Source of the DNA: a virus
Lineage: Duplodnaviria > Heunggongvirae > Uroviricota > Caudoviricetes
Direction: 5' to 3' (one strand)
IMG/VR virus record: IMGVR_UViG_2718218128_000006
Coordinates: 1 to 8,997 of that record
DNA length: 8,997 bases
The number at the start of each line of letters is the position of its first letter. Position 1 is the stretch's first letter. The notes under the pieces are model-generated. The model had not been told where the DNA came from, did no database searches, and saw nothing but the letters and a program-made list of their open reading frames with translations. Both the position numbers and the translations under genes were made by a program. Below, one piece after another: positions 1 to 8,997 of this stretch.

Positions 1-29
1 GATAGCTCCTCCTGACAAAAACAGGAACG

Positions 30-440
30 ATGCCATTTGCGCGCTATTTCTGCATTTTCATAAACGTTGGTTTGGGAGAAGCGGCAAAACGGGATGTGGG
101 CACAGGGGAAAATCAGATACCGGACATGGTTTCATTTAGTGGGGTGAGGGATTTTTACGGAAAACAACTTTTGCCAGGAGGGTTGATACTCCAGTGGCTG
201 ACGATTCCATCAAGTGCAGCAGCCAAAGCTGTAACACTGAATAATGGTAATTATCAGCTGTCAGGTTATAAATGGCCCCAGTCATTTGGTGTCCTGTTTG
301 CTGTGTTTGCCACAAAAGTTTCTGGCTCGACTAACGAAGCATACGCAATCTCAGTTAATCGTCACTCTACCGATGTAATTGTCACCTGGAATGCCCGTAA
401 GGCTGATGATGTCCACATTTTAGGAATTGGGAAATTATGA
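30..440 (+). CDS. Alternative (currently silent) tail-fibre C-terminal cassette; genuine homology starts at about 67, and codons 30-66 are only open read-through upstream of the crossover site
   Basis: Encodes [21 protein letters not shown], identical to a stretch of the minus-strand fibre (1232..1888), then diverges. Promoterless in this orientation. Stop TGA 438-440 overlaps the next start (ATGA). Confidence 0.55.
55..80. other. Putative 26-bp invertase crossover site (hix/gix/pix-like), left
   Basis: TTTTCATAAACG-TT-GGTTTGGGAGAA: imperfect palindrome with an AAACG/GGTTT core around central TT; 21/26 identical to the reverse complement of the right site. Confidence 0.5.
67..128. repeat. 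Left copy of the 62-bp inverted repeat flanking the invertible segment
   Basis: Reverse complement of 1538..1599 with one mismatch (position 101, paired with 1565). Confidence 0.85.
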
Positions 441-856
441 AAATGAAATGGTCCCCATCTGTTCAGGGATTTTTCTCTGAAAACAACAGTGATATTCCCG
501 ATGATGCTTTCGATATTGAAGATGCTCTTTATTATGAACTTATGAATGGTCAGAGTACTGGGAAAATTATTATCAATAGCCCGGATAACTACCCTGTACT
601 TACTGAATATCCAGCGAAGACACAGGAACAGGAAATAGCTGAAGCGGAGGGAATGAAAAATATACTTATTGAACAAGCCAACGATTATATGAACAGTAAA
701 CAATGGCCTGGTAAAGCGGCTATTGGCCGGCTGAAAGGTGAGGAACTGGCGCAATATAATTTGTGGCTGGATTACCTGGACGCACTGGAACTGGTCGATA
801 CTTCCGGTGCGCCAGATATTGAATGGCCTACGCCGCCGGCAGTTCAGGCCAGCTAA
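437..856 (+). CDS. Tail fibre assembly protein (Tfa chaperone) of the alternative cassette
   Basis: 139 aa; C-terminal [16 protein letters not shown] matches the conserved Tfa C-terminal signature; ATG 437 is coupled to the upstream cassette stop. Confidence 0.7.
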
Positions 857-1223
857 TCTCAGGAGCCGTCGAAGTGTCGACGGCTTTTACTTCTTTTTTG
901 TAGTCCATCCAAGCAGATAGTTTTTCTTTATCTGTACTGCTGATATCACCAAGCATTAATTCCACTCGCCAGTCAGCTGTGACATTATCGGCATGAGCAA
1001 GTAACTGCATTCGCTGATTTTCCGCACGTGCGACATAATCAATCGCCGGGGATTTTAATACCGGTAAACCATTTTTATCTGACGTAATTAATTTACCCCC
1101 TTCCTGCTGTCCGGCAATTAATTCATTGTATAAGTCTGTACATATCTCAACAATGTCAGCAGGCATGTCACTGTTTATACCATCGAAGAAAAAACCATTA
1201 GTCGATTTTGAGAAATAAATCAT
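828..1223 (-). CDS. Tail fibre assembly protein (Tfa chaperone) of the currently expressed cassette
   Basis: ATG at 1223-1221 lies 8 nt after the fibre stop (TAG, 1234-1232); C-terminal [15 protein letters not shown] Tfa signature. The ORF-track start at 1253 is a TTG inside the fibre gene and was not used. Confidence 0.75.
   Translation of the reverse strand: MIYFSKSTNGFFFDGINSDMPADIVEICTDLYNELIAGQQEGGKLITSDKNGLPVLKSPAIDYVARAENQRMQLLAHADNVTADWRVELMLGDISSTDKEKLSAWMDYKKEVKAVDTSTAPEISWPELPAA
863..899 (+). terminator. Intrinsic terminator-like hairpin (9-bp perfect stem, 4-nt loop, T-rich tail) downstream of the alternative tfa, embedded in the opposite-strand tfa coding sequence
   Basis: AGCCGTCGA-AGTG-TCGACGGCT followed by TTTACTTCTTTTTTG. 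Confidence 0.5.
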
Positions 1224-1231
1224 AGATATAC

Positions 1232-1888
1232 CTATACACCGATTGCTACCCAAAAACAGGACCTTTCATATTTGACAATTTCTCCCTGAGATATACCGCC
1301 AACAATTATATAGAACTGTGATTTGCTGATATCAGAACAGTTCGCTATGCCCATTGCAGATATACCCGCCACCGACGTTGTATGTGGTACAGCCAACAGC
1401 GCAAGTGAACGATTTGGGAATGTTACCGGGTAAGTCACCGTATAGTTTGATGCTCCACTGACTATACCCCACTGAATAATCAGACCTGAAGGGAGTTTTT
1501 GAAAACCCGTTGATGAAAGTGAACTGGCAAACGCCGCCATGTCCGGTATCTGATTTTCCCCTGTCCCCACATCCCGTTTTGCCGCTTCTCCCAAACCAAG
1601 GTTTTCGAGAGCCGTTTTCACCGTGCCATCCGATTTGATATCACCAAACGGATTCTTGCGGCTTAACAGCAGGGCACGAAGCGCGGTAAGCAACTGGTCG
1701 TTTCGCCCCTTCTCCAGGCTGGCACCGGATGCCTCCACCACGCTGCAAAGCTCCTCCTGCAACATATCAAAGTAGTCATCATCCAGATTGGTAGCAGGTG
1801 TGCCAGTCTGGGGGTTACCACGGGTAAAACCGTTCTTACCCGCGCCGAACTTATCCTTCTGCGCGGTTTTCGTGTCTATACGATGCAT
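1232..1888 (-). CDS. Tail fibre protein (218 aa): constant N-terminal part (codons 1-96) fused to a variable C-terminal part inside the invertible segment
   Basis: ATG 1888-1886 with GGAG 8 nt upstream; N-terminus [20 protein letters not shown]...; residues 97-117 are encoded by the inverted repeat shared with the alternative cassette. Confidence 0.8.
1538..1599. repeat. Right copy of the 62-bp inverted repeat flanking the invertible segment
   Basis: 61/62 identity to the reverse complement of 67..128; encodes [21 protein letters not shown] in the expressed fibre. Confidence 0.85.
1586..1611. other. Putative 26-bp invertase crossover site (hix/gix/pix-like), right
   Basis: TTCTCCCAAACC-AA-GGTTTTCGAGAG; its 12-bp core AAACCAAGGTTT is the same as the hixL core as I recall it; lies inside the fibre coding sequence at the constant/variable boundary. 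Confidence 0.55.
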
Positions 1889-1891
1889 GGA

Positions 1892-2476
1892 TTACTCCGG
1901 ATATTTAAAAATTACGTAGGTATGCGACGGGCAGAGTTTGTTAAGCACACATTCGACAACGGTGTCGCCCCAGATACGCAGCGCGGAATCACAGGGATCG
2001 CCACATGTCATCCAGGTGGTGTTTGTGGCGGCTGGCATGTTGACCTGCCAGTAATACCGCCATTCCGGCGCATTCACCGCGTCAGTACAGGCCGATGAGC
2101 AGGTGAACGTGCGTTTGTCGTATCGCGTGATGGTAGCGTCTGGTCTGCCCAGGGCAGCAAGCTGTGCAAGATAAAAATTCTCGTTGATGCCGCCCGCCAG
2201 GTTAACCTTCGCATCCAGCCGTTGCTGACGCTGGCGAAGGGTCTGTGTCCCTGCGGGAATACATTCATCCGGCAGACCGCACAGACGCTCCCAGCGGTTT
2301 ATCAGTTCAGTGGTGGTGCGCGGATCCAGCTCCCGCATCAGGGCATCCGCACGCTGATGAACGCGGGTTAATGACGGTGCCGCACCGGCAATCGCCGGAT
2401 CGCTGGCTGACCACGCCGGACCGGGGGGCAACAGTGCCGACAACAGACGGATGTAATCATCGTTTGTCACGTCCAT
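1892..2476 (-). CDS. Phage tail protein, DUF2313 / YmfQ-like (Mu gp48-like), 194 aa
   Basis: Length and position between a baseplate J-like gene and the fibre gene, as in the e14 tail module; stop is 3 nt before the fibre start. Family assignment is from memory, not searched. Confidence 0.65.
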
Positions 2477-3525
2477 GAAATCGTCCCCAGTACCGCCAGT
2501 TCATTTTTTGCAATGGAGATATTGTCTGCCGGTGCAAGCAACTGATGGCTGTATTCCCCGTTCGCACCGGAAATCGCCTCACTGATACGCGATACCTTCA
2601 GTTCTCCCTGCGGATAACCATCACGCAGCAGGAGCGAACGCAACTCCGCGGTGATGGCAGCCCGTATTTCCGGTGTGTCCGGCGTCACGCGGATATGAAA
2701 ATCCACCGTATGTGCCACCGGCCTGAACACATACAAATCAGAGCCTGCCACCGGGGCCAGTGGCCCGATATGTTGTCTTGCCGCCGTTTCCGTTGATTCT
2801 TCCGGAATGGGATTAATCAGGTCACTGCTGGCAATCATCACACCGACAGTTCCCGTTCCCATCCAGTGACGGTATGTCCATGCGCGGGTAATGCCGGGCA
2901 CTTCTTTAGCCCAGACGACATAGTCCCCGTCAGCCCCACCCTGCGGCGTCCAGTAATACCGCTCAATGACGCGGGCGCGCCACGTTTCCAGCTCTTCAGT
3001 ATCAAATCCGCCTGTCAGGGTGTCAGCCACACCAGAAGACGGCAGACCATTCACCGGCGTGACCAGGATTAATGCCATACCGTCGTCAGCGTTACCGACC
3101 GCGCCTGCATTTGAGCAGGCGATCGGCACGCGCAGGACACCACCGGAGCTGGTTGCATCGGCAGTTGCCGTGTACTGAACCAGGTCATCGCGCTGAATAA
3201 CACTCCCGGCAGTCACCTTCAGGCCATCGCTGACACCTTCCCAGCGCATATACCCGCTGGCAGCCGTGGCCCCCTTGCGCGGACACCGTTTCATCGCAGC
3301 ATGTCGCGCCAGCCAGGACTCATCGCACAGGTCAGGCAGCATGTTCATTGCCAGATAATCGATGTACCCGTAAACCGTATGCAGCGCCGCCGCATACACC
3401 TTTGCCCGCACGTCTTCATCCATGCGCCGGAGCGTGTCGCTGACGTCCAGCCTGGCGAATAAATCGTTACGGAGCATACTGATATTTTCTGCCAGCGTCG
3501 GGCGCTGAAATTCACTGTCCGCCAT
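2467..3525 (-). CDS. Baseplate J-like protein (Mu gp47 / P2 gpJ family), 352 aa
   Basis: ATG 3525-3523; overlaps the downstream gene start by 10 nt; Gly/Asp-rich central region typical of baseplate J proteins; GC-rich codon usage unlike the accessory genes to its right. Confidence 0.7.
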
Positions 3526-3883
3526 GCGTTATCGCACTCCACAGATCATCAAAAGAAATCATTACCGGTCCGTCACGACGCCAGAGGGTGATACTGTTAC
3601 CCAGTTCATTAATCCCGGTGCGGCGGATATCCAGATCAATACGGGACACCACGCCGTCATCAATCATCCATTGCAGGCATTCGCGGATATACCCCCTTAC
3701 CGTCAGCACCAGCTGATTGGTCAGTTTGCTGCGCTGAAGCAGCCACAGTCGGGAGCCGTAACGGTCATTCTGTACCGCAGGCCAGGTAACCGCGGGAAAA
3801 TTTCCGAAGAAGACACCACCGAAACGCCGATGTATGTCAATCGCGGTGGTCGCCTGACTATTCTGCAGGAAGAACAGGGACAG
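3512..3883 (-). pseudogene. Remnant of an upstream baseplate gene (possibly GPW/gp25-like); 124-codon open frame with no ATG, and only one GTG (3709-3707) that would give a 65-aa product
   Basis: Frame is open from the in-frame TAA at 3886-3884 down to 3512 and overlaps the J-like start by 14 nt (operon-style), but the first 58 codons contain no canonical start codon. Confidence 0.35.
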
Positions 3884-3939
3884 TTACTGACTCTTGCCGG
3901 TGAACCTGACGGAAAACTCCGCGCAGCAGGTCGTTAATA

Positions 3940-3990
3940 TCGTTTTTAATTAACTGATTATTTATCTCATCACTGAATATCTTTATATAG
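3940..3990 (+). promoter_or_regulatory. Putative promoter region for the accessory/xis/int operon (AT-rich, sigma70-like hexamers)
   Basis: TTAACT (3950..3955), a 18-19 bp spacer, then TGAATAT / TATATA upstream of the GAGGA RBS; hexamer assignment is uncertain. Confidence 0.2.
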
Positions 3991-4002
3991 TGAGGACTTA
4001 TT

Positions 4003-4827
4003 ATGTCTCAGAACTTAGACGCAACCGCAATTAATCAAATCCATGCCCTTATTTCTGCTCAGGGTGTTAATGAAATTATCAGTAAGATTGGTGCCGATGC
4101 TGTGGCATTGCCTGAGAATTTCCGCATTCATGATCTGGAAAAATTTAATTTAAATCGCTTCCGTTTCCGTGGTGCGCTTTCCACTGCCAGCATCGATGAC
4201 TTTACCCGTTATTCTAAAGATCTTGCAGATGAAGGCACCCGCTGCTTTATCGATGCTGATAATATGCGTGCCGTCAGTGTGCTTAACCTGGGTACTATTG
4301 ATGAACCAGGTCACGCAGATAACACCGCCACACTCAAACTGAAAAAGACAGCACCGTTCTCTGCTCTGTTGTCTGTTAACGGCGAGCGTAACTCCCAGAA
4401 GTCACTAGCAGAATGGATTGAAGACTGGGCCGACTATCTTGTGGGCTTTGATGCTAATGGTGACGCTATTCAGGCAACAAAAGCGGCTGCGGCTGTCCGT
4501 AAAATCACGATTGAAGCAAACCAGACCGCTGATTTTGAAGATAATGACTTCAGCGGCAAACGCTCCCTGATGGAGTCTGTCGAAGCGAAGACCAAAGACA
4601 TTATGCCAGTGGCATTTGAATTTAAATGCGTTCCGTTTGAAGGTCTGAAAGAACGTCCGTTTAAATTACGCCTCAGTATTATCACTGGCGATCGTCCTGT
4701 ACTGGTTCTGCGCATTATTCAGCTGGAGGCGGTGCAGGAAGAAATGGCTAACGAATTTCGTGATCTGCTTGTTGAGAAATTCAAGGACAGCAAAGTAGAA
4801 ACCTTTATTGGTACTTTCACCGCCTGA
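4003..4827 (+). CDS. Prophage accessory protein, YfdQ-like (DUF2303), 274 aa
   Basis: ATG 4003 with GAGGA 6 nt upstream; first gene of a same-strand cluster whose lengths (274/178/120/101 aa) match my recollection of K-12 yfdQ-yfdR-yfdS-yfdT. Confidence 0.6.
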
Positions 4828-4839
4828 TTTCATTACTGC

Positions 4840-4861
4840 AAATGCCCCTGCGGGGGCATTT
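4840..4861 (+). terminator. Short hairpin just after the YfdQ-like stop (9-bp stem AAATGCCCC / GGGGCATTT, loop TGCG); weak terminator or attenuator candidate
   Basis: Perfect inverted repeat directly readable in the sequence; lacks a strong downstream U-tract. Confidence 0.25.
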
Positions 4862-4954
4862 ATGGAAACGTAATTTACTCAATAATCGCCGGATGGTGAG
4901 GGATTCTTTTTACCAGAATTCAGCGCGGTGCAGCGCATATACGTGGAGAACAAA

Positions 4955-5491
4955 ATGTCATTTATTAAAACTTTTTACGGGAAGCATTTTTATTATGACA
5001 GGATAAATAAAGACGACATCGATATTAACGATATCGCGGTTTCCCTTTCAAATATCTGTCGCTTTGCCGGTCATCTTTCGCACTTCTACAGCGTCGCCCA
5101 ACATGCGGTTCTTTGCAGCCAGCTGGTGCCGCAGGAATTTGCTTTTGAAGCGTTAATGCATGATGCAACAGAAGCGTATTGCCAGGACATTCCCGCACCA
5201 CTGAAACGCCTTCTTCCTGACTATAAACAAATGGAAGAAAAAATAGACGCCGTAATCCGTGAGAAATACGGGTTACCCCCAGTTATGAGTACGCCCGTGA
5301 AATATGCCGATCTCATCATGCTGGCAACCGAACGCCGCGATCTCGGGCTTGATGATGGCTCTTTCTGGCCTGTACTGGAAGGTATCCCGGCAACAGAGAT
5401 GTTCAACGTGATTCCACTGGCACCGGGCCATGCCTACGGGATGTTTATGGAACGCTTTAACGAGTTATCGGAGTTACGCAAATGCGCATGA
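4955..5491 (+). CDS. HD-domain phosphohydrolase, YfdR-like (5'-deoxynucleotidase family), 178 aa
   Basis: ATG 4955 with GGAGAA upstream (preferred over the GTG at 4928, which lacks an RBS); HD motifs in SVAQHAV and LMHDATEAY (HD codons at 5159..5164). Confidence 0.75.
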   Translation: MSFIKTFYGKHFYYDRINKDDIDINDIAVSLSNICRFAGHLSHFYSVAQHAVLCSQLVPQEFAFEALMHDATEAYCQDIPAPLKRLLPDYKQMEEKIDAVIREKYGLPPVMSTPVKYADLIMLATERRDLGLDDGSFWPVLEGIPATEMFNVIPLAPGHAYGMFMERFNELSELRKCA

Positions 5492-5844
5492 ATGTTTTCG
5501 AAATGGAAGGGTTTCTTCGTGGGAGATGTGTACCGCGAGATCTGAAAGTAAATGAAACAGATGCTGAATACCTAGTGCGTAAATTCGATGCGCTTGAAGC
5601 TAAATGTGCAGCACAGGAAAACAAAGTAATACCAGTGTCAACTGAACTGCCACCAGCAAATGAAAGTGTTTTGTTATTCGATGCTAACGGAGAAGGCTGG
5701 CTAATTGGCTGGCGTTCTCTCTGGTACACCTGGGGACAAAAAGAAACCGGAGAATGGCAGTGGACATTTCAGGTCGGGGACCTTGAAAACGTCAATATCA
5801 CTCACTGGGCAGTAATGCCAAAAGCACCGGAGGCTGGAGCATAA
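5482..5844 (+). CDS. DUF551-family prophage protein, YfdS-like, 120 aa
   Basis: ATG 5482 with GGAG 8 nt upstream; overlaps the preceding stop by 10 nt; C-terminal W-rich region ending ITHWAVMPKAP is typical of DUF551. Confidence 0.6.
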   Translation: MRMNVFEMEGFLRGRCVPRDLKVNETDAEYLVRKFDALEAKCAAQENKVIPVSTELPPANESVLLFDANGEGWLIGWRSLWYTWGQKETGEWQWTFQVGDLENVNITHWAVMPKAPEAGA

Positions 5845-6149
5845 TGACCACTTTTACCGACAAAGAACTGATTAAAGAAATTAAAGAGCGTATCAGCAGC
5901 CTTGACGTGCGAGACGATATTGAGCGCCGTGCTTATGAAATCGCACTCCTATCTCTGGAAGTAGAACCAGATGAACGCGAAGCTTATGAATTATTCATGG
6001 AAAAGCGTTTCGGTGACTTAGTAGATCGTCGGAGAGCAAAAAACGGCGATAACGAATACATGGCATGGGATATGACTCTCGGTTGGATCGTCTGGCAGCA
6101 ACGAGCTGGTATCCATTTTTCAACAATGTCACAGCAAGAGGTGAAATAA
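5844..6149 (+). CDS. Small prophage early protein, YfdT-like, 101 aa
   Basis: Start overlaps the upstream stop (TAATG at 5842-5846); GGAG 4 nt upstream; stop overlaps the xis start (TAATG at 6147-6151). Confidence 0.5.
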   Translation: MTTFTDKELIKEIKERISSLDVRDDIERRAYEIALLSLEVEPDEREAYELFMEKRFGDLVDRRRAKNGDNEYMAWDMTLGWIVWQQRAGIHFSTMSQQEVK

Positions 6150-6499
6150 TGGAGCCATACAGCCTCACACTCGATGAGGCCTGTCATTTTCTCAAGATAT
6201 CCAGACCGACTGCCATTAACTGGATACGCACAGGGCGTCTTCAGGCAACACGCAAAGATCCCACTAAGAATAAATCTCCTTACCTCACAACACGACAAGC
6301 CTGCATTGCGGCTCTTCAGTCTCCGCTGCATACTGTCCAGGTGAGCGCGGGTGATGGCATAACAGAGGAAAGAAAATGTCACTCTTCCGCAGAGGTGAAA
6401 TATGGTACGCCAGTTTCACATTGCCGAACGGTAAAAGATTTAAACAGTCTCTTGGAACAAAGGACAAAAGGCAGGCGACAGAACTCCATGACAAGCTAA
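6149..6499 (+). CDS. xis: Excisionase / recombination directionality factor (P22 Xis-like, 116 aa, HTH)
   Basis: ATG 6149 with AGAGGTGA upstream; N-terminal HTH-like [26 protein letters not shown]; lies immediately upstream of int and overlaps it out of frame. The ORF-track start at 6065 lacks an RBS and lies inside the upstream gene. Confidence 0.7.
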
Positions 6500-7539
6500 A
6501 GGCTGAAGCATGGCGGGTCAGCAAACTTGGTGAAATACCTGATATAACGTTCGAGGAAGCGTGTGTCAGGTGGCTTGAAGAGAAAGCACATAAAAAATCA
6601 CTGGACGATGACAAAAGCCGGATCGGATTCTGGCTTCAACATTTCGCAGGAATGCAACTAAGAGACATTACTGAATCAAAAATTTATTCAGCAATGCAGA
6701 AAATGACGAACCGGCGTCATGAGGAAAACTGGAAACTCAGGGCAGAAGCATGCAGAAAAAAAGGGAAACCTGTTCCAGAATACACGCCAAAACCAGCGTC
6801 CGTTGCAACGAAGGCTACGCATCTTTCATTTATAAAGGCCCTACTAAGAGCCGCAGAGCGTGAATGGAAAATGCTGGATAAGGCACCAATTATTAAAGTG
6901 CCCCAACCAAAGAATAAACGGATCCGCTGGCTGGAGCCCCATGAAGCACAAAGGCTGATTGATGAATGTCCGGAGCCATTAAAGTCTGTTGTTGAATTTG
7001 CACTGGCAACAGGCCTAAGACGCTCGAACATCATCAACCTTGAATGGCAACAAATAGATATGCAGCGCCGGGTGGCATGGATAAACCCGGAAGAGAGTAA
7101 ATCAAACCGCGCAATTGGCGTTGCGCTGAATGATACTGCATGTCGCGTATTGAAAAAACAAATCGGGAATCATCACCGTTGGGTATTTGTGTACAAGGAA
7201 AGCTGTACCAAACCAGACGGAACGAAAGCGCCAACAGTCAGGAAGATGCGGTATGACGCAAACACAGCCTGGAAAGCGGCGCTGAGACGGGCTGGTATTG
7301 ATGATTTCAGATTTCACGACTTGAGACACACTTGGGCAAGTTGGCTGGTTCAAGCCGGAGTCCCGTTGTCAGTGTTACAGGAAATGGGAGGCTGGGAGTC
7401 TATCGAAATGGTTCGTCGATATGCTCACCTTGCACCTAATCACCTTACCGAACACGCACGGCAAATAGACTCGATCCTAAACCCATCGGTCCCAAATTTG
7501 TCCCAGTCAAAAAATAAGGAAGGTACTAATGATGTGTAA
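6376..7539 (+). CDS. int: Site-specific tyrosine integrase (P22-type Int), 387 aa
   Basis: GAGGAA RBS; C-terminal catalytic signature [10 protein letters not shown] ... RRYAHL (H-x-x-R and Tyr); ends 14 nt from the tRNA-Thr 3' end. Resemblance to P22 Int is recalled, not searched. Confidence 0.9.
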
Positions 7540-7553
7540 CTTATTGATTTAAA

Positions 7554-7629
7554 TGGTGCCGATAATAGGAGTCGAACCTACGACCTTCGCATTACGAATG
7601 CGCTGCTCTACCAACTGAGCTATATCGGC
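7554..7629 (-). tRNA. thrW: tRNA-Thr, anticodon CGU, 76 nt including the encoded CCA
   Basis: Minus strand reads GCCGATATAGCTCAGTTGGTAGAGCAGCGCATTCGTAATGCGAAGGTCGTAGGTTCGACTCCTATTATCGGCACCA; folds as a cloverleaf by eye; anticodon CGT corresponds to 7594..7596. Confidence 0.9.
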
Positions 7630-7670
7630 CCTGAAAGGACATGTTCACGAACGTGAATCACGGTGGACAA

Positions 7671-7746
7671 GGTTAAAACTAACCGGGCGATGCGTCAATG
7701 GCCTTGTGAATCAAATGGCTACTTTTGCATCACCCGGTTTTATTTA
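7671..7746. terminator. Bidirectional terminator-like hairpin between thrW and proA (13-bp stem, one G-U pair, 33-nt loop)
   Basis: Arms 7681..7693 (AACCGGGCGATGC) and 7727..7739 (GCATCACCCGGTT); U-rich tails on both strands (TTTTATTT on plus, AGTTTTAA on minus). The loop is long for a classical terminator. Confidence 0.35.
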
Positions 7747-8997
7747 CGCACGAATGGTGTAATCACCAATGCCGATCCACTTGTAAGTGGTCAGTGCTTC
7801 CAGCCCCATTGGGCCACGCGCGTGGAGTTTTTGTGTGCTTACCGCCACTTCCGCACCCAGACCAAACTGGCCGCCGTCGGTAAAACGCGTAGAGGCGTTA
7901 ACGTAAACAGCGGACGAATCCACTTCGTTAACAAAACGCTGGGCGTTGCGCATATCGCGGGTCAGGATCGCATCGGAGTGTTGTGTGCCGTGTTCACGAA
8001 TATGGGCGATGGCATCGTCAAGATCGCTGACGATTTTAACGTTCAAATCTAATGACAGAAATTCATCGTCATACTCTTCGGCTTTAACCGCCACCACCTT
8101 CGCAGGGCCTGTCTGCAACTGCGCCAGCGCAGCTGCATCTGCGTGTAATGTCACGCCGCTTTCCGCCATTTGTTTGCTTAATGCGGGCAGGAAGCTATCG
8201 GCGATGTTTTTATTCACCAGCAACGTTTCTACCGTATTACATGTGCTCGGTCGCTGAGTTTTCGCGTTGACGATCACTTTTAATGCTTCAGCGATCTCTG
8301 CGCTTTCATCAACGTAAATATGGCATACGCCTATACCACCTGTGATCACCGGGATTGTCGACTGTTCGCGGCACAGTTTATGCAAACCAGCCCCGCCGCG
8401 CGGGATCAGCATGTCGATGTATTTATCCATACGCAGCATTTCACTGACCAGCGCACGGTCAGGATTATCAATCGCCTGCACGGCACCCGCCGGTAAGCCA
8501 CAGGATTTCAGGGCGTCCTGAATCACCGCCACCGTTGCCGCGTTAGTGCGACAGGTTTCTTTGCCACCACGCAGGATCACCGCATTACCGGTTTTCAGGC
8601 ACAGCGAAGCGACATCAACCGTCACGTTCGGGCGCGCTTCATAAATCACGCCAATCACCCCCAGCGGCACGCGACGACGCTCAAGACGCAGGCCGCTGTC
8701 CAGTACGCTGCCATCGATTACCTGCCCCACCGGATCGGCGAGGTTACACACCTGGCGCACATCATCGGCAATGCCTTTCAGCCGTGCGGGCGTCAGTGCC
8801 AGACGGTCAAGCATCGCTTCGCCAAGGCCATTGGCACGCGCGTCAGCAACATCCTGGGCGTTAGCGTTGAGGATGATTTCGCTTTGTGCTTCCAGTTCAT
8901 CGGCGATTTTTTCCAGCACGCGATTTTTTTCGCGGCTGGAGAGTTGCGCTAATTTATACGAGGCTTGCTTCGCGGCAATGCCCATTTGTTCCAGCAT
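7744..8997 (-). CDS. proA: Gamma-glutamyl phosphate reductase (glutamate-5-semialdehyde dehydrogenase), full length, 417 aa
   Basis: ATG at the window edge (8997-8995); protein [20 protein letters not shown]... matches enterobacterial ProA as I recall it; the window ends exactly at its start, so proB should follow. Confidence 0.95.

Follow-up and report, generated by a model that had tools for sequence, protein, structure and literature searches.

Our analysis indicates that the window, an 8,997-nt stretch of the E. coli S3 chromosome at thrW/proA, very probably carries an e14-type P segment. This is a two-site substrate of a serine invertase (Pin) that swaps the C-terminal receptor-binding tip of a short tail fibre together with its Tfa chaperone, and in S3 it has been orphaned by the loss of pinE and is essentially locked. 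The host element is a remnant of an SfV/e14-family prophage at thrW, and the gene order of the remnant is that of the K-12 e14 P segment (jayE'-ymfQ-stfP-tfaP-tfaE-stfE-pinE). An earlier reading, made from the DNA letters only (hereafter the sequence-only reading), had recognized an invertible fibre segment of the Gin/Hin/Cin/Pin type. This assignment is supported by the geometry of the repeats, by the reading frame across them and by the occurrence of both orientations in near-isogenic pairs of genomes. The features on which the analysis is based are listed in Table 1.

The segment is bounded by a 68-nt inverted repeat whose arms are 97% complementary, with two mismatches, of which one (66/1600) falls in the outer half-site and the other is at 101/1565. 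The chance expectation of such an inverted repeat in 9 kb is ~4e-28. The 62-bp repeat with a single mismatch (67-128 and 1538-1599) that had been described previously is correct and represents the core of this longer repeat. Two inverted 26-bp imperfect palindromes with matching 2-bp cores, the arrangement of a serine-invertase system, were also found where the sequence-only reading had placed them; their self-complementarity is 16/26 and 18/26. These are the sites of e14. Alignment showed that the invertase-proximal site agrees at all 26 bp with its counterpart beside pinE in the P segment of K-12 e14, and the constant-region site, read as its reverse complement CTCTCGAAAACCTTGGTTTGGGAGAA, is the same as that within K-12 stfP. 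The core motif occurs at just these two places in the window, and none of 200 shuffles reached four matches. We therefore regard this as a two-site system and not a multi-site shufflon. A Min/shufflon-like system with multiple sites was ruled out on the same grounds, as the window contains no extra crossover sites.

Table 1. Features of the invertible segment and of the surrounding prophage remnant in the window.
Feature	Position	Strand	Remarks
Spacer, crossover site to start codon of truncated invertase	1..29		ATG on - strand, just left of base 1
Silent alternative tip (cassette 2; tip 2)	30..440	+	StfE-like ORF; 12-codon leader outside segment
Invertase-proximal crossover site, 26 bp	55..80		TTTTCATAAACG-TT-GGTTTGGGAGAA; central TT 67-68
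Left repeat arm	62..129		Encodes 20 residues common to both fibre forms
Invertible segment	69..1597		Two variable tips and two Tfa chaperones
Tfa chaperone of cassette 2	437..856	+	Caudo_TAP, E 2.4e-22; phrog_188, E 5e-51
Tfa chaperone of cassette 1	828..1223	-	Caudo_TAP, E 1.4e-23; 35% identity to other Tfa
Tail fibre as assembled, 218 aa	1232..1888	-	Constant codons 1-96 (1888..1601) + tip 1 (gp53-like)
Right repeat arm	1537..1604		Base 1565 (reverse complement G vs left-arm C at 101) private to S3
Constant-region crossover site, 26 bp	1586..1611		TTCTCCCAAACC-AA-GGTTTTCGAGAG; central AA 1598-1599; fibre codons 93-101
YmfQ/Mu gp48	1892-2476	-	Pfam
Baseplate J/gp47	2467-3525	-	Pfam
gp46, 5'-truncated	3512-~3788	-	Pfam
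Prophage integrase	6376-7539	+	Pfam/annotation
tRNA-Thr thrW	7554-7629	-	Integrase attachment target
proA	7744-8997	-	Adjoins thrW

The crossover preserves the reading frame of the fibre. In the minus-strand ORF (1888..1232), codon 97 is CTT at 1600-1598, and codon 13 of the ORF at 30..440 is GTT at 66-68, which places the central dinucleotide at codon positions 2-3 in both fibre ORFs. In-silico inversion yielded an uninterrupted in-frame fibre of 220 aa, and this fusion is nearly identical to a 220-aa protein annotated in strain DAM. These results bear out the proposal of the sequence-only reading that the right site is crossed at codon 97 and that the alternative cassette is in frame. An in-frame fusion of tip 2 with the constant part is present not only in DAM but also in the P2-like Escherichia phage Cartapus (NC_070909). 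A YmfQ-StfP constant region, a crossover at about codon 97 and an open frame in both orientations, which are expected of an e14-type segment, were thus all present. Residues 1-100 of the S3 fibre are ~97% identical to K-12 StfP, and the 12-codon leader of the ORF at 30..440 matches that of K-12 StfE (MPFACYFFIFIN). The fibre gene as assembled matches Pfam Gp53-like_C (E 7.5e-15) and the tail fibre family phrog_1396 (E 2e-73).

As in e14, two convergent Tfa genes, one per tip, lie inside the segment, where they overlap by 29 bp. That each cassette has its own convergent chaperone gene had been read from the sequence, and the Caudo_TAP matches of both products confirm it. A strong hairpin with a T-run was detected by a terminator scan at 861-888, between the convergent tfa genes. 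With regard to the tips, the sequence-only reading had seen no obvious similarity after the repeat. This view has to be softened: the divergence stands, but the tip-to-tip BLASTP similarity extends ~20 residues beyond the repeat, and both tips match the C-terminus of the same family, phrog_2557 (E 1e-41 for tip 2 and 4e-42 for the other). Pfam Gp53-like_C is also matched by both, by one above the cut-off and by the other below it. A search of solved structures with the sequence of tip 1 gave a weak match only, to the AP22 gp53-like protein 4mtm (E 1e-4). The two tips are divergent relatives and not unrelated domains. They differ from the tips of K-12 StfP and StfE, with which similarity ends shortly past the crossover region.

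The element that houses the segment has retained int, a few early genes, gp46', J, YmfQ and the fibre, and has lost nearly everything else. Annotation and Pfam searches found no sheath, tube, tape measure, head or lysis genes in it, in agreement with its earlier description as a degenerate prophage that lacks head and lysis genes. The stretch from 1538 to 3788, which covers gp46, J, YmfQ and the constant region of the fibre, shares 97% identity with the active, serotype-converting Shigella phages SfI, SfII, SfIV and SfV. Alignment with the fuller prophage of STK78-E places a deletion junction at ~3788, where homology stops, and the flank of the S3 remnant is 100% identical to the flank of this much more complete prophage. 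As these two identities show, the S3 remnant is young, and its intact ORFs therefore require no special explanation. The sequence-only reading had singled out the preservation of both cassettes and both chaperones without head or lysis genes; e14, however, is in precisely that state. It had also described a host-range switch. Judged by its gene content, the S3 element cannot build a virion or a tail to carry the fibre, and the switch therefore has no host-range role for this element. A promoter/terminator scan of the remnant revealed no sigma-70-like candidate above chance for a fibre-operon promoter, and expression of the fibre is uncertain for this reason.

Among known systems, the e14 P segment consists of stfP-tfaP-tfaE-stfE with pinE (Plasterk & van de Putte 1985 and Mehta et al. 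2004, both as cited in PMC4272514). S3 and e14 share the order J'-ymfQ-stf-tfa / tfa-stf'-pin, both 26-bp sites and the StfE-like leader, and in each case the prophage around the segment is defective, lacks head and lysis genes and has a restriction gene adjoining pin. In contrast, e14 is integrated at icd and the S3 element at thrW; the sequence shared at the repeat is ~16-20 nt in e14 and 68 nt in S3; the segment measures 1.8 kb versus 1.53 kb; and beyond the repeat the tips and chaperones of e14 are unlike those of S3. In S3 pinE is truncated, and DUF262/type ISP restriction-modification cargo stands where e14 has mcrA. The G segment of Mu with Gin and the C segment of P1 with Cin are also alike, in that two-site inversion joins a constant N-terminus to alternative C-termini, each with its chaperone (U/U'), at 26-bp sites with a 2-bp core, and in that the invertase gene abuts the side of the segment away from the constant part. 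They differ in that the S3 invertase is of the PinE type and dead, and the S3 element is no viable phage. The constant part of the S3 fibre has weak sequence similarity to Mu S, the only match, itself weak, that it gave in the search of solved structures (5yvq/8ju3, E ~0.05); Mu S is ~500 aa long, whereas the S3 fibre is 218-220 aa. Phages SfI, SfII, SfIV and SfV also integrate at thrW next to proA (PMC3636060). However, their similarity to S3 goes no further than position 1538, the inner edge of the repeat, and at the megablast level their records gave no match to the invertible cassettes. In Cartapus, by contrast, the region equivalent to 64-1604 of the window is 97% identical and includes both tips, both chaperones and both sites. 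There the phage genome is complete, and the module comes after a P2 H-like fibre of 473 aa and beside an intact invertase of 188 aa. This distribution shows that one and the same module of cassettes travels between SfV/e14-like and P2-like phages.

The switch had been described as apparently intact. This is true of its DNA substrate only, as the cognate invertase is truncated after codon 41; the switch is therefore an orphan in S3. The region upstream of coordinate 1, where the sequence-only reading had recommended a search for a serine invertase, contains a pinE pseudogene whose 41 codons are 100% identical to PinE and are followed by unrelated sequence and a stop. The annotation of this stump (L001:11818-12000) reads 'recombinase family protein, incomplete', and the cargo beyond it consists of DUF262 and type ISP restriction genes. 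No functional serine invertase is adjacent to or inside the segment in S3, whereas ANT, DAM and Cartapus have a full invertase gene at the same position. The S3 assembly is a single chromosome. Blastn with the junction and pinE stump as query, a search blind to PinQ-type genes, found no second PinE-like gene in it. Moreover, e14 is absent from icd, which is followed directly by iraM, and pinR is absent from the Rac-like prophage, where tfaR is followed by sitDCBA. Synteny, however, led to an intact pinQ in Qin, 1.35 Mb away, whose product is 100% identical to K-12 PinQ. A genome without any serine invertase, which the sequence-only reading would have held against a switch if long reads also showed a single orientation, is thus not what S3 presents.

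Based on these observations, we propose that an invertase dimer would bind each 26-bp site and that the dimers would form a tetramer with Fis bound to an enhancer, the dependence on Fis and enhancer being presumed. Cleavage by the tetramer at the TT/AA dinucleotides in the site centres (67-68 and 1598-1599) would be followed by rotation. Rejoining would link codons 1-96 either to tip 1, giving the present 218-aa state, or to tip 2, giving 220 aa. In S3, flipping would occur only through a trans-acting invertase or through rare homologous recombination between the 68-bp arms. PinQ of Qin is the obvious trans candidate and may have been the agent of the S3 flip. According to Kirigo et al. (2025, PMC12529663), each of the invertases PinQ, PinR and PinE inverts the P segment of e14 at TTGGTTTGGGAGAAGG repeats, and PinQ is 38% identical to PinE at the protein level (PMC12529663). 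Nevertheless, deletion of pinE locks the e14 P segment even with chromosomal pinQ (Kirigo et al. 2025, PMC12529663), which argues that native PinQ levels may not suffice or that pinE sequence may be needed in cis. Since the alignment shows that pinE homology in S3 reaches ~191 bp from the site centre, and the Hin enhancer lies ~100-165 bp from hixL (PMC3798978), it is plausible by analogy that a cis Fis-dependent enhancer is retained in the 123-bp pinE stump.

The segment occurs in both orientations in nature, as judged by comparison between strains. ANT and DAM have identical flanks and carry it in opposite orientations, as do N24 and N17, a near-isogenic pair, and the S3 segment is inverted relative to that of STK78-E, which has the identical pinE junction. 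This truncation junction is present in 297 genomes. Among genomes with the truncated invertase, 44 have one orientation and S3 alone has the other, whereas those with an intact invertase are split 25 versus 42 (Fisher p = 6e-6, with kinship ignored, so that the 44 genomes may be few independent lineages). These counts therefore suggest that the switch is largely frozen by the pinE truncation, with rare escapes such as S3. S3 itself has undergone at least one flip since pinE was truncated. It is highly improbable that its orientation is an artefact of assembly or of a mixed culture and says nothing about flipping after truncation. S3 is represented by a single assembly in the collection, and repeat-bounded invertible segments are a classic source of orientation ambiguity. 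However, the reads from which a single-contig chromosome was closed are much longer than the 68-bp arms and would span them, giving the orientation directly, and a mixed culture would itself mean that the switch flips.

With the flip in mind, we compared S3 and STK78-E inside the segment. They differ there by ~15 clustered SNPs (~960-1493), the remainder being almost identical. The arms of STK78-E are identical and the sole difference in those of S3 is a private SNP, hence uninformative on the exchange point, so that the flip may have been either site-specific or RecA-mediated. The SNP cluster beside a 100% identical flank marks the segment as a recombination hot spot, and Cartapus is an example of an unrelated phage backbone with the same module. 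The arms are also long and nearly free of mismatches, and the invertase in cis is dead. All of this would fit an S3 orientation that arose without any invertase, by RecA recombination between the arms or by import of the whole segment, already so oriented, through homologous recombination with a related phage or prophage, with the locus now an inert fossil. We consider this unlikely. RecA would act poorly on a homology of 68 bp, in comparison with a dedicated site-specific system; S3 possesses PinQ, an invertase competent to act in trans; and the near identity to STK78-E outside the SNP cluster fits inversion in situ better than wholesale replacement.

The presence of PinQ raises another possibility, namely that the S3 switch still varies in phase, is driven by PinQ in trans and is kept for a benefit to the host, as in K-12 e14. 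The S3 PinQ is the K-12 enzyme and the crossover sites are those of e14, the StfE-like 12-codon leader is conserved, the orientation differs from that of 44 relatives with the same dead pinE, and the ~191 bp of pinE-side sequence leave room for a Hin-like enhancer. There is also a precedent in K-12 e14, where an StfE2 chimera made by inversion blocks adsorption of phage T2 (PMC12529663). If the host does benefit, what matters could be the product of the pin-proximal ORF, either as 30..440 or in inverted form, and not a virion fibre. We nevertheless view this possibility as tentative and somewhat unlikely. The 44:1 split is the pattern of a locked switch, as opposed to 42:25 with an intact invertase, and the K-12 segment is locked by pinE deletion despite pinQ (PMC12529663). 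In addition, no promoter is evident, and the S3 tips are unlike those of K-12 StfP and StfE, so the T2-blocking activity is not transferable by homology. We therefore retain the interpretation of an orphaned e14-type segment that is essentially locked.

In conclusion, the S3 segment is a known kind of switch, and on its own a textbook Pin-type fibre switch adds little; it is ordinary apart from its orphan state, its own invertase gene having been cut off. A bolder possibility is that the orphan switch is still flipped by PinQ and is kept by the host as a phase-variable surface or defence function with different phage targets, the 297 genomes being rewired rather than decayed. We regard this as decidedly doubtful. 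If true, however, these 297 truncation carriers, with the switch beside restriction cargo, would be a natural rewired version of the PinQ/StfE2 anti-T2 defence. The value of the locus is modest and lies in the natural experiment that it provides, since one pinE truncation has been inherited by hundreds of sequenced E. coli. It poses the question of whether such switches keep flipping through the invertases of other prophages, and the orientation counts are relevant to recent work claiming that invertases of cryptic prophages act in trans in defence against phages.

Our analysis has shown that the window matches NZ_CP010228.1, the chromosome of E. coli strain S3, with 100% identity (starting at 3,143,606) and that its switch falls within a family known for a long time, its closest relative being the e14 P segment of K-12. 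The gene order at the locus, gp46'-J-YmfQ-fibre-[tfa / tfa-tip]-invertase, corresponds to jayE'-ymfQ-stfP-tfaP-tfaE-stfE-pinE-mcrA of e14, the fibre shares about 97% identity with StfP over residues 1-100, and both crossover sites match their e14 counterparts at every base. In contrast to e14, however, the two cassettes of the S3 locus are different ones and its cis invertase is dead. The tail genes at 1538-3788 share 97% identity with their counterparts in the Shigella phages SfI, SfII, SfIV and SfV; SfI integrates at thrW beside proA and has been described as a close e14 relative (PMC3636060). The invertible module (64-1604) is also 97% identical to L012:3501-5041 of the P2-like phage Cartapus (NC_070909), although there it follows another, unrelated 473-aa fibre and adjoins an intact invertase. 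Thus, the locus is an e14/SfV-family P segment whose cassette pair also circulates in P2-like phages. The module, crossover sites included, moves between phage families.

Coordinates of features in the window
Feature	Position	Strand	Sequence or remark
26-bp crossover site	55-80		TTTTCATAAACG-TT-GGTTTGGGAGAA
26-bp crossover site	1586-1611		TTCTCCCAAACC-AA-GGTTTTCGAGAG
Inverted repeat arms	62-129 / 1537-1604		68 nt, 97% complementary
Hairpin	861-888		at tfa/tfa overlap
Early-region genes	4003-6149		between deletion junction and integrase
Tyrosine integrase	6376-7539		right end of window
tRNA-Thr thrW	7554-7629		right end of window
proA	7744-8997	-	right end of window

The 62-bp, one-mismatch repeat core described in the sequence-only reading was recovered by a repeat finder within slightly longer arms with two mismatches (66/1600 and 101/1565), the former in the outer half-site, where divergence is expected. 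Such repeats have a chance expectation of about 4e-28 in 9 kb. The core motif is confined to the two sites, a count reached in none of 200 shuffles (0/200), and this is a simple two-site system. The e14 P segment flanked by these sites is reported to be inverted by PinE, PinQ and PinR (PMC12529663), and it phase-varies in MG1655 cultures (PMC4272514). In both fibre ORFs the central dinucleotide forms codon positions 2-3 (codon 97, 1600-1598, of the minus-strand ORF 1888..1232; codon 13, 66-68, of ORF 30..440). In-silico inversion of 67..1599 replaces the present 218-aa fibre with an open 220-aa one, and the same fusion, near-identical in sequence, is annotated in strain DAM; the in-frame fusion claimed for the alternative cassette is real. 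The ORF starting at 30 shares with K-12 StfE a conserved 12-codon leader at 30-68 (MPFACYFFIFIN in the StfE version). Since this leader lies outside the segment, inversion also exchanges the tip of the short pin-proximal ORF (136 aa vs 134 aa), the type reported as StfE2 (PMC12529663).

Each cassette has its own chaperone, as had been proposed: each of the two internal chaperones has a Caudo_TAP match (E 2e-22 and 1e-23), and their convergent genes overlap by 29 bp. A strong hairpin at this overlap, with a 12-bp stem followed by a T-run, is a possible candidate for the terminator of the plus-strand cassette. The suggestion that the tips share no obvious similarity after the repeat must be softened. 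BLASTP similarity extends about 20 residues beyond it, both tips match the phrog_2557 C-terminus (E about 1e-41), and Pfam Gp53-like_C is matched by tip 1 (E 7.5e-15) and, below the cut-off, by tip 2 (E 2e-3). Judged from these matches, the two tips are divergent relatives.

The switch had been called apparently intact. This applies to the DNA substrate only, because the invertase gene directly left of window base 1 is a pseudogene: codons 1-41 are 100% identical to PinE, and unrelated sequence and a stop follow. The same truncation junction is found in 297 of 5,426 complete E. coli genomes, so the truncation is old and inherited. The stump abuts two cargo genes (all at L001:5990-12000, in a 26-kb region where window base 1 is L001:12001): one encodes a DUF262 protein of 629 aa, the other a restriction-modification enzyme of type ISP, and they fill the slot next to pinE held by mcrA in K-12 e14. 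This slot is a prophage-end "defence cargo" position. A second, different DUF262 protein is encoded in the Rac-like prophage of S3 (L009:31332-33014).

The S3 assembly is the chromosome only, the neighbouring accessions being strains S1 and S10. A blastn search with the junction and pinE stump as query hit a single S3 location, so S3 has no further gene of the PinE-like type; the icd site lacks e14, and pinR is absent from the Rac-like prophage, where sitABCD adjoins tfaR. S3 does have a Qin prophage, in which pinQ (1,790,927-1,791,517) is intact and encodes a protein 100% identical to K-12 PinQ. S3 therefore possesses a serine invertase; in the sequence-only reading, the absence of any such gene from the genome, together with a single orientation in deep long-read data, would have refuted the proposal.

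The switch flips in nature. Strains ANT and DAM, both from Lebanese seawater (4,603,065 and 4,603,072 bp), share protein accessions and IS1 copies across an 18 kb flank and carry the module, with intact pinE, in opposite orientations; N24 and N17 also carry it in opposite orientations at one chromosomal position. In STK78-E the truncation junction is identical and the segment is inverted relative to S3, so the orphan switch has flipped at least once. Among genomes with the truncated stump, tip 1 lies next to the invertase in 44 and tip 2 in S3 only, versus 42 and 25 genomes, respectively, with an intact invertase (Fisher's exact p = 6e-6 for orientation vs invertase state, indicative only as shared ancestry is ignored). 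The simplest reading is that without pinE the switch is largely frozen, S3 being a rare escape, in agreement with the reported locking of the K-12 P segment by pinE deletion although pinQ is present (PMC12529663). The enhancer that invertases require in cis lies, in the Hin system, about 100-165 bp from hixL (PMC3798978), and in S3 the PinE-like sequence reaches out to some 191 bp from the centre of the site, which suggests that the enhancer may survive. The S3 flip may have been either site-specific or RecA-mediated, as the STK78-E arms are identical to each other and the sole arm difference in S3 is private to it. Within the segment the two strains show roughly 15 differences, clustered at about 960-1493 (tip-1 and chaperone region), with the flank and remaining segment almost identical; this pattern suggests a gene-conversion patch.

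The integrase, thrW and proA at the right end identify the element as a prophage remnant integrated at thrW. Homology to the fuller STK78-E prophage ends in gp46 at the deletion junction (about 3788/3789), where sequence from upstream of a yfdQ-like gene follows directly; a single step thus removed the genes for sheath, tube, tape measure, head, lysis and replication. The early-region genes beyond are homologous to yfdQ, yfdR and yfdT of prophage CPS-53 in K-12 and encode a DUF2303 protein, a 5'-deoxynucleotidase with an HD domain and small phage proteins. The flank at the pinE truncation junction is 100% identical in STK78-E, whose copy retains its genes for the baseplate, DNA circularisation and the tape measure, along with the first part of a tail-assembly gene. 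The S3 remnant is recent. Intact cassettes in an element devoid of head and lysis genes are thus not the striking feature they had seemed, since e14 is in the same state. Overall, the original observation, of an e14-type invertible fibre segment, is confirmed, and its interpretation is partly supported.

No promoter-like site stood out in a promoter scan of the fibre operon. The S3 element lacks genes for sheath, tube, tape measure, head and lysis, and the fibre cannot act as its host-range determinant. For a switch of this kind in a cryptic prophage, the anti-T2 effect of PinQ/StfE2 is the one function published (PMC12529663). The S3 tips differ from those of K-12, so homology gives no ground for assigning this phenotype to S3. 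The locus otherwise belongs to a known family, and its useful angle is as a natural experiment on whether orphaned switches remain driven in trans.

Follow-up and report, generated by a model that had tools for sequence, protein, structure and literature searches.

A gp46 remnant joined to a yfdP remnant in an apparently defective SfIV/SfV-like prophage at thrW

The window analysed here, a stretch of 8,997 nucleotides (positions 1 to 8,997 of the IMG/VR virus record IMGVR_UViG_2718218128_000006), carries baseplate and tail fibre genes on the minus strand directly beside early genes, an excisionase and an integrase on the plus strand, which raises the question of how these two modules came to adjoin each other. 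An earlier note on this DNA had proposed an internal deletion that joined the tail and baseplate module to the integrase-proximal early module and left the baseplate gene upstream of J truncated at its N terminus and without a start. Comparison with intact relatives, BLAST and alignment bear out both proposals: the scar is, with high confidence, that of an internal deletion of ~28 kb in an SfIV/SfV-like (e14-type) prophage at thrW, in which a truncated gp46 was joined to a truncated yfdP. The features of the window are collected in Table 1.

Table 1. Features of the window, with the support for each
Feature	Position	Strand	Extent or support
Tail fibre gene, 218 aa	1232..1888	-	PF21882 Gp53-like_C
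Mu gp48 / YmfQ-type baseplate gene, intact, 194 aa	1892..2476	-	PF10076, E=1e-26
Baseplate J / Mu gp47-type gene, intact, 352 aa	2467..3525	-	PF04865, E=7e-52
gp46-type baseplate wedge gene, 3' remnant	3512..3788	-	codons 51-141 + stop; Pfam, PHROG, protein alignment
Chimeric ORF, 137 codons	3524..3937	+	88 codons antisense to gp46 + last 49 yfdP codons, in frame
Deletion junction	3787..3788	none	base-by-base three-way alignment and BLAST end points
yfdP early gene, 3' remnant (SfIV orf34 region)	3787..3937	+	codons 72-120 + stop
Frame extension into antisense yfdP, 32 codons	3789..3883	-	DNA 100% yfdP
Native yfdP-yfdQ intergenic spacer, 65 bp, GC 0.23	3938..4002	+	matches intact relatives
yfdQ (DUF2303)	4003-4827	+	Pfam; RefSeq name in intact yfdP locus (L002); full length
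yfdR (HD 5'-deoxynucleotidase-like)	4928-5491	+	Pfam; RefSeq name in L002; full length
yfdS	5482-5844	+	RefSeq name in L002; full length
yfdT	5844-6149	+	RefSeq name in L002; full length
Excisionase (HTH_17)	6065-6499	+	Pfam; SfIV excisionase, 99.7% identity
Tyrosine integrase, 387 aa	6376-7539	+	Pfam; SfIV integrase, 99.7% identity
thrW, tRNA-Thr (CGU), attachment site, attL side	7554..7629	-	ARAGORN; RefSeq neighbourhood
proA	7744-8997	-	adjoins thrW

When the window is aligned base by base with intact loci for gp46 (L001) and yfdP (L002), identity switches at 3787/3788. Sequence up to and including 3788 is derived from gp46 and sequence from 3787 onward is derived from yfdP, and the overlap is a 2-bp microhomology, TA (…CCAGG-TA-ACCGC…), common to both parental sequences, with no longer homology between them at the crossover in this three-way alignment. 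BLAST of positions 3300–4300 likewise splits in two, with query segments 1–489 (gp46/J) and 488–1001 (yfdP/yfdQ), and the end points on the window scale are 1585–3788 and 3787–8997; comparison with related intact prophages, STEC1575 and SfIV among them, confirms the same breakpoint. The earlier note had set the boundary at a minus-strand TAA at 3886–3884, a codon that is present as described; the real boundary lies inside the open frame, and that placement was about 97 bp too far to the right. The misplacement arose because GC content falls only from the spacer onward, ~150 bp past the true junction, the yfdP and gp46 remnants both having a GC of 0.54, and the GC profile was rejected as a junction locator. 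The lower GC of the plus-strand accessory genes is itself real, J having a value of 0.58 and yfdQ one of 0.46.

The minus-strand frame upstream of J is, as had been described, open for 124 codons from 3883 to a stop at 3514–3512, and it overlaps the J start by 14 nt, which is the usual overlap for these two genes. The part of it below the junction matches Pfam family PF07409 (GP46; E=5.5e-20, 71.6 bits versus a cut-off of 28.6) at profile positions 28–100/101 only and phrog_180 ('baseplate wedge subunit', E=5e-33) at profile positions 59–147/148 only; the family match is significant, yet coverage of the domain is incomplete at its N-terminal end. Full-length homologues have 141 residues, of which the window retains 51–141, with no gp46 similarity upstream of residue 51 in the protein alignment. 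The suspected loss of the N terminus is real, and amounts to residues 1–50 together with the start codon and ribosome-binding site. The remaining 32 codons, at the upstream end of the frame, had been counted as part of the same gene; they are antisense to yfdP, not derived from gp46, and open by chance, the probability that 32 random codons are stop-free being ~0.2.

The earlier note had also described the frame as having no ATG and a single GTG two-thirds of the way in. It has two ATG codons, at codon 73 (3667–3665) and codon 108 (3562–3560), and three GTG codons, at 59, 78 and 79. Of the canonical starts, GTG codon 59 (3709) comes first, about halfway along the frame; it is equivalent to residue 77 of the full protein, and the ORF that begins there (3709–3512) has 65 aa and is without over half of the GP46 domain. 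As for the surrounding gene order, gp47 follows as usual, and the gp45 gene, which normally precedes gp46, is absent from the window; J, gp46 and gp45 are complete in 1,093 of the 1,103 genomes carrying this gp46. The gp46 piece is a gene fragment and not a working family member. A deletion hotspot within gp46, suggested by the thrW prophage of strain EC812A1, which also breaks there, was rejected, since the gene is intact in 99% of the genomes carrying it and the breakpoints are not the same.

On the other side of the junction, alignment with the 120-aa YfdP of STEC1575 recovers residues 72–120, the N-terminal 71 codons and the gene's own start being absent; the RefSeq annotation 'yfdP: protein YfdP' underlies this match in thousands of E. 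coli genomes. The plus-strand ORF at 3524–3937 listed in the earlier note is present, and real homologues exist only for its last 49 codons, the YfdP C terminus, a result that makes the deletion reading more exact rather than refuting it. In agreement with this, phrog_17027 and phrog_204 match only residues 83–137 of the ORF, which has no Pfam family and no PHROG family beyond the YfdP tail, and the exact protein is recorded only once, in Logan contig SRR28568604_210. The ORF is a product of the deletion, a chimera spanning the junction.

The 116-bp AT-rich stretch that had been treated as a unit consists of the yfdP 3' end (3887–3937) and the native spacer, which holds a Shine-Dalgarno-like GAGGA ahead of the yfdQ ATG and belongs to the early module rather than to the scar. 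Over the 216 nt from 3787 to 4002 the yfdP remnant and spacer are identical to STEC1575 and differ from SfIV by one mismatch. Two motifs in the spacer (3954–3966 and 3973–3985), put forward as possible binding sites, agree at 9/13 positions; an equally or more similar pair of 13-mers occurs in 86% of shuffles of the 65-bp spacer (n=2,000), and the proposal was dropped because the similarity is no better than chance. A single weak terminator-like hairpin lies on the minus strand at 3832–3817, which is the rate expected by chance in a scan of 3300–4300.

The genes on either side of the scar place the element among known prophages. The J gene has the same length as in intact prophages, and its exact protein is present in intact prophages (L010–L013) whose contigs carry an intact tail module that is 99.5–99.9% identical to the window, on the tail side only. 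The 3' part of the tail fibre gene falls within a Pin-type invertible segment, 2 kb from the junction, with an inverted-repeat arm at 1537–1604. Toward the other end, the yfdQ-yfdT block (4003..6149) is 99.7% identical to SfIV orf30-33, and the integrase and excisionase read toward thrW beside proA, the tRNA-Thr(CGU) lying 14 nt past the int stop. The layout is the same in the prophage of E. coli STEC1575, also at thrW: proA-thrW-int-xis-yfdTSRQP come first, immunity, replication, lysis, head and tail genes lie beyond them, gp46-gp47-gp48-fibre-pin close the series, and a 47-bp repeat of the 3' end of thrW marks attR. SfIV-type phages are known to integrate in thrW (PMC3851460). Two thirds of a defective SfIV/SfV-like prophage, those nearest attL, are covered by the window, and the element belongs to the SfIV/SfV lineage at thrW only as a defective remnant. 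The phage concerned is a mosaic of the SfV/SfIV/e14 type, with lambdoid early genes, an HK97-like head and a Mu-like contractile tail, and not a lambda-type siphovirus, as had been supposed.

In the intact STEC1575 prophage the two breakpoints are 28.5 kb apart. In SfIV they correspond to 27010 and 15111, which puts the loss at ~27.9 kb, or 70% of the 39.8-kb genome; it comprises orf35-54 and orf1-16, passes through cos, and is bounded by yfdP codon 71 and gp46 codon 50. The content of this interval in STEC1575 and SfIV upholds the earlier proposal that regulation, replication, lysis and capsid functions were removed: it includes the immunity genes (ymfK/cI-like, ymfT/cro-like), replication genes, RusA, the Q antiterminator, the lysis cassette, the terminase, portal, protease, capsid and connector genes and, from the tail module, the genes for the sheath, tube, tape measure, circularisation protein, gp44/P-like and gp45/V-like proteins as well as the first 50 codons of gp46. 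The early side is 99.7% identical to SfIV at the DNA level over 3787–7599; the tail side is 96.8–97.2% identical to SfIV, 97.0–97.5% to SfI, SfII, SfIV and SfV over 1585–3788 and ~98% to STEC1575, and the exact parental phage is not among the relatives compared. As judged from gene content, the remnant would no longer be able to be induced, replicate, lyse or build particles, and the tail genes and yfdQRST-xis are probably without native transcription signals because the early-left and late (Q-dependent) promoter regions were deleted. None of the evidence contradicts a deletion.

An identical junction is found in three other assemblies, Logan SRR28568604, GCA_016678895.1 and Logan ERR3328749. 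Three other collections lack it: in BLAST of 3300–4300 against 5,426 complete E. coli genomes no single record spans both sides of the junction, and exact scans gave 0 matches in GTDB species representatives (34-mer) and 0 matches in a metagenome contig collection (24-mer). Such rarity would suit an assembly artefact, a chimeric mis-join of one intact prophage or of two prophages with no deletion in the cell. This explanation deserves almost no credence, however, as the junction occurs at 100% identity in three assemblies from different pipelines, of which SRR28568604 may be the window's own source sample; in GCA_016678895.1 it sits in an 86-kb contig, between chromosomal flanks, with 100% identity over window positions 1–4263; and GCA_016678895.1 and ERR3328749 carry a further, nested deletion of 894 bp from yfdQ/yfdR, as expected of an inherited chromosomal state. 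In GCA_016678895.1 a 64-bp copy of the thrW 3' end (94%) lies 6.4 kb beyond window position 1, and this attR end holds a pin fragment together with GmrSD-like and Type ISP-like genes; inspection of this end showed no gtr O-antigen genes.

The deletion would have occurred by illegitimate recombination, in one or more events, that joined a point in yfdP to a point in gp46, probably independently of RecA and by a process such as replication slippage or end-joining. A 2-bp microhomology does not discriminate between slippage, end-joining and topoisomerase-mediated joining, and since the final junction is all that can be seen, a single event looks no different from a series of nested deletions. A dedicated recombination system, whether a since-departed IS, the prophage's own Pin invertase using pseudo-sites or Int using a secondary att site, might be considered in view of the nearby invertible segment and of the IS1- and IS5-associated rearrangements of the same prophage in other strains, but is very improbable: position 3787/3788 shows neither an IS sequence nor terminal inverted repeats nor a target duplication, the flanks bear no likeness to the 68-nt inversion arms in a repeat search, the STEC1575 loci have no match to the thrW core close to the junction, and only 2 bp are common to the parental sequences at the crossover. 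The event was probably recent, since all 277 nt of gp46 origin recur unchanged at the 3' end of an intact gene in one relative (L011), as do the 216 nt of yfdP remnant and spacer in STEC1575.

It could be argued that the remnant is a functional, selected element, with gp46 shortened to 65 aa from the internal GTG or with a functional protein encoded by ORF 3524–3937, given that J, gp48, the tail fibre, yfdQRST, xis and int are still full length, that at least a small lineage has kept the scar and that defence-type cargo (GmrSD-like, Type ISP-like) is present at the attR end in GCA_016678895.1. We consider this extremely unlikely. The sequence is identical to intact relatives, which leaves too little time for selection to show, and the lineage keeps losing DNA, as the 894-bp deletion indicates; no sigma-70-like promoter was found in a scan of 3300–4300, the 65-aa ORF is without most of its domain and the chimeric ORF without a family of its own, and no sheath, tube, hub or spike genes are left to which a baseplate could attach. 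A very improbable alternative is that the deletion is one of several independent, convergent ones that strip the thrW prophage of its killing functions and keep both ends, int/xis with yfdQRST at one and fibre/pin with defence-type cargo at the other, which would make the element a selected, possibly still excisable, domesticated island and the 137-aa ORF possibly a newborn expressed protein. Under the preferred reading, a deletion scar in a decaying prophage, the contents of the scar are non-functional debris: a start-less gp46 fragment, a head-less yfdP fragment and two accidental frames that cross the junction. The scar is real and is a case of ordinary prophage decay.

The main consequence is for annotation. 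Gene fragment or junction chimera, and not hypothetical protein, is the proper label for the 124-codon frame, for the GTG ORF of 65 aa and for the plus-strand ORF of 137 aa, and the element should be named a defective SfIV/SfV-like prophage remnant. The exact junction makes a clean marker of the lineage, being found in a few draft assemblies and in none of the 5,426 complete E. coli genomes. With the later loss of 894 bp, the locus also illustrates, on a small scale, how a prophage decays stepwise through microhomology-level deletions, and it opens no new biological question.

The closest known systems are SfIV and SfV and, with them, SfI and SfII, serotype-converting temperate myoviruses of S. 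flexneri. The integrase, excisionase and orf30-34 (yfdT-S-R-Q-P) are shared with 99.7% identity to SfIV and 99.1% to SfV, and the Mu-like gp46-gp47-gp48-fibre baseplate block (~97%) and the thrW site beside proA are shared as well. The window differs in being without ~70% of the phage genome and in that its tail fibre ends in an e14-type invertible segment instead of the SfIV fibre end; the attR end in GCA_016678895.1, for its part, has the pin fragment and the GmrSD-like and Type ISP-like genes, with no gtr genes seen. A homologous yfdP-yfdQ-yfdR-yfdS-yfdT block, 98.2% identical over window positions 3787–4300, is found in the cryptic prophage CPS-53 (KplE1) of E. coli K-12. KplE1 resides at argW, has IntS/TorI and a different late region, and only the early-left accessory block is known to be in common.

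Large internal deletions also affect other thrW prophages of this family, in strains 41, EC812A1 and Z1323PEC0013, which have int-xis-early genes at one end and baseplate-fibre-pin genes at the other. Each has its own breakpoints, none of them equivalent to 3787/3788: truncated yfdR to truncated gp44 in strain 41, truncated ymfT to truncated gp46 (window-equivalent 3690) in EC812A1, and ymfL to fragments of the circularisation-protein gene and J in Z1323PEC0013. The cryptic prophage e14 of E. coli K-12, at icd, is of the same phage type, with the immunity genes ymfK, ymfT and ymfL, with ymfQ and with a stf/tfa/pin invertible fibre segment, and it has undergone similar decay, which has left scars annotated in RefSeq: YmfN is a 'chimeric replication protein/phage terminase' (oweE/aaaE), and a beeE portal fragment abuts the jayE baseplate-J pseudogene. 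The integration site, integrase and breakpoints of e14 are different, and whereas in e14 the immunity region survives and most genes for head and tail are gone, the remnant in the window lost immunity too and kept J intact.

In the gene map of the window, assembled from an ORF listing, Pfam scans and a tRNA search, the scar of an internal deletion lies between the baseplate J gene and yfdQ. A megablast search of window 3300-4300 against 5,426 complete E. coli genomes returned two families of matches, one covering query positions 1-489 and annotated as phage GP46 family protein and baseplate J/gp47, the other covering 488-1001 and annotated as yfdP and yfdQ; no single record among these genomes spanned both query parts. 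Aligned base by base with one intact locus each of gp46 and yfdP, the window matches the gp46 parent up to 3788 and the yfdP parent from 3787 onwards, the parental sequences having in common only the dinucleotide TA at the crossover. Since parental identity switches there, the junction is placed at 3787/3788. The observation of the earlier note is partly confirmed: its interpretation as an internal deletion is correct in essence, but the junction is approximately 97 bp to the left of the boundary that it had drawn. As it reported, the minus-strand frame 3883..3512 runs for 124 codons without a stop, is bounded upstream by a TAA (3886-3884) and overlaps the start of the J gene by 14 nt, and GC content falls from 0.58 in J to 0.46 in yfdQ, with 0.23 in the 65-bp spacer. 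Its description of the frame as devoid of ATG, with one GTG two-thirds of the way in, was inexact, as there are in-frame ATGs at codons 73 and 108 and GTGs at 59, 78 and 79, of which the GTG at codon 59 is the earliest canonical start.

Features of the window by position and strand
Feature	Position	Strand
Fibre/tfa cassette ORFs	30-440, 437-856	plus
Fibre/tfa cassette ORFs	828-1253, 1232-1888	minus
Tail fibre gene	1232-1888	minus
Mu gp48/YmfQ-type gene	1892-2476	minus
Baseplate J/gp47 gene	2467-3525	minus
yfdQ (DUF2303)	4003-4827	plus
yfdR (HD-type 5'-deoxynucleotidase-like)	4928-5491	plus
yfdS	5482-5844	plus
yfdT	5844-6149	plus
HTH_17 excisionase	within 6065-6499	plus
Tyrosine integrase	6376-7539	plus
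tRNA-Thr(CGU) thrW	7554-7629	minus
proA	7744-8997	minus

As listed, with 144 aa counted from 6065, the excisionase ORF shares 85 nt with yfdT and 124 nt with the integrase gene; its start differs among public annotations (116 aa versus 144/147 aa), as does that of the integrase, which is given 387 aa in SfIV and 372 aa in RefSeq E. coli.

The baseplate frame thought to be start-less indeed lacks its N-terminal part: the window keeps residues 51-141 of the 141-aa gp46 protein, the Pfam GP46 match being limited to profile positions 28-100 of 101 and that to PHROG 180 ('baseplate wedge subunit') to 59-147 of 148. The upstream 32 codons of the frame (3789-3883), read earlier as part of the same remnant, are antisense yfdP and not gp46; the chance of a 32-codon run without a stop is about 0.2. 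Read on the plus strand, 3787-3937 is the 3' end of yfdP (residues 72-120 of a 120-aa protein), and the 137-codon ORF 3524-3937 is an in-frame fusion of 88 codons of antisense gp46 with this tail. The earlier note had held that real homologues of this ORF would speak against a deletion; they exist for the YfdP tail, the PHROG matches being confined to residues 83-137, and not for the antisense-gp46 part. The AT-rich stretch, previously treated as one unit of the scar, includes the native yfdP-yfdQ intergenic region (the 65-bp spacer, 3938-4002), which is identical in E. coli STEC1575 and differs by one mismatch from SfIV. The two similar motifs proposed as binding sites have 9 of 13 positions in common, and an equally similar pair occurs in 86% of spacer shuffles; no sigma-70-like promoter was found in 3300-4300.

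The STEC1575 prophage, apparently complete and located at the same thrW site, has the order proA, thrW, int, xis, yfdT/S/R/Q/P, an ECs1072-family gene, ymfK (LexA/cI-like), ymfT (cro-like), ymfL, replication genes, RusA, KilA-N, Q, holin, endolysin, spanins, HNH, terminase, portal, protease, capsid, connectors, sheath, tube, tape measure, circularisation protein, baseplate gp44-like, gp45/V, gp46, gp47, gp48, fibre, tfa and pinE, and attR is marked by 47 bp repeated from the 3' end of thrW. The two breakpoints, approximately 28.5 kb apart in this genome, flank the immunity, replication, lysis and head genes, as had been anticipated. Among isolated phages SfIV is the most similar, followed by SfV, SfI and SfII; thrW is the integration site of SfIV-type phages, and the Int/Xis and orf30-34 cluster is common to SfIV and SfV (PMC3851460). 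On the SfIV map the breakpoints are at 27010 and 15111, so that, relative to that phage, about 27.9 of 39.8 kb are lost, comprising orf35-54, orf1-16 and the initial third of orf17. Identity to SfIV is 99.7% over 3787-7599 and 96.8-97.2% over the tail block (1585-3788), and the fibre cassette (1-1584) has almost no match in Sf phages; given the unequal identity of the two sides, together with the nearly unmatched cassette, the parent was a mosaic relative of SfIV and not SfIV itself.

The exact chimeric protein occurs in one record, a Logan contig of SRR28568604, which may be the window's own source sample and is 100% identical to window 3356-5731. An exact look-up of the J protein revealed the scar in two more assemblies, GCA_016678895.1 (L009) and Logan ERR3328749 (L014); contigs L010-L013, which it also retrieved, have an intact tail module whose gp46 is 141 aa long and which matches the window at 99.5-99.9% identity. 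L009 comes from an 86-kb contig that includes chromosomal sequence on both sides, and it matches window 1-4263 at 100% identity. Both L009 and L014 have an additional 894-bp deletion (window 4264-5153), with TAAT at 4260-4263 and 5150-5153 as its 4-bp microhomology, that truncates yfdQ, by its 3' two thirds, and yfdR, in its 5' part; this shows that the remnant is decaying stepwise. The 277 gp46-derived nucleotides are identical to the intact gene in L011, and the 216 nucleotides of yfdP' and spacer to STEC1575. The junction had no exact matches in GTDB species representatives or in metagenome contigs. Since the scar recurs in further assemblies, two of them with a second deletion, and its fragments are undecayed compared with intact relatives, it is a genuine, inherited and presumably recent chromosomal state of a small lineage in which DNA loss continues.

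No IS sequence, repeat or similarity to att or Pin sites was found at the junction, where the sole homology is the 2-bp microhomology. The deletion most probably arose by RecA-independent illegitimate recombination at TA, through slippage, end-joining or topoisomerase error, a generally known class among whose members the data do not discriminate; a single event and nested successive events leave the same visible junction and cannot be distinguished. Both the immunity region, which has the early promoters, and the region of Q and the late promoter fall within the deleted interval, so that the surviving tail genes and yfdQRST-xis would be deprived of their native transcription signals, and the element would be incapable of replication, lysis and particle assembly.

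Near the left end of the window, a 68-nt inverted repeat (62-129 and 1537-1604, 97% complementary) encloses segment 130-1536, a tail-fibre/tfa cassette with alternative fibre C-termini; it is an invertible segment of the e14/Mu G type. Relative to the window, the inter-arm stretch is reversed in the ENA contig L011 (11922-13464); the segment has therefore inverted in nature. Next to it, the resolvase/Pin gene has just 63 aa in L009-L012. In L009, the DNA directly left of window position 1 (13526-19948) carries, between the truncated pin and an attR-like copy (64 bp) of the 3' end of thrW, two genes encoding a 629-aa protein with GmrSD_N/GmrSD_C domains and a 1058-aa Type ISP restriction-modification-like protein, a defence-type cargo in place of the gtr O-antigen genes of SfIV.

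Internal deletion is a common fate of the thrW prophage. Independent deletions with breakpoints that are all different are present in three more complete E. coli genomes, all of which retain the int-xis-early genes and the baseplate-fibre-pin end: strain 41 (L005 8327-8738) fuses yfdR' to gp44'; EC812A1 (L006 4975-5334) fuses ymfT' to gp46', at a position unlike that in the window, and also has IS5 copies; and Z1323PEC0013 (L007 5125-7194) fuses ymfL to circularisation-protein and J fragments. The idea that gp46 is a deletion hotspot was rejected, J-gp46-gp45 being intact in 1,093 of the 1,103 genomes with this gp46 gene. The scar is a further case of a well-known feature type, useful for annotating the region correctly and as a marker of the lineage. 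The related cryptic prophage e14 of E. coli K-12 (L015 9171-11923) has RefSeq-annotated deletion scars of the same kind, namely ymfN, a 'chimeric replication protein/phage terminase' (oweE/aaaE), and a beeE portal fragment overlapping the baseplate-J pseudogene jayE.

Follow-up and report, generated by a model that had tools for sequence, protein, structure and literature searches.

The locus analysed here, a stretch of 8,997 nt (the window), raises the question of whether four accessory genes lying just upstream of xis and int form a host-manipulation module that selection has retained in an otherwise lost prophage, as the initial annotation proposed. We asked what these genes are, in what kind of element they reside, and which part of the arrangement is conserved.

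Identity and arrangement of the four genes

All four plus-strand open reading frames were recovered at the proposed positions, with xis and int directly downstream (Table 1). The gene junctions were likewise exact: yfdR and yfdS overlap by 10 nt (5482-5491), TAATG junctions are located at 5842-5846 and 6147-6151, and int overlaps xis by 124 nt. The description of a tightly coupled four-gene cluster, however, holds only for part of the run. The genes yfdR-yfdS-yfdT-xis do overlap, but yfdQ and yfdR are set apart by a non-coding spacer of 127 nt (4828-4954) with three hairpins, so that coupling by overlap is limited to genes two to four and xis. The start of yfdR is the ATG at 4955, which a conserved GGAG precedes, and not the GTG at 4928 chosen by the open reading frame lister. 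The genes are organized in two units, the truncated yfdP together with yfdQ, ending in a conserved stem-loop, and then the translationally coupled yfdR-yfdS-yfdT-xis-int; the use of the term 'yfdPQ operon' in the literature (PMC9181523) was counted in favour of this organisation.

Table 1. Features of the window, with coordinates, strand and the evidence for each assignment
Feature	Position	Strand	Basis
Deletion junction, 5-bp microhomology	3787..3791	.	SfV alignment blocks end at 3791 and start at 3787
yfdP 3' remnant, last ~50 codons	3787..3937	+	Homology to yfdP of K-12, SfV, SfIV and E. coli A2 from 3787
yfdQ, DUF2303 protein, 274 aa	4003..4827	+	Pfam PF10065, K-12 YfdQ identity, PDB 9o7m
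Hairpin H1, AAATGCCCC-TGCG-GGGGCATTT, 12 nt 3' of the yfdQ stop codon	4840..4861	+	
Hairpin H2, TCGCC-GGAT-GGTGA, in the spacer	4886..4899	+	Compensatory changes, conserved in 22 species
Hairpin H3, GCGC-GGTGCA-GCGC, just 5' of the yfdR ribosome-binding site	4923..4936	+	Conserved, compensatory changes
yfdR, HD-domain 5'-deoxynucleotidase-type protein, 178 aa	4955..5491	+	K-12 YfdR identity, PHROG 318, PDB 2gz4
yfdS, 120 aa, DUF551 domain C-terminal	5482..5844	+	K-12 YfdS identity, Pfam, PHROG 583
yfdT, 101 aa, TAATG junction on each side	5844..6149	+	K-12 YfdT identity, PHROG 660
xis, P22-type excisionase, 116 aa	6149..6499	+	PHROG 2907 'excisionase', HTH_17
int, tyrosine integrase, 387 aa	6376..7539	+	Pfam Phage_integrase E 3.2e-48; same coordinates as SfV int
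tRNA-Thr(CGT), thrW-type attachment site	7554..7629	-	ARAGORN, Rfam tRNA
proA, chromosomal flank	7744..8997	-	RefSeq annotation of the collinear region of E. coli A2

The lengths and order of the genes match those of yfdQ-yfdR-yfdS-yfdT of the K-12 prophage KplE1, and homology searches, which might have found them unrelated, identified true orthologues with 96-99% amino acid identity (YfdQ 99.3%, YfdR 97.2%, YfdS 95.9%, YfdT 96.1%) and 96.3% nucleotide identity over 3787-6205. The four genes are thus almost certainly yfdQRST within a phage remnant. The K-12 locus (CPS-53/KplE1, b2360-b2363) shares with the window the protein lengths of 274, 178, 120 and 101 aa, the 10-nt and 1-nt overlaps, and the 127-nt yfdQ-yfdR spacer. 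In K-12, however, yfdP is intact, the yfdO/yfdP promoter region is present, and torI and then attR at argW come after the module, with intS at the opposite prophage end, whereas in the window a truncated yfdP is preceded by Mu-like baseplate DNA and the module is followed by a P22-type xis-int pair at thrW. Also collinear with the window, over 3787-7599, are SfV (orf32-orf28, 99.1% identity), SfIV (gp34-gp30, 99.7%) and an intact thrW prophage of E. coli A2 (99.5%). These share with it xis, int and the integration site by proA, the phage map order being cI, orf33, yfdP, Q, R, S, T, xis, int, attP, but they are complete genomes, whereas the window is without repressor, cro, replication, lysis, head and most tail genes. 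Besides SfV and SfIV, yfdQRST is found in further active phages, namely Kati and Stx2c phages. The observation that opened this work is therefore correct but ordinary, as it concerns already known and published genes.

Profile searches agreed with these assignments. YfdQ matched PF10065 with E 2e-92 (309.7 bits against a gathering threshold of 26.6, residues 7-272 on profile 2-269), YfdS matched PHROG 583 (E 1.1e-82) and passed the DUF551 threshold marginally (PF04448, residues 50-117, 22.2 vs 22.0 bits), and YfdT matched PHROG 660 (E 6.8e-31) and contains no Pfam domain.

A young prophage remnant at thrW

Judged by its sequence, the window is the remnant of an SfV/SfIV-type temperate prophage integrated at tRNA-Thr beside proA, and the four genes belong to the part of such a phage's early-left operon that is transcribed last. 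Xis aligned with PHROG 2907 over its entire length (E 1.1e-50, residues 1-116 on profile 2-117). As expected for a P22-type excisionase/integrase pair at thrW, a tRNA-Thr gene is adjacent and the junction between phage and host lies within it, phage homology stopping at 7599, where the alignment to SfV and SfIV ends.

At the other end, the deletion junction fuses a Mu gp46-like baseplate gene on the minus strand, recognized by a GP46 Pfam match on the truncated reading frame 3512-3709(-), to the middle of yfdP. An intact yfdP would begin near 3575. In the mechanically listed reading frame at 3524-3937, antisense baseplate sequence is joined to the yfdP remnant, and the match to PHROG 17027/204 covers only residues 83-137 of its 137 aa. 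Instead of the intact yfdP (PF27127) expected upstream of yfdQ, only the last ~50 codons are left; the deletion took two thirds of this gene, the partner invariably linked to yfdQ. About 27 kb are absent relative to SfV, the repressor and promoter region among them, while baseplate and tail-fibre genes at 1-3787 have been kept, and the earlier statement that the prophage had lost almost everything else is borne out only in part. None of 5426 complete E. coli genomes spanned the junction, and an exact 45-mer across it was absent from IMG/VR. A consensus scan of the plus strand between 3500 and 7700 returned no sigma-70-like promoter site, which is weak evidence of absence.

Retention of the four genes in so reduced an element had been taken as a sign of selection. 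This reading did not survive the comparison: identity of the remnant to SfIV amounts to 99.7%, and as the junction turned up neither in another E. coli genome nor in IMG/VR, retention is uninformative on selection. Comparison with K-12 gave dN/dS values of 0.05-0.11 for yfdQRST (0.05 for yfdQ), and these low values record constraint while two phage lineages diverged, not constraint within the remnant. We nevertheless considered that the module is domesticated, the host retaining yfdQRST for survival under H2O2, MMS or hydroxyurea stress through damped initiation. Such a stress benefit would explain why gutted prophages at different attachment sites, argW (K-12) and thrW (this window), have both kept the module. 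K-12 yfdQ and yfdS deletions were indeed reported as sensitive to H2O2 or MMS, and multicopy yfdQRST increases hydroxyurea resistance (PMC4776307); in addition, the host regulator SrsR binds upstream of K-12 yfdP (PMC9181523), and all four reading frames are intact with the low dN/dS given above. However, the remnant is too young for a retention test, the region bound by SrsR in K-12 is deleted here together with most of yfdP, position alone spares genes beside int and att from internal deletions, and evolution in active phages equally predicts low dN/dS. We therefore hold domestication to be improbable. Most likely, the window carries the module as passive cargo, an illegitimate deletion having taken away the repressor gene together with the promoter region and most of yfdP, and no sigma-70-like promoter having been recognized upstream. 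As a young and probably silent remnant, this particular copy matters very little as stated.

A role in defence or exclusion, raised earlier as speculation, found no backing either. The place of the genes in an accessory prophage region and the precedent of nucleotide-depleting defence enzymes would suit an anti-phage or superinfection-exclusion cassette expressed from the prophage, but PADLOC-DB 2.0 contained no family matching any of the six proteins at E <= 0.01. Moreover, the genes lie in a lytic early-left operon 3' of the repressor gene and do not form a lysogen-expressed moron with its own promoter, consistent with the promoter scan. We regard such a cassette as very improbable.

The conserved core and its structured spacer

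Of 5426 complete E. coli genomes, 3873 (~70%) contain the module at least in part, and lambdoid phages have been described as often carrying it in their early-left operons (PMC12315714). Because a scan of viral contigs with YfdQ returned matches of 99-100% identity only, that survey bears on mosaicism within E. coli, and the more distant context was taken from genome contigs. Across 80 species, yfdP lies directly 5' of yfdQ in 79/79 loci (as in 80/80 viral contigs) and yfdR follows in 52 of 75, while yfdS and yfdT occur in two of 75 each. Co-occurrence, which was to be checked for all four genes, is hence conserved for yfdP-yfdQ(-yfdR) across 80 species, whereas yfdS and yfdT are variable cargo. 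In a Photobacterium prophage without yfdR, a DnaQ-like exonuclease fills the slot after yfdP-yfdQ. The 'yfdQRST cluster' of the literature is thus a grouping centred on K-12, and what is conserved at its core is yfdP-yfdQ(-yfdR).

As early phage proteins, YfdP and YfdQ occur very widely, and neither has a recognisable fold. The structure of a YfdQ homologue has become available (PDB 9o7m, 'YfdQ Protein', E 1.2e-44), the entry containing 36 chains. Fold searches with AlphaFold2 models of both proteins returned nothing, and macro-domain matches of YfdP in a PDB sequence search were insignificant (E 0.2). We found no literature on 9o7m or on DUF2303 function; the sole lead is a DUF2303 protein of Burkholderia phage JC1 reported to be virion-associated. 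The many chains of the YfdQ homologue suggest a large oligomer, as annealing proteins form, and SfV, SfIV and the E. coli A2 prophage carry no recognisable recombinase between cI and int. One might therefore suspect an unrecognised recombination module standing in for Red or Erf in phages without a Rec module. This is hardly credible, as phage ArgO145 carries this cluster alongside a complete Rec module and a recombination role has been judged unlikely (PMC12315714), and the YfdQ and YfdP models bear no likeness to Rad52, RecT, Erf or Gam folds.

Between yfdQ and yfdR, the spacer forms a conserved structured RNA outside any Rfam family. Of 80 species loci, 79 have a strong hairpin after the yfdQ stop codon, irrespective of whether yfdR comes next, and 90% fold at <= -15 kcal/mol, compared with 21% of control windows. 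In H1, the 9-bp stem with 5 G-C pairs is conserved, compensatory changes are observed, and G-U pairs are workable in the plus-strand RNA only. An intrinsic terminator was defined as a G+C-rich stem followed by at least 5 T in 8; the T run after H1 is only TTTAT and the hairpin was not called by the terminator scan. H1 may be described as a terminator-like or 3'-end-stabilising stem-loop with a short U run. Assignment of the spacer to the Rfam family STnc100 (RF02076) was rejected, as the score reached 18.8 bits against a gathering threshold of 47, none of 11 related loci matched, and the reported genomic context of STnc100 differs from that of the spacer.

We tentatively speculate, while rating it as rather unlikely in its full form, that yfdP-yfdQ, the structured RNA spacer and yfdR, rather than yfdQRST, constitute a conserved and widespread early-gene cassette of temperate phages of Gammaproteobacteria, in which a large YfdQ homo-oligomer would act with YfdP, its small obligate partner, in host takeover, the hairpins would set the yfdQ:yfdR expression ratio, and inhibition of DnaA by YfdR with YfdS or YfdT would be an Escherichia-specific add-on. 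YfdS and YfdT, on which the replication phenotype depends, are missing from almost every relative outside Escherichia, so that yfdP-yfdQ-yfdR may originally have served something other than DnaA inhibition.

YfdR, DnaA and the function of the module

The HD-phosphohydrolase motifs noticed in the second gene were borne out: H50, H69-D70 and D119 of YfdR align with conserved residues of PDB 2gz4 (Atu1052, E 4.9e-14) and supply the metal-binding H...HD...D pattern. YfdR matched PHROG 318, 'deoxyribonucleoside 5' monophosphate phosphatase', with E 3.5e-109, but fell below the YfbR-like cut-offs (Pfam PF12917, 25.2 vs 25.9 bits; NCBIfam NF003009, 20.5 vs 122 bits). It shares H...HD...D with E. coli YfbR (PF12917), to which its similarity is otherwise weak, and is best placed, on these profiles, in a separate phage-borne HD subfamily, PHROG 318.

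That overexpression of this cluster inhibits replication initiation and that YfdR binds DnaA, as noted earlier, was confirmed in a published report (Noguchi & Katayama 2016, PMC4776307). K-12 YfdR binds DnaA domain I at Phe46, competing with DiaA and DnaB, an activity not known for YfbR, and K-12 alleles of yfdQ and yfdR together with yfdS or yfdT in multicopy inhibit initiation at oriC. YfdR in the window differs by five amino acids from the K-12 allele for which DnaA binding was published. On the other hand, inhibition is known for multicopy expression only, chromosomal deletion of yfdQRST had no replication phenotype, and the authors allow that the multicopy phenotype may be an overexpression artefact (PMC4776307). 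It is conceivable that YfdR mainly dephosphorylates dNMPs during phage development, as proposed for T5 Dmp, with DnaA binding being a side effect of overexpression and YfdP-YfdQ acting in some other process. The phosphatase label of its HD-family matches, the RefSeq name '5'-deoxynucleotidase', the exonuclease in the yfdR slot of Photobacterium, and the far wider linkage of yfdR than of yfdS and yfdT to yfdP-yfdQ all point in this direction. Yet nucleotide affinities of YfdR are reportedly much below those of YfbR (PMC4776307 citing Zimmerman 2008), and binding of purified YfdR to DnaA is specific, via Phe46 (PMC4776307). We consider a mainly nucleotide-directed role unlikely.

Our preferred explanation, to which we assign a probability of roughly 0.6, is that yfdQRST is an early-left phage module whose products would act on DnaA as their K-12 counterparts do, and which is carried as passive cargo in the remnant. 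The maps of SfV, SfIV and the A2 prophage of E. coli show that in an intact phage the genes are transcribed 3' of the repressor gene after induction or infection, and arrest of host chromosome initiation is the best-documented activity attributable to them. By the 96-99% identity to K-12, YfdR, a putative weak 5'-deoxynucleotidase, would block DnaA, with YfdQ and either YfdS or YfdT needed in vivo. That DnaA inhibition is the natural phage function is a narrower claim, about which we are somewhat doubtful. Similar tactics are employed by SirA and Dps, the former from Bacillus subtilis, which bind DnaA domain I and lower initiation like YfdR but lack homology to it; YfdR and SirA use an equivalent Phe46/Phe49 surface, and lambda P acts on DnaA domain III (PMC4776307). 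A possible parallel is the lambda exo-xis region (orf60a, orf63, orf61, ea22, ea8.5), which sits at the same point of the map, immediately 5' of xis-int in the early-left operon, and which the literature has likewise connected with inhibited host DNA replication or with cell-cycle effects (PMC10834534). Some Ea22 variants carry DUF551 (PMC10834534), but YfdS and YfdT showed no similarity to lambda Ea22 (BLASTP E 8.9 and 6.1), and the analogy is one of position only. What reaches beyond this remnant is the conserved yfdP-yfdQ(-yfdR) core, the RNA of its spacer and the observations on YfdP and YfdQ, which could guide work on host takeover by SfV/ST64B-type phages.

Identity and arrangement of the yfdQRST genes

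The ORF list and the sequence confirmed the four plus-strand genes at 4003-6149, and in the best-supported reading they constitute the known yfdQRST module of SfV/SfIV-type phages. Direct comparison with K-12 MG1655 revealed identical lengths for the four products, amino-acid identities of 99.3, 97.2, 95.9, and 96.1% for YfdQ, YfdR, YfdS, and YfdT, respectively, and dN/dS values of 0.05-0.11 across the genes; the lengths and identities thus bear out the initial annotation, which had likened the genes to the K-12 cluster. The profile searches that it had proposed returned a full-length Pfam DUF2303 match for YfdQ (2e-92), a PHROG match to the HD-type 'deoxyribonucleoside 5' monophosphate phosphatase' for YfdR (3.5e-109), with Pfam HD/YfbR-like matches below threshold, and a marginal pass of the DUF551 cut-off for YfdS; no Pfam family matched YfdT. 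The HD motifs noticed in YfdR were recovered against the HD-domain structure 2gz4 (4.9e-14), where the H, HD, and D residues align. In an identical stretch of E. coli strain A2, RefSeq labels the genes yfdQ, yfdR, 'phage protein', yfdT, HTH protein, and integrase, followed by tRNA-Thr, proA, and proB.

Coordinates of the module, its spacer hairpins and the downstream genes
Feature	Positions	Strand	Product	Basis or location
yfdQ (gene 1)	4003-4827	+	274 aa	ORF list and sequence
H1 hairpin	4840-4861			yfdQ-yfdR spacer
H2 hairpin	4886-4899			yfdQ-yfdR spacer
H3 hairpin	4923-4936			yfdQ-yfdR spacer
yfdR (gene 2)	4955-5491	+	178 aa	ORF list and sequence
yfdS (gene 3)	5482-5844	+	120 aa	ORF list and sequence
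yfdT (gene 4)	5844-6149	+	101 aa	ORF list and sequence
xis	6149-6499		116 aa	after yfdT
int	6376-7539		387 aa	after xis
tRNA-Thr(CGT)	7554-7629			before proA

The junctions are exactly as first described, with a 10-nt overlap at 5482-5491 and TAATG at 5842-5846 and 6147-6151. The tight coupling claimed for the cluster applies to yfdR, yfdS, yfdT, and xis, which overlap, but not to yfdQ, because a 127-nt non-coding spacer separates its end at 4827 from the yfdR start (ATG at 4955, conserved GGAG ahead). The PHROG excisionase profile fits the 116-aa protein starting at 6149, and with the starts adopted here xis shares 124 nt with int. Both starts are ambiguous, as RefSeq and the SfV record place that of the excisionase (6065-6499) upstream, within yfdT, and RefSeq places that of the integrase at 6421.

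The report on replication to which the initial annotation refers exists (Noguchi & Katayama, 2016; PMC4776307): in multicopy, yfdQ and yfdR together with yfdS or yfdT suppress hda-185 and inhibit initiation. The effect does not require yfdP, deletion of the cluster gives no initiation phenotype, and the authors themselves allow for an overexpression artefact. The documented activity of the module is interference with DnaA-dependent initiation, and this would plausibly aid host take-over early in lytic growth.

An internally deleted prophage and the fate of its module

Over 3787-7599 the window shares 99.7% identity with Shigella phage SfIV and 99.1% with SfV, and over 3787-8997 it shares 99.5% with an intact lambdoid prophage that occupies the same site in E. 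coli A2; beyond the tRNA gene the window ends in minus-strand proA. Both phages share the order cI, at least one small ORF, yfdP (SfV orf32), yfdQ, yfdR, yfdS, yfdT, xis, int, and attP, and the module therefore forms the distal end of the early-left operon, at the map position of the lambda exo-xis region. The likeness is positional only, and no sequence similarity of YfdS or YfdT to lambda Ea22 was found. The exo-xis region has also been linked to inhibition of host replication (PMC10834534).

Upstream of 3787, the minus strand carries Mu-like Baseplate_J, Gp48, Gp53-like, and two tail-fibre assembly genes, which match SfV orf18-orf21. The two SfV alignment blocks meet with a 5-bp overlap at 3787-3791, and the window is therefore a prophage that has lost ~27 kb internally, from the gp46-like gene to mid-yfdP, at a 5-bp microhomology. 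The lost DNA held cI, cro, the genes for replication, lysis, and heads, and two thirds of yfdP. None of 5426 complete E. coli genomes spans the junction, IMG/VR has no exact match to a 45-mer across it, and the event looks private and recent. A 137-aa ORF (3524-3937, plus strand) crosses the junction: ~85 codons at its 5' end are antisense to the Mu gp46-like baseplate gene, and the final ~50 encode the YfdP C-terminus; it is a chance chimera produced by the deletion and represents no gene family.

Within 1-1900, a 68-nt inverted repeat (62-129 and 1537-1604, 97% complementary) flanks 1407 nt that hold convergent tail-fibre assembly genes at 437-856 (plus) and 828-1253 (minus). Its arms encode the same 20-residue peptide in the opposed tail-fibre ORFs 30-440 (plus) and 1232-1888 (minus). 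The segment looks like an invertible host-range segment of the Mu G or P1 C type, and no invertase gene lies within the window.

The module in the window is most likely passive cargo, because its upstream regulatory region is lost, yfdP is truncated, and no sigma-70-like promoter was detected on the plus strand between 3500 and 7700. Its retention had been taken to suggest selection. This argument fails, since the remnant is too young and a place next to int and att is in itself enough for genes to survive an internal deletion; the low dN/dS is a mark of constraint acting in circulating phages, e.g. SfV, SfIV, Kati, and Stx2c phages. Support for the suggested defence or exclusion role was not found either. 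The observation of the initial annotation largely stands and its identification is right, but its ideas on selection and defence lack support. The feature was known before and is widespread: part of 3900-6400, a query that also includes xis and the beginning of int, is matched in 3873 of the 5426 genomes, and in 1590 the match covers at least 80% of the query.

The yfdP-yfdQ core and its relatives

Scanning one genome per species gave 80 loci with YfdQ relatives (41-99% identity), ranging from Escherichia to Marinobacter, Hahella, and Photobacterium. Neighbours were scored by tblastn in these and in 80 IMG/VR contigs whose YfdQ is 99-100% identical. A YfdP homologue lies directly upstream of YfdQ in 79/79 species loci and 80/80 contigs, and YfdR follows downstream in 52/75 (48 adjacent) and 67/67. 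Full-length YfdS and YfdT each occur near YfdQ in 2 of 75 species loci, both E. coli, and in 45 and 27 of 67 contigs, respectively. Across the species loci, the co-occurrence proposed as a check on the cluster thus holds for yfdP-yfdQ and mostly for yfdR, but not for yfdS and yfdT; the four-gene grouping is therefore K-12-centred, and the conserved core consists of yfdP and yfdQ, in most cases joined by yfdR. These counts agree with the remark that a yfdP-yfdQ-'yfbR' trio is common in lambdoid early-left operons (LLS, ST64B, ArgO145), for which a recombination module was judged unlikely and no function was assigned (PMC12315714). In the window the core is broken by the truncation of yfdP; the surviving stretch, from a 10-residue segment onward, overlaps the 34 residues that are best conserved in YfdP.

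A PDB sequence search with YfdQ retrieved 9o7m, 'YfdQ Protein', whose 36 chains of a 274-aa homologue (E 1.2e-44) suggest a large homo-oligomer. No paper on 9o7m was found in the library searched, and neither fold library returned it; fold searches with AlphaFold2 models of YfdQ (pLDDT 74) and YfdP (pLDDT 70) gave nothing informative. In Burkholderia phage JC1, a DUF2303 protein is reported to be virion-associated. YfdP relatives are tagged PF27127 in the protein database, and K-12 YfdP was unmatched in the local Pfam-A copy, which lacks that family.

In a prophage of Photobacterium ganghwense (L158, 4686-9172), a distant yfdP-yfdQ pair has a cI-like S24 repressor directly on one side and an integrase on the other, and the yfdR slot, held by the HD protein in enterobacterial phages, is taken by a DnaQ-like 3'-5' exonuclease (PF16473). 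In Pseudocitrobacter faecalis (L116, 2134-2335, minus strand), a C4 antisense RNA, its a1/b1 target, and isrK score above the Rfam threshold ~3.7 kb upstream of yfdP-yfdQ-yfdR in that prophage, which points to a P1/P7-type immunity element in the same early region.

A structured RNA between yfdQ and yfdR

A strong hairpin, H1 in the window, follows the yfdQ stop in 79/80 species loci, with or without yfdR next, and 90% fold at <= -15 kcal/mol compared with 21% of control windows. The spacer (4828-4954 in the window) measures 125-140 nt in Enterobacteriaceae and Erwiniaceae and is as conserved as coding sequence (70% mean column identity). Among 22 species tested for covariation, 96.6% of cells pair, compared with 39-56% when partners are slid, and compensatory changes occur in 8 pairs, compared with 0-3 after sliding; the observed values were reached in none of 500 shuffles. 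U-G pairs in nine sequences would be A-C mismatches on the opposite strand, and the structure therefore belongs to the sense RNA. Compensatory changes in the three-hairpin spacer were seen over about 20 genera.

H1 may act as a leaky terminator that antitermination overrides, or may serve to stabilise the 3' end; it lacks a full U tract, and the terminator scan made no call. A transcript end at H1 fits the K-12 usage 'yfdPQ operon' (PMC9181523). No Rfam family covers the spacer; STnc100 was rejected, as its 18.8 bits fall short of the 47-bit threshold, 11 related loci gave no such hit, and its reported genomic context differs. Two leads stand out: the conserved RNA structure of this spacer and the near-universal pairing of yfdP with yfdQ.
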